This document shows, piece by piece, positions 1 through 64,000 of a stretch of 64,000 bases of DNA; within the stretch, counting starts at the first letter, position 1, and every line of letters begins with the position of its first letter. This DNA is from Klebsormidium nitens (taxonomy: Eukaryota; Plantae; Klebsormidiophyceae), in NCBI GenBank assembly GCA_000708835.1, contig DF237117.1, forward strand, positions 1-64,000. The letters are read 5' to 3'. Made by a program: the position numbers and the translations under genes. The notes beneath the pieces were generated by a model. That model was not told the DNA's origin, made no database searches, and worked only from the letters and a program-made list of their open reading frames with translations.

Positions 1-35
1 GCTCCGTCGGGACGACTCCGCCAGCTTGGGGGGAG

Positions 36-166
36 GGATCATGGATGATGTGTGTATGCCGTATGAGTGACCTGGAATGACGTATCATTTTCATTTTCGC
101 CGTTAGCCTGAGCGCCTCAGTCTGTCCACCGACATGATATCGCATCGACATAAGACCGCATGACAG
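36..166 (+). repeat. 131-bp direct repeat, copy 1
   Basis: Identical to 12516-12646 (GGATCATGGATGATG...GACCGCATGACAG). Confidence 0.95.
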
Positions 167-266
167 CTGTCACGCTGTATGGGCTCGTTGCTGTGACGGC
201 TCGGCTACACGTGCCAGTAATGCCTCATGCTAGTTACTAGAGCTTTCCGCCATTAGCCGCCGATTA

Positions 267-282
267 GGGATTTTTTGGACTC
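267..282 (+). repeat. Left terminal inverted repeat
   Basis: GGGATTTTTTGGACTC; with the flanking ATTA the match to the reverse complement of 11987-12006 is 20/20. Confidence 0.85.
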
Positions 283-677
283 TCCGGCGAGCTGGATAAC
301 CTATTTGCCGGGCGGAAATTTCGGGGAGGTTGGCACCGTCCGAAACAAGGATCCTCATACTTTTAGGATCCTAAGATTGAACGGCCGATTGGCAATAGAC
401 TGAGCTCATCGACGGCCCGGATTCTTAGAGGCAGTTGTTCCGCGGTAGTCACAGGCTCGGACCCGTAATTCGGTTTGCCCACGCCGGTGACGTTCTTTGG
501 CAAGGCGGCAAAAATTTCCTGGTCGCCGGAGGCTAGGGACAGAAGACGAATCGCTGAGGTCGTTCCAGGCGACATGACCTTGACGCCATTCAAATTCAAG
601 CGATGGAGCCTAGATTCATTGCAATATCAACGCTCCTGTAGCCTTGCACTTCTTTCTTTAGGCTGGCGGCAAGCAAA

Positions 678-3287
678 ATGGCGTCTGCTCTCTCTGTGAA
701 ATCCTTTGAGGTTGCTCGAGGGCCAAAAAGCTTCATCGTATCAGTGGGCAGCGGAGTCAAGATCAAGGCTGCAAGAGGGGAAAAAGCAGGGGCATGGAAA
801 GGAGCCACCTTTTACATGTCTCGTGTCCTGGAGATCCTTGTGCGGAGGGGGAAAGTTCAGCTCACAGTGGAGCACCTCTACAAAAAGATAGAGCTTACAC
901 GAGATTTGGAGTTGAACGAGCTGCCCAAACAAGCCAAGGCAAATCAACTGTGGCCCAGTCCTTGCCAGGATACATATGATGTTGAAACAGTGCTAGATGT
1001 CTTCACAGTCTTTCATTACAAGACAATCGCCGCCTTATATCCTGGTCAGCTTCCAGCAGAGCTACTGAAAAGTGAAATCTATATGTATAATAGCCTCTAC
1101 AATCCCCTCCTAAAGAGCTTCTCCAAGGTCCCAAGTTTCCCTCCTGTTGATGCTCCTTATGAGTGGCCTTCTCTGGACAGCCACGTGTATGCTGGTTGTC
1201 TACTTACTTGGGCGTCTGAGATTCAGAAAAGCATGAGTACGACGCAGGGAGGCGGCCGTCAATCTATTAAAGTGTCCCTCCCTTTAGGTGGGCTGCCAGC
1301 AATAATGCAGCTCGGTTGGGAGCACCGGGCTGCCACAGCGTCCATTATCTTTGTTCCGCACAAGGCTGTTCTTGATGGGCTTCTTGGAAAGGGCTGGAAC
1401 GAGAAAGTCAACGGGCGAGGACTGGAAAGAGTTAAAGCGTGCATTGCATTTGAGAGCTTGAAGATCAGGTAAGCCTGCCATTGCGCAACCACCAAGCTTC
1501 TCTGCATTGGCAAATGCTTATGGCAATTCGGTGTGGCAGGCCTTGGTGGGGGCCAACTTGATTATTGAATGCTGCAGTACATGACTGGCCTGGGCCCCTT
1601 GCTTTCAATCTGCTCATTTTAGCAGATATGTTTGTAGTTTTCGCCAGTATCCATGCGTGCCATTCAAACCAATGTCTTGGGTGGAATCTGAGCTGCCGCT
1701 TGTATGTGACAGAGATGATGTTTTGAATTCCTATAGATTGTGTTTGCTGGAGGAAACTCAGCAGGAAAATGGCTCGTAGGCTCACACCGCCGATTTGAAT
1801 GCACATGCCTTCTCTCCTTGGGCTAAGCACCAGTTTGGAGTATCTCTAGCAATCAGCAAGAACAGCAGCTTTTCCTCAAGAGCGCTGCTGCACAGCAGTT
1901 TCGCTGAATGTCTTTTGCTTGTTGGTCCTTGCAGGTATCACTACGCACGGCAGTGCATTCTCATGACGTGGCACTACCAGCGCTTCATGTGGAATAGGAG
2001 GGAAGAGGAATGGATTGCCCTTGACCTGAACCCGCAGACTGTGTGTGAGTTGGACAGACTCTCGGTGCTCACCACTTTCAAACAATTCTTTATCCTTCAA
2101 TTCTGATTGCGTTTCTCGCTGAGAGATCAGGGTCTGTCTTTACAGACCAGCGCCATGAGCATGTTGCTTGATCCGTTTGGAATCTGGACATTGCCCAATT
2201 GGTATTGGTGTACTTTGGGAAAGCTGGTTATGGTTTTGTGGTTATTCTACAAGATTGCTCATCTAAGTGGACCTGGGCAGCTTAGTCGTTCGTAGAGTAC
2301 CTGAGAAATTGGTCAGGCATGGTTTCAAGTTGTAAGAACAGCCTTTCTAGAGTGCCACTCTTTCTATGCTCCGAGGGTGCAGGTCTGTATAGGGTTTTCA
2401 ATAAAGATTCAACATGTATCACAGAGTACAGACAGCAGCGGGAACTTGAAGTTCCAACCATGCCGTGCAAGTTCTGGCCACGCCGCGGAGTTTCTGTGAA
2501 GTGCTATAGTTGCTCGGATAGTAACCATGAATGCCCCTTTGTTGCGTCTGCAGCATTTGAACAGGAACATACTTGTTGTGCCGCCTGGCAACAATCACAG
2601 ATTCATTTCGAGAAGCAAAGTTGACGGGTCAGTTCGTGCTTGCTAACGAAAGTGCTCCTTCATGCAGTGCAACGCAAGGAGATTACCCTTCAAGTGTACC
2701 TTGATGGAGAAGAGCATCTTGGGGAGGTCAGAGTTGAGGCCAAAGACAACCTCTCCGATGTTCGGGTGGCCATCATCACCCAATTAGTCGGCATTGCTCC
2801 GCAGAAGTTCAATTTCTTCACCGAATATAAGCACGAGCAATTTTCCAAGGTAGGTTTCTTTTTCGTTGCAGGTTCAGGTCACCATTGATTCTCAAGTGCA
2901 CGGAAGCCAATTTGATCCAGCCTGTCCTCTTGCACACGTGGAAGGCTGTCTTGAACTTGTATTGCTGGTCCGCTTGACATTTGCAATCATTCAAATTTCG
3001 TAAGCCTGTATAGGGACAAAAGATTCATCTGCATTGACAAAAAGTCGTTCCTGACCCGCTTTCAAAAATACCTTTCGTAGGCTCTCGTTGGTAAAGCTGC
3101 CGCTTTCAAAGAAACAAACTGTTTTTTACAGATCCAGTCCCGGTTCGAGAAAAGGTACTCGGTGAAGAAGTTCCTTCTGGACGAAGACGATGGAGAGATC
3201 ATCATAGACAAGCAGGTAAATGGCACAATTGTACTCCGTCTGTTTCATCTGACAGATTTCAATCGCGTTCAACTTGCCCGTTTCTGA
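678..3287 (+). CDS. Transposon second gene, unknown function, with a C-terminal ubiquitin-like (beta-grasp) domain
   Basis: Exons 678-1468, 1935-2044, 2383-~2520, ~2668-2849, 3132-3287 (or spliced at 3215). Junctions at 1468/1935, 2044/2383 and 2849/3132 are GT-AG and phase-compatible; the exon 3/4 junction is uncertain. The C-terminus ITLQVYLDGEEHLGEVRVEAKDNLSDVRVAI...KFNFF has a beta-beta-alpha-beta ubiquitin-like pattern (by eye). Confidence 0.65.
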
Positions 3288-4360
3288 ATCGACGACAGCA
3301 TCCTACAGTCGATTTCTGGTTGAAAGTGAATTGCACCGTGCATGCGCAGCTTCTGAGATGTCTCTCTCTGCAAATTCTGTTCTTATCTGATCACAGCGGC
3401 CCTCTAAACCATTTATTCATTGTAGAGATCAGCGCAATTGGTTCGTGTGCAGGACCCCCCTCCAACGAATTTTGACGACTTGATGAACATCTTATGATTC
3501 CTCGAAGGCATTGCTTAGCAACACTTGGCTGCGGTGTGTCTATTGTGTATCGAATCTGTAAATATATGGTCCTTGTCGGGAGCCGTGTTAAAAGCCTTCT
3601 GGCAAATGGGAACGAACGTGCGGTGCGCTGGTATGAAAACTGGAAGCAGCGCAGCATGCATGACTTGCCTACAACTTCATATCATAATACTTTGTGCGTA
3701 CCGTCATAAATCTGAGATGATGATATAAAAGTTGTTACGTTAGCCTCCGGAAAAGGTGGATTGGATGTCAACAATTGCACGGTGCATCACTCGAACATTT
3801 CAATTCATGCATGACTCGCAGATATGGCTGATTTGAGAGGCCGCGCGGACGCGTTCGCGTCGAGATTGTTTCTCAAGGACTAGCTGCCATCCTATGAATC
3901 ATTGCGAGTACTTTCATCAATTGTCGAAGCCTTGATGCCACATGCATATATTGGATTTACGTAATTTTAGAAACAGGACCGGATAATTGACTCGAGATAT
4001 GTGGCCGCTGGTCAATCATATTAGCTTGCATGGCATGAGCGGCAAGGCGAGCTAGCCGATGAGTCGATCCGAGATATCGAACGAACCGACTGCATGAGAA
4101 AATGATTGAAAAACCTCGCCATACTAGTTTCCATGAGGAAAAAAGCGCGCCTCCCCCCCCGGTGACATGGACTCAGGGGGCGTTTAAAACGCCCCCCCTA
4201 GTTCCCTCCCTTCCCCTTCCCAAGCTTGCCCCGACCGTTCGGAATCATCCTCCTGACGAACCCGTCACAAGCGCACCCGGCCAGGATGCACGAGTAACGA
4301 CGAGCGAACCCGTGACGTCGACCCCACTTGTACCCGCGTACAGTCGTCCCTCCATCCCCT

Positions 4361-4444
4361 CGGCTGTGCTCGGGATCGAACCGAGAACAAACCGCTTAGT
4401 ATTATTGAAATACTAGCGGCTTGCTTGCCAAACTCTACACAGCC
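4361..4444 (-). ncRNA. tRNA-like element (pseudo-tRNA or head of a tRNA-derived Pol III unit/SINE), anticodon ambiguous (AGT-like)
   Basis: Minus strand: perfect 7-bp acceptor stem GGCTGTG/CACAGCC and perfect T-arm CTCGG-TTCGATC-CCGAG (B box). The anticodon hairpin CCGCT-AGTATT...AATACT-A-AGCGG is extended by an intron-sized insert, and the D-arm is degenerate. A T6 run lies downstream at 4139-4144. Confidence 0.55.
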
Positions 4445-4772
4445 ACAACTATCGGATACAATTTGGCATAATGCCATGATGCCAGTGCGGCTCGATTTGA
4501 CATATACCATACAATGAATTAATATTTCATGCACGTAATAATCGAAGGTACTGGATTGACTCCACGCGTGGAACTCTGTTGCATCCCAGGCTTTGTGCGG
4601 GCAAACAAAGCAGGCAAGCGCCCGCACTTGCAGTTCAAATATATATCGAGCTACACCTCTATAAATACACCCCTATAAATAACGACTCAAGTTGCTGCAA
4701 GCTATTCAAATTAGTTGCTACCTACATTTGACGAAGGGTCTCAGTCGAACCGCCTCAACCTTATGTACAGAG

Positions 4773-7700
4773 TCACTCGGACATCATTCTCAGTTGCTCA
4801 ATGAGCTCTTCTTTCTCCCTGTCTCTAATTCGCTCTTCCTCCAACAAACGGATCTCGTTTGCATCGAGCGCTTCCTCCCATGCATCAAGCTTTTCTGCCC
4901 GAGCCTCGATCTCTGCCGCATCCATGCAGTCCCCGTCCAGCTCTTCTTCTTCGCTGTCCCCCTCCATCTCGTCCGCGCGGCCTCCCGCATTGTCGGCATC
5001 GTCTGCGCCCCGGTCTGCATCGCCGTCCTCGGCCAAACCGTCACCATTGTCCGGATCCGGAGCATCACCTGCGGGCACACGCCGAACCCATCTCTTTCCG
5101 ACCCGATCGCAACTGGCGCGGAAGGCGGCACCGCCCTCAGCAGCATCCGAGCCTTTCCACGCCTGGCGCCTCCCCTCGGTCAGTGCTAAGCGCGCCTCCT
5201 TAGCCGCCTTCTTGGCAGCCTCTTGAGCTCGCCTCTGCTGCCGATGGTGGCGGTGGCGGTGCTCGAACTGGACGAGCTGAGCCAGCGGGTTGATCTTGTC
5301 GAAACCCCCACCGTGTTGCGTGTGATGGATGTACTCCCACTTCCATCGCCAGTTGGACTTCTCAATCCCCTGCAGACGCAACACGATTTGAGACACGAGC
5401 TTCACAGAAAATCTGAACCAAGTCTCCACAGCGGCCATGCCAGATATGCGACACTAAGCCTAATGACTTTTGCTCTCCTTCCGTTGGTCGAAGCAATGCG
5501 ACTTTGTTGAACCTGTCCGTAACTAGTGGTAATGGCTTTCATAGAAATGATGGAAACTTGGACCCCAAAGGGATCCGAATAAAGCCCAACATCTGACTCC
5601 AGAGTCCCTGAAAGCTACCACCAGCATCCTCAACCTAAGGTTCAAGCTAGAAACTGATCTCTCCCAACTCAGAACCGTACGCAGCATAGCACATACCTGT
5701 CCGTTCCAGGCGGCCAGACTTCCGTTTCCCAGGTGCCGGTTGTTGTTTATGAACCACCCGCCGTTGGTATACAGCGTAACCTGCACATGAAATGGAAGTG
5801 AGCACTCGAAAGATGGCCTCAAAACTAAGCGAAGGCTGCGCAGCCTAAACGATGCTGCACAATCTGGGTAGTTGACTGGCTTTAAGAGCATAAGATCTCA
5901 TGAACAGCCTCCTTGACTAGATTCTTAAACCTCTTGAGAGCGCCACGTCCAGAAACGTCTTTGAAGACGTCTCAAACAATGTGATCAGCGGCAAAACTTA
6001 CTGTACACTGAGCGGCCAAGTAAAGAAAAGCACCACGAAAGTTCAAGATTCACACAACCACGAGCGTTTCAGCTTGGAACGGAATGCCAAACTCACCATA
6101 TAGTGGGTCACCCCGGCCTCGCCAAAACAGTCCGTGAATTTCTCCAGGTACGTGTCGACCGCCTTGTCGTGCATGCCCGGATCGCTGCCCGTCGCAGCGC
6201 TGTACACGGGGTCACGCAAGAACGGCACGTACTTGTCGAAGGCCAACCACATCAGCACCATCTCCGCCCGCTTGTCAGCGTCCGGCTCGATGTTGACCAG
6301 CTGCGCCCAGACCTTCTGGGCAGTGATTCTCGCCACTGTGCCGCCGTTCATGCTGATCTTCTGCGGCTTGTTCCCCTTGCCCGCACGTGGATCCTGCACG
6401 ATCGTGCAGTGGCCCCCATGCACTCCGATGCTGCTGAGCACCGTCTCAATCCCTCGTAAGAGCCCGTCCCTCACCGCTGCCTTCTCGGGGGTGCTGCAGT
6501 CCATATTCCAGTAGCGTTGCACTTGTCGATGGAGGTTAACCTCTGCGAGGCGAGTGACTGCGTGGAGGGGGTCTAGGTGCCACCGCTCAAGGGGGATGGG
6601 GAGCAGACACCTGAACCCTGGGTCCTTGACGTCCCGGTCCGGTTTCTGACTTTGCTGCCCGTTACGCACTCCCCCAGGCCACTGCCCCTTCACCCGTTCG
6701 CGGACGCTGTAAATGTTGGGCTTGGTCGCATTCGCCCCGGGCTTGACATTGAAAAGAATTTTCAACGTCTTCAAATCGCACGACCCATGCCACTCCACCT
6801 GAAACTTCCCAACGCCCGGAACAACCAACGGCTCTCCCCGCTCATGCCGTTCGATTGCAGCATACAACATCGAGACCTCCTCACATGCCTCCCTGCCCAC
6901 GTCTAACCCCTTCCTGGGAACCCCCAGCGAGTTACGACCAGCCTCGACAGCCCGCTCCACATCTCTTACCCCCCCCCCTTCCCCAGCAAACCCGCCATCG
7001 GAGTACTCGCCTTGTTCCAAGTCCGTTCGTGCACTGGCTGCGGCCTCCCGAATTCTGCGCACCACCCCGTCACCAACCTCTGCATTTACCCCCCGACTCT
7101 CCCTCCCCTCGTCCTCCCTCCCTCTGATAGACTCTGCGGTCCCCCCCTCGGTTTCAGACGCTCCTTGCCCACCTTCTTGCCCCGCGACCTCGCCTCCAGT
7201 TCTCTCCGGGGCACGGCCTTCCTGCGTTGGCCTCCTCGCAGAAGCAGGGAGCAGACCCCTCCGTTGTCGCTTTCGAGCTGGCTGTAGTGGTGGATCCGCT
7301 CCTTCGGCGTCCACGGGCTGGCGCTCCCCTTCAGCAGCACCTGGCGGCAATGTCGAGGGTTCGGCTTCCGCTTGCGCCATCTCTGACGCCCGGGTTGGCG
7401 CGACGCGCAGTTTGGGGGGCACTCCGAGATGCCACTCAAGGGTGGCGCGGTCCTCCTTCTGGACCTGGAAAAATGAAAGCCCGTTTACGAATGCACGAAC
7501 TACTGAGATTTGCCCCTTGTATACGTTTGACTTCAATGGAGAGAACGTCAACCCTGCAGAGTTTCGAGGGGAAGGAACGCCACCACCATGGCATGCTCGC
7601 CCAGGGCATGCTCGGCCCCTCGCCGAAAGGACTTCTTTGCAGGGGGTAAAGTCTACTCCCAGAATCTGCCCCCAGATTTGAAGAACAAGATACCCCTCTT

Positions 7701-10700
7701 GCTTGGAACGGATGCTTCACAAACGTTCTAATTTCCTGGCCAACATCACTTACAAGGGGGTAGAGTTTGCCCCAAGAACCTAAACAGCCTAACCCTCCTA
7801 CCGGAAAGAAAGTGAAGAAGCAGAAAGAAAGAACGCAACATGTCTGACTAATGTGACTAATGTGCATACTGTCAACTTGAAACCTCTTGTCAGGCTCTAT
7901 CCCCAAAACGAACAAAACGAATAGGAGGGGCAATCAGTCTGTGCGAGCAGCTGCGCAAGTGCTGCTTGAAGGACAGGGAGACTTTATGCTGCTAGGGAGA
8001 CTTTATGCTGGTGGGGTTGCCCTTACAAGAAGCAAAGAAGAAGACGAGCTCGTCAAGTATGCACATCCTAGCATACACATTCAGGCACATCCTATGTGCT
8101 GCAGCTTACCTGAAAGGCTGTGAGCGTGTAGGTATCAAACTCGGACTGGATCTTGTACCCAGAAGTCTCGAGAAGCCTGGGGTCTTGTGCACCGTTCATC
8201 CCCACAACAACGCCTCTCTCAAGCTTGACGCCATTGCCAAACGCCGCCTCGTCCATCTTGTAGCACACAATCAGCTTCGGATGTTCTGAATACAAGCAAC
8301 GGAAAAAATGAGCATGTTGAAAACTGAATCTATTATGGTTGCAACAACACAGCAGAGCAAGACCGAGCACTCAGCCAATGGACACAAGAATAGAGCAGGA
8401 CTGAGCATCATTTGAGCCAATGGGCACCAGAATCCCGGCATAACAGCAAACCTCTGCCAAGATGCTCTGCCCTAGTCCACAAGTAAACCAGGCTTATCAT
8501 TGATTCAGTGCCACCACCAGATTCAGACACTTACCCACTGGATTGAGACCAAGATCCTTCACAATCTGCCGGAGGACGTTGTCAACGGGCACCCATATAT
8601 TGATGGGCATCTCCTCTGTAACCCACTTGCCCGCTTCATCTTTGACCTCCCGAGTGCCATGCCTCTCCACCAGCTGCCCTAATTCGTCCATAACCTGCAC
8701 GGCAGTCAATTGCGTACTATATTGCCACCCCTACATCAAACCAACCATCACTTGGACAGATCTGAGAGCAGGTGCAGGGTACAAGTATCGATGACTTTAT
8801 CAAGAAGGGCTCGGCAGCAGCAAATTGCTGGAATTATCGGGACTGGTCACAAGCAAATTAGCTTCTTTACGTTGGGACTACAGGATGGTTTCTCAAGTGG
8901 CTCTCCTCCAGAAGGCAAGTTGAAATCATAGATAAATCATTGGCCTCATTGGGAAAGACACAGTCACAGTATCTTGCTGAATGCAATCCGAGTGAAACTT
9001 GCTGCAAATGTATCGTTGCATTACCTGGCTGTTGATTTCCCTGCGCTTTGCAGCCACATGCGCAGGCTTGGGCAGGAGCGTGGGCTTGAAACCGGCACTC
9101 TTGGCTGCAGTAAAGAGCTCTTTGGCAACGCCGCTGTAAACCAAGAAGAGATTATGAGGGATCCAGATTATAAGAGATTGAGATATTCAGATTGAGAAGA
9201 TCATGAGAGATCTCAGTGCTAAGAAACTCTGGTGGACAAGGAACCCCAGAAAGTGGCCCAAAACTAAAGACCCAACTAGGAAGACAGATCCAAAACTCTG
9301 GTAACGAGCCAGTGCCTGCAATCTTCTAAACCTCGATGCACAACCAGCGGCAATCAGGTCGCACAAAGCCAAAGAGAAGTTGCGTCAAGACTTGAGCCAT
9401 CAGAAAGAACTTACCCATAAGTGCGGACTGTTCCCCCGGCCAGCTCAACCCCTGCAAGCGCGGCGGCCGTGGTAAGGTTGGCGCTGATTTTGTCCAGCGC
9501 TTCTTGTTGGACGTCCTTGCGAATGCCGTTGAACTTCGTGTTCTCCAGGGCTGCCTTGAGCTCCGTCCGAGTCGCCCACGTACCCAACCATTTTCCAAAG
9601 CGCTCTTGCTCCTCCCGGGTCCCCGAGAGAGGAAGCCTCCTCTCAGACAGCCGGTTATAGGCCTGGATGCGTGCCGTCTGCCTAGGCGCGAGAAGCATCC
9701 TGACAGAGAAGATATCAAGAGCGTATCACATATACAATGCATTTACACTTTGCTCAAATTGTCAACTAGACCTCAGCTTTTGCCTCAAAGCAAATCCTAT
9801 TGATTTGAAAGACAATATCTTGTTGCTATCTGAAGCTTGGTGCATTGTCTTCCTGCACACACAACCAGGACATCTTTGCCGGCTTCTCATGTTGACAAAA
9901 ATATGCTTTGCTTCTGATTCAACTGAAACAAAAACTCTATCATCTGCTACTATCATTCTGGTTCGACAATTCACTCTGATACGACACTTCAGAAGCAACC
10001 TCTTGACCGCAGCTGACGTTCAACAGCTTCCGATGCAGGCTTCATGATTTGAAAGTTGTTTTTAAGGCACAGAAGTCAGCCAGTACAGTATGATTCTAAG
10101 TTGCTTTAGGTCATGCATTTGAGCAGCCCTCAGCAATTACTCCACCTGGAAGATTCCAAATCGTTAGGGCTTTACCTTGCTTCCCTTCCACGGGCCATTG
10201 CAGGTCCACCATCAACGCGGAGATCATACACATCCTTGCTGTCCCGGCGGCGCAATTTGCCACCATTCCGCTGCAGCTTATTATTCCTTTTCCTGAGGAC
10301 CCTGTTCGTATGCCGCAAGTTACGATTTGTCCTCTTGCTCTCTTCATGGCGAGTGCCGAGCGCGTCTAGCTTCAACTTCAGCTTCGATGCTTCTGCATTG
10401 GCCTTAGCACACTTTGCAATAGTTGATTCTACTCTTTTCAGGTGCACTGCCTCTCGCCGCTCAACTTGAGCAACTCGTTGCTCCTGCTGCTCTACCTTCC
10501 TAAACAACTGGGCAATCGTTGGCTGAACCTGCTTGATGGCATCTACCTCTGTTTGCAGACCTTCAGCGCGATTGTGTAGGGCCCAGGAATAGGAATGGAA
10601 TCCATTGTTGTATCCATTGCCTAGGAACTCAAGGTACTGGGTCACGTTCTTGATCTCTGGATGCGAACCTGTTTCAGGGTTGACAGGGAGGGACTTGCCG

Positions 10701-11059
10701 TCAGCAAACACAGCCAATTGTTTTGTGCTTTTGCTTTGCCTAAGAGCTTCTAGCTGTTCTAGAGACAGTGCTTTAACATCTACAGCTGGCTTGAACCAAT
10801 CCTTCAGGGATGTTTGAAACTTGTAGGGTGGTTCGGCACCCTTCCTCGGCGTTGGGGTAGCAACTGGATTGGGAACACGAAATGGAGAAGGAGTTGTTGG
10901 AGAAAGGCTTGCAGAATGTTTTGGAACTGGGGAAAGAGGGACGCTAGCAGGTCTCCTAACAACAGCAGGACTGTGTAAGGTGTTTGGATCAAGCGTTGAA
11001 AGAAAACCAGCGGCTGGTTGCAAATTTCTAGCAATATTGAACATACTAGGGAATGCCAT
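4773..11059 (-). CDS. RAG1/Transib-like DDE transposase, 8 exons, ~1214 aa
   Basis: Exons 11059-10176, 9681-9415, 9133-9025, 8694-8535, 8285-8110, 7464-6097, 5780-5697, 5369-4773. All introns are GT-AG and phase-compatible; total 3645 nt, no internal stop. Motifs: LTTAAALAGVELAGGTVRTY (cf. RAG1 [20 protein letters not shown]), IVCYKMD (first D, 8251-8253), CDLK (second D, 6775-6777), DPLH (cf. DALH), VTHYM (cf. ITNYF), GSLAAWNGQ|GIE (cf. GSIGAWASEGNE; catalytic E at 5361-5363). Confidence 0.85.
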
Positions 11060-11986
11060 TTTGGAAAGGCATGGTCGGAGCTACGCAGCAGAAATTAACC
11101 CCTGATCCTGCTTTCAGCATCCACCAGCACAGAAGGCCGCCAGAATAAAGACAAGGTGAAGCTGTGAAGTTCCTGTATAGCTCTGTTTGTCAAAGGCCTG
11201 GAAAGAAACCCGAGACCCCTAAAGATTCAAAAAGTCAACAGAAGAGGCAGTTACACGATCCAAGGGCCGGGATCGAAGCAAAAAGATTGAACGAACGGGA
11301 GAGCACGGTTTCCCGCGCGGAAAAGCTTACCTCTGCATATCCTGCAACTTAGGCCAACTCGCGTGCTTGAGCTTTGTGCATCAGCATAATACAAGGTTCT
11401 CTTCCCTAATCTTCCTTCACAGAACGACTAGCAATCAGCCGAGCAGCCTTTGCAATCCGTATGGGGCCAAGCAGCTTCCTGCTTCAGCTTGTTGCTGGCA
11501 CAGATGTGCTCTGCTGCCCAAACAATGGTGGTCAAATAGCTCCTCTGATCATCGTGATCAATGCCTGCAATTGGCAGCCTTCTTTCAACTTCAGCCTCAG
11601 GGTTCAGGCCTTGCCAGGATCAGGCAGACATTATTGATTTTTTATTTTCTGTTGATTACTCTATGGCCTGCCTGGCACAGTGGGCAAAGCCTAGGTATTA
11701 CCTAATGAATATTTTGAAAGGCGAAATGGCATGCGCAACCTCGTCTACAAGGCCCCTCACACCCTGCATGTCTTAGCCAGGGCCAAACTGGCTTAGAGCA
11801 GGGACAGCCTTCTACCGGTCTGCTGACGGAAACAGGGCCCGGCACTGTACGGACTCTAAGAGCTTGGTCAAAACTCGGCACCTGATTGGTTACACGGGCT
11901 CCGATATCGTCCTACGTGGCAGTTGAAGTCAAGCCGCCGGGAAAAGCGGTGCACAGGTCCCCCACTGAGTTACACGGCTTGATTCC

Positions 11987-12002
11987 GAGTCCAAAAAATC
12001 CC
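11987..12002 (-). repeat. Right terminal inverted repeat
   Basis: GAGTCCAAAAAATCCC followed by TAAT; exact reverse complement of the left end. Confidence 0.85.
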
Positions 12003-12015
12003 TAATTAGTATATA

Positions 12016-12514
12016 NNNNNNNNNNNNNNNNNNNNNNNNNNNNNNNNNNNNNNNNNNNNNNNNNNNNNNNNNNNNNNNNNNNNNNNNNNNNNNNNNNNNN
12101 NNNNNNNNNNNNNNNNNNNNNNNNNNNNNNNNNNNNNNNNNNNNNNNNNNNNNNNNNNNNNNNNNNNNNNNNNNNNNNNNNNNNNNNNNNNNNNNNNNNN
12201 NNNNNNNNNNNNNNNNNNNNNNNNNNNNNNNNNNNNNNNNNNNNNNNNNNNNNNNNNNNNNNNNNNNNNNNNNNNNNNNNNNNNNNNNNNNNNNNNNNNN
12301 NNNNNNNNNNNNNNNNNNNNNNNNNNNNNNNNNNNNNNNNNNNNNNNNNNNNNNNNNNNNNNNNNNNNNNNNNNNNNNNNNNNNNNNNNNNNNNNNNNNN
12401 NNNNNNNNNNNNNNNNNNNNNNNNNNNNNNNNNNNNNNNNNNNNNNNNNNNNNNNNNNNNNNNNNNNNNNNNNNNNNNNNNNNNNNNNNNNNNNNNNNNN
12501 NNNNNNNNNNNNNN
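12016..12514. other. Assembly gap
   Basis: Run of N. Confidence 1.
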
Positions 12515-12515
12515 T

Positions 12516-12646
12516 GGATCATGGATGATGTGTGTATGCCGTATGAGTGACCTGGAATGACGTATCATTTTCATTTTCGCCGTTAGCCTGAGCGCCTCAG
12601 TCTGTCCACCGACATGATATCGCATCGACATAAGACCGCATGACAG
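12516..12646 (+). repeat. 131-bp direct repeat, copy 2
   Basis: Identical to 36-166; begins right after the N gap, so it may extend into the gap. Confidence 0.95.
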
Positions 12647-13322
12647 TCCGGCATTGATCGTAGTGGTGATATATACGGGGAATACGTCGAGAGGACGCGC
12701 GATCTTGGACATGATAGTATACCAGATCGACGCATACTGCGCGCGAGTTATGCGATATATCGTTTGTTAGTGCGACGGTGGCCTTAATTCAAAATTGCAC
12801 ATGCATGCGACCGTCCTCCCGGGGATATGCATCAGCCCGCGGCAGCACCGTAAGTGCGGGCGGCCGCAACCAAATTTTGGCACAATACAAGCATGCAATC
12901 ATTTAAATTCACAACATATGTACAATCCATACTACTTGGAGGTCGCATACGAGTCCAACGCGCCGACGTATTCTGCATGGCATGTTCACAGACATAGACT
13001 GGATATGTGTGTGCAATGCCATTTGCAGGCCAGCTTCAATCATTGGTGCAAACGCCGTCTTACTAGAGAAGCGACTTCCTTCCCCAAGCGAGCGCTAGCT
13101 AGAAAGTGTACCTGATTTAGGCCTACTAGTCAACGCTTGCTTATGGTGTGTTCAAAAGGCTGCCACTATTGCAGTGCATTCATGTTCTTCCTACGTAACG
13201 AGACAGCCAGCATTTTCAGCTTTTTCTTCAGCATGTCAGCGTCACTATCGCGCCTGGATTCTCACACGCCTAACCTCCATGCCCCCCCCTATTGCACAAC
13301 TAATCTACAACCTTGCAGAATG

Positions 13323-16300
13323 TCAAGCCTGCACCGCGACCTCCCCTCCTTCCTCCTCCTTTTCCCTCTTCGCCTCGGGGGCCGGAGACACAACCCTAAC
13401 ATCCACAGACTTTTGCAATTCGACCCCGCACCCCCCCGTGCGGTGAGCCGCTCCCCCCTCCTCAACGCGCGCCCGCTTGGCCGCGCTCGAAACCCCCCCG
13501 TCTTCCTGCGCCCCGTTCTGTCCCCCCTCCCTGAGATCGTTCCCGTCCGCTTGGGGCTCCGCCCCCTCGCTCGCGCCCTCCTCGTCACTGCTGTCCCCAA
13601 TCCCCCCTCCTAGAAGGCTGGAAAGGGTGGCGCCATTCCCGGGGGGAGCGCCCGAGATGCGGGGGCTTCCCGTCGAGCCTCGGATGTCTTGAAGCGATCG
13701 GAGGGCGGCCACGGTGCTGCGGTAGATGGAGTCAACGTCCTCGTCCCGTGGGAACGAGAGGGGGTCCGGCGCAACGGCCGTGCGCGGCTTGCCCGTCTCT
13801 GCAAAAGCGTGGGAGCCATCATTAGTTTCTGACTCCTCCTTCTCGAAATGTACAAATCTGGATCTGTTGACGAATTCACATCTGTTGACGATCTCACGAC
13901 TTGCTTGCTAATGTCTGAATGATCGAAGAGTTTTTTGAGAGCTCCGTGCAGCTTATGGTGCAAGCAGCGTGCGGTACATCATCCGCGATGAGACTCACGG
14001 TCTTGCAGCTCGAAAAACTCCGTCTGAGGTGGCTCGCAAGTGATCGACTGTTACGTGAGACGACTCTAAGCGCACCAGATTTCCCGTCCTCCCAATGGGG
14101 TAACAGACTCCTCCACTTTCGAATCGAGTTCTGGCAACGAAACCGTAAGCGCTGGCAGAATGTGTACTGCAGATGCAGACTTGTGCGACCTAGTGACAGC
14201 ACCGTTCCATGACGTGAAAGCTGAGAGCGTGGCCAGGTAACCACTCATCCAATGGGGTTCCAGCGGGCAGTCTCAAAACTACGGGAGAGCTTGTCCCAAG
14301 TCATAGATGCGAGAGCAAGCTGTGCTGGGTCGGCAAATGAGGAGAACGAAGTTTGGGGTGACCCTGTTTTCTTGGTAGAGCATCAAGAGAACAGGGCATC
14401 ACCCGAAGAAGCGTCAGAATAGCGTCCAGAAGAAGTGTTCGTATGCGAAGCAGAGGCAGCGTCCGGAAGCGGCCAAAGGCAGCGGACGCCCGAAAACGGC
14501 TCACCTTTGGCAGGGGCGAAGACGAACTGCAGCTTCTCCTCGCAGTCGCGCACGAGCTTGGAGAGGAGCTCCGTGGTGTAAAACGGCTGCAGCAAAGGGG
14601 ACAACAGGGTCAGAGGTCTAAGCCGTTTGACCAAATAGCAATGAAAAGAGCACTTTAATAGGGCGCATCTGTATCGGACGAGCTTGGAGAGAGCTCTGAG
14701 GTGTAAGCCGGCTGCAGCAGACAAGGCGACACGATCAGGAGTCTCAGCCGACTAGCAGTAAAGCATTTCGTGGTGCTCTTTGTTGAGGCGCTCTCTCAGA
14801 TTCCTCTTCAATCTCAACTATACTAGCTTGGGATATCTATTCTTCCAACATGAAAAGAGCCTTAAGGTCTAAAATGGTTCCAGTGGACTAGACGACACAA
14901 TCAGAGGTGTAAGGCAACTGTGGTGCCAGCTACTTCTGCTTTACAACTCTCCCTTCAGAATAGTAACGTCGACCTTTTCCGTTTGTATGTTACTTCAGTG
15001 AAATTAGCGTCACTTCCTGCAAAACAGAGGAGCGCAGCGCGCACCTGTCGAAGGACGTTGTTGATGTAGGGCATCCGCAGGAGCATGCCGGTGCGCTTGT
15101 CGTGCTTCTTGAGAATTTTGACCAGGCCCGTGTAGTTGAGCGAGCTGTAATTCTCCAACAGCACCTGCGCATATCAAGAAGGAAAATTTGAGTATTATGA
15201 CCCATCTTTCCACTATTTGCTTCCAGTAGACAACTTTCGACTCCACAAGTGACCTGCAAACCCAAAGCGCAAGCAGGGAGAAGAGGAGACATGGTGATCA
15301 AATCTTCCGCGGGGATGATGCTGGATCATGACTTTTGGATTATGAGCACCTACAATCTACAAGCAGCACCAGCTAGTAACACCAGCTTTAGAATTTCCTG
15401 TCCCCAACCTTTCTACGCATTTCGTGTCTTCTCGAAAGTACAAGAAGCAGATGCACGAGCACTTGCCAAACAAACAACAAATGACCAGCACTGACCACAC
15501 GCAAACAGGAGCGCACTCGACAGAGTAAGTTGACACTCCGACGCAAATAAAAGAGACAGCTCACCATCTCGCCATGGAACGCCACGATGGCTTTGCGGAT
15601 TGCGTTTACGTCAGAGGCACACGCGGGGCACGTACTGAGATCCTCTCTGTTGCACGTCATGCGCTGCGCAAGAAGAGACCAAAGGTTGAGAGAAAAACTG
15701 AGAAGTCGCCGGCCATCACTACCGCACCAATTGTCCGGCTGGGCAGATTGCTGCCCAATATACGCTTTCGTAAGCTCTAGAATTTGGGCAGCTTCATTCA
15801 CCTATTTATTTTGTTCTTTCACGGGGCAGAATGATCTGCAAAAAGATGGGTATAGGATGATCTGCAAATATGGGTATAGGATTCATTCTGCATTCAGAGA
15901 TTTGGGCAAGTCAACGATTAAATAACTGATGCCCAGACGGCCACTTGGTATGGTACGTTTGCTGTAAAGCCTTGTTGACAACGCTGTGCAACCAAGATTA
16001 TCTCAGTACCAAAATCTCAAAGACCCAGTTTTGAATGTGTGTGCCGAGCAGCTCCAATCGCTATTGCAAAGCAACAGACCATGGAACAGATTAGCCTGGG
16101 CTTAGTTATACAAGACGGGGCTCGCTTATGGGTCCATTACTCTCACTGCCCAACATAGAGCGCGACTCTGAACCTGGATCTCGAACCGAAATTGCCAACA
16201 ATTGCCCTCACGGATTGGCTACCAGTAACTACGCCTGGGAACTTGGGCCCAAACCCTAACTCCAGACCTTGACCACCCACCAAGGCTGCATAAGGTCACA

Positions 16301-19300
16301 GTTTAATAAAAATAGAACCAAAACCCGGAGAGCCAAAACCTCGACCCTATTCTGACCCCTAGGCATTACGAAAACCAAAGTGCCAGTCACAAGCCATCGA
16401 ACCGCAACCCCAATGCTCACCAGCTTCTCGACGCGCTCCTTGAGATCCGACAGGCGGATGACAAACTCCTCTTCCTTCTCGATGAAGAAGTTGTTGAACT
16501 TCTCTAGTTCCACATTGAGCAACCGGATGAACTCCTCTTCCTCGGGCGTGAGGTGTCCCTGCTCCGAGCAAGTCGCACGTGTCAAGAGCGACAAACCACG
16601 CCGAGACATCAATGCTGGATTTCCGGCACAAGAGTATTCTTGTAGGCATAACCAGAAGACTTGAATGGATTGAACCTGGCTAGACCGTTGTGGTCAAGTC
16701 CCTCGCTTGACGGCTTAACATCTTGGCAGTTGTCTTCTGTGCTTGATACTAATGACAGGTGGCAATTGCGGGCCTTGCAAAAGCTCTAGTGAGATGTCTG
16801 TGCTTAGGCAGTTCACCTGCTCCAGGCGTTCTGCTTCCTCGGCTGTTATGCCCGGGGGGTGCGCCAGGTCGTGGCTGCTCGCACGCAGCTGCCGCTCAAT
16901 GGTCTCCACAACATGGTCTGCAGGAGGGAAAAAAGACAAGTTTAGGAAAGACAGCTAGAAAAGCATGCAACAGAGAGGTCTGGAGGGGACAGGAGAAACA
17001 GGAGTGAGAAAAAGAACCTGCAATACCGTGTCAAGTGTAAGGATGCTGCGGCGAAGGGAAACATAAGACATGGTCACCAGGAATTGGGCCCCAGTTGGCA
17101 GGGACCAAGAGAAAGACCATTCAGCAAGAAAGTTGGTGAGTCTGCTAATGTAGGGGCAATTGCAGGGACAAGGACTCAAGTTCGCAAGCAGGGAAGAGGT
17201 AAGACAAAGAGCTGGTGTGCCTGTGAGAAAGAGGAGTCTTAAACAGAAAGGTGGCACATTCCAAATGCTCCTTGCAGGGAGGAAGCAAGGGGATGCGAGT
17301 GCTCTTTGCAGCCATGAAGGAGGTAAAGGGTTTGATTAGCAGAGGAGAGCAGCGCAAGCTGGTTAGCAGATGGGAAAGAGAAGGATACTTCGTGGTGGTG
17401 GGAACAAAGTGGTCTTGAGAAGACACTTTTAAAACATATGCTCCAGAGCTGGCATGATTTACGCTTTGGCGGGGAGATTATGCTTCATCGGATTTCAATC
17501 GAACTCAGAGCGGCTCAAATTTTGGGCTGGCACCTCTAGCTGAATAACTTGGAGAAAGACTTGCTGACATCGAAGGACGAAACATGCTTTTAAGGAGAGC
17601 AGCATAAAAGTGGGCGGAAGAGCAGCTGCGGGAGCAGAACTGTGCAAGGGAGTGGCTCGACACAGACTTCAGACTCGACCTTCCTCTCATGATCATGCAC
17701 CTTGATGCAGTTGGTGCGAAACAAGAGTATTGGTATACATAAGGGACCGTTTGTTTGAAGCGAAGACTGGTTGCGAACAGTTTCTGAGCTTGTGGAGGAC
17801 CTGGCAAGAACCCTGAAATCCACCACAGGTGTCCTTCGCAATTCAATGAAAGAGAACGGGAAAAGAAGTAGAGAAACTCTTTCCGGCTCAAATAGAGAAG
17901 CTTTCTCAAACGCCTGGAACACATCAGAGATTTGCGGCCTGGCCCAGGCACCGACTGTCTACGTCACTTCTTGGAAAGAATAACGCGCTAACAGAATACG
18001 GCAATGCCAGCACTTTCAACGGACTCACGAGCGTAAGGCCACAAAATCCACAATAAGCAGAGGGCATAATGCTTTGTCTGGAGCAGAAGGCTGGGGCAAG
18101 ACAACTCTGAAAGGTCAACACATTGGAGTAAGGTCTTATTATGCATGTTGCGCAAGCAATCTTGGAAATGGCCCTATTTTTGTCCTGCATAACGAGCTTC
18201 AGGGCTCCCTTGACAGTCTTTAGAACCACACACAGCTGGCAAACCAATGCATACCACGTGAATGCCACATGATGACTGGGCAAATTAGCGGCTATAAGTC
18301 TTGGAAGGGTAAAGCAGCAATCGCAAAATTCACTCCAACTCGCAGTGCATCAGAAGTGCCCTCTGAGACTCGCAGTATCTGTCGAACAGGAGTGATGGAG
18401 AAACTCGATTGAAAGCGCCTACAGAGAGTAAGCTCTTTCAAGGTCATCAAAGCCGTGTGAAAAGTTGCAGAAAGGGTTTCGACAAGGGCCCAGATATGCA
18501 AACCAATGTTGATGCAAAGAATGAAGAGAAGCAACTTCTGGAATGTGGTTTGATTCATCTCTAGAGAAGTTGCAAAAAGAAGAGTTCAAAGAGATCCAAC
18601 ATTGGCGCCTCCCTAAATTTGGACGAATGATTGAAGGGTGCAATACGATGCAGATTCCCAGGCCATTTGCAAAACGATTATGCGCGAAACAGGCTTGTAT
18701 GCGGAGAAAAAGACTGGCGCCACAACGACTGCAACAGGGGGCACTCCCAGTCCTACAGCAATGATGCGTAAATGCCGTGCAACTGGCTGCAAAGACGAGT
18801 TCATTCTCGTCAAGAAAAAAAACACGCTTAAATGCCGGGGGGAGTGGCTGATACAAGTATTGTCCAAAGCAGAAAGCTGCTAATACAAGTATTGTCTATA
18901 GTACAACCTCTTGATAAACCTAGATGCAGGCAAGCCACCTGGTAGGGCAATAACAACCCAAAATGTCTGCGAGCTGGAGGGACATGTTGACAGACGTTTG
19001 CTAAACAGAACCTTGCCCCCAAGAGAACAAGGCGACTGTAGCCCTACAACTGTTGAGATGGGTAACGGGAGAGTTCCAGCTCTAGTAACGAAAGGTCTTA
19101 GTTCCAATGCTTCCATTCTATTCACATGGGGCAGTAAGGCTTATCAAGAGCATCGGGAAAGCTGCTCGAGGTTTGTTTGAAGACATCACTAACAAACCAG
19201 CTCAACGAGACAGAAGCTTAACAATTTTGTCGCATACCTGCTTCAGTTGGTGCGGCAGCAGCCGGCTCCCGGTGGTATGCAGCCCTTGTGAAACACTCAG

Positions 19301-19412
19301 GAGCAGCGATGCTCTTCAATCGCTTTTTCAGGTCCTTGTAATTTAAAAACTTGTCCTGCCAGTCAGGAAGGGTATCTTCTATTTGTGTCCGCAGCCTCTT
19401 ACCGAACTTCAT
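13323..19412 (-). CDS. SPX: Stand-alone SPX-domain protein (phosphate/InsP sensor), 7 exons, ~396 aa
   Basis: Exons 19412-19238, 16917-16817, 16558-16421, 15663-15565, 15164-15045, 14586-14505, 13798-13323 (1191 nt, in frame). Motifs: MKFGKRL...[93 protein letters not shown]. Confidence 0.93.
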
Positions 19413-20111
19413 CGTGCTAGTTGCTGTGCCCCTTTTACCTCGAGCCCTATGACCTCTCAGATGCGCGCGTGATGACGTCTAGCCCTCTGGTTTGAATACT
19501 CTTATATACACTACTGGGCAAAAACGGGTCTTCTAATACTTCCCCAAAGCTCAACTCTCTGATGCTTTGACAATTCAGGAAAGCATGCACGCGGCTTCTC
19601 AGGTTCCCCCGTGCTGCCTGGGTTGCAAACAACAAAAGAAGCTCGACTAGATAAGTCCTCAACTACTCTCGAGGAGAGCCGAGCAGCAGGCTAACCCTAC
19701 CCTGCGTATTGCAACTGTATGCCTATGGGCCTTTTGCTTCTGAAGACAAAATTGTGTGTCAAAAACCAAGCCAACCCATACAAGCTTATGCAATCATTGC
19801 TAAGAAATGCTTCTTCTCAAACACTCATTCGTACATGCATCAAAATTTCTCCCAGGATGCCGTATTCCCCTCACTTTCAATCCTAGAACGCTAGCTAGCC
19901 TTTCTGCATCATCAAGTTCCTTCTGCATGAAGAATCTCCGGCGGAGAGTTCCAAAGCCCCGATATTTGCCCTGGAAAAGATCCAAAGGGATCGCAAGTTC
20001 CTTCTCCTGGCCAGATTCCTGAATCCTGAATCAGGGGATTCAGCTCTCTCAACTCTCAGACTCTAGTCCTTCTTCTGCAGGCTGCCCAGAGATGGCACTG
20101 CTTTCTTGTAG

Positions 20112-21571
20112 GTACAGTACCTGCACTGTCAAAAGCGCCTCTGACACGAGCCCACAAAAGCTCACTGTGGAATGCAAGTTGCAACCCGTGTGGTGGTGTG
20201 ACGCTGTGCAGTGTGCGCGGTACAGACGAGTTAGATGGAATCCCGGGAAGCAGGAGGGAATCTGGGGACGACAGCGAACCTCCGGTACCCAGCTGCGTAC
20301 ACACAGCGGTACCGTACCGAGTTGACCGAGTACAGATATAGGTACCCCTGGATCGCTTTGCTTCATTGGCAGTCGGTACACAATCTTCCGATAGTGCACG
20401 GTCCATCCAATTCGTAGCGACAAGAAGCAATCGAACCAAAGCTGATGAAGAAGGGGCCTTGTCGCTGATTCACGGAATATGAAGGCATGGTTTGCCGGGC
20501 AGTTGGACGCCCGGTAGGGGATGTCACCATGTGCCAACCTGGTCTTGTCGAATTCTACATTCTGGTATGGACCTGACACATGATCCGGTACCAAATGACG
20601 TCAACTATGGGGGCCGTTTTCCAAGATGCTGCCAGGTGGCCTGACGCGACAAAGCGAGCTTACAGGTCAACCGTTACATGCCGTAAGACTTGGAAATTGG
20701 GTGGACCTTGTTTTTGTAGCAGGCACGTTAGTCGGGAAGCCGTTAACCCATTATAACTGACTCCTTAAGAGACCGTAACCTAGAAAGATTCCGGCGCCTC
20801 TTTTCATGCCGGGCTATGATTGCGTACGATCGTACCGCTTGTGAGTACCGAACGACTGGGTACGGTAGGTACATGAAAACTTGGTACCAGGGTTGCGGGT
20901 CCCGGGACCGATGCGGGTGTCATCACTAACAGTTTTGAACCGTACCCAGAGCTGAGAGTACCCAGACGGTAGGTACCTACAAGGTTCCGTTGTGCAGATT
21001 GGAATCAAGACTCCGGCAACTCCTAGCGACGTGTGACTTAAGATAGGCGCCCGGGAGACGGGTGGGTTAGGTAAGGTGATTAGGTTGAGCTGGGGTGCGG
21101 AGCGATTGATTATTTCGGTTGAAAATTTTAGTTTGTGTGCCCGGGTAAATCAAATGTTACGAGGTCACACGGCCGTTGAGTTGCCATACTGCTGAATGAC
21201 GGCTACCGGTACCTAGCTACGGTAGTAACGGTACGGTACCTACAGGCCAGTTATTTTGCACTACCGGTGCCGTATTAGGCTGAGTACCGGTACCTGTTAG
21301 ACGGTACCGTGCCTACGGCGTACCGTAGGTACGTCAGGAACCTGATATTAGGTTAGGTTAGGTTTCGCCACGAACACTTAAGTCACTGCACAGGGTTGAA
21401 CAGGCTTGAAGGCTAGCACTGTAGCAGCCGGGCCGGCTGCAGGGCCTAGGAATCCTAAATCTGTCGATTCAATCGGTAGACGGTGCAAAATGCCACTCTA
21501 AACCAGTGCTTGTGGAAGACAACCTGTGTGACAATTCTACTCGAAAGAACATAGGTACCGTACACACGGTA
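20112..21571. promoter_or_regulatory. Dense GTAC-core cluster upstream of SPX (candidate SBP/SPL sites or repeat relic)
   Basis: About 30 GTAC tetramers counted by eye in ~1.46 kb (about 6 expected at uniform composition), in sub-clusters at 20220-20380, 20820-20976, 21209-21332 and 21555-21571. Function is inferred. Confidence 0.4.
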
Positions 21572-22420
21572 CCTGCGCCGGCAAAGGCAGCATGGGCTGT
21601 GCAGTGTGCAATGTGCATGCAGGCTGCCAAGCATGCTGCGTCACGCACCAGCCAGCTGCGCACGCACCCCAACTCGGACATCCGCTAGGAACTTGGAAGT
21701 TCCGAACTTCCGAAGACCCAACACTGGCAACAGCGAGTGGATCCTGGATTCTGGTAGGCTGTGGTCTTGCCATTCATGCCACTCGTGGAGTCGTGGTGGA
21801 ACGTTGAAAGTTGAAGCATTGGGCCCTGTCTCGCGGCAGGGATGTAGATTGAAAGCATGGGCCCTGACAATGCTTCTCGCAAAGTTATGGTACCATCCGC
21901 GTTAGTGGCAATGCAGGGTGTTCACAAGCGGAGAGAGTTGACGAAGGGCTTGGTGAAACTTTACGCGCCTCCATGAATCCAATTGAACAACTAGCGAAAT
22001 GTTTACGCAGTGGGGTAACTGTCTGACTCAGAGGAGGTGGTATTGTCTGGCCTTAACAAGTGTAGTCTGTAGATAGCGTGTAACTTGACTTTGTAACTAC
22101 AGCCCAAATTGGTGGCGACCTGGATACGAGGTCTGATCATTTTCTGGTGGTGGCAAAGCAGCGGAGCTGCGCCAAATTGAGGCGATGGCTCAGATTGAGG
22201 CAAAAAAAGTCAAATAGGCGCTTCTAGTCACATTTCCTATTCCACCTGGGACCTTCAGAACTAGAGTCAGAAATGGACTGCATTTCTGAAAGCAGCTGTC
22301 TTAGACCAATTAAAGAGCGCTAAGCGCAGCGCAGACGTCCTAGCTTGCTAACTGGAGTGCAGCTCACTGACGACCAAAATACTGATTCAAAATCCAGCAG
22401 GGAACAAGCGTGGGTTCAGA

Positions 22421-25400
22421 ATGCGCCATAAGGTCACGCACCACTTCTGGTTGCTGGATGGCGTTCGCATAGCTGCCTTCATTTGGACGGTGGCGCTTCA
22501 CACTGAAGCTATGTTGTTCCTGGCCGCCCCAGCCGACCAGGTTGAGGGGCATTACAACCGGAGCGCCAAAATGTTCTGGCACAGGTTGTTGTTTTGGCAG
22601 GTGAGGTATCGCAAGTGTACTTAGTTCCGTATTTGTTGGACGAAACAGGTGGTGGATGTATCCAACGAAAATATAAGCTTTCTGCATTGTGTTCGACGAC
22701 CAGTAAGTTGGTTCAATCTACCGCCTTGACAATCTATTAGGGTAGTTTTAAAGAGCTAGATTTAAGCGCAGGCGACCAACATGTGAAAGTGGAAGAGAGT
22801 CTGCTTGTACGATGTGTTTGAAGTGTTTTACTCTATGTGTCGGTCTTTAGTACCACCACCAATTGTCACTTTGAAATCTATGCTAATGCCAGAGTCGTAA
22901 ACCTTTGCCTGACCCGCTTTACCCTTCCAATCCTCAAGCCCCTTTCTTCCCTTAAAACGTTCCAGGAAAAAATAAAGTGCGTGAACACTTTCTGATGGCC
23001 ATTACACAACTTCAGCAGCCAAAGCAGGACCTGCGCTGATACGCATGTTTCCTACTTGAAAACCGGGTCAACTTTAACGGTCCCAGCCTCTGTACAATAT
23101 TCACCAACTTTTGATGGAGCGTTGGCAGCTCCCAGAAGCAACGACATCTATGTCTTTGGAGGTTGATACAAAAGTTCGGTTCTGCAGGGCCACTTTGCAC
23201 TGGACATCTTTATGCTCCTAAGCGGCTTCCTCTTCTCGGCTAGCTGTTCTCCTTCCGAAAAGGGCTCGCTCTGGATCGGCGTTTCATCCTGCCTCGTTCG
23301 ACGGCTCAGGCGCCTGGCACCGCTCTATTACCTGGTCCTTACAGTCCATCTGCTCACGCCAGCTCCAAGAAAGTGAGGCGCTCGCATTTATCCAATGATC
23401 TCTGCCTCGGTCCTCCAGTGCATATGATCCCGACCGCTGCCATCCAAAGCTTCTCTGGTTTTCTGATGAAGCTGTTCAACGGTCCAAGCAAATAGACGGC
23501 AAACTTGACCAGTCCAGTTTAGCTAAATTTTGTTAAGTGTCAAGCGTTCGTCAGCGACAGGCTTCATGCGTATAGCAACACCTTGGTCTTTCAAGCGGCT
23601 GCTACAGCAGCCAAGCCCTGTCAGTACGCGTGACAAAAGAACCAGTGTACTCGAATGACCGAGAATCGACAGAGAGGGAATTGGGAGATGCAAAGACAGC
23701 CTATGCTTATGGTCAGTCTGGTAGCAGTGGTCTTGGAAGGACGCCACTCAATATTGAATGGTCCAAGGCTTTCTTTAATTTCTTTGCAAACATACTTTTT
23801 AGTCTCGCTCTTACGTCGGGGCTCGACCTCCTATGTCTATTCAAAGGAGAGGGATTGTATTGCAGAAGTTGCTTTGCAATTCAGATTTTTGCGAAATTTT
23901 CAAGTGTCTGCTCCTTTAGTGGAAGCTCCTTGTCGTATTACCTTATTGGGTACAAAATCTTGGCGTCAAAGATCGAGCACTGGAAAGATCAATTAAAAAT
24001 GAAAGCTACTATACGCAGCTCACAAGAGGCTGTGTGCGCCACAGTGCAGGGAGAACGCATGGCGCGCTTTTCTTTTCCTGAGCAACACCGTGAGCGTCGA
24101 GCAGCAGTATCTCCCTCATACGTGGTCCGTCTCCTTAGACGTCCAGGTAAACCGAACCTTTCATGTCTTCTCCTTTTCTTTCTCGTGTTTTCTGTTTTCT
24201 TTCCTTCCTCTTCTCTTCTTCTTTTCCCTGACTGTCCCCGGTCTTGTCATTAACTTCTGCTCGGTTGCTGTGTTCACGCCTTCTGCATCCTTTGAGTTGT
24301 ACTTCGACCAGAGAGGCTGGGAAGTCGATCATGCCACTGTGACAGGTTGGCCCCACTTTATGTGAGGGCATGGGGATGTTTTGGGGTTACAAGCCGGTGA
24401 AGCAGTGCCAGGCTGGCCTGTTCATGTATCAAAACCTGACCACCTTGAAGTCGACGCTGACCTCCACGTTATATTTCCCCTTTGGTCTTTGATTGCAAAA
24501 TTTAGAGTCGAGGCAGGATCCTGGGGAGGATTCTGATTCGCTCCGTTATGTCGTTCTGGAACAAAGGCGTTCGGACACTGGGAAGTAGTCAGAGGCAAAC
24601 CCAGCCTCGGGCAAACTCTCTAACGTGCGGTCATAGGTGGTTCGATTTTTTACCAGATGGTAGGAGAGTAATCAACAAGCAATTAGGAGGCGAGCGTCTC
24701 TCGTAACGGCAGCAAACTCCCTGTGAAAAAGACGGTCCTAAGTGGGATCTGATGAAGTTTTAACCTTGCTGACCTTAAGTGAGTTCGGACAGGAAGCCTG
24801 TTTCAGCGACGGTCTTCAAACTCCTGTTGATTGATTGAAATTTTCGCTGACAGCCACTCCTATCATTTCAGCAGCACTCCGTACTTAGGCACTTCCTTTC
24901 GTCCCATCCACCATACCTTCCATGCGAAGACGTCCGTTTCTTCGAATCCGAAGGTGACGGTTGCCGAACAGAAAGCTGTGAGTTGCTCTTTGCAGGCCAC
25001 TATCGCTCTTTATCTGCTGCACCGATGGGCGGCTTCGACTCCCACACGCAGGAGTGGCGCCGAAACGGCGCCTGAATGCCGACGTGTCACTGCCAGATTG
25101 GCTTCTGCTGCAATCATCTTTACTCTGTACGGAGTGGGCATGTCCAGCTGGCTCGTGTACGGGGAACAGCGCTTCCGACTGCCTCTGAAGGTGATTTGTT
25201 TCGAGCTCTGGTTTAAGGACCGAGACGCGCAGTAAGAAAACCATTGCGTGGCCCTAGCCTGGCTGGTATCCTGTTCGTGACATTCTGTCGCTTCCAACAT
25301 GGTCTTATGGCGACACGCCTATAACGAGGCACTTCTAAGATGCACGTCGTTGTCTTCCGGAGACTTGTTGAATGTGTTGGGTTGGACGGATCCTGGACAG

Positions 25401-28067
25401 GTTGGCTTTGACGACTCCGCTCAATCTGCGTAGGACGGTACTTCTTTGGCAACAGACAGATTGCGAATTTTATACTGTTTCGTCGACCAGGGTTGCCTGA
25501 GCCTGTTTTCATGCTGGAGGCTTCTGCTTCTGACCTGTAGTCGTCCGGGTTTGACCTCTAAACGGAACCTCATCTTGAGATAGAAGTCTCCTCTAACAAA
25601 TTGTTTTCAGACACCCTTCTCTTGGGACGGCCTTTTCTTTGGCCCTCCCTTTGCTCAAGACTGGTGCATCAGTCGGATCCCGTCCCTGACAGCTGTCGTT
25701 TTGAATGATCCCGTTTCCTTTTGGACGCAACTCGCTTTCCTCAATTGGCCTCGCCCGCTGTGTAAACTCTTTCTCTTCGCACGGACTGTACCTGCAACAG
25801 AGCTGGAGTTCGGAGACAATCTGCTTTGGAAAGAAGTCACGTCGGACAGTACTTTGACTTGAGTTGACTCTCGGGTTTTCGCAGGTCCTTGGGCACGAAG
25901 CCTTCCGGAACTCTGGCGTCGACCTCTCCTCCGCTTATCAAACCTTTTACGAAATCGTGTACCTTTGTAAGTTGTCTCTCATCGAACACTCTCCCATGAA
26001 AACTCGAGTTGTTTGCATTTGGCGTCTCTAGAAGCTCGGTGTCACCATAGGGCCATGGCTCGTGAGAGTTGGTGTTGCTGATGGCTTCCGCTGCACGAGA
26101 TACTTTTGCTTCGTGGTGACAGGACCGCTCACGCGAAGGCCAGAGCCCTTGCAAGGAGCCGTTTCTCTGTCATTATTCGCCCATGTGTTTTGCAGCGCGC
26201 TCTTTCATTTGGGTCTGGCTTCATTGAGCCTTTACAACAATCGATGCGTCCGTTTGTACTACTGCTGAATTCATAACTCGTGGAAGCGGCAGCATTCCTG
26301 GTCAACCACAGTTGACAGCTCAAGCGCTTGCTTGACGGGTTGGCCTCCTATGAATGTCACGTTTAAATTTGACGTGAAAAGGCAATGTCGACAGGTCAGA
26401 CTTGAGTTTAAGGAATCGAAAAACTGCTCGACCCTATACTGTCTATTTGAGGTTAGTGTGCACGAAAGGAACCGTCACAAGCTTCGTATTGACTCTGCAT
26501 CAACCTCAGAGAGTCCCACTCCGTGATACCGCCGTACAGAATAGACAACGATTGGATCTCACGTCTTATACTGTACCGGAGCAAGACTTTGCTGATTGGA
26601 CGACTTCGGCTTAAGAAGCACGACGCTGGATCTCCAATGTCCACGTTGGATTTGAAAACAAATGAGACCGTAGTCCGGCTTTCCGAAGCCTGACTTGGAT
26701 TCCTTGCTTTCTTTCAGCACTCCCAGTCCGATTGCCGGCGTACCTGGTCGGATCCGTTCTCTGGCACATGAAGTACGGACGCGGAATTTCGACGGCCGTT
26801 CCGGAACCGCACAAGCTGGGACTGAGCTTCCTTGCTACGGCGCTGTGGTGAGTTGGTGACAAATTGGTGTTGTTAGGTGGGGTTTTGGACTTGCTTTGAT
26901 CCATAGATGTGAGAACGAGGTTTGAGTTGCTCGCACGTTTCAGACATGCTATTTGATATCCCTCGGTCCTCGAGCAAAGCAAAGTTCTCTAAAGCCTCCT
27001 TTTCTATTCAAAAGGGAACATCAGCAAACAGCAGAAAGCTGAAAAGAGACTACAGTTTGTCGTGTATGCTAGAGCTGAGACCTTGACATCCGCCCCAGGC
27101 TCGTTCGTCGTTGGTGTTCGAAGATTAGGTCCTGAACCCTTGAACACAGCCTGCCCGTCTTTCCCTCGCCTTGCCCTTGTCGACGACGTCAGGATTCCTC
27201 ACCTGATAAGCTCTGCATAATACTCCGTCTAGATTACTGCGAGTCCCGGCGAGTCCCGTCTCTTGACAGGGTTTGGCTCGTTCTTCTCCGACCCATCACT
27301 GTGGCACGTCAACTTTAGGCAGGTCCTTGGATGAGTTTCTGGTCGACGTCCTTTTTGAGTCAAATCGTAACTACAACATTGAGTCGGGGTTCCGTAGAAA
27401 AGATTGAGAGTCCGTTCCTGACTCCTGTGTTAACTATCCTCCCAGGTACTCGTGCCTCGCTCTGCCGTTCTCCTCGTCGGCGGGCCTGGCTGACTACAGC
27501 GCAATCACATCCGTAGGAGTTGCGGCAGTCGCGAGGCCCGCTGCTGCCCTCGCCACTGCAATTTTGCTGTACGCATGGCTTCCTAACAAACAGAAACTTC
27601 CGGAACCTCATCAACAACCGCTGGAAGGGTCTCTTCGTTCAGAAGCGCTTGAGCGAGTTGAGAGATTGGGGGTCTGCCAAGTTGAGTCGATTGAATCGGT
27701 GGGAGGGGGAGCGAAAGAGCTGAAGGTTGGGACACGAAGGAGAACGAGAGGCAACGCTAGTGGGTCAAATGCTAGGGAGTCGACGGCTGAAAGCATGGGT
27801 GAATATAAGTCGAAACGATTGCCCGGATGGTTGGAAGGAGTTACTGGGAAGTTAGCTTCTCTGTCCTACTGTGCGTACCTTCTGCACGTTTCAATCATTG
27901 GAGCATTGCTAATAGCGTTTGGGGAAAAGGCCGCTTTGGTGGAGGACTCCTCATTTTATGCTCGAGGAGACGGCTTGTCAAGTATGTTGAGTCTGGTTAG
28001 CTGCGCAGGACTGATACTCAGTTTCGTTGTGGCTTCTCTACTGAGCCATATGCCAGACAAGGTTTGA
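22421..28067 (+). CDS. Acyltransferase family 3 (OafA/NRF-6-like) membrane protein; middle exons unresolved, possibly a pseudogene
   Basis: Exon 22421-22600 LDGVRIAAFIWTVALH; exon 23188-23372 GHFALDIFMLLSGFL...RRLRRLAPLYY; final exon ~27447-28067 LASLSYCAYLLH...LSFVVASLL. The segment at 24405-24490 resembles the C..LFMYQN / LEVD..LH.IFPL motifs only with a frameshift. Confidence 0.65.
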
Positions 28068-28816
28068 GGCAAAATGGAGTGTAGAGGCGCTGGACAGCTC
28101 CACGCAGATGGTTCTCATCACCCACAGCGAGTAGGTGCCTTTATGAATCTGCTCGGAGCGCGTGGCGATGTGGTTGGAGACCAAAGCAAGCGAATCGCGG
28201 ATCCCGCATGGTCTCTAGCAGAAATGCCAAGCGCTCCGCTGAGCGGCTCTCAAGGCCATCTATTTGCAAGTTACTGTTGAATTTAAAAGCGTTGCAATGA
28301 GGCGGCATCCATCCATCACACTATGTCACGCGATGGCCACATGGACGACACTTTATCAGACTGAATTTTCGGAATGCATCATGCCATGCAGGGTGCTATA
28401 ATATCAGTAATGCTAATCAACACCAAGCGTCTGCACATGCTGAATTCGGTTTCTATACGATATAGCTGAAACGGTCCATGGCTGCTGTATGCACGTTGCA
28501 AAGCATTGCGCATGATTCATATGTATAATGTAGCCAGCTGCCCTGGCGGATTCCGGTGGGCCGGACAGAGCGGAGAGACTAGAGAACTCGTCAAGCTGCC
28601 CGTGCCAGCATTTCCCTAGCTGTCTGAAGTCAGAACAGCTCTGCAAATCGCGCATTGAACTTGCGTTGGCGAAAGTTCTGTGGATTCCAACTTTCCTCAT
28701 ACATAAGTTTTAGCTGCCAGTGTGATTGGCATTGCTGCAAGCTATCCGCAAGTTCTTATTTTGTCACGGGTGGCACTCACTTTCCTGTCATTGTTCGCTG
28801 TTGCGATCAGGCAGAC

Positions 28817-31800
28817 ATGGAAGATCTCTTTGGGAAAGCCTTGGGTGCCCTTGAGGGCACTGGGGCAAAAGCGCTGAGCGCTTTGGAATCTTCCTTGAAC
28901 GAATATCCAGAGGCCAACCTGGCTGCCATTCCTGCTGCTCCAAAATCACTCCCTGAAACTGCACCTGTCGCTCCATCAGCGCTATCTGCTGCAGAACATG
29001 TCTTATCTTTCTGGGAAAACCTGGACCTTGAGAGCAGAAAGACGCAGTGGGACAAGATTGGCGTGCAGATCAGCCAGTTCCAGGATACGTCCGCTCAGAA
29101 CAGGCGCAGCCTGGCAGAACAGACCAAGGCCTACAGGAGTGGAACGGCCTCAGAGGCGGAGAAGCGAAAGCTGATCCCGCTTTATCAGGCGGAGATTGAC
29201 AGTTTGACAAAGAGGGCGAAGTATGCGGAGAGCAGCTGGAGCAGCATGTATCAGCTTCTGTGTGATGCGCCAGACGTCGTGCCTACTCTCAGCTCCATGC
29301 TGGAGATGTCTGAGCGGGTTGTGGAAGCGGAAGGGGAGGCGAGGAAGTGCCGGCAGGAGTTGGAGGCAAGTTCTTCACATCCCCAGAGAATTTCAATATG
29401 CTTTTGATTGTCAGCATTGGCACTGTGTGTGCCATGGGATATTACATTCGCCCTCCTTTGGCAGCTTCGCGCCAAAGAGCAACTTGAAGTTCTTGATGGC
29501 ATCATCGGCATCAAGGATAGAAAAAGTTTTTAATTCTACAGAATGTAATCCCCAACTTATGACAGGAACGAAGTAACTCTAGACACCTGAACCCATACAT
29601 TTACCTGGTCGGCACCTGTGCCCCACCCTAAGCACCCCAACTGACCATACCCGTCCCGGGATTACTTGAGCTCAATTTAAACTTCTGAGAGACCAACGCA
29701 GATGTTGCTTTGGAGTGGTGGTATGCCCCTCTAATTTTTACAGGTGAACGAGAAAGGTCTGCCTTCAATTATGAGCAGATATGAGAAATGCACTTCAAGA
29801 AGTCAAACACCCAACAATGGGGTCTTGTCTGGGCCAAGTAGCACAGCATTGAGAAGCCATGCGTGCAGTGAAGTGGGGGCATTTAGTTTTTCTCTCATAT
29901 ATTTTGCACCACCTCAGTGGATAGCAGCCCGTCGTGAACGCCCCTGTGACTTGCCCCAAGCTTGATATTCTAATTTAGGAATGAGGTGACGATTTGTTTC
30001 AGCGTCAAAGGATTGACTGGATTTAAAGCTGAGGTTGTTGAATATGCATCGGTTTGCAGATGGCACGGAAGGAGGCTGGCAGTGCCAAGGCACTGCAAAC
30101 AGCAAATCGGAGACTGGAGGAACATTGTTTGGAGCTGGTAAGCTGTTGGCTTTCTCCGTGACTGGGAACTGCCGGACGCGGAAAGGAGAACATTTGTTGG
30201 TTACTCTGACCGTTTAGCCGTAGGAGCAATACTTGATGCCTTCAGCTTTGTGATTGTTCCGTTTCTGTCAATTCTTGTTTCCTTTGTCATACAGCTCGTA
30301 GGAAGTCGTTGCCTCGAAAGCATGCCTGCGAAATGTTTCTCTAGGTCAGCGAACATCTTTTTTTGTCTTGCTTCTTTCAAAAAAGGCTGCTTTCCCCTCG
30401 GGAAGTTCTAGCTATGATTCTTACACCATGTTATGAAGAATGGCAGTGCTTCAGAAGCTAAAAATTCATGAATCAAGCAAGCGGTGAGGTCAAGGCTTGT
30501 TCAAGACTGTGAAAATAAGCACAAACGGAGTACAAGAGATACATCTGACCCTCTTGTTGGCTGCTTGATGGAGAGAACCCCGAAAGTTTTGTGTCAATGC
30601 CGATTGTAGCTGCGGTCGAACCAGGCAGCAGGCGGACTCCTCAAGAAAGTGTATCTGGTTGCCACCAAAAAACTCTTTGTCCCATCACTTTGCGATGAAC
30701 TGCTGTTCAAGTCTAATACACCCACTGCTCCTCCCAGCCCCTTGTTGACTCATAGTTGGGTTTCCACTTCTAACCGACTTCACACAACTGCAGGAAAGCG
30801 CTATGGACCGGAAAGTTGAGGAGGCGGTCGCGCTGCGCCTCAAAGAAGCAGAGCGGGAGAGGGATACATTCCAAGCCACAGAAGTCGCACTCGCAGCCCA
30901 GCTGGACTCCGCAAAAGAGGCGCTCCAAACCCTCCAAAGACTGCACGACAAAACTCAAAGCCAGTTGTTCGATCTACAAAGCGAGTCAGAGGCGAGAAAG
31001 GCCGCTAAGCAGTACGAGCTCGAAGGGTTGATGGAGGAACTAGAGAAGGCGCAGGCGCGTGCCGAGGGTTTGGAACGCGTTAATGCGGGGTTAGCCCGGG
31101 AGTTGGAGGGGGTTAAGGCGGGGTCAAGGGAGAAGCCGAACGTGAGCGACATGGAGGGGAATCTGCAGAGCAAGGAGGAGCTGATCTCGAGGCTGCACCA
31201 GCAGATGCAGCAGCTAGAGCAGGAACTAGCGGTGAGATTTTTTGCAATTCAAGTTCTGCGATCATCGGTGGACAGAACAGAGAAAGGCTGTAGATGGACT
31301 TGTCTTGTGGAAGGAGGGCCAAAACCGTGGAGGCGGTCTTCTGCTGCCTATGAAAATACCCGTCTGTTTTTGGGGATATGCTTTTCAACTTTTAGCAGAA
31401 GTTGGTAGCGAGTTTTTTTCAAGTGTGATCCTTCTTCTTCCTGGTGGACGGGGGTAGGGCCCAGTTGCTTTTCGTCTTGGTCCTCAAAGAGACTTACTAA
31501 GATGACTCTCAGCGGACAAAATGCGACCCTAAAGTTGAACGGTTGATACTTTTGAAAGCACGAAGGAGCACAACCACAAACTTCGGGCCTTGCTCGACAG
31601 TCGGCTATTGTGGCTTGCGACGCAGAAGGTCTCCTTTTTTCTTGTGAGCATATTCGGCCATCCTTTTTCTTCTTCAATCCGACCTTAATTCGTACAAAAG
31701 ACGACTGAGAGACTAACGGAGGGTCTGCGGTTTACAGAAGCAAAAGGGTGCAAGTCAACCGTGGTCCTATCAAAATTTTTAGTCAAGCCTCTTATTCTAT

Positions 31801-34800
31801 AACATCTGGCGTGGCATTTCAGGCACTGCAGCTGGCGACCCTGATCAAAGGCAGGGGCGGAAATATATTGTTATCAGGTGCTGAATGTAGGGTCTCCTTA
31901 AAGAGGGCGTGCCCCTATAAGACCCCTCTTCCTAAGACAAGATTGTGCCCGGGGATTCACGGCTTAGCATAGTGGCAGAGCGCTCTCCCGCATGTCATAA
32001 AATCACGGCTTCGATTCTCGGTAAAACGGGCTTCTTTTGCGTACCCTTTGGTTCCCTACAGAGCTACGCACACAGATTCACAGTGCTTTCCCTCAAGGTG
32101 AACTTGTTATAGACTGGAATTGAAACTCTTGGACTTGGGAGATCCAAGATGTACGACCCGGAGATCCGGCGCTTTGCGGCGCAGATCTCAAAATTTTCAC
32201 AGCAACATGATGTTCAGCCGTGGTTCTCCGCCCGGACTCGGTGTGGATTACAAGCTGCCGTACGGCGTTGCTTGAAATCTTCAACCGGTCGCTAGATTTA
32301 AAGTTCACGGTGATACCGTCGATCGCTTCCACCGTCATGGAACGCCCCTTTTAAGGTTTGATTGCTCATTTGTTCACCAGATCTGGAAAGGCCCTCGTGA
32401 ACTCTCGATCAGCAATGTAAAGCCTGATCTTTTATCGTTGCAGGCTGAGCGGGCCTCTGCAGCAGAAGCGGAGCAGCGCCTCCAAGCGGAAGTCGATGAC
32501 GTCAGCAAAGAGCGGGACAGCCTGCAAGAGGAGCTGAGCGCGCGGCCGACCGCTGAGCAGTTGGAGGAGCTCCGAAAGAAGGTGAGCAGCGTTCACACGC
32601 ATCTACTTCCCAGTCGTGACCGCATACCCTGTCCGAATGGTGAGGGTAATACCACGACCCTATGGTATTGCCTCTGCGGAAAAATTGTCGAAACGACGTC
32701 GACGAAAAGAACAGCGTTGAGAAAAAGATTTCGAAACCAATGCCCACAATCGGTTCAACTTCTATGACCACAGCTTACCGGATCGGGGCCCTATGCATTC
32801 CGCATATGCAAGCTAGTGTGGACCCATGTCTTTGAGCCGCCCATCTCTTATGATGAGAGCCGTTCCCGTATGCAGATCCGCATATTGCAAGCGCTTGTCG
32901 GGACCGACGTGGACGAGACGTGGGACGAGGACGGCGCTGAGGATGACGAAAGCGCGCGCATCAGCGGGATTCTGAAGGTGGGCGCTTCTGTCTCGTCTCT
33001 GGACATGCAAGGTCTTATGAAATTCCAGAAAGCAAAACGAAGAAAAAGCATCTTCAAGCTCTTCTCGATCGCCCGTGTCGTCGTGTCCAGCGCCTCCTCG
33101 TTTGAGCTCAAAGCGGGAGCAAAAATGTGACTTATGTGCATGTTCGATGTCCGCATTCACAAAATCGTTGTAAACGGTGACCTTGCAAGTTCAAAGATGG
33201 CGGGAGTGCTCAGGTCAACGGCGTACGAGCGGCCAACTTATTGAGTTGTTCCTCGAGACCATATTTGCTAACTTGTAGCGCATTTGTTCTCTTTAGGCAA
33301 TAAGAAAGCAAAGAACACCAGATCAAAAGAGGCAAAGAGAAAAAACGATAACACATGCGAATGCTCCTTCGCAGGACACGAACCGAAAACTAGCGGCGGA
33401 GCTCACGGCCGCCCGGATTGCGCTGGGCGACCGAGACAACGAACTAGGCGCGGCGCGCGGCCGGGTCGAGGAGCTGGAGGAGAGCCAGCGGGAACTTGAG
33501 GGCCTGGTAAAGAAACTAGAGGACGACCTTGTGACGGTGAGGGATCCAGAGTCTGGGTTTCTGAATTTCCACTTTACGCTTCTGCTGACTGTCGACCTTG
33601 CTTTGGAAAAGTGAGACAAACTTGCTCTGGAGAGTGAGAGAGAGGGAGACGGAAAAGAGGAGTGGAAAAGTTTGGAAGGTGCTTTTGAAACATTGGGCGC
33701 TCGAGGCAACAAGGTTCCGAAGTTCCGATGTTGCATTGCCTCCTATTTGCTTCAGAAGTCTTGGGTTGATAAAACACAGGATCAGATGATCTAACGCACG
33801 GGGCAGAGCAGATAACCCAAGAAGCAATTAAATGAGCAACGACTTGACTCACAAACATACAAACTGATGAGCGAACTAGAAACGGACGAACTGACGAACG
33901 AAGTAATGGACGAAGCGACGAACAGAGTAACGAACAAACACATCGAGCGACCAGGGCGCAGCGACTGCTGGACGGACGCTCTAAAATGGGTACGGGTATG
34001 GACCAGGGGAACCTGATGGGTTAGGGTACGACTTAAAATGTCCGAGCTCTGGATTCCTGAATCGTCAAGTCATCCTGCCCAGGCTCAAGGCGCACGCAGC
34101 AGCGACAGCTGGACGGACAGTCAACCGCGCGGAAAAGGTAGGGTCAGCCTGGGAGGTTAGGGTGGGCACGCGTCTGGACCTGGTGATCTGACGGGTTAAG
34201 GTTTTGATTGTAGCTTACTATTTTTGAAAGCTCAGCAGTCCTCAATCACACGTCATTCTTTCCAGGCCCAAGGCGCAGGTGGTGGCGACAGCTGGCAGGA
34301 CGGTCCGCCCACCATCGACCGGCTGCTGTCCGGTGCCCGTCCGGAGGCGTCCGGCTCGAGCGGCGAGGCCGCGCCTGTAGAGGGGTCCATGCTCGGGATC
34401 GTGACGGCGCAGCGGGAGCGGTTCCGGAAACGAGTGGCGGACCTGGAAACGGAATACGGACGGCTGCTTGACAGTCTAGGTAAGACTCTCAGGCCATATC
34501 ACCCTTCGTCCATGTTTCGGCGGCAAACTTGAGTGCGTAGTTAATGCGCTTCGAAAACTGTGAGAAAGAAGGATTCATGGCCGGAGTCCGTGATGGCGCA
34601 CCGGGAGCACTTCCGGAACGGGTGACGAATTTGGAATCGGAAAACGGACAGCTGCTTGACAGCCTAGTGAGAATCTCCGGTTGGAATGGGGACTGTCAAG
34701 TTCGTCTTCAGTCTTGAGCTTAGGACTTTGATATAAGGCTTTGAAGTCGGAGGGTCGTGACCTCAGGATCGTGACAGCGCAATGGGAACTCATAGTAGGA

Positions 34801-36796
34801 TTGCGCAGCGGGAATCCGAGATGGAGAGCGGCTGGTTACTTGAAACCCTGAGTAGGATCAGGTTCTTCATCATCGCTCCTCCTTTTCGAGCCTTTCGTGT
34901 GTGTTTGTCTTGAGAAGAGTCTCTTGCTGGCAGTCTGGGTAAGCTTTTAAGTCGAGATGTTCACAAGGGGGCTTCCCTATTCCGAGCTCAATATCTCGTG
35001 CCGTTACAGGACCCCTCCGTTTCACGTACGGCCCTTCGAACCCAACTTCGGATAGATAAGCGAAGACAAGCTCAAGTCAGTATAGAAGCCATCTTCATTG
35101 TGGTGTGCCCCTTATTTCCTCTGACCGCACCCCTTTCTTCCCCCACAGGGCGGGCCCAACAGGAGACCGCCAAGCTGACGTCAGACAACGTCAGCTTGTA
35201 CCAAAAGATCCGCTTCCTGGAAAACTTCAACTCCCAGAAAGCGCCAGAGTCCAAAATCCGACGGGTCGGGGGGCAACAAACCGGGAACGTGACAGTTGTG
35301 GGGGGCACTGGGGCGGGGCGAAAAAGCAGTCGGTACGCGTGTTTCAGCATGGATGACCCAGGGGGTTTTGAGGGGGGGCGGCAGCCGAGAGACGAGGAAC
35401 TGGCGGGGGGTGGGACCGGCCCAGGTGAGCGGTTCCTTGGTCTCCTTATGCCCTTGTTTATCGTGGCCTCAACTCCACACGGGTGTCACGCTTCGGTGTC
35501 TCCCAGGAAAGTTGTGCGCTTTCTCCCTTGTCGTGCTATGGCCGACGTCGCGGTCGCTTTCGACGTGCGCAGCCTCTCGGGTTGTTCAGGTTGGCCCTCC
35601 ACATAGTGGAGATGAGTTGCAGGCCTCTCGAAAGTTTCTCACATGCTTGACAGACAGCGAAGAGGCGCTTCGTTGGGGAGAAAAGCGCAGTCTAGATTTT
35701 TGTTGCCAATTCCAGGTAGCGACAGCTTTGGATACTTCGGAAGGCCTAAGTGTCTTCCTACTCAAAGTTCAAGAGTAGAAAGAGTGCTAAGGCAGGTTAT
35801 CTCCGAGCGAAGGCCACCCTTGAGAGCGTGCAGGTTGCCTCCGAAACGATTCTCGTCTATGCGGACCCTCTTTTGAACGTGCTCGTTCTCAATCCCCAGC
35901 TGCTGAGGTGCGAAGCCGGGAAAGTACACAGACTACGGGCGACCTTTTCTCGAGCTGGAGGCACCCATTGACAGTGCAAAAATTGCTCTTCAAAATGTTT
36001 TCTTTTTCACGCGAGACGCCTTCCTGAAGGCTTCTCTACTGCCGTCTCCAGGGGCTGAGGTGCGGTACCGAAAGATGTACGAGGACCGAATGGACCCCTT
36101 CAAGGAGTTTCATCAACGAGAGCAGGAGCAAAGCTACCGGAGCTTACGGCTCCACGACAAGGTGAGTTGCTGCAGTCTCCTGTAGCGGATGCGAAATTGT
36201 GTGAAAGGAGTACAGTCTCATTTCAAATCCTTAGACCTGCAAGCAGTTGGCGCTGGCCGAATTTGAGGTATGAGGCGCTGTAGCCTCACTGTTGCGACTT
36301 GCAATCCTCCTGATAATCGGTTCACTGTATTTGTGCGAACCGTTGGGGCGCTTTCTCTCTCGATCAGAAGCAGTGGAGGTCGAAGCGTCAGAAAACGGAT
36401 TCGCAAGCGCACTGAACTGCCCAAAAGCGTCTCTCAACGACTCTGCAAAGTACCTTCAACCGTTCGGCTTCTGCCTCTCACAAAAATCCAACCATTCCGC
36501 AGATCACGCTGACGAGCGGGCGCTTCTTCCTGAGCAACAAGTATGCGCGCACCTTCATCTTCTTCTACACGATCCTGCTTCACTTCCTCATCTTCTTCAT
36601 TTTGTACAACCTGTCAGTGTGTAGTCGGGGTGCGGTAACGGAAGTTAGCGCCAGCCAATTACCGCAAGACTTGTTGGATAACGTTGGGTTAGCAGGACAC
36701 GTGGAGGCCGGGGGAGAGCGGACCTTGGGGGATGTGATTGCGGAGAAGATGGGCTCTTTGATGGAGGGCGCGAAGAACCTCACAACAGCAACGTAA
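28817..36796 (+). CDS. CASP: Golgin CASP (CUX1 alternatively spliced product / COY1 homologue), 10 exons, ~786 aa
   Basis: Exons 28817-29365, 30060-30137, 30794-31231, 32444-32581, 32876-32977, 33375-33536, 34266-34479, 35149-35424, 36052-36161, 36503-36796 (2361 nt). Motifs: SFWENLDL, YQAEIDSLTKRAKYAE, QRERFRKR, DNVSLYQKIRFL, YEDRMDPF, and the C-terminal TM segment SNKYARTFIFFYTILLHFLIF. Intron 1 is GC-AG. Confidence 0.92.
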
Positions 36797-37606
36797 AAGT
36801 CTAGAAGTTCGTGTACAATCCAATAGAGTAGAGTCGTGCCAGCAGGGGGTGTTTAGAATCTTCTACGCAACTGAAGCAGCACAATCATCGCGATCATACA
36901 TACGTACTCAAAACCGGTGTCCAGCGGAACCTGTACTTGAGTTTGTCCCCAGAAGTCCTTTCACTCTTCATCAGCTTAGCCGCCGTGGTGCGGCCTTGCT
37001 AGCCCAACAAGTAAGATGACACGTCGAGCCTTGTGCATGTGCATGCTCAGAATTTGTAGAGAGCTTCAAACATACACGGATTCGGTAGCTTTTTCTTCCG
37101 GCCATGCATGGTGTCTCATGCAAACACCGGAATATGCAATATTTGCCTGTAGCGCACTAGATTGCATACTATACAGCGACGTCAGCATCCATCGAACTCC
37201 AGATCCCGCCTTAGAACGATGTGTGCCCTAGCTCTTTGATCGATTGCGCGGCCGCGCCTATATGATCATATGCATTGGCCGGCAGTACCGACCGGACCAT
37301 CATAGATGCCCTATATGGACCGGACACTCTGCAAGCTAGGCTCTGATTCATGTTAATGATCAATGCCCCGATCCAACGCGAATTCATGCTGGTTATCCTC
37401 ATAAAGCTGTCACTGAACCATCACGGTATAGCATCAGCTGGGCAATTGAGCTTCATCGCGCGCTTCAAAAGACCAATCCAAAGCTTGACCGGAGGCTGCC
37501 AAAGCTATTGATCTGCCACAATCTTGGAAGCCGCGGATAGGGCCCCTCGAGTATACGTTACCAGGCAATAAACGAGCACAAATTGTGTGCTTTCACGCGC
37601 ACACGT

Positions 37607-40600
37607 TCACCTAACAGCCATCCCATGTATTGCATCCTCAAGTCTTCTCTCTGTCGCTTCTAACTGCCGTTTTTTCTCCTCAACTGCCAGCTCCGCAAGC
37701 GCCTTGTCCGGCGGCAAGTCCTGATAACTTCGTAACGTCTCTAACAACGGCTGGGTTTGCTTAACTAGCTCCTGGTTCTTTTGGGCGGCTTGTAACAACG
37801 TGCCGTGGTTGATTTCAGGCGTGTACCCAGCTCGCGTCAACACGGCCTACAATAAGAGAGCTCAGGAAGTCAGGAACGTCAGCAACAAAGTAGAGGAACT
37901 TGGCATGTCAGAATAACATGTAAAGAAGTTCTTAAAGTAAACCGGAGACAAACCAGGTCCAAAAACAGATTGGATCTGAAAACACCCCGGCAAGAAGCAG
38001 TATGGCCTCACCCGCCTGGAACGAGCAAGCCACAATCAGACAGACAATATACATTGATCGAAGAAGAGAAAGGACTAGCATATACATTGATCGAAGGAGA
38101 AAAAAGACAAAAGGGGCCAAGTCGAAAAGAGCCCAGTAACTCGCCTTGTAGTTGACCAGCTGTTGAGTGTACTGCCGGTCTTTCGAGATCATAACCTGCA
38201 TGTACTCGTTCCACGTCTTCATCGGCGCCCGGTGGCTTTCCTCCCCCCGCTCTAGTTCCGCCAGCGCCCGCTTCAGTTGCGCCAGCCGCGCGATGCCCTT
38301 GCGCGTCCGCTCGCGCAGCTCCTCCGCCTCGCGCCTAGTTGCGCGCTGGCGCTCGTCCAGGCGTGCGGTTTCCAACGCGAGGTCCGCCATTGCTAGGAGG
38401 TAACTGCAGACAAAACTTACGTGTTGCAAAACCTACAAGACTTGGCAGTGTCCGTCCCAATAATATCGTCCCTGGCTTTGAAATCGAAATCTGTACGAGT
38501 CAGTTGGCACCGGTCAATTGGCGTTTTGACAGTCAACTTCGCAAGCGAGTCGAAGTCCACCGCACACTGACACAGCAAAGTCGAGACTGGAGTCTTCGAT
38601 ACCCGTAAATATTGCAAGTTTATTGCTTAACCAAGGTTCAAAGATCTCCGAGAACAACCTTTCCAAACGTAGGAGAATCGGTTGAAAACCTAAAATTTCA
38701 CGTGTCATTCATTCTGCACTCACACCCACTAAAACGATCAATCTGAAACCACCCATCTCCTGGGCGCCCGCATAAGTGGGCGTCGGACGAATTTGACTGT
38801 CCGATGCTAAGACCCTCACAAAAATGCCGTCCAATACTGTGACCGTTCTCTGTCTCATAACGAGATCGGAGACGGGGGGCTGACGTCAAGCACACATCGA
38901 CGGCCTTTAAAGTCCCTCAAGATTTGCAGAAGTGAATCAGCGGTCCCCACCTGCTTGTTTCCGCGTCCCGCAGGTCAAGGTGGTTCGCGGTGCCGGCGAG
39001 GGCCCGGAGTGACGTCATCCCCGCTTGGGAGAAGCTCTCGGGGGCGATGCCTGCCATGTCGAGAAGCTCGACTTCTCGGGAAGCTGCAGTAACACTTTAG
39101 TCAATGAGGATCTCGGCTGCCTATTCCTTCTGCTTTCCTCTTTTTCCCTCCGAGATTGTTTCGCATCTTCAAGAGCCGTTGGAAGAGCCGAAGGAAGATC
39201 TCAACCATTGGAAAGGTCTTATCTATCTATGAGGAGGAAGGCAAGCATCACCACAAGAACTCGAACGACGTACAAGATTAACAGAAGTGGGTTGTTAAGG
39301 ATCGCTCAATCGCTTCCTGAAGAATGCAAGAAATCGACTTTCCTAGGACCATACTATTTCAGTGAGATTGGGGGAGTGTTACGATTAGCCTCCCGTTTGC
39401 AATGATCTCATAGGGAGGGGTTCTGTGACTTGATAGTTCTGGACCTTGGTGTTGGAGAGAAAAGAATTATCAAAGAGGGCGAGGTTACAAACAAGACTTT
39501 AGTCACACTGGATTGTTTTCAAAGCTGTGTCTGTGCATGAGCCCCTTACATTCATTCCGAAAGTCCAGGGACATGTCCTGCAGGTCGGCCACCACAATCT
39601 CCACCGCTCTAGTTCGTCTGCAGGACAGGGAGCCCCACAATGATTGATATATAGCTGACCACAAAACGGCTTCTTGGAAAACCGGATCAAAGACATCCTT
39701 CCTCCCCAGTTCTTTCCTTTTTCACCTCCATTCGCCTGAGCTTGGCAGGAGGGTTGGAGGTACTGAAGGCTTGTTGACTCCCCATTCCCATCAATACTCC
39801 CCAAGTTGGATTTTGGTCGGTTCAGTTCCCTTCTTTCGACTGAGAACTCAGCCAGGACTTGGCTATATGTAAGAATGCAAACGAGCGCTTCACCACTAAC
39901 CACGCCAGCACTTGCGCCGCTGCCTACAGGGCTCTTCAGCAGTTTGCTCCAGACCCCAAGGCAATGTTGGTTAGGAAAAAAAGACTATAAAGTAAGCACT
40001 AAAGCCTTCATATCTTAGGCCGCCCTGAAAGCTTATGATACCATCAGTAGTAACAAGTCTAACATACATGTCAAAGTTCTCCCCCTCAAACTCAGGGTAT
40101 AACACCATTCGTCCAGTTCTCAGGTGCAGCAAACCAATGAGCCAAAAGGAAATTGGCCTGCAACATAATGCAAGGGTAGAAAAGGAAATACGCATTCATT
40201 GGTTTAACTTTGCTCGACAAAATGGTTGGAGACATAAGGTGGTATGCAGCTTGTCAAATTTCCTTCATCGGAGTGCTTTTCTCAATAAAAACAGTTCCCA
40301 TCAGATTGTTTCCTTCAGAAATAGAAGTCATATTTCTGAGGAGCGGTGGGGGCAAAAGCAGTGAACTGTGCTTCGAGCTGACTAAAACTGTTGCCCTAAT
40401 TCAAACATGTCCTTTTTGAGTATCATGGAAGTCCCTCAATAACACTGCAGAGGCCAAAGTGGGGCACGGGGGAAAAGACTGGCAGCCCCTTACAAGTGCC
40501 AACAGGAAGCCAAAAGTTGGGCACTAAGGAACATTTGGACATAGAAGAAGTTGCTGATATGGAAATACTGAAATTCACCATCAGATTGGAGTGCTGTTTG

Positions 40601-40988
40601 GTATTTAAGCTTTGTATCTCCTTTTGGTGGTAGCAGACTTATTGTCTGAGGTATCAATGAGGACACCTGCAATCTTGTGAGGATTTCAATTCGAGACTCC
40701 GGTCTCCCAGACACTTTTTCAGTTCTCTCGATTTGATTGATCACCACACCACCTACACCAAAATTGTTTTAATTAGTGTGTTCACCTTTTTGACAGTTGA
40801 GAGAGCCTATGAAGTTCTGCCACTGTCCTAGCAGTGACTTCAAACTGCGGCGTCTCCCTCCCCGCTGCACTGAACGTCTCCTCCAGCCACTGCTTGACCT
40901 CCCAGAATTGCTGGCCGTCCAGAGTGCTCGATTGAGCGGGAGCGGAGTATCGCGGGGAGGCCTCCAAGCGCGACTGCGCAGACGCCAT
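37607..40988 (-). CDS. AUG1: Augmin subunit 1 (HAUS1), 5 exons, 300 aa
   Basis: Exons 40988-40786, 39617-39550, 39083-38951, 38403-38145, 37846-37607 (903 nt). Motifs: EVKQWLEETF...PQFEVT, LDLRDAETSSYLLAMADL, GYTPEINH, TLRSYQDLPPDKALAELAVEEKKRQ. Intron 4 is GC-AG. Confidence 0.93.
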
Positions 40989-41378
40989 CTTATAGCTTGA
41001 TCCCTGGAGGCCGCTCCCTCAGAATCAGATTGACTTTCTTATGAAGAGCTGCCACAGAATCCTTTTCCAGCGAACACCGCATTTCACAAGTTCAATCCAA
41101 TTGGCGCCAAAGCCTAAGGCATTATAGGGTTTTGCATTGCGAAGCTAGTTAACGCGAGGGTTAAGACACTGAACCCATTTCAAAAGGGGGTTCAACGAAA
41201 CATGGTTAGGATCCGGGGTTAATACCTAGAGGCTGATTAACAGAACTCAGTGCAGCTTCTCTCTACTATGTAACCAATTCTGGTACCTAGCTCGGACCAG
41301 GGGTTTGCAAAACGCAAGCAAAGTCAAAATTTATAAAGATCTATATATTTAGAAGTGGCCATTACCTTCCATCCAGCT

Positions 41379-41450
41379 GTCGATGTAGTATAATGGTCAG
41401 TATCACCGCCTGTCACGCGGTAGATCCGGGTTCGATCCCCGGCATCGGCG
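41379..41450 (+). tRNA. tRNA-Asp(GTC)
   Basis: 72-nt cloverleaf with acceptor GTCGATG/CATCGGC, anticodon GTC at 41412-41414, T-loop TTCGATC and discriminator G. A TATA-like element lies at ~41342-41349. It closely resembles the plant cytosolic tRNA-Asp. Confidence 0.97.
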
Positions 41451-41820
41451 ACAGGACGAGCGCTAGCTCATCCAAACGCTATTCCTCTTTATTCCTCTTT
41501 ATGCTTTTCTCCACTTGTCCTGTGTTTCTTTTGTTTCTTTTTGCTCATCCATTCAGATTTGGAAGTCTTTGTGTAGCATTCAATCGCAGCAATACTTTCA
41601 TGCTTCCAGGACGTTCATCGTTCACCCCTTTTTCAAGGGTGGCCTTTTGCTGATGAAAATTAGCTAGCTAGTGAGAGTTGCAAATGTAAGCGATTGTTGA
41701 CAAATGCGAAGAGGACACATTTTGAGGCAGTCAATCAACCACGCAGGGAAAATGCGCCATTTAGCAATGTGTTTCTTGTGAAAGCGAAGGAAATTGGAGG
41801 TGGTTAAAACAGCCTTTTCA

Positions 41821-44800
41821 ATGCTGCATTGTCAAGTACGATCAGGAGTCCAGTCAATTCAGCTGCATTGCCAGTACCATAGCTCTGTCCAACAAGGAGA
41901 GTTGCAGCAAGGGCGTCTTTATGCCCAATGGAGGAATCTCGGACATGTGAACCAGACCTTTGCTCAGGCAAGGCTTGGTTCTCAGTCAAAAGGAGGCGGC
42001 ACAGACACTTTGGGCAGGCAATGGGCCCAATCACCTGACGGCCTTAGCGGACGGTCACTGCATCCTTGGCATGGGGTCTCTAGATTGGGAGATCAGGTGC
42101 TCAAAGGAAGTGGGGGTAGAAGACAGCGTTCGCCTTTTAGTGCCAGTGCAAATGGTGGTACAAAGTCAGAACATCTAGACAGTCCACCGCTAGAACCGCC
42201 CTCTGCAGGCAGCCACAGTCCTTCAGGCGCCCCTCCGCAGACAAAACCACTCAGCTCGCACAGAGAACCTCTAGCCAGCACAAAAGTCAAGCCTCAGCCT
42301 GAGGACAGCCGGGAAGCTTTAGACCTCCGTGCCAAGCTCCTGCCTCATATCAAACAGCAGTGGCGCTTGATTGCAAGGGCCTGGGCTTGCACCCTCATTT
42401 CATTAGCGGCTCTCTTGCTGGTCATTCCCCGAATAGGCAAGCTCTCTTCTCTGTTGTCAAATGGAGATCTGCCAGGCGTGGTTCGCATGGCGGGGGTAAC
42501 GATGGGGCTCATCACCATGCGCTGCGCAGCTCAGTACGGCCAGGCAAGTGGGGCGCTTGTTTGCTTTCGAAAGTTTCTTGTTTGATGAGGTTTGGAACAG
42601 TATCAGGTTAATAAAGAAGAGCCCCCAATCAATCGCTTATGGTGTCTGCCTCCAGGAAGCTTGTGCACCCCAGATGTGTAAGCCCCCTTCGGCATCTTGA
42701 GCACTCAGGAAAGGTCCTCCCAACTATATGCGCGCTGTTGTAAGGAGATCAGAAGCAACTCTAGTCCTATGTTACAAAACGCCTGAGCTTTTTTCTGAGG
42801 ATCACAGACACTGAAAATTTTTGACCCTGCGCAAGCAGGGACAGTCTGTGAGTGCTTGTATCAGCATTTTAAAGACTATGCAAACGGTTGAACCTTTTGA
42901 AACATCGTTTTGGTCATAGTCAACACATTGTAAGATGACTCATGCAGCGTCGATGTCCAAGTTGAACAGTATAACCAACGCTGATGTAACACTCCGAAAG
43001 TCCGAAACTCAGATCCTACACGTGTGTTTACCTTGTAAATCCAATCCACCCTCTCAGAGCCTTTGACACTTGCCCTTTTCTACAGGACGTATGGCTGTGG
43101 GAAGCGGCCCTCCACATCACGAGCAGCGTCCGCAAGCAGGTCTACGGACACGTCCAACTTTTGGGGCTTTCATACTTCGAGGGGGCCGGAGACACTGCGG
43201 CGGGAGACACGGCGTATCGGTTGACGGCGGAGGCGGACCAAATGGGAGCCATGGTGTTTGCATTTCTTCAGGTTAGGGGCGGTCTCGAGTACACACTTTT
43301 TTGGAAGCTACGATGATGGAGTAGTGGTGTGGAGCCATTTCCTTATCGGATATGTCTGGGACAGCTTTGGAAACGGTTTCAGAAGAACGTCCATATTTCA
43401 ATGTCCTGTTTGGCGCACGTTTTTGCCTGCAAGGTCGAGATCCGACAAGCTGGCGGCTTTACCTTCGTAGTACGTACACTTTGAAATAAGCCCAAGCTCA
43501 AACGGAAGTCGCAGTCTAGACTGGCCCGAATCAGACGTGTTGCTTGTGCTTCGACCTTTGAAAGGGAAACGAAATCGACTCCGCGAAGGCACTAGTGTTG
43601 CGGAGCACTTTTGCTGCGGACTATCTTTGTGACTAAGATTAGATTGTTCTGGGCCTGTATGACGGGAATGCGCTGATGTCATCGCAACATCAGCGGGAAG
43701 GTCGCAAGAGCAGACAAATCGGTGGCCCCAATGAACACTACAAATGCAACTACCATCAGTGTGGCAATCTTAAACGGACAGAACTTAAAACGCTCCTCGT
43801 ACTATGCAAAACCAATCTGACTGTTCTTATCAAACTCTGCACGTTCTAATAAAACGTGCAGCCGCTTTTTTCGAGCGCTTTTCAGCTGGTCGCGATGCGG
43901 GCCACTAAGCTCCCTTCAACTTCTCAAGCCGTCAAGAGTTTGGAACTATTGACTCAAAGCCCTGAAACAGGGATTCCAAAACCCTGGAACAAGGGATTTT
44001 AAAATCTCAACCGCAGATCTCGCCTTTTTGAAACTAAAGCTTCACGATCTTCTGTGCAGCGTCTCGTGCCAAGGCTCTTCAGCTCGTCGCAATGCTCGCC
44101 AAAATGCTCCCCCAAATTCTTCAAGCCATCAAACTCCTAAGCTCCCAAAAAACCCAAAATATGAATTCCTCCCATCTTCTATGCAGCGTCTCATCTCGAG
44201 CGCTCTTCAGCTCGTCGCAATGCTCGCCAAAATGCTCCCCCTGAAACCCGTAGGCCATCAAACCCCTAGCATCCAGAATCCTTGAAAATAGAAGTCGGCC
44301 ATCGTCTGTGCAGCGTCTCATTCCGAGCGCTCCTCAACTGGTCGCAATGCTCGCCGAAATGCTCCCCCTAAAAATCGTAGGCCATCAAACCCCTAGGATC
44401 CAAAATCCTCGAGAATAGAAGTCGTCCACCGTCTGTGCAGCGTCTCATTCCGAGCGCTCTTCAGCTCGTCGCAATGCTCGCCAAGATGCTCGTGCTGAGC
44501 CCCTTCCTGAGCGGAGCCACGTTGGCGGTGGCGCCGCTGATGTCACTCCTGATCGCGCGCCTGGGGGACCGCGTGAGGCGCCTCTCGCGCAGCAGCCAAG
44601 ACCAAGTCGCTGAACTGTCGGCGCATGTCAACGAGGTGGGTTGTTGTTTTTTGAGAAAAATTTGGGTCCGCATCTCTGTGAAGATGAAGTTTGGAGAACC
44701 AATTGAGCAGTCAAGAAAGCGTATCAATTGCTTCGGCAATATCCGATTCGATGCCCCCTAGAGCTAAAGACTTCAACCACCTTGAAACAGTGACGTGATT

Positions 44801-47800
44801 CTGTGTCGTTTGTCCCGGCCATACCATTCGTCAAGGGGCGCGCCGCAGAGGGTTACGAGCTCGCACGCTTTGCTGACCAGAGCGTGACGTCATCCGTGCA
44901 GATCCTCTCTCCCATGCTGGTCGTCAAGGCGCATGCGGCGGAGGGCTACGACTCACGAGCTCGCGCGCTTTGCTGATCACCGCTTGTCCTCAGCAAAATA
45001 TTCAACTTCGTAAAGTCGTGACGTCTTCCCGTGCAGATCCTCCCGGCCATGCTCGTTGTTAAGGCGCATGCGGCGGAGGGCTACGAGCTCGCGCGCTTTG
45101 CTGATCTGGCGGATGCGCATCGCACGGGGCGCATGGCGTTCCAGAGGCAGCAGGCGCTCTTCTCCCCCGCAATCACGCTCGTTTACGCGGCGACGGTGAG
45201 AGTCTGAATTCCTCTCTCTAGTTTCTGATGGGACAGATAAACTTTTCCTCCGAGATTCTCTATCACCTAGTCAAGTTAAGGGGTCCTTTGGGGTGTGCTC
45301 TGCTCCCACCGGTAGAGGTCCTCGTCTCGTTAGCAGATGTTGATCGTGCACGCAACCATAGTGAGAACCTCAGCCGTCTTGCTCTGACATCTGCCACCTT
45401 TGTTACCTTAGCTTCGCTTTTCCGTTAGATGAGTCGTATCTCCCTCATCAATCTAGCAGAACTGCGGGATACAAAGCTCCATCATTACACAACAAAGAAG
45501 CAGGGACGGCACTGTTTACGTTGCAGCTTATCTGGTTTGAGTACTTTACGTTGAAAATTTTGCATGTTGCTTCTCGCTGACCCGCAACACTAGAAGGCGC
45601 CTCCAGTCAGGCTTGAGTCCATGCCGCCGACCTTGGTGTCAACAGGTGGTGTCCCTTTTCGCGGCAGGCACGAAGGCGATCGCGCACGGCCGCTTCTCCG
45701 GCGAGAAGATGGTCGCGTTTGTCGCCAGTCTAGTTCTCCTCATCGAGCCCATCCAAGCGGTGGGGAGCGCTTATAACGAGATCAAGCAAGGCCAGCCGGC
45801 CGTCGAGCGGGTGTTTGAGATTCTCGACACCCCGCCAGAGGTGACCGCTCCAATGTTCTGGACACTGTACAGGCTTTGACGTTCCGTTGCTAGCTCAGAA
45901 GATGATTCACTGTCCGCTAAGGCGTTTGAAAGGAAGTCCCATACCTACGTAACTGTCTAGACGCCGCCTTGTTTGTGAGCACTATGTTTCAAGGAACGGG
46001 TCCCATGTTGCTCGACGGCAGCAGCCGCTCACCCTCAGCGAGACCCGAACTCAGATCCTCTCTTCTATTTTAGACCTTCCGTTTGTCATTTTTCGACTGT
46101 TTGCATGGCAAATCATTCAAGGAGTCTTGCCGAGCTTCGCCATTCCTTACAGACAGATGTTTAGCAGCCTTACGGTCCGTTCACTACGTTGATCATGTCT
46201 TGGGAATTGCATTCCAATGGCAGTCTCTGAACGCAACGAAATAAAGCTCTGAAGCGTCCTCCCTTCGCCCGTCCATCTGCGTGAGCAAGATTGAAGTTCA
46301 CCTTGCAATCTGCTCAATGTGTTCCAAGACCGCTAAAACGAACCGTTCGATGCGCTCTTGAAAACGTCCTCCGATCATCCAACGCCTGTGTCCAGGGGAT
46401 TCCTGCCTCATACGCACCGACCTCATATCATAAGCGCGCGTCCTTGTTTGTAGGCAAGCCACGCGACGGGACCCTCGTCCGAAAGCGATTCCATACCGGT
46501 CGGCGATATCGTTTTCGACTCCGTTAGCTTCTGCTACCGAGACCGCCCGGTGCTTAGAGACGTGTCATTTCGGATCAGAGAAGGGGAAACGGTCGCTCTG
46601 GTAGGGCCGTCGGGGAGCGGAAAAACGACGCTCGTCAAGCTGTTACTGCGGTTATACGAGCCGGATACGGGTGAGCGACCCGAATTTACCAAGACTGGTC
46701 TAGCTTTGTTTGATGTTTTTCCACGTAATTTTTCTGCTCAAAAGAGCGTATGGGAGTGGACTTGAGAGATTCCATCGTAAAGAATGCTGAGAGGAAAGAT
46801 TGTAAACGCGGTCATCTTTGCTGTTGAGTCCAAGGATGACCGCGTTTGGACTCAACAGCAACGACGCTCATCAAGCAGTTACTGCAATCATACGAGCCGG
46901 CTTCGGGTGAGCACACGAGAAGCCTTGGTGAATTGATTGCGGTTCTGGTCTACGAAGGCTGCTCGTACTGTATTTGAAAGGCTGCAAAAACGGGCGCTGT
47001 TCAGCACTGTTGGTGAAGGATCGTTGCCGACCCAGTCTCTGCGATCCGGGCGCCTGATAGACCTGGCAACTAATGGTGGGTTAGTGCTAAACCCTAGAGG
47101 GGTCCAGTTCGAACGAAGCGCCGTATACCAAACAAGGCCTTCAGAAGAGTGCGTGCTTTTTGAATGACGTTGGAATGACGTTGTCTAGCCGAGGGCAGCA
47201 AAGACACACCGTTGCGATTCTGGCTCTTGTAGTTACACAAGATCGTGAGTTTCTGGGCGTTGAAGACGATTCATCGCTGTAGGTTTTCGAGAAGAGACGA
47301 TCTTACAAAGCAGGCACTACAACCCATCTGCTTGACCACGTGCTTCGAGGCTAAGTCTGATTGTCTGTACGCATTGAGCTTGACATAAGCTCACATTCTC
47401 CGCACCTCTAGTTCGAGTTCCATACATGGAAACTGTGCGAGCACTTTGTTTCTTCTCGGGCTCTATATGCAGATCTAACAATTTCGCCAATGCTCGCGCA
47501 TCCGCTCTTTTGGTTGCAGGTGCATACGCATCCGGAACCGCCCGAACAAAGACATTCCTCTCGTGTGACTTGATGAACGCATTGTCCGCACGGCTATATG
47601 ACCCTCATACATAGAAATTGTATGAGCATTTACCAGGCTCTAATTGCAAAACGGTTTTGCCAATGCTCTCATATCAGCTCTTTCTTGCTGCAGGTTCCAT
47701 ACGCATCGGGAACCGCCCGATCAAAGACATTCCTCTCCGCACCTGGCGGCGGCACCTTGGCTTTGTCCCCCAAGATAGCGTCCTCTTTTCCGGCACCGTT

Positions 47801-49312
47801 GCGGAGAACATAGCTTATGGCGTGGCGGCAAACGCTATCGACCTCCGGAGGGTCGAGCGCGCCGCCCGGCGTGCGCATGCGGACGAGTTTGTGAGGGGGT
47901 TAAGCGGGGGTTATGCGGCGGTTATCGGGGAGAGGGGGTCGACTTTGAGCGGAGGGCAGAAGCAAAGGTGAGAAGAAGAGGTGCAAAACCACTAGCGTGC
48001 AAAAGGTGCATTGGTCAAGTGGGCTTTGAATGTGGTCAATGCTAAGAAAGTTTGATGCTTGTCAAGTGAAGGTGGTATAGGTGCGCAAAACGCGTCGCGT
48101 ATTTGTGAAGAAATGAATAGAGGACGAAATGGTTCCAGAACGTCACGCTAAAGAGGCGTGGTGACGTTTTATCGAGCAGGTGAAGGTCCTTAGGGTTTGA
48201 AAGAACGACAACAAAGGAACCCTCTCTTCCGGGCTCAGGAGTTGCCTGATGCACTCTGGAATCTGAGACTTTGGTAAAGGACTGAGCAGCCTGGACGGAA
48301 GGAAGAATATGAGTCTTACTTGCCCCTGGCGAATGCTCGGTAGCTGGTCATTCGGATCGTACTCCTTACAGGCCGCTTGATAAATCAATCCGAGCTTGGC
48401 CAGTGATGGACAAACTCTGATAACCACCCAACCTCGTGCCCGCAGATTAGCGGTCGCCCGCGCAATATATCACGAGCCCACGTGTCTCATCCTGGACGAG
48501 GCCACGTCAGCGCTGGACAATGAGTCCGAGGTACTCGTCCGAGATGCGCTGCAAACGCTTATGGCCGAAAAGACGGTGAGGAACGTCGACTTCGGTGTTT
48601 GTGTTTTGAGAACTGCCGACGAAGGCTGCACAAGCGAGAACGATGACTTTCGGAGTCCTTGTGGGCCGAGCGCTTTGTCGTGGCTGCAGGATTGCTGAGG
48701 CCTTCTGTTGTATCCTCGGCGCGTAAGAAAAAGATAGGCTGAAGTGGACACCGTTAAAAGAAGCACAGATGCGTTCAACTGTGGGCGCTGACGTCATTCT
48801 CATGTCGAGAAAGCTTCAAAGAGCTTGCACGCGTGTCGGGCTACTTCGAAGTCGCGCGCTGGCCGTTTTCCTTGGTCGCCCGTTGTGCGGCGTTGGCGAA
48901 TAAGGATCGCCAGCGATGAGCCCGAAGCTCGACATGCATATGGAAGCGCCGACCGAATCTTAGACCCCGAGCAATGTGAAAATGCTATTACGACGAGCTT
49001 CGACTTCCGGGGTTCTGTCATGTAATCCTTCTCTTGTGGAGTTTCTCGTGACGATCTTGGGGAAAGCGCGAAAGCGAAAGGAAACCGTAGAGGAAGAAGA
49101 ATGAGAAGCTTCTTGGTTCGCAGGTGATAGTCATTGCCCACAAGCTCGAGACCGTCCAAAGCGCGGACAGGATTTTGTTCATGGAGCAAGGGCGTATTGT
49201 CGAAGAGGGGGCGCATTTGGAGTTGCTGGAACGTGGGGGAAGGTATGCTAGCTTCTACAAAACGCAGCAGACGGATGACCGGCCTGTCGAAAGCTTACCA
49301 CCGAAAAGATAG
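41821..49312 (+). CDS. ABCB29: Plastid ABC half-transporter, ABCB29-like, 9 exons, ~755 aa (start codon uncertain)
   Basis: Exons 41821-42543, 43086-43271, 44441-44635, 45037-45195, 45646-45840, 46454-46670, 47694-47967, 48446-48575, 49124-49312 (2268 nt). Motifs: [30 protein letters not shown], Walker [10 protein letters not shown], signature LSGGQKQR, Walker [16 protein letters not shown]. The N-terminus is Ser/Pro-rich and transit-peptide-like. Intron 1 is GC-AG. Confidence 0.9.
43853..44500 (+). repeat. Tandem array of decayed copies of the ABCB29 intron 2/exon 3 junction
   Basis: TGCAG|CGTCTCATTCCGAGCGCTCTTCAGCTCGTCGCAATGCTCGCC-like units with the acceptor G at ~43861, 44059, 44186, 44313 and 44440 (real). 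The last three spacings are 127 bp. Confidence 0.9.
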
Positions 49313-50965
49313 TTGGTGGAGGTGGAAATATAGAACAGTCAAAATGTTTCTTGAAGACGGTCGGGCGGCGTCCAAGTAACTCATTACCTTCCTCAGGGTG
49401 TTGTCCAAGCGATCGCGCCTGGTGAAGTATAACAATTGAAAAGAATCTTACCATGGATAAAGCATGACTCTTGTGATAAGCTCGTTACGGTAGAAGTGCC
49501 GCCTTGTGAATCTTTGAATCGTGTTTTCAATGGCATGAATCTGGAAGGGTACACTAATGATGCGGGTCAGTCCGGACGTATTACTGCACACGCATGCAGC
49601 TGCAATGCTTGACATCGATCAGAGGATGTTGATCGAAATTGCTTTGCGAACTGCATCGAGTGGTTATAAGGCAAATGCTGACCTCGCATGTATCATCTGT
49701 CCAATAAACATCGAACTTAATCTAGCCAGCCGCCGCCGCGGCGCATGCACAAAACATTGATCTGATTATGAACCGTCTATACCATATATCGGGGTAGTAC
49801 TGAAAGCAAGGCTTGTCATTTTCCATGACTGATGGGTTGTACATCTCAACACAAGCGCATCAGGTCAAGCGTGCGGGGCGGCATGACGGTGCGCTTTCGA
49901 GCACCTCTGTAATTCCGACTACCACTTTCACGCATGATGAGACATGCCGCCGTTGAATGCTATAGCTGTAGCCATGCATGATCGACTTGGAGTCATGATT
50001 AATGATTGTAGACGAATCATATCACTAGTATTTATCTTGAGTCATGCGATCACTCATGCATTCGCAGACTTGCATATTTTCTCAACCTACATGGTCCATC
50101 GTCATGCATGTGCTTTTACTTAAACGTCCGCGGACTATTGTGTATATTTTGTGGATGCCAACTGGAATTGCTACATTTACCATTAGTACCATGTGGCTCT
50201 CGATCTTCACATGCAGCATACAAGTTCACATGTCCAATTAATTCGGTTGATAATATTTAAGGGTAGAATTAGTTTAAGAGACTACTGCCAATCAAATGAA
50301 GATGTGGACGGAGAAACTTTCATTGCGACGCAGAACAGGCTTCTCGGAAAGCTTGCAAGCTTTCGAGAAGACCAAATACAACAGGGGACGTAGGAGCGCC
50401 TCCATCCGATGATTGCCTGATTGCTTAATGGTACCCGCACTTCAGTGCGCCTTCCATTGCACCAAAGATCATTGAGCAACTGACTCGGGGGCTTTTGACC
50501 AATATAGTGTTTGATTTGTCGAAACAAACAAGCTACACTAGATGTTAATTGCAGCAGGAGGACCAAGGAATAGCAGACTTCAGGGTCAGCCCATCCGACC
50601 TATCGGAAATCGAATGGTTGCTCGCTCAGCAAGCTGTAATAGTTCAATTCATCGAGATCGTGGTCGAATTAAATGTTGCTACGTGTACCCAACCCTCGAT
50701 CGCTATACAGCTTTTGCTGTTGTCGCGCAATCTAAGATGGTCACTAGTGATTGAGAAGGTTCTGCACATCTGATTGAACTCACGTCCCGAAAACGACTCG
50801 GTCATAAGTAAGCTACGGTGACTACCGTATCGACACCACATAACTTTAAGACTCGCCCTCCAACCAACCCTATCGTGACACGTGGCGGCTTACAATGCAG
50901 GGAAACCCAGCGCTGCAGCTACAACCCCGGACAAGAAGCGGCCGCCGCGTTTATTCCTAAGCTAC

Positions 50966-53900
50966 TTAGTAGTAAGCACCAGGGATCTGGCCGTTAAGCT
51001 GGCAGTAGACCATTTTGCAGAAGTTGGGGTCCGACGCCGTCACAGGGTCCGCCGTTGGGCACGTGTAGCCCGTGGGGCAGCAAAACACAACCTGGACACG
51101 TGGCAAAGAAGCATTCGTCAGTAGCTGCAAAGCAACATCTGTGTCTTCGAAAACATTCCGACGGCCGTCCGAAGTCATCAAGGGTGCAAGACGCACGTTC
51201 GGATGCGCTTTGAGTAAGATCTGCTTTATCGAGGCCTCTTATCATTGTCGCGCATTCTTCAACTTTGACCTCGCCCCGCGACAGAGCACCGATCTAAGAC
51301 GTCGACATTATACAATGGAGCGCGACAAATCATCTCGCGCCCCTTTACTGTAGCGAACCCCCGAAGCTTCACTGGAGCGGAGCGCCAATGCATCAGAAAG
51401 GGGACTCCCCCACCGAGGGGATGCGGATCACCACAGAAACGAGAAGGAAAGAAGGAACAGACACTCACTTGCAAGCACGACGTGCACTGGTTCAGCGCCT
51501 GCCCCTGCCTGTCGAACCCGCACACCCCATTCTCCGGCTGAATGGGCTCCATCGTCGCGCTCGGAATGGTGTTCGCGGCAGTCTGCGGCCGGGACGCAAA
51601 CGTCGGAGAGGGGGTCAGGAGAGTAACCGGGGTCGGGTCGGGGGAAGCTCCGGGGACGGGGTCGGTGGTAACAAGAGACGAAGTGGACTGGAGAGTGGTC
51701 GACTGGCTGGCCGCGCAGACAGCGATCGGGCCCGGGGGGGGGCACGCGGAGTCGGCGCAGCAAGCGAAGGAGCTGCCGAAGGCGTTGTAGCAAGTGTAGG
51801 GGAGGGAGGACATTGGGTCGCAGCTGCGGGTGGGAAAAGGGGACGAAAGGGATTGTTAGCGTAGTGCACTGAAAAACTTCTGTTTTAAAGTCGAGCGTGT
51901 TCCCGTTTGTCATCTCTAGTCAGGTGGGTGCTTGAGGTACAAAGAAGTCTCGAGAAAGTAGGGATCAGGCGAGTTGTGAGCGCAAAAAAGACCCCTTCGT
52001 ACTTCGAACGTGGGCCGAGAACACAACCTTCGAAAGCTCAGATTCACATTCACCGAGAGGGAGGCAGGCTCTGCAGATTTGCACTTCCGGTTCGACAGTC
52101 TCATAACAAGCAGCTTTGTCTTGGTTGGTCGGACTTTGAGCGCGCTCCTGAGGAACGTCACTTACACATGGCCGGAGGTGGCTGCGTAGGTTGCCACCGG
52201 CGCAGGGCCGGCAGTGACAGTTGGCGCAGCGGTGGTGACAGCTGGCGGGGCAGTAGTGACAGCTGGCGCCGCAGTGGTTGAGACAGGGATTCCGGCCACA
52301 GTAGGCGCCGGGGTGGGGACAGGGTCGCTCGCGCCGGTGGGGGCCGGGAGCGGGGCAGCAGAAGGATCCCCCACGACCGCACTGAACGTCAACGGGATGG
52401 AAGCGCTTCCCGTGGGGGTGGGGGTAGGGGTCTCCGTCGTCGTCGGGGTAGGGGTCAACAACACCACGGGGGTAGGGGTAGGGGTATCCGTGCCCGCAGC
52501 GAGAACGGTTGGGGTCGGGGTAGGAGCATCGGTGGGGGCCAGTGCGGGGGCAGCCGAGGGGTCCGCCGCCGTCGTTGCGGAGAGCTTCGGAAGCGCCGTC
52601 GTCAAAGTCGGGGTCGGGGTAGGGGTGTCGGTCGACGTAGGGGCGGGGGTGGTCCCAGCGGGAGTAGGGGTGGGGGTATCCGTAACCGCGGGGGCCGGAG
52701 CGACAACGGTTGGGGTCGGTGTAGGGGCGTCAGTCGGGGCCGTCGCGGGAACTGACGCCGTTGTTGCAGAGAGCTTCGGAAGCGTCGTGGTCGAGGNNNN
52801 NNNNNNNNNNNNNNNNNNNNNNNNNNNNNNNNNNNNNNNNNNNNNNNNNNNNNNNNNNNNNNNNNNNNNNNNNNNNNNNNNNNNNNNNNNNNNNNNNNNN
52901 NNNNNNNNNNNNNNNNNNNNNNNNNNNNNNNNNNNNNNNNNNNNNNNNNNNNNNNNNNNNNNNNNNNNNNNNNNNNNNNNNNNNNNNNNNNNNNNNNNNN
53001 NNNNNNNNNNNNNNNNNNNNNNNNNNNNNNNNNNNNNNNNNNNNNNNNNNNNNNNNNNNNNNNNNNNNNNNNNNNNNNNNNNNNNNNNNNNNNNNNNNNN
53101 NNNNNNNNNNNNNNNNNNNNNNNNNNNNNNNNNNNNNNNNNNNNNNNNNNNNNNNNNNNNNNNNNNNNNNNNNNNNNNNNNNNNNNNNNNNNNNNNNNNN
53201 NNNNNNNNNNNNNNNNNNNNNNNNNNNNNNNNNNNNNNNNNNNNNNNNNNNNNNNNNNNNNNNNNNNNNNNNNNNNNNNNNNNNNNNNNNNNNNNNNNNN
53301 NNNNNNNNNNNNNNNNNNNNNNNNNNNNNNNNNNNNNNNNNNNNNNNNNNNNNNNNNNNNNNNNNNNNNNNNNNNNNNNNNNNNNNNNNNNNNNNNNNNN
53401 NNNNNNNNNNNNNNNNNNNNNNNNNNNNNNNNNNNNNNNNNNNNNNNNNNNNNNNNNNNNNNNNNNNNNNNNNNNNNNNNNNNNNNNNNNNNNNNNNNNN
53501 NNNNNNNNNNNNNNNNNNNNNNNNNNNNNNNNNNNNNNNNNNNNNNNNNNNNNNNNNNNNNNNNNNNNNNNNNNNNNNNNNNNNNNNNNNNNNNNNNNNN
53601 NNNNNNNNNNNNNNNNNNNNNNNNNNNNNNNNNNNNNNNNNNNNNNNNNNNNNNNNNNNNNNNNNNNNNNNNNNNNNNNNNNNNNNNNNNGTGGGGGTAG
53701 GGGTTTCGGTTGGCGTTGGGGTGGGGGTGGGAGTAGGGGTTTCGGTTGGCGTAGGGGTGGGGGTTGGAGTTGGGGTGTCGGTTGGCGTGGGGGTAGGGGC
53801 GTCGGTCGCGGCAGCGGCTTTGTTGGCAGCGGCGCCGGGTCCCAACGGGGAGGGAGGGGGGTTGTTCCCAGGCATGAACGACGCGCACTGGGCCTGTGTG

Positions 53901-56895
53901 TTGTGGTTCAGCTCGTTGGTGTCCCCCTGGAAGAGAAAGTTAGACACAGGTTCAGACTAATGAACCAACAGTAGAAAATAAGATGTGAAAATTCCAAGTA
54001 ATATGAGTACAATGCAATCAAGCTTGCCTCGAAAAAAGGGAAAGCTTCAGAACGCAGTGAGGATCGAGTTTAAAGTATTGCAGGAGTCGAGTGAAACGTC
54101 AAATGCCGACATCCAGGAGCAAAGTCCTTGACAAGCCTGGATGTGCGGGAAAGGTTGAGGTTGCTGAAAGACACGAGGCTTCGAGAAGAAGATCAATTGT
54201 GGAAGGCAACAATTTGCGAGGACAGGGGCCGTCACTCAAGATCTGGCCTGATTGAGCTTCGAAGCGATAAAACGGCAACTAGCAGTTGGATTCACAGGAC
54301 AGAGGCTTTGAAGTTCTTTGCGGATACAACCTAAAACGTCTTCAAGATTCTCGACACAAGATCGGGCTACAAAGGATGATTGCTTTGAAGGTTCTCGACA
54401 AAAGATCGGCTACGAAGGATGACTGCTCTGAAATGAAGGCACCTATAAGCTCCTGAGATGACCAATCAATCGATGAAAACGGGAGAAATGGTTGTGGCAA
54501 TCCTGAGACATTGTCAAACCAGGCTCAGTGATTCGATCACAACACAACGGAAAAAGAGGCAGCCAAGCATGCACCATGTAATTTGGCAAGAAACCATTCT
54601 GAGTACTCTGAAACCAGATTATTGTTTGCAGCAGCACAAAGACAATCGGTCAACTGAAAGCGATAAGAGTTAAAAAAGCAGTGAGCTTTGACGATCTGGT
54701 GAGGAGAATGACAAGTAAATCTGACAAGACTCGAAAGTATGAAGTATAACTTTGCAAGTTGCGATTCCAAAGTTCAGCACATCCACAACTCGTTAGCAAG
54801 GGACCATCGAACAAGCCAAAAAAAGACTTCGAAGCAAATAGTACTTGACGAAGGTGCGTGCATGAAGTAAGCAAAGTTGGCAAGGAAAACTCACATAGTT
54901 GTAGCAAGTGTAAGGCCCCGAGTCAGGAACGGGGGTATGGGGGCACGAGCAGAGCGTTGTTCCACCAGGGCTGCACGAGAAAAGCAGAAAAGAAGGTTAA
55001 AAACCCGGTTTACTGAACTCTGTTCTTTGATCTTAATCGTTGAATTAGTGAAGGCTTTTTGAGAGGGTTTGTCACAGGTCTGAACCTGCTTGCACGGCAC
55101 AGGGCAATTGGCATGTCCGTTTTGTAGTGCTCTGTGAGATAGTCTCTGTGAGAATTTGGTGACCGTTTGGGGCTAGCTCAACCCCCCTTCACGTTTTGCT
55201 ACTGTTAAGTGTGTCTCCTGTGTCCTAGCCCCCTTGCAAACCTTGCTGACTGACCTAGAATGCTCAATCCCCAGTGATGACAGACTGTCGAGCAGCCAAG
55301 ACGAAGCCATAAGGTGGAAATTGGTGCTGCTAATCTGGTTTCAATCTTCACCGCAGGTTGCAGTGGCCTGCGAAACTTGTAGAAGATGCACTATAGTCTT
55401 CCAAGCCTCTGGGATCTGGTGCTTGTCCTCTGCACCAGATCCTCCTTAAGATCAGGTAGGCAATCATGGGGGCAAGCTTCCAAAGAGTCAGCCCTTCCTC
55501 TGGCCACAGCAGCGACCTTGTGATTCACTAATATTGCTCGTGTTGTTGCTTGTGTCCAGATGTTTGCATGTACCTTTGAGCAGGTTCGACTTATGCAGGC
55601 CAAAGTTGCGGCACTCTGCCGTAAGCGCAACTTAGAGACCTGATCCACTCATCTCGAGTTTTCAAAATTGTCCAACTGTTCAGCAAATCAGACAGCCGAA
55701 CAGACACAACAACCCTTCAAGGTACCCCCTTATATGACTGCCAGTCTCTTTGGTATGGGACTGGTGTCTTGGAGAGACAGTGGAAATCTCCGATCTTTGA
55801 GTTGCTGACAAAGAAAGAAACCTCCAAAAACTCTGAGACGAACAATCTTGCAGAATGGCTGCGAGATTCTTTCTGCTATCTCAGCTGTCAGTAGACTTCA
55901 TTCCTGCTAGCCCTTCCTCTTCCTGGGACTCATAATTGCAGTTTTCTCATATACTGCTAGGCCACCGAGCTAGTAATTAGTTAACCTAATCACCCCTTTC
56001 GAGTGTGAGGACCTATGCCCCTGCTTATCTTATGTTAAGATCCTGACACAGCCAAAAGCTTGATAGGTCCTCAGATTCGCTAGCACCCCTTCCAAAAGAA
56101 GCATGCCATGGAACAAGAAGTACCCCTGGTATGCCACATAACAAACCCCCCCTTCCTAGGCAGACCAAAACCAAGACAAGTAGTCTGAGCAGCAAATCCT
56201 CGACACTGGGGAAACTCCCAATGCATCATCGTGTGCTGTTTCTTATGGCCTTTCCTGGACCTCTGCAAAGCTTCTTCCTGGTCCTTGAGTATCATAAAGC
56301 TGATCATCCTTGTGCAGACCAGCCATAAAGAGTCCCAAGCATTCTCATGGTGTCAAACTGTTGTGAGCAGACAGCTACTTCCTCTCCACAAGCTGTTTGG
56401 TGTTCTCCCTCATCTGAAGACCCCCTTGTTTGTTACCCAGCACAAGGGAAAAGCTTTCCCAAGAACTCTCAACTCTCACCAACTCGGCAAGAAGAAACAG
56501 CTTCTGGTGGAAAGCAAGCTCTAATGTCTCAAGAGAGAGTTTCACAAAATGCAACTTTCAAGAGCCTTGTGAATGCCATGATCTTTTCTAAGATACAGAA
56601 CTTCTGCAAGAAACCAAGCTCACCAGCAGTACTGCACCAGACCACTCTGCGTGAAACACGTCTCGTGCGTGTTCGGCGTCTGTCCATTTATCGCCCCATC
56701 GTACGGATCATCCGAAGGGAATGAGCCACACGCCCCCGCACTCTGCACCAGCCGCCGCTGTCCGACAGAGTGAATGAGGCCCCCTGTGCTGCTCGTCCGA
56801 ACTGTCCGGTCTCTGTGGATCCTGTACCCCTCGACTGCCGGATGCTGAAATAATGTCAGCACCAGCAGAACCGCCACCAACAGGGTGGCCGCCAT
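50966..56895 (-). CDS. Secreted protein with Cys-rich modules flanking a long Pro/Thr/Ala repeat (mucin/AGP-like cell-surface glycoprotein)
   Basis: Signal peptide MAATLLVAVLLVLTLFQHPAVEG at 56895. The PT-repeat exon ~53926-52167 spans the gap. Cys-rich exons lie at 51823-51469 and ~51124-50966 (CCADSACPPPG, CCPTGYTCP). The exon 1 to exon 2 junction phase is not resolved. Confidence 0.7.
52797..53690. other. Assembly gap inside the PT-repeat coding region
   Basis: Run of N flanked on both sides by GGGGT(A/G)-type TP-encoding repeats. Confidence 1.
54348..54432. repeat. Two-copy ~43-bp intronic tandem repeat
   Basis: TTCTCGACACAAGATCGGGCTACAAAGGATGATTGCTTTGAAGG followed by TTCTCGACAAAAGATCGGCTACGAAGGATGACTGCTCTGAAA. 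Confidence 0.8.
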
Positions 56896-59800
56896 CTGCT
56901 AGAGCTGCCAGAAGCGCACAACTTTGTCACCCCGACAGGCTTTTTGGTTTCCACTTGGGTGGACTTTTCCTGACAGGCGCTTCACCGCTAGCTAGCCTGA
57001 TCTGGCCTATAAGGGAAGCTCTCTTTCTTGGCTTCAACCAGTACCTTAACCTGAAATGCACGATAAGCCTTTCTGATCCCACACCGCTCTTCTCTAGAAA
57101 TGCAATGCAGTGCTTCCTCCAATCTTGCCTGCCCCAGGTGGCCTTCGTGAGCTGCAATCTGCCACTAGACGACACAGCTCTCCTTCTAAAAATGCAGACC
57201 GTCTGTCTTCCAACTTTCTGATGATGTTGTGATGGAAGCATCTGTGTAACATTCCTGTCACGTCTCCTGAGGGAGGTAGCACATGGTAGCCCCATCCTAA
57301 GAGCTAGCTAGAGCCTTGACCAAGCTCACGTGCGGGTCGCAGAAAGCAAGGGGAGGGTGCGGTTCGGGCAAACTCGCCCCGCGCCTTTCCTGCGGGGAGA
57401 AACAACCAGCATCCTGCAAAACGATGGTCTTCCCAGTCTTGCACACCTCGCGAAAGGACAGAATCCCGCCCCGCCTGCCATTATTGTTCTCCTCTCCGGT
57501 GATTGAGGACGTGGTCAACGCCGGATCTTCGTAATGTCGAAACCAGACTCTTCAGGGGGCTAAGGACGTAGCTAATTTGACCCCCTAGACTCAGGAACGG
57601 CCGAATGTATTTGATACGACCCCGGCCAGCGGCGCCATTATTGGCGACGCCCCTGTCATTATTGCTTGAGTTGGTTTGCTTGTCCCGCGTTGTTCGCAAG
57701 CTCGGACCTGTGAACCTTTCGACTTCCCGACTGCTTTTGCTGCAAACTTGCCAAGCGGCCCATCATGTTGAAAGAGTCTTCTAGCCTGGACCCGATTCTT
57801 TTGGACAGAACAGACAAGACGACCTCCTTAGAGCGTAAATTCGTTCAAAAGTCTTCTGACCAGACCCAAACCATCTGCCGCAAGTTACGGAGGTCAACTT
57901 GGTTCGGTATCCACTGTCGATTTCCATCCAAAAACCCTCCCCCTGGACTGACCCTCGATTCTTGGGTAGAGGCTCAAACCCACAATTCATAGGGCCTATC
58001 TCCGAAATATCGCCGAGAGTTTCGGAACCCGATGTGGTGCAATACAGCCGTTCGATGAACCCGGTGGAACTTTTTGACCACTCGATGAGAATTGCTCGGA
58101 CCGACTTGCTGACTGCTAACTTACTGTTAACCAGTCTCACACTAACCATAACCTTGGCACGGGTGCCACGCGAGGATCCAGGAGACGATGAAACGACTGG
58201 GGCTCCAATGCGAGACCCCCGGGCACGCGTTGCGAATGTTGTTTCCAGTCGGGCGTGCCGCTGAAACGAATCACAACGCGCCACGTAGGGCATATGCCCA
58301 TTAGAGGCGAATGCTTTCGACACATTTGCCCTGCTAAAGCTGGTCACGCAGACTGCAACAGGTGGGCGTTCGGCCCGTCCCCGTGGCTTTCGAAAGCCCT
58401 TGACTACTGACATGACAGTCTTGAGAGAGTCCGGACTCCTGCGGATGGCATTCCCTGGGTTCAGATGTTGTCACCCGACGTATCCGATATACCAGCTCCA
58501 GAACTTTTCGTTTGGCAACCAGCTTCAAGAGGTATGGACAGATCTCCAATTAGAAAGGTCACGCACCTAACATTGCGCGCTGTGTGCGTCATCCCTGCAT
58601 CACTATAATGCACCTACGTCATCAGCTGGCTTTTGCTTGTTCTGATGTCGCTAGATGTCCAAAGCACCTGCTCATGGCAGTTACTGGCACGTCCAAGTTC
58701 AGTAAAACGCTCGGATCACGATGTGATATCATGTCAGCATGATCAGCAGCTTTGCCAGTAGATACGACTGTTTGGAGGATCCACACCTCAAGCTCACCAA
58801 GCCGCCTATTCACCCTGCTTGAATGCCCCTTGAATGCTTCACAGAGGAACTGCAAAACATCAGTGCCACAGGCATGCAGCTGCATAGCGATATTGGCGCA
58901 GTTCAACAAAGTTTTGAAGCTTAGTCACCTGATGATCGAGTCCGAAGAAAGACAGACTCAATCAAATCAAGATAATGGCCCATTGTATATACGATTATGA
59001 CTGCAACTTGACTTGACTGTGACAACATGTTTATGGCAGCTTTCTCATGTTTCACTGTTCGTTCAGCCCATGCACTGTAGCTGTATAAAGGACGTCTGCG
59101 TGAATGATCGTCTCACGCAAGCACCCAACATTGAGATGCGAAAGGGAAGGGTGGCAGTGACGTCGGCAGTTTGATGGTGCTGCTCAGAACCTCCTCATAT
59201 CAACGTTGCCGCTGCAGCCCCCAGCTCGTTGCCGAGTGTGACGTGAGAATGACTACAACGACTTAAAATACTACTCTCCACGTTCGACTGATCTATAGTA
59301 CGGAGTAACCAAAGATACTGTTCTGAAACACGATCTTTCGTCTTACCGGTATGGGCTGTCCTCACATGTAATCGAGCTTTACACCTTCATGAGCTGTTTC
59401 GCGGGCGCGATTGCAACTTCCGTTTAGCCAGCGCTAGCTGCAGCTCGACCGCCCAGCTGTGTACGTATACCCGCCCCGCTGCATTGGCGGGTGATGTGAC
59501 GTTTTGCTCCACTGCTTATCAAGCGGATCACTCTACTTCATGACTGATCGTTATGCAGGCACAGCTACTCGACCCATTGAACCATCCTTAATGTACGTAC
59601 ATGACAGTTCTGCGTTAACCCTAGGGTTATGTCAGTCAGGATACCCCCGTGAATCTCGAAAACTAAAACGCAACTTCAAATGTTCCAGTAGTCTCGGCCA
59701 CAGAGGAACAAACGTCAAGGGCGGCTCATGAGCAGCACGAATGCATCCCATCAGAGGCACAATACCCCTTTCGTTTCTTTCGTTGTTGAGACGTCATAGA

Positions 59801-62800
59801 TTTGGCCCGGAGTAGCAGAATCGTGGAATCACCATCATAAGCTCGCACGAGGTGCAATCACTGGCAATAAACCTTTTATAGAGGAATAAGAGGCGCGACT
59901 TATGTGGCTGAGTTACAAAGCTGTCTGTGTTTCCATCGGATTTTCGGCGTGACGAGGAATCATGCATGGGACTTGACGCCCCGAATCGAGCTTGATGATG
60001 TCATTATGCAGGTTCGTTGAACAATTGCATGTTTTCGATTTTTCCAGAGAAGTGCCAATCAATCAGCCGACCAGAGCAGTTAATCGCAATCTGCATAAAT
60101 TGAACAGTCGTTCACAATCGCGTCTGCTTCTCAGCGCAGACGTCACATCAGCGATGATTGGTTGTCGCCAATGCAGATCGAGCGCTCTACAGAATCTCTG
60201 TCCGTCAAAAGCGTAGGTACCTTTGCAGCCACTAGCTCAGGCGCATCGAGTCGTTGCGTCTTGTGGGCTGAGAGAATATTCGGTCGCAGCTGGCTACTCG
60301 GACCCCGAATTAATCCCGTAAGCGGAGTGCTGGGAGGCGCCTCTCGGATCGAGTTGAAAGGCCCAGACAGACAATCATGCAGGCTCTCGACTCTTGGACA
60401 GCCAATAGTACAGCCCACGTACTGGTTGCCATTCATCACGTTCACAGCGGTATGATCCTCAGGATACATACAAGGGGCGCCCCGAATCCGTCGTGGAGGT
60501 ATAAGTTGAAACGCAGCGGTTCTTGGTGTCTTGCAACGATTGGTTCCTAGTCTGAAAAGGCGCTTCTTCAATCTGCAGTCCGGCGACTGGAGTAGGTACT
60601 CGAAGGCGCCTAAGTGTTGCTGCGACTGATTTGACAGCGCCGTGCGTTATCTGAGCGACCGTCTGCAAAGCGGAGCGTTGCGAAACGGTCCCACGAAAAG
60701 AGCAGTCCCCCAGTCCTCTACGTGCCTGCACTGCGACCTTGGAAACGTGCACGATTTTGAGAGCCATGCTGAAATGGTCAAAGGGGGACTGAAGGTGCGT
60801 CGAACCCGGGTCGAATCATGGCAGCCTCGCGTCTTGGAAAAGGGCACGTCACGGTCGACTATCAGGCCGTGTGGTTAAATCTGAGTTCTCCTTTGCAGTG
60901 AAGACTAGAGTGAGGATCGGCTACAATCCTAGAACAGCCACAATCATAGAACTCCTCGCATCCGCGTTCTATTCGGTTGAGCCAAGCGGCAAGACCGTGT
61001 GGACTAGCTGAGACGAGATCCTAGGCTGATCGACCATCGGCGCAAGAAGGGTTCGGCTTCTAACCAGGCGGGTAACCCGACTTGAGTCTGGTTCTGTATC
61101 CGAGAACCGGGCTCTAACCATGCCAAAGTCTGGTTGCTGCTCGGCCTGGTCAATATTGGACACTCAACCCAATTCTCAACCGCGAGCACTGATGAGATTC
61201 GACTAGTGCTGAACAGATACTTACACATTCTTCTCGTGTACCTTTTCCGCCCTCACTTTCTCTGAGCGGACGGCCACCTTAAACCAGGTGCCCTGACTAG
61301 TTCCTCAATAGCGAAGATTACTTTCGCAAGAGCGAGCGCCGGTGATCGCGGCCTTGGCGCGCGCTTCCTGACGTGGCAGTCTGGCTTTCGAGGGCGTGCC
61401 ACGTGTCAGAACATGCAGGGCTGAGATACACCGGGTAGCAAGCATGGTCGACGAAATCTTTGCATCGACTCTAATTATATTGCTGCAACGTCGGCCTTTT
61501 GTGTTGGGTCCCGGGCTGAGGAAAGTGAGACGGATTCCGTGTCGAAGGAAAGCCAGACAAAATAGAGTTCCAATTGTATGCGATCAGAAAGGCCAGTTTG
61601 AACCGTTTTCTGCCCATGTTCTCGAGTGGTAAGTGGTAAGCAAACTATTTGCCTTTGATCCGCCCGTCCTCTTATCAGAATTGGTACATTTGGTGTAGAT
61701 ATGCGTTCCGTGATTCCATACCAACTCTAGGTTCTAGTCGATTTTCTACACCTGTCTCTCCACAGATTCAAAGAAGACACCCTTTTTGGGTTGCCTAGGC
61801 TTGGGAAGCTTTGCGACCGCTTTCACCGGCGCTCTTGAAAAGGGTAGATACGCTGAAGCGGCCGCGAACAGGAAGAAACTAGATCGGAATCAGAGCGGAA
61901 CGGTTCCCTGCGAGCAGTTCTCGGTCGGCGCAAGTGTCTGCGACTAAGTCGCGATTTCGAGAGGGTTAGGCGCCGGTCTATACTTTCCCAAAGCTTTGCA
62001 TCGAGTTCGATCAGTTTGCTCTCGTCTTGGCAAGCCCGGCTTGTTAATTGAGAAGCAAAGAGCTCCATCAGCCGATCCAATTCAAGGCTTTCACACCCCT
62101 TCTAGCGCCGTTGTGTGTTTTGCAGCATGGGTTCCGAAAAGAACTCTTACTGCGAAAAGAAAGACGTACCCTGACTCTTCGTATCCGTTTGCCCCTACTG
62201 TCTCTTCGAAGTAGGGTTTGATCTTTTTTTAGATGATTCTCAAGAAGAGTTTTGAACGGATATCCAGGCTCTCCATAAGAAGCTTCTTTTTCAAGATGCT
62301 TCTCTCAACTTTGAGCTTTCCGCCGTATTCACCGCTTTATGCTCTTGCTCCCTTCATCGCCCCTCATCACTCATCTCAATCAAAATTTTGTCTCGTGTCG
62401 GGACAGGAAGCAAACCCTCCGTCAAACGGTCCCATTCGACCGGGGAAGTGAGGACGCCAGAATGAAGCTCTGAGGCAATCCACCGGGGAAGAAGCAGAAA
62501 CGACGTCGAGGTCAGCAGATTCTCATACCAGGTCATAGCTTGCAGTCACCGGGATCCGATGGCTTTTCTACGCCAGGCGAGGACGTACAGGGGAAAAGCG
62601 CACGAACAGTGCGAGATTAGCTACTCTTTTGCCGAGTCACAAAATCGGGCTCAGAAGAGCATGGGCGAGTCATTTTCACTTGGAGAACGTGCGGCCGCTT
62701 TTCGATGCAACGAGCCCCCTTCAGTAACTTCGGTTCCTACGTTTCGTGGAGTCTCCTCTGTAACAGCCGAGCCTACAAGCAATAGTCCTGTCCAAATGCA

Positions 62801-64000
62801 TCTTATAGTACAATAGACCGGTAGCTGTGAGCACTCACAACTTCAAGTCGCTCTACCGGGGGGTGGCCAAGCTGACGTCAGCTACGCCGAATCGCTGAGA
62901 ATCTCTGGGCCCTGCTCGCGCGCGCTTTACAGGCTCGCGGCCAATTACCATCAGACAATTTCACACCTCGTAGTGCACCGCCTCCGGAACCCGAAGTGAC
63001 TCCACCTACAGGAAGGTGTAAACGTGCACCAGTGTGTCGTCTCTCTTCGCTGTTATGATATGCTCTCGATGTAACTTTCTTAGCTCGAACGCTTTGGTCG
63101 AGCATTACTGCAAAATGCGCTTTCAGTTGACGCTCTCCCAAAAATGCGAAGCGTATATTTGGCACCATCAGGCCTTTAGCTCGTCGAATGGAGACGAAAT
63201 GTCGAGCTTGCAGTCTGGCCCTGTAATCTGGTTGTTGCCTGACGTCACCTTGAATGAAACTAGTTGAAGAAGGTCATCAAATTGAGTCTGCCGGGCTTAT
63301 CAAAGTCTCTGGCTTCTCTGCTTACAAACTCACTCATCGCAAACTCTCATCAATAATTGCTCTGGCACCAATCTTTGAACCAAGCGAACAATGATGAACT
63401 AGACACAGAACCAATTTCGACAGCTGGCTTCTCACAACTACTGTAAGTATTGATATTCTTCGGAAACGAAAAGATTCGAGGCGACATCAGTTGCTGAATG
63501 GCCCACTCTGATTGTCAAATTTCCAACATACTGCTTTACGTCTTATGTGTGAATCTGACTGGGAATGGGCTGCAGGAGAGGAATAACGGCATCGCTTATG
63601 ACATTGACTCAGTGCAATTCTGATACTTCAATGGCCAGCCGCTGTATTGTGGCACAGGAGGCTTCTGTGTTGCATTTTAATAAAATGTGCTGATTCGTTT
63701 CACCTTTGCACCAGTGCACTGGGCGGTAGTGCTCGATGCCCTGTGATCGGCCCAGTGAAATATGCTCAGTGTGCTCATCAGTCTAGCCACTGTACCCTAG
63801 CTAGCTTAACAGCAGCCTGGCCCATGGGCCGACACTTACTTCGTGTAGCTAGCAAATATGATCAAAGAAGTCTTGAGTAGTGAAGATTAGCGACCTGGTG
63901 TTGATGGTGTTGCGCGTTGCATAAAGCAGTAGGAACCCAGCAGTATTCTTCTACAAGCCTTCAAAGGCTTGAAAGATTCAGACTTCCCTAGTGTAATTGG

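Follow-up and report, generated by a model that had tools for sequence, protein, structure and literature searches.

The window, that is, the whole stretch of 64,000 nucleotides analysed here (64 kb, from the green alga Klebsormidium nitens), holds an 11.7-kb element at the very start of scaffold DF237117.1, in which a perfect 20-nt inverted repeat (263-282 against 11987-12006, 20/20 complementary) brackets two convergent spliced genes whose stops lie at about 3497 and 4773. The features of the element and its surroundings are the following:

263..282, plus strand: left terminal inverted repeat, ATTAGGGATTTTTTGGACTC, on the gene 2 side
364..394, plus strand: subterminal block, TAGGATCCTAAGATTGAACGGCCGATTGGCA, which holds a 10-nt palindrome and lies 101 nt inside the terminus
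678..3497, plus strand: gene 2, KFL_001680010 (GenBank model), the orphan partner gene; exons, by exon mapping, about 678-1469, 1936-2043, 2670-2849, 3132-3215 and 3453-3494, then the stop
4773..11059, minus strand: transposase gene, KFL_001680020 (GenBank model 4773-10198, with a 5' extension as far as the ATG at 11059), coding for about 1220 aa; exons, by exon mapping, about 11059-10176, 9699-9414, 9132-9019, 8688-8536, 8286-8107, 7461-6094, 5777-5697 and 5369-4776, then the stop 4775-4773
11987..12006, minus strand: right terminal inverted repeat, on the transposase side, followed by 9 nt (TAGTATATA) up to an assembly gap
12016..12514, no strand: assembly gap of 499 N outside the element, which starts 9 nt past the right arm and hides the right flank

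An earlier note on this DNA had proposed that two genes converge inside one terminal repeat pair, and the repeat together with the two GenBank models (KFL_001680010, plus; KFL_001680020, minus) bears this out. The range 11059-4773 that it had given to the minus-strand gene is right: the reading frame of the annotated exon 1 runs without a stop from the ATG at 11059, and the resulting 5' extension is conserved in two relatives, L026 (E 1.6e-33) and L025 (E 1.7e-10). The plus-strand gene, which the note had placed at 678 to about 3287, runs from 678 to 3497 in the GenBank model. Intron 1 of the transposase gene is GT-AG, and exon-by-exon homology is found with L001, L004, L024, L025, L026, L028 and L030. 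Exon 1 of gene 2 is the open reading frame 678-1469, colinear with P0101 (44% identity, 100% coverage), and the annotated intron 1047-1289 within it is probably wrong; exons 2 and 3 are kept in L002, L027 and L028.

The ends of the element in the window read ATTAGGGATTTT, with termini that start ATTAGGG, and the likeness between them ceases beyond 20 nt. A 19-mer of the repeat has two sites only in the 64 kb even when 3 mismatches are tolerated, where chance would give 0.03. The start ATTAG(A)GGA is the exact point at which L002, L028 and L027, independent copies from an organism other than K. nitens, begin to look alike: between L002 and L028, 2 kb match at 95.8% identity, with a likeness that ends exactly at cATTAGAGGAG and flanks that differ (a reverse transcriptase in one, an integrase in the other), L027 (73% identical) begins at the same point, and the left end in the window aligns with all these ends. 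The subterminal block agrees at 87% of 31 nt with L002 6006-6036, which likewise lies 101 nt from the terminus, and L028 and L027 have the block too; it is a candidate transposase-binding or promoter element. The transposase-side terminus was found in no relative, so that the repeat pair around both genes is seen only in the window.

With ATTAG as the end of the element, the window copy, whose right flank measures only 9 nt, shows no target-site duplication, and in this one copy a 5-bp duplication is not seen either (left flank ..CGCCG against TAGTA.. on the right). A 2-bp AT or TA duplication would require that the repeat's outermost 2-4 nt themselves be the palindromic duplication; it fits the sequence but is indistinguishable from the repeat itself. 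The base that precedes ATTAG is C in 3/3 of the relatives' ends, and G and A in the window. An exact 131-nt direct repeat (36-166 = 12516-12646) stands on either side of the whole unit, its second copy coming after the assembly gap.

At the level of sequence, the transposase matches nothing in Pfam or the PDB and resembles neither the RAG1 core nor Transib detectably: even at E up to 10, Pfam RAG1 matches none of the window ORFs and none of 18 members of the family, and a profile search of the PDB sequences returned no RAG1. Its relatives number only 64 among 1.8 billion representative proteins, none of them with a Pfam domain. The AlphaFold model has a core pLDDT above 90, and its top 48 PDB matches in Foldseek are all RAG1, BbRAGL or HzTransib. 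With VIA-align, residues 80-786 of the model superpose on RAG1 459-1008 with a Z of 20.9 over 453 residues, at a sequence identity of only 13-16%; Z is 19.6 for BbRAGL and 18.6 for HzTransib (rmsd 4.5 over 421 residues), and the best-scoring fold that is unrelated, that of the P element transposase, follows at 9.6. In this model the transposase has the whole RAG1/Transib core fold, and the RAG1-like character that the earlier note had ascribed to it is upheld. Three codons carry the putative catalytic residues:

8251..8253, minus strand: first catalytic Asp, D204 of P0102, motif KMDE; K-x-D-E is conserved in homologues
6775..6777, minus strand: second catalytic Asp, D481, motif WHGSCDLKTLK (the D-[LM]-K motif)
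5361..5363, minus strand: catalytic Glu, E738, motif QGIEKSN, where the homologues P0010, P0023, P0033 and P0041 have AMEKSH

From its spacing and the fold alignment, D204 would be the equivalent of RAG1 D600. No block of the family is better conserved than D-[LM]-K, and D481 and E738 lie 257 residues apart, against 254 for their counterparts D708 and E962 in RAG1. The motifs KxDE, GDLK and EKS[HN] are kept across the family, and the window transposase retains a D-D-E triad. The family consensus further includes CIYC and HxCTLH; the window copy keeps H547-x4-H552 and has N-I-Y-S instead of the consensus C-x2-C pair, a loss common to its closest relatives P0001, P0103 and L028, all of them multi-copy. 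The activity of the window transposase is uncertain because this pair is missing.

The second gene recurs with related transposases in two relatives, whose transposases are 43-47% identical to that of the window and to each other:

L028, one gap-free contig: transposase (plus) 183-2166, kinase (minus), X (minus), gene 2 (minus) 13298-12045
L004: transposase (plus) 4-3927, gene 2 (minus) 11693-11181

In the window as in L028 and L004, gene 2 is convergent to the transposase and lies at the opposite end of the element. Its homologues are only four, and each adjoins an ATTAG(A)GGA terminus or sits downstream of a related transposase; neither the 5.8 billion proteins searched nor the loci that were fetched contain one outside such elements. 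Purifying selection acts on gene 2, whose dN/dS is 0.06-0.07 for L027 against L028/L002. Its convergent recurrence in two divergent relatives, together with this selection, means that gene 2 is no one-off capture, the outcome that the earlier note had named as fatal to its proposal. The co-occurrence of the two genes, which the same note had proposed to check, is seen in L028 and L004; in L001, transposase, X and kinase are present and no gene 2 occurs within 8.6 kb downstream of the transposase. The description "two-gene" fits the K. nitens version only, since its relatives hold further genes between the two.

Gene 2 and its homologues match no Pfam family except for a weak BAH match (E 0.054) in 1/5 homologues, no Kelch or PHD match appears in any of them at the sequence level, and the predicted structure is unusable (pLDDT 36). 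The conserved exon 1, of 264 residues, looks short for a six-bladed propeller. Nothing in the sequence marks gene 2 as RAG2-like, and the earlier note's suggestion that it occupies the position of RAG2 finds no support.

It is unlikely, though a serious proposition, that gene 2 is passenger cargo comparable to the kinase and X, captured once by the ancestor of the sub-lineage and retained for a benefit to the element or its host (for example against silencing), with no part in transposition. The kinase and X do sit between the transposase and the gene 2 position in L028, L004, L030 and L001, L001 lacks gene 2 over the distance given above, none was seen with the distant transposase relatives, which lie on short contigs, and CMCT transposons carry genes foreign to transposition such as TET/JBP dioxygenases (PMC12730594). 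Yet the minimal K. nitens element, which lost the kinase and X or never had them, has kept gene 2; the gene always occupies the terminus opposite the transposase, in convergent orientation; no cellular homologue offers itself as the source of a capture; and the constraint on it is strong (dN/dS about 0.07).

That the K. nitens pair is a domesticated or fossil single-copy locus, made of two host-retained genes of transposon origin, we hold to be improbable. A single K. nitens protein was found per gene, there is no clear target-site duplication and the C-x2-C zinc ligands are replaced; against this, the protein searches cover annotated proteins only and would miss unannotated copies, both genes are intact, perfect 20/20 terminal repeats are unexpected in a fossil, and the loss of the ligands is shared with multi-copy relatives. 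It is scarcely credible that chance or faulty assembly produced the repeat pair around two mere neighbours, as the right arm 9 nt from an assembly gap, the exact 131-nt repeat flanking the region and the position at a scaffold end might suggest, given an expectation of 0.03 even at 3 mismatches, a left arm that starts with the ATTAG(A)GGA where three independent copies elsewhere become alike, a subterminal block conserved at the same offset, and a gene pair that recurs on gap-free contigs.

The explanation we propose, and regard as likely in its entirety, is that 263-12006 is one structurally intact, low-copy cut-and-paste transposon with gene 2 as an accessory gene. Its parts do not stand equally firm. 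There is little doubt that this is a real transposon with a RAG1-fold transposase, and gene 2 is probably a conserved component of the element lineage; its being needed for transposition is conceivable, at somewhat less than even chances, and it seems improbable that it is a direct RAG2-like cofactor of cleavage. In this mechanism, the transposase would bind the 16-20-nt terminal repeats, and probably subterminal motifs too, and would excise the element by DDE chemistry, like RAG1 and Transib, the element being then reinserted with a short duplication, perhaps of 2 bp. The product of gene 2 would be an accessory protein specific to the element and needed by it, no passenger cargo, and might act as a cofactor, as a targeting or chromatin-binding factor or as a regulator. 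A more elaborate version, in which it would be an obligate transposase-binding cofactor, with a BAH-like reader module to link cleavage with chromatin, is a long shot.

The RAG1-RAG2 pair serves as the classic example of a transposase made of two proteins that turned into an immune recombinase. The lineage described here combines the same enzyme architecture and a convergent layout of the RAG1-RAG2 type with an unrelated partner, which has remained beside the enzyme through a divergence that left both proteins at 25-45% identity. The lineage offers a natural comparison for the way in which an enzyme of the RAG1 type becomes dependent on another protein. Were the partner necessary for transposition, the RAG1 fold would recruit cofactors repeatedly, and a tractable non-animal system would be at hand; were the cofactor reading true, the green lineage and other protists would harbour an independent, convergent two-component recombinase of the RAG1-RAG2 type. 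Were the partner cargo, the element would join the other members of the CMCT clade that have several genes, and would matter mainly for the annotation of green-algal and protist genomes. Both proteins are now annotated "hypothetical" in these genomes.

Among known systems, the ProtoRAG/RAGL elements (amphioxus BbRAGL, PDB 6b40; Aureococcus AanRAGL, PMC9435367) share with the window the RAG1 core architecture and a second, non-transposase gene, convergent inside one terminal repeat pair. They differ in their partner, a RAG2-like protein (a Kelch propeller, often with a PHD finger) of which the sequence of gene 2 bears no signature, and in their ends, a CAC heptamer against ATTAGGG; no heptamer/nonamer layout is seen at the window termini, which are not RSS-like. 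Transib (HzTransib, PDB 6pqx/6pqn) has in common with the window the DDE transposase fold; in its elements a single gene lies between RSS-like CAC..GTG ends and the duplications measure 5 bp (PMC9435367), traits of which none is found in the window element. By the number of aligned residues (453 against 421), the transposase model is slightly nearer to RAG1 than to Transib.

Membership in EnSpm/CACTA, whose traits are a TnpD-type transposase, CACTA ends and a 3-bp duplication and whose elements carry TnpA as second gene, is not supported: there is no TnpD-type Pfam match and the ends are not CACTA. The CACTA (Transposase_21, DUF4218), Plavaka and KDZ families all gave no Pfam match at E up to 10, and gene 2 is unrelated to TnpA or TET/JBP. 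The CMCT clade unites EnSpm/CACTA, Mirage, Chapaev, Transib and Plavaka together with ESTA and Lanisha (Kojima 2025, PMC12730594). Its features are 5'-CA..TG-3' termini and duplications that measure 2-5 bp; its members commonly have a second gene, such as a TET/JBP dioxygenase in ESTA and others, and the transposases of ESTA are similar to RAG1 by HHpred and duplicate TA (PMC12730594). The window lineage has the CIYC and HxCTLH motifs of this clade in its family consensus, whereas the window copy itself lacks the C-x2-C pair; the cATTAG ends of the relatives could fit a 5'-CA start, whereas those of the window itself lack an initial CA; and a 2-bp AT or TA duplication is one possible reading of the window termini. 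The contrast that the earlier note had drawn, one gene in Transib against two in ProtoRAG, was too narrow, because these motifs place the enzyme in a clade where second genes are usual. The member of the nearest host lineage is Lanisha, from the moss Ceratodon (GenBank MT647524; PMC8245031). With Lanisha standing outside the sequence comparison, the element of K. nitens fits best as an undescribed, rare lineage of the CMCT clade.

The two genes of the element are both annotated as 'hypothetical protein' in Klebsormidium nitens:

678-3497, plus strand: KFL_001680010, the orphan partner gene (gene 2), protein model P0100 of 322 aa
4773-10198, minus strand: KFL_001680020, the transposase gene, protein model P0102 of 933 aa

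They converge, with about 1.3 kb separating their stops, which bears out the tail-to-tail arrangement described in the earlier note. The transposase gene is spliced, eight exons having been mapped from the protein model and intron 1 having GT-AG borders. The frame of its exon 1 stays open for 287 codons beyond the annotated start, to an ATG at 11059, and the corresponding 5' extension, made of a coiled-coil and a basic part, is kept in two related loci, L026 (E 1.6e-33) and L025 (E 1.7e-10). The annotated start of KFL_001680020 is therefore probably 287 codons too late, and the span 11059-4773 that had been read from the sequence alone is better than that of the annotation. In the case of gene 2, the metagenomic homologue P0101 (44% identity) is colinear with the whole of the ORF 678-1469, so that the annotated intron 1047-1289 in exon 1 of KFL_001680010, which takes out 80 conserved residues, is probably wrong.

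No Pfam family matched the ORFs of the window or 18 relatives of the transposase, even at E = 10, and neither single-sequence nor profile searches retrieved a PDB sequence match for the transposase. Searching 1.84 billion representative proteins exhaustively with HMMER returned only 64 relatives, almost all of them unnamed fragments from metagenome and read-archive assemblies; a few short fragments in the transposase clusters are labelled as eukaryotic transcriptome (Prorocentrum, Pyramimonas). The alignment contains the conserved blocks K-x-D-E, G-D-L-K-T-L-K...C-x-Y-C, R-V-H-x-C-T-L-H-A, K-P-S-M-N-G and V-T-H-Y-M...Q-x-x-E-K-S-H, which we take to line up with D600, D708, C727/C730, the MNGNFARK helix, H937/H942 and E962 of mouse RAG1. 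P0102 was modelled by AlphaFold2 from 78 sequences, with a pLDDT above 90 across most of residues 450-720, and the best 48 Foldseek matches of this model in the PDB are without exception chains of RAG1, amphioxus BbRAGL or Helicoverpa Transib. VIA-align superimposes residues 80-786 of the model on residues 459-1008 of RAG1 with a Z of 20.9 over 453 residues (rmsd 3.8 Å) and gives Z values of 19.6 for BbRAGL and 18.6 for HzTransib, the next fold being the P-element transposase with a Z of only 9.6. The fold thus supports the RAG1-like nature attributed earlier to this transposase, and the predicted structure indicates that it has the whole RAG1 core architecture, more than an RNase H domain alone.

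The putative acidic triad consists of D204, D481 and E738. D481 and E738 are separated by 257 residues, close to the 254 of the corresponding RAG1 spacing, and the 277 residues between D204 and D481 come close to the spacing of RAG1 when a low-confidence insert of about 170 residues is set aside. This low-complexity insert, rich in Gly, Glu, Ala and Arg (P0102 about 274-446; window about 7400-6880, minus strand), lies between the first and the second Asp and splits the catalytic domain; most of it is predicted with low confidence, and at the same site the relatives carry shorter or different inserts. The window transposase has N-I-Y-S in place of the family consensus C-x-Y-C. As this loss is common to the closest relatives (proteins P0001 and P0103 and loci L028/L024), all multi-copy, it is a lineage trait and not a decay. 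The transposase dN/dS between L024 and L028 is 0.2, a value based on few changes; the values between the window and its relatives were mis-registered or saturated and were set aside.

The arms at 263-282 and 11987-12006 form a perfect 20-nt inverted repeat, whose sequence has no other occurrence in the 64 kb at up to three mismatches (0.03 expected by chance); the pair of terminal inverted repeats claimed around both genes is thereby upheld. Beyond these arms, no similarity between the two element ends was found. Over its first 13.5 kb the window is identical to the beginning of the K. nitens scaffold DF237117.1 (assembly GCA_000708835.1), and an assembly gap of 499 N (12016-12514) opens nine bases past the right arm. 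An exact direct repeat of 131 nt is present once on each side of the element (36-166 and 12516-12646), the second copy beginning directly after the gap. Its interpretation as an empty-site allele was rejected, since the likeness of the copies ends at 166/167, about 100 nt before the left arm, and not at the terminal repeat; for the same reason it gives no information on the insertion site. The assembler probably broke at what is an unrelated dispersed repeat. The position at the scaffold end, the gap and this repeat weaken the statements on the element borders, and the presence of the repeat on both sides together with the gap means that the first 12 kb of the scaffold are ordered and oriented only as the assembly gives them. 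Further along the window, a degenerate G-rich array of GGGGT-type repeats (52398-53821) flanks a second assembly gap (52797-53690) to left and right, in a stretch with a GC skew of 0.32, and a tandem array of 127-nt units (44028-44552) lies about 8 kb upstream of it.

Related elements were found on contigs of the JGI metagenomes 3300060284 and 3300060285 and of one Logan assembly (loci L001, L002, L004 and L024-L031), which together represent a multi-copy family. L028 is an 18.9-kb stretch without gaps from an 85-kb contig, and L004 encodes a transposase about 43-45% identical to those of the window and of L028. Gene X below is a conserved gene of these relatives.

Genes of the related elements
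L028, 183-2166, plus strand: transposase
L028, 3535-4425, minus strand: protein kinase (Pfam Pkinase)
L028, 5644-5937, minus strand: gene X
L028, 13298-12045, minus strand: gene 2
L004, 4-3927, plus strand: transposase
L004, 5225-6151, minus strand: protein kinase
L004, 7191-7604, minus strand: gene X
L004, 11693-11181, minus strand: gene 2; the contig truncates both element ends
L030, 12982-13779: protein kinase
L030, 15103-15417: gene X
L001, 12429-13298: protein kinase, block inverted
L001, 10867-11208: gene X, block inverted

In L028 and L004, gene 2 faces the transposase tail to tail from the far end, as it does in the window. The kinase and gene X of the relatives sit between the transposase and gene 2; neither is present in the 64-kb window. 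In L001 the transposase is followed by gene X and then the kinase, both inverted, with no gene 2 within 8.6 kb, and the 627 bp missing from this locus lie at the far end of its contig; L030 and L031 stop short of the expected position of gene 2. Given its convergent recurrence in L028 and L004, the second gene is not a one-off capture; L001 counts against the two-gene reading. Furthermore, the gene 2 profile gave no further match across every fetched locus, and no homologue outside such elements, the case that was to refute the proposal, was encountered among them.

L002 and L028 are 95.8% identical over 2,074 nt, and their likeness stops abruptly at cATTAGAGGAG, 374 nt upstream of the gene 2 start, past which a reverse transcriptase follows on one contig and an integrase on the other. 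The likeness of the L027 lineage, which is 73% identical to L002/L028, starts at exactly that point. At the equivalent place the left arm of the window begins ATTAGGGA, and 101 nt inside the terminus the window and L002 have in common a subterminal block, TAGGATCCTA..TTGAACGGCCGATTGGC, with 87% identity over 31 nt. The shared start and the block at an equal offset identify the terminal repeat of the window as the end of a mobile unit that includes gene 2. If the element ends at ATTAG, its flanks are ..GCCGCCG on the left and TAGTATATA.. on the right, and no target duplication is seen in this single copy with its nine-base right flank. As AT and TA are each self-complementary, a 2-bp duplication could make up the outermost 2 or 4 nt of the 20-nt repeat, the ends then reading AT/TAGGGA... 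or TA/GGGATT...; whichever reading is adopted, the window copy has no 5-bp duplication. ATTA precedes G(A)GGA in five ends out of five, and is hence part of the element or else a highly specific target.

Motif search, mismatch scan and local alignment of L025, L026, L030 and L031 did not turn up the transposase-side terminus, which likewise counts against the two-gene reading. A similarity boundary of L030/L031, starting with TGTTGGATTC, may be a nested insertion. Small MITE-like, partly inverted repeats occur in both orientations at many contig ends of metagenome 3300060284 and in transposase introns.

Small repeats
L001, 1-125
L002, 7955-8358
L026, 10283-10681 and 10883-11221
L028, 7-127
L030, 1-124
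L027, 17633-17754

Their presence at the contig ends explains why a complete element is not found on any contig. The shared segment S (125-400 nt) is found in both orientations at the contig ends of L001, L002, L026 and L030; it is a separate small repeat, and on this ground the idea was rejected that in L002 an internal deletion had brought gene 2 next to the 5' region of the transposase.

Searches with gene 2 in 5.8 billion proteins retrieved only P0100 itself, P0101 and a second homologue, P0114; translation of L004 added a further one (27% identity), with an exon end identical in position. A metagenome scan found no relative, and gene 2 was absent from 18 short contigs of the metagenome transposase search, which are distant relatives and too short to tell. 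For gene 2 and its homologues the only Pfam match is one to BAH, below threshold (E 0.054) and confined to one of the five, and sequence and profile searches found no PDB relative; the structure prediction of exon 1 from five sequences is unusable (pLDDT 36). The dN/dS of gene 2 between L027 and L028/L002 is 0.06-0.07, and exons 2 and 3 are also conserved; judged from these substitutions, gene 2 is constrained. Downstream of gene 2 exon 2, blocks common to two element lineages occupy L028 8713-11353 and L027 12594-17628. Some of them show a weak similarity to the C-terminal exons of gene 2 in K. nitens, and the gene 2 of the relatives may accordingly be longer and have more exons.

The analysis establishes how the element is built, that its transposase has the RAG1 fold and retains an acidic triad, that the terminus and the subterminal block are conserved, and that gene 2 is linked to the transposase and under selection; the model we propose starts from these points. 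The DDE enzyme would act on the 16-20-nt repeats and move the element by cut-and-paste transposition, and gene 2 would play an accessory role. Its product may be a cofactor of cleavage, a factor for targeting or chromatin, or a regulator, and a RAG2-like role is possible though improbable.

Among known systems, the ESTA transposases resemble RAG1 by HHpred and produce TA duplications, and a TET/JBP dioxygenase is the second gene in several lineages (PMC12730594). The host in which Lanisha was described is a moss and so also a streptophyte (PMC8245031). In plants, Tao et al. 2022 reported proteins resembling Transib, and in the alga Aureococcus a RAGL element; their tables do not include Klebsormidium (PMC9435367). 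Transib has CAC heptamer ends and a 5-bp duplication, whereas the ends of the K. nitens element are not CAC and no 5-bp duplication accompanies them; the CAC heptamer of ProtoRAG and of the RSS is likewise lacking at its ends. The family therefore departs from the Transib and ProtoRAG definitions in its ends, its duplication and its partner, and the element is not a plant ProtoRAG. The family consensus of the transposase carries the motifs that define the CACTA/Mirage/Chapaev/Transib (CMCT) clade, and this, combined with the departure from Transib and ProtoRAG, leads us to file the element as a RAG1-fold (CMCT-type) transposon. In conclusion, it is an undescribed lineage of such transposons with a lineage-specific conserved partner gene, and what is new here is that gene 2 recurs in divergent relatives from metagenomes and that the terminus is conserved.

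Follow-up and report, generated by a model that had tools for sequence, protein, structure and literature searches.

The window, a 64,000-nt stretch of Klebsormidium nitens DNA (contig DF237117.1), contains a gene that is real, spliced and transcribed, and that codes for a cut-and-paste transposase with the fold of RAG1, the enzyme by which antibody genes are assembled. It is very probably the DDE transposase, with a RAG1/Transib core, of a cut-and-paste transposon that spans 11.7 kb and carries two genes, and its place is most likely in or near Lanisha and not in Transib proper. The gene is a member of an already described transposon clade (CMCT), and not a new animal-type RAG/Transib lineage in plants, as a first-pass annotation of the DNA had suggested.

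Gene structure and transcription

When exon borders are set at canonical GT-AG sites, eight exons on the minus strand (11059..4773; Table 1) join into one frame of 3663 nt, comprising 1220 codons and 0 internal stops. This bears out the uninterrupted frame of the first-pass annotation, which had put its length at ~1214 aa, and all of the motifs quoted there (LTTAAALAGVELAGGTVRTY, YKMD, CDLK, DPLH, VTHYM and GSLAAWNGQGIE) are found within it. The seven junctions, for which a check in RNA had been proposed, are all seen exactly (7/7) in RNA contigs of four runs, representing four study codes and two organism labels, and the introns have CT..AC ends on the plus strand at each RNA joint. RNA depth is high in the exons and low in the introns, with an exon word depth at least 20-fold over that of the introns, and all of the RNA runs listed, which cover seven study codes, contain the transcript in spliced form.

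The 5' end of the main mRNA is not the one first proposed. The RNA contigs lose their match at 10670 and resume with the sequence of 11333-11362, and this joint of 11333 to 10670 therefore defines an extra intron that removes the ATG at 11059, the start codon of the earlier model, along with codons 1-130. An AG acceptor lies before 10670 and a GT donor after 11333, RNA depth over 10732-11100 is at intron level, and the sequence 11363-11540 is wholly contained (share 1.00) in 20 RNA runs. The upstream exon holds an in-frame stop at 11430-11428 that is followed by no in-frame ATG, and the first in-frame AUG of the main mRNA is M288 (10198-10196), giving 933 aa. The open frame of ~138 codons that includes this removed part may encode protein if a minor or alternative transcript retains it.

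Table 1. Positions of the transposase gene, the second gene and the ends of the element within the window
Feature	Position	Strand	Remarks
Left terminal inverted repeat	263..282	+	ATTAGGGATTTTTTGGACTC; perfect 20-nt inverted match to 11987-12006
Second gene	678..3287 (extent putative)	+	largest ORFs; convergent with transposase, within same inverted repeats
Exon 8	4773..5369	-	aa 1023-1220 and stop; catalytic Glu E1025 (GIEKSN) at 5363-5361
Exon 7	5697..5780	-	aa 995-1022; V995, N1000; GSLAAWNGQ starts here
Exon 6	6097..7464	-	aa 539-994; ends with THYM; own-sequence model pLDDT 91.7
Exon 6 sites	D768 (CDLK) 6777-6775; D836-x-x-H839 (DPLH) 6573-6562	-	D768 is the second catalytic Asp
Low-complexity insert	6880..7422	-	181 aa (aa 553-733), rich in G, A, E, R; inside exon 6
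Exon 5	8110..8285	-	aa 480-538; first catalytic Asp D491 (YKMDE) at 8253-8251
Exon 4	8535..8694	-	aa 427-479; model and RNA junctions
Exon 3	9025..9133	-	aa 390-426; model and RNA junctions
Exon 2	9415..9699	-	aa 295-389; both junctions in RNA; contains LTTAAALAGVELAGGTVRTY; aligned with homologues P0024 and P0019
Exon 1, RNA-supported part	10176..10670	-	coiled-coil region, model aa 131-294; weak coiled-coil Pfam matches
Exon 1 (full model)	11059-10176	-	splice model
Intron, main transcript	10671..11332	-	intron-level depth, AG/GT sites; open frame ~138 codons (ORF 10172..11059)
5' non-coding exon, main transcript	11333..11540	-	RNA contig loose end; true 5' end at or beyond 11540
Right terminal inverted repeat	11987..12006	-	9 bases of flank, then assembly gap 12016-12514

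Core fold, catalytic triad and zinc site

Relatives of the transposase number 72 among 1.84 billion representative proteins, and are collinear with model aa 207-1154, the 181-aa insert excepted. Among these, P0024 shares 30% identity with the window protein over 427 aa (E 4e-35), the alignment of P0019 begins at model aa 207, and a metagenomic relative (L002) keeps the exon order, with 33-61% aa identity over matched segments. The insert separates two helices of the RNase H domain and is missing in most homologues, in which model aa ~551 adjoins aa ~735; the relative P0001/L002 has a G/R-rich stretch at this position. Names are uninformative throughout, both for the matches of a word-indexed protein search (six with an alignment query, one with a window piece) and in a cluster look-up, which returned "hypothetical protein" only.

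Judged from predicted models, the likeness to RAG1 is real at the level of fold. The window's own sequence was modelled for aa 731-994, a piece of exon 6, and the full-core scores come from the homologue P0024 (pLDDT 82). For the exon 6 piece (pLDDT 91.7), the top 41 Foldseek matches were all RAG1 or RAGL, and VIA placed 233 of 264 residues on mouse RAG1 668-936 with a Z of 11.8, compared with 5.8 for the next unrelated chain. For the P0024 model, the top 49 Foldseek matches, to E 7e-12, were all RAG1, BbRAGL or HzTransib, and VIA gave Z scores of 22.9 (RAG1 480-1008), 21.4 (HzTransib), 20.4 (BbRAGL), 13.1 (P element) and 9.4 (Hermes). Structural alignment to RAG1, which sets in at approximately residue 480 of the latter, opens with the LTTAAALAGVELAGGTVRTY motif of exon 2. 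The RAG1/Transib core architecture, including the topology of the insertion domain, is supported by Foldseek, VIA and profile alignments alike, and the best structural matches, which the first-pass annotation would have taken against its reading had they lain outside the RAG1-type superfamily, are headed by RAG1, RAGL and HzTransib.

To our knowledge, no structure has been solved for any CMC-type transposase, and a ranking of PDB entries therefore cannot tell Transib from its sister lineages. The nearest fold neighbours in the Atlas are uncharacterised Mucoromycota and rotifer clusters, with TM scores of 0.70-0.71 versus 0.56-0.63 for RAG1, and those in AFDB are uncharacterised proteins that we take to be Rhizophagus and Stylophora entries. 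An Atlas language-model search with the exon 6 piece returned HU-like matches only, at a meaningless score of 0.5.

A family profile searched against 177,635 PDB sequences had BbRAG1L (E 0.017) and RAG1 (E 0.08-0.37) as its top six matches, with none to HzTransib at E ≤ 10. In the alignment, SMNG is matched to MNGN, TxYMHxLYAH to TNYLHKTLAH, and the E motif to GSIGAWASEGNE; the RAG1 counterparts originally assigned to the motifs agree in position with both the structural and the profile alignments. No match in the PDB was obtained by phmmer with the exon 6 piece, or with a profile built on the N-terminal half, from the first D as far as the CxxH. The Pfam RAG1 family was matched neither by the exon pieces (E ≤ 1) nor by the homologues, of which three were searched at E ≤ 1 and ten at E ≤ 0.01, and Transposase_21 and the other CACTA families of Pfam were likewise unmatched by either. 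Across Pfam and NCBIfam, all exon pieces and thirteen homologues gave nothing relevant, with weak coiled-coil matches in exon 1.

The DDE triad of D491, D768 and E1025 is conserved in the family alignment, and near-invariant family residues are mostly kept in the window protein. In the predicted P0024 model, D118, the counterpart of D491, is on strand 1 of the RNase H fold, that of D768 is where strand 4 ends, and that of E1025 is on the helix following the insertion. The core begins with a helical N-terminal part for DNA binding and dimerisation, followed by a pre-RNase H part and by an RNase H fold with D491 and D768; next come a large helical ZnC2/ZnH2-type insertion domain, a helix bearing E1025, and a C-terminal domain. 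Exon 8 continues after E1025 as a helical tail, first basic and then acidic.

In RAG1, a C2H2 zinc site formed by C727, C730, H937 and H942 ties both halves of the insertion domain together. Most relatives have a CxxC 20 aa past the second Asp and an HxxxxH or HxxxC ahead of the E, and the transposase belongs to a sparse family in which most other members retain the RAG1 zinc site, CxxC...H(3-4)H. All four ligand positions (4/4) are replaced in the window protein, N788 and S791 taking the place of the CxxC and V995 and N1000 that of the H..H, and the C of the CxxH motif is a D. By comparison with these relatives, the CxxC and H..H motifs have been lost secondarily in this copy. At least two subgroups of the family include zinc-less members, and the zinc site may be dispensable in it. 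The gene had been described as intact, which holds for its uninterrupted frame and its D491, D768 and E1025, but not for the four zinc ligands or for the proposed N-terminus, which falls outside the main mRNA. The loss of the zinc ligands and the disordered insert would leave this copy only putatively active.

The element and its relationship to known transposons

At 263-282 and 11987-12006 the element is bounded by inverted repeats that match perfectly over 20 nt and whose 16-mer core occurs in the window only at these two places (chance expectation 0.03), and similarity between the two ends ceases after 20 nt. With a slash at each border, the ends read ..CCGATTA/GGGATTTTTTGGACTC and GAGTCCAAAAAATCCC/TAATTAG.., which is compatible only with a 2-bp repeat of TA (or AT), a length based on one copy, in which the right flank available is 9 bases long. 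Both TA and AT are possible because ATTA/TAAT is palindromic, and the outer 2-4 bases of the left repeat (ATTAGGGATTTTTTGGACTC) may be target sequence. The termini start with (TA)GGG and finish with CCC(TA). When a metagenome collection was scanned with an 18-nt end, 14 loci matched, none of them similar past the 18-mer, and neither a second copy nor an empty site was obtained; these loci are attributed to chance, since their likeness is limited to the 18-mer. No second copy of the transposase was found in the window. During transposition, a dimer of the transposase would bind both ends and nick them, hairpins would be formed on the flanking DNA, as by RAG, Transib and hAT, and the element would be reinserted with a 2-bp stagger.

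In the second gene, ORF 678-1472 has a sub-threshold BAH match (E 0.054, 13.8 bits), and Pfam searches of the partner-gene ORFs gave no kelch or RAG2 match. Neither a counterpart of this gene nor flanking synteny was found in L002 outside the transposase exons. The neighbourhood contains one recognisable gene, which is of a generic eukaryotic CASP/CUX1-like type.

The CMCT clade comprises CACTA, Mirage, Chapaev, Transib, ESTA and Lanisha, and is defined by C(2)C and H(3-4)H motifs together with HHpred similarity to RAG1; its members have 2-5-bp duplications and, in most cases, 5'-CA..TG-3' termini (Kojima 2025, PMC12730594). The motifs are present in the transposase family (CxxC, HxxxxH/HxxxC) and lost in this copy, and the apparent 2-bp duplication lies within 2-5 bp, whereas (TA)GGG..CCC(TA), known from a single copy, is unlike CA..TG. 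Literature and the taxa of the nearest folds suggest that the element probably fits this published clade, near Lanisha. The latter is a proposed cut-and-paste superfamily first found in the moss Ceratodon purpureus (PMC8245031), which Kojima (2025, PMC12730594) assigned to CMCT and whose families, among them Lanisha-1_RhIr and Lanisha-2_StPi, are included in the tree of that study; GenBank MT647524 is a reference entry for its transposases. Here too the host is of the green lineage and the DDE transposase has EnSpm/RAG1-type motifs, and the taxa in the tree (Mucoromycota, a coral) are those of the transposase's nearest predicted-fold neighbours. The Repbase suffixes RhIr and StPi are read here as Rhizophagus irregularis and Stylophora pistillata, and Lanisha is said to have been proposed by Maumus, McDaniel and Carey in Repbase Reports in 2020.

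ESTA, a group of EnSpm-like transposons with TA duplications from rust fungi, Puccinia included (Kojima 2025, PMC12730594), is by its description there also similar to RAG1 by profile, with C(2)C and H(3-4)H motifs, TA duplications and an extra captured gene, but it has a fungal host and a TET/JBP gene where the present element has an algal host and a partner that is at most weakly BAH-like. CACTA/EnSpm, Mirage and Chapaev differ in that no Pfam Transposase_21/CACTA match was obtained and the termini here are not CACTA-like. These three reportedly make up the CMC superfamily of Yuan and Wessler from 2011. As a novelty for the green lineage, a RAG1-related transposase was preceded by CACTA/EnSpm, Lanisha (moss) and "Transib-like proteins in plants (39)", all already published (PMC12730594, PMC8245031, PMC9435367).

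If this placement is correct, a transposon family of a green alga has the whole RAG1 core fold, beyond a few motifs, and would provide a structural anchor for the little-described Lanisha/CMCT branch. The accepted view that RAG1 arose from Transib/RAGL elements of animals is left unchanged. With its perfect ends, complete open frame in mRNA, strong transcription and intact catalytic triad, the copy suits experiment, and could probe RAG-type chemistry and end recognition outside animals as well as the need for the RAG1 zinc site. It is unlikely that the zinc-less copy is an active transposase and its family a green-lineage branch that split from the Transib/RAG1 stem before animals. Were both true, the RAG1 core architecture in its complete form would predate the animal-plant split, as would perhaps cleavage with hairpin formation, and the C2H2 zinc site would be dispensable for that architecture and perhaps for cleavage.

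Alternative readings of the gene

A domesticated or non-mobile derivative, that is, a host gene using a RAG1-like fold for DNA binding or another role, is unlikely. Perfect 20-nt repeats enclose the transposase and a second gene, like a young insertion; the protein retains its catalytic triad and the majority of the near-invariant family residues; synteny to L002 does not extend beyond the transposase exons; and zinc-less members are known from two or more subgroups of the family, in which the site may be dispensable. Such a role would nevertheless be in keeping with the absence of all four zinc ligands and the C to D change in CxxH, with splicing in every RNA run listed (seven study codes) at an exon depth at least 20-fold over introns, with the intron in the 5' UTR, with the disordered 181-aa insert and the long coiled-coil and acidic tails, and with an exon structure conserved in a relative at 33-61% identity over matched segments.

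It is highly unlikely that the gene is a true Transib/RAG1-like superfamily member, an animal-type lineage intact in a green-lineage genome. RAG1, BbRAGL and HzTransib are its best solved-structure matches over the whole core, and BbRAG1L and RAG1 its best PDB profile matches. Compared with Transib (HzTransib, PDB 6PQN/6PQX) and RAG1/BbRAG1L (4WWX, 6XNY, 6B40), the whole core fold is alike (Z 20-23), the insertion-domain topology is the same, the DDE residues lie in the same secondary-structure elements, and the D-D-E spacing and CxxC/H..H positions of the family agree with RAG1, although none of the zinc ligands remains in this copy. However, these motifs are common to the sister lineages of Transib (PMC12730594), uncharacterised fungal, rotifer and cnidarian proteins are nearer in fold than RAG1, and identity is ~10-15%. 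Profile E-values are marginal (0.017-0.4), HzTransib is unmatched at E ≤ 10, and Pfam RAG1 is unmatched by exon pieces or full-length homologues. Additionally, the termini are (TA)GGG and not CAC..GTG, the flanking duplication apparently measures 2 bp and not 5 bp (from a single copy), and the convergent partner gene, without a kelch/RAG2 match, is unlike the RAG2 of ProtoRAG. The missing Pfam RAG1 and HzTransib matches, the termini, the duplication and the partner thus argue against strict Transib/RAGL membership, and of the RAG1-related lineage originally claimed, the fold and core architecture stand. Placement among hAT, P, MULE or KDZ transposases is rejected on the lack of a Pfam match and on the fold scores, at 13.1 for the P element and 9.4 for Hermes versus 21-23 for RAG1/Transib.

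Transcript and translation start

The transposase gene is transcribed and correctly spliced. Its eight exons join on the minus strand into 3663 nt, or 1220 codons with no internal stop, which bears out the uninterrupted frame described in the first-pass annotation. RNA contigs from four runs (four study codes, two organism labels) were compared with positions 5300-11100 of the window, and the seven predicted junctions are all seen in them, each of the seven joints coinciding with the model (7/7) after the cut offsets are applied. RNA depth is 50-270 in exons and 0-10 in introns. Together, the joints and this contrast in depth establish that the splice model is correct and that the open frame is not due to chance. 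In all four runs, the contigs break at 7087-7146, a G-rich low-complexity part of exon 6, where one contig from run X1 goes on with 30 letters absent from the window; this contig may come from a paralogue or be misassembled.

Coordinates of features in the window and of the metagenomic relative
Feature	Position	Strand	Remarks
Left inverted repeat	263-282		Perfect, 20 nt; the pair encloses transposase and second gene
Right inverted repeat	11987-12006		Perfect, 20 nt
Second gene, largest ORF	678-1472	+	
Upstream exon of main mRNA	11333 to at least 11540	minus	RNA contig matches; 20-run coverage
Intron of main mRNA	10671-11332	minus	Holds codons 1-130 of the model
Exon 1	11059-10176	minus	Canonical GT-AG sites, exons 1-8
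Exon 2	9699-9415	minus	
Exon 3	9133-9025	minus	
Exon 4	8694-8535	minus	
Exon 5	8285-8110	minus	
Exon 6	7464-6097	minus	
Exon 7	5780-5697	minus	
Exon 8	5369-4773	minus	
Assembly gaps (runs of N)	12016-12514; 52797-53690		
Golgin gene exons	28655-29407; 34998-35606	+	
Transposase relative, L002 (JGI metagenome contig Ga0590114_0012433)	296-5910		Same order of exons 2-8

The 5′ end departs from the model. RNA contigs cease matching the window at 10670 and then extend by 208-255 letters, the first 30 of which equal window 11333-11362. On the minus strand, AG precedes 10670 and GT follows 11333, the RNA depth between 10732 and 11100 is that of an intron, and 11363-11540 is completely present in 20 RNA runs. 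The main mRNA therefore has an upstream exon and an extra intron, and the start codon proposed by the first-pass annotation (ATG at 11059) lies within that intron. Read in the frame of the transposase, this upstream exon meets a stop codon at 11430-11428, after which it offers no ATG; translation from the first in-frame AUG, M288 at 10198, would yield a protein of 933 residues that still covers the whole core. Because the intron carries a 138-codon open frame (with 3 stops in 64 codons, a chance of about 0.002), and the alignment of the homologue P0019 begins at model residue 207, upstream of M288, translation could also begin in a minor transcript or at a non-AUG codon.

Catalytic core and predicted fold

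Neither Pfam nor NCBIfam recognises anything relevant in the transposase. When 1.84 billion representative proteins were searched exhaustively by phmmer with residues 731-994, 72 relatives were recovered, mostly fragments from metagenome or transcriptome assemblies (best identity 45%); in the 10 that were scanned against Pfam, no relevant domain was found. The relatives align collinearly with residues 207-1154 of the model. As residue ~551 runs straight into ~735 in most of them, the 181-residue stretch 553-733, in which G, A, E and R abound, is a disordered insert. The 15-kb metagenomic contig L002 encodes a relative 33-61% identical over matched segments; outside the transposase exons it shares no similarity with the window, whether in a partner gene or in flanks. 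Where the insert lies, it too is rich in G and R, and a protein kinase gene lies ~7 kb downstream.

Every motif quoted in the first-pass annotation is found in the spliced frame. In the family alignment, the first Asp motif is LKLDE (YKMDE in the window) and the second VEWHLxGDLKTLK (WHGSCDLKTLK), followed 20 residues later by the CxxC half of the zinc site (NIYS). The family motifs IPLxRVHxCTLH, THYMHILYAH and GSLGxWxxQGxEKSH read IPLERWHLDPLH, THYMVTLYTN and GSLAAWNGQGIEKSN, respectively, and SMNG is unchanged. By this alignment the DDE triad is intact, with D491, D768 and E1025 all retained, and all four zinc-ligand positions are replaced (N788, S791, V995, N1000). The nearest relatives, P0091 and P0001, likewise have no CxxC, and a second subgroup (P0024, P0034, P0074) has neither half of the site. 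Four members (P0011, P0042, P0047, P0073) have lost CxxC (NLYD), yet keep an H...C pair at the second half, so that the zinc site seems to decay stepwise within the family.

The fold was compared through two proxies, the exon-6 piece (residues 731-994) and P0024, an intron-free homologue of 585 residues that spans the whole core (30% identical over 427 residues, E 4e-35). When the P0024 model (pLDDT 82, pTM 0.81) was run against the PDB with Foldseek, RAG1, BbRAGL and HzTransib accounted for all of the best 49 matches (E down to 7e-12), with Hermes next (7e-4). VIA-align places 426 residues on mouse RAG1 480-1008 (Z 22.9), ahead of HzTransib (21.4) and BbRAGL (20.4), then P element (13.1), Hermes (9.4) and ISCth4 (9.0). 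The exon-6 model (pLDDT 91.7) returned RAG1 or RAGL as its best 41 Foldseek matches, and 233/264 residues align with mouse RAG1 668-936 (Z 11.8; next unrelated chain 5.8). On the mouse RAG1 sequence, this range would place D768 near D708, and the final Y-M of exon 6 on the Y-F before H937; V995 would then fall on H937 and N1000 on H942. In a search of 177,635 PDB sequences with a sequence profile of the C-terminal half, the top six are BbRAG1L (E 0.017) and RAG1 (E 0.08-0.37), with the MNG, TxYxHxxxAH and GSxGxW..E motifs aligned. Since the best fold and profile matches are RAG1-type rather than another superfamily lacking the RAG1-type insertion domain, the RAG1 likeness first noticed in the sequence is real at the level of predicted fold.

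Element ends and placement

The 20-nt inverted repeats occur nowhere else in the window, where chance would give 0.03 matches, and similarity stops after 20 nt. The ends read ATTA|GGGATT... and ...AATCCC|TAAT, which permits a 2-bp TA (or AT) duplication, not one of 5 bp. In the second gene, the longest ORF shows only a sub-threshold BAH-domain match (E 0.054, 13.8 bits, 106/121 profile positions). The first assembly gap starts 9 bases past the right repeat, leaving the right flank almost unread. A domesticated, non-mobile role, the main rival, appears unlikely. As a mobile element it would, by analogy with RAG, Transib and hAT, be served by a dimer that pairs its ends, nicks them and forms hairpins on the flanks, the excised element then being reinserted with a 2-bp stagger.

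Strict membership of Transib/RAGL is rejected as very improbable: beside the RAG1-type fold stand marginal profile E-values (0.017-0.37), HzTransib missed by the family profile, no match of exon pieces or homologues to the Pfam RAG1 family, an apparent 2-bp rather than 5-bp footprint, no CAC heptamer at the ends, and a partner gene that is not RAG2-like. Moreover, uncharacterised proteins are nearer in predicted fold than RAG1, both among the best AlphaFold DB clusters and in ESM Atlas (Mucoromycota and rotifer clusters, TM 0.70-0.71; RAG1 clusters, 0.56-0.63).

The most economical placement is in the CMCT clade (CACTA, Mirage, Chapaev, Transib, ESTA and Lanisha), probably in or near Lanisha. 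ESTA, which duplicates TA on insertion, came to light because HHpred showed it to resemble RAG1, and the published tree of the clade includes Lanisha-1_RhIr and Lanisha-2_StPi (Kojima 2025, PMC12730594). We take the suffixes RhIr and StPi to denote Rhizophagus and Stylophora, to which the nearest fold neighbours, judged by their accessions, also appear to belong. The name Lanisha goes back to a moss, Ceratodon purpureus (PMC8245031), and Tao et al. 2022 (PMC9435367) report 39 Transib-like proteins in plants, the species named in the supplement being angiosperms; RAG1-related transposases thus have precedent in the green lineage. The observation is sound and has good support, yet was over-read: the transposase is a further member of an already known clade. 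The element offers an experimental way into RAG-type chemistry beyond animals. The only recognisable neighbour, ~17 kb away, is an ordinary host gene for a CASP/CUX1-like golgin (Pfam CUX1_N E 2e-24, CASP_C E 5e-6).
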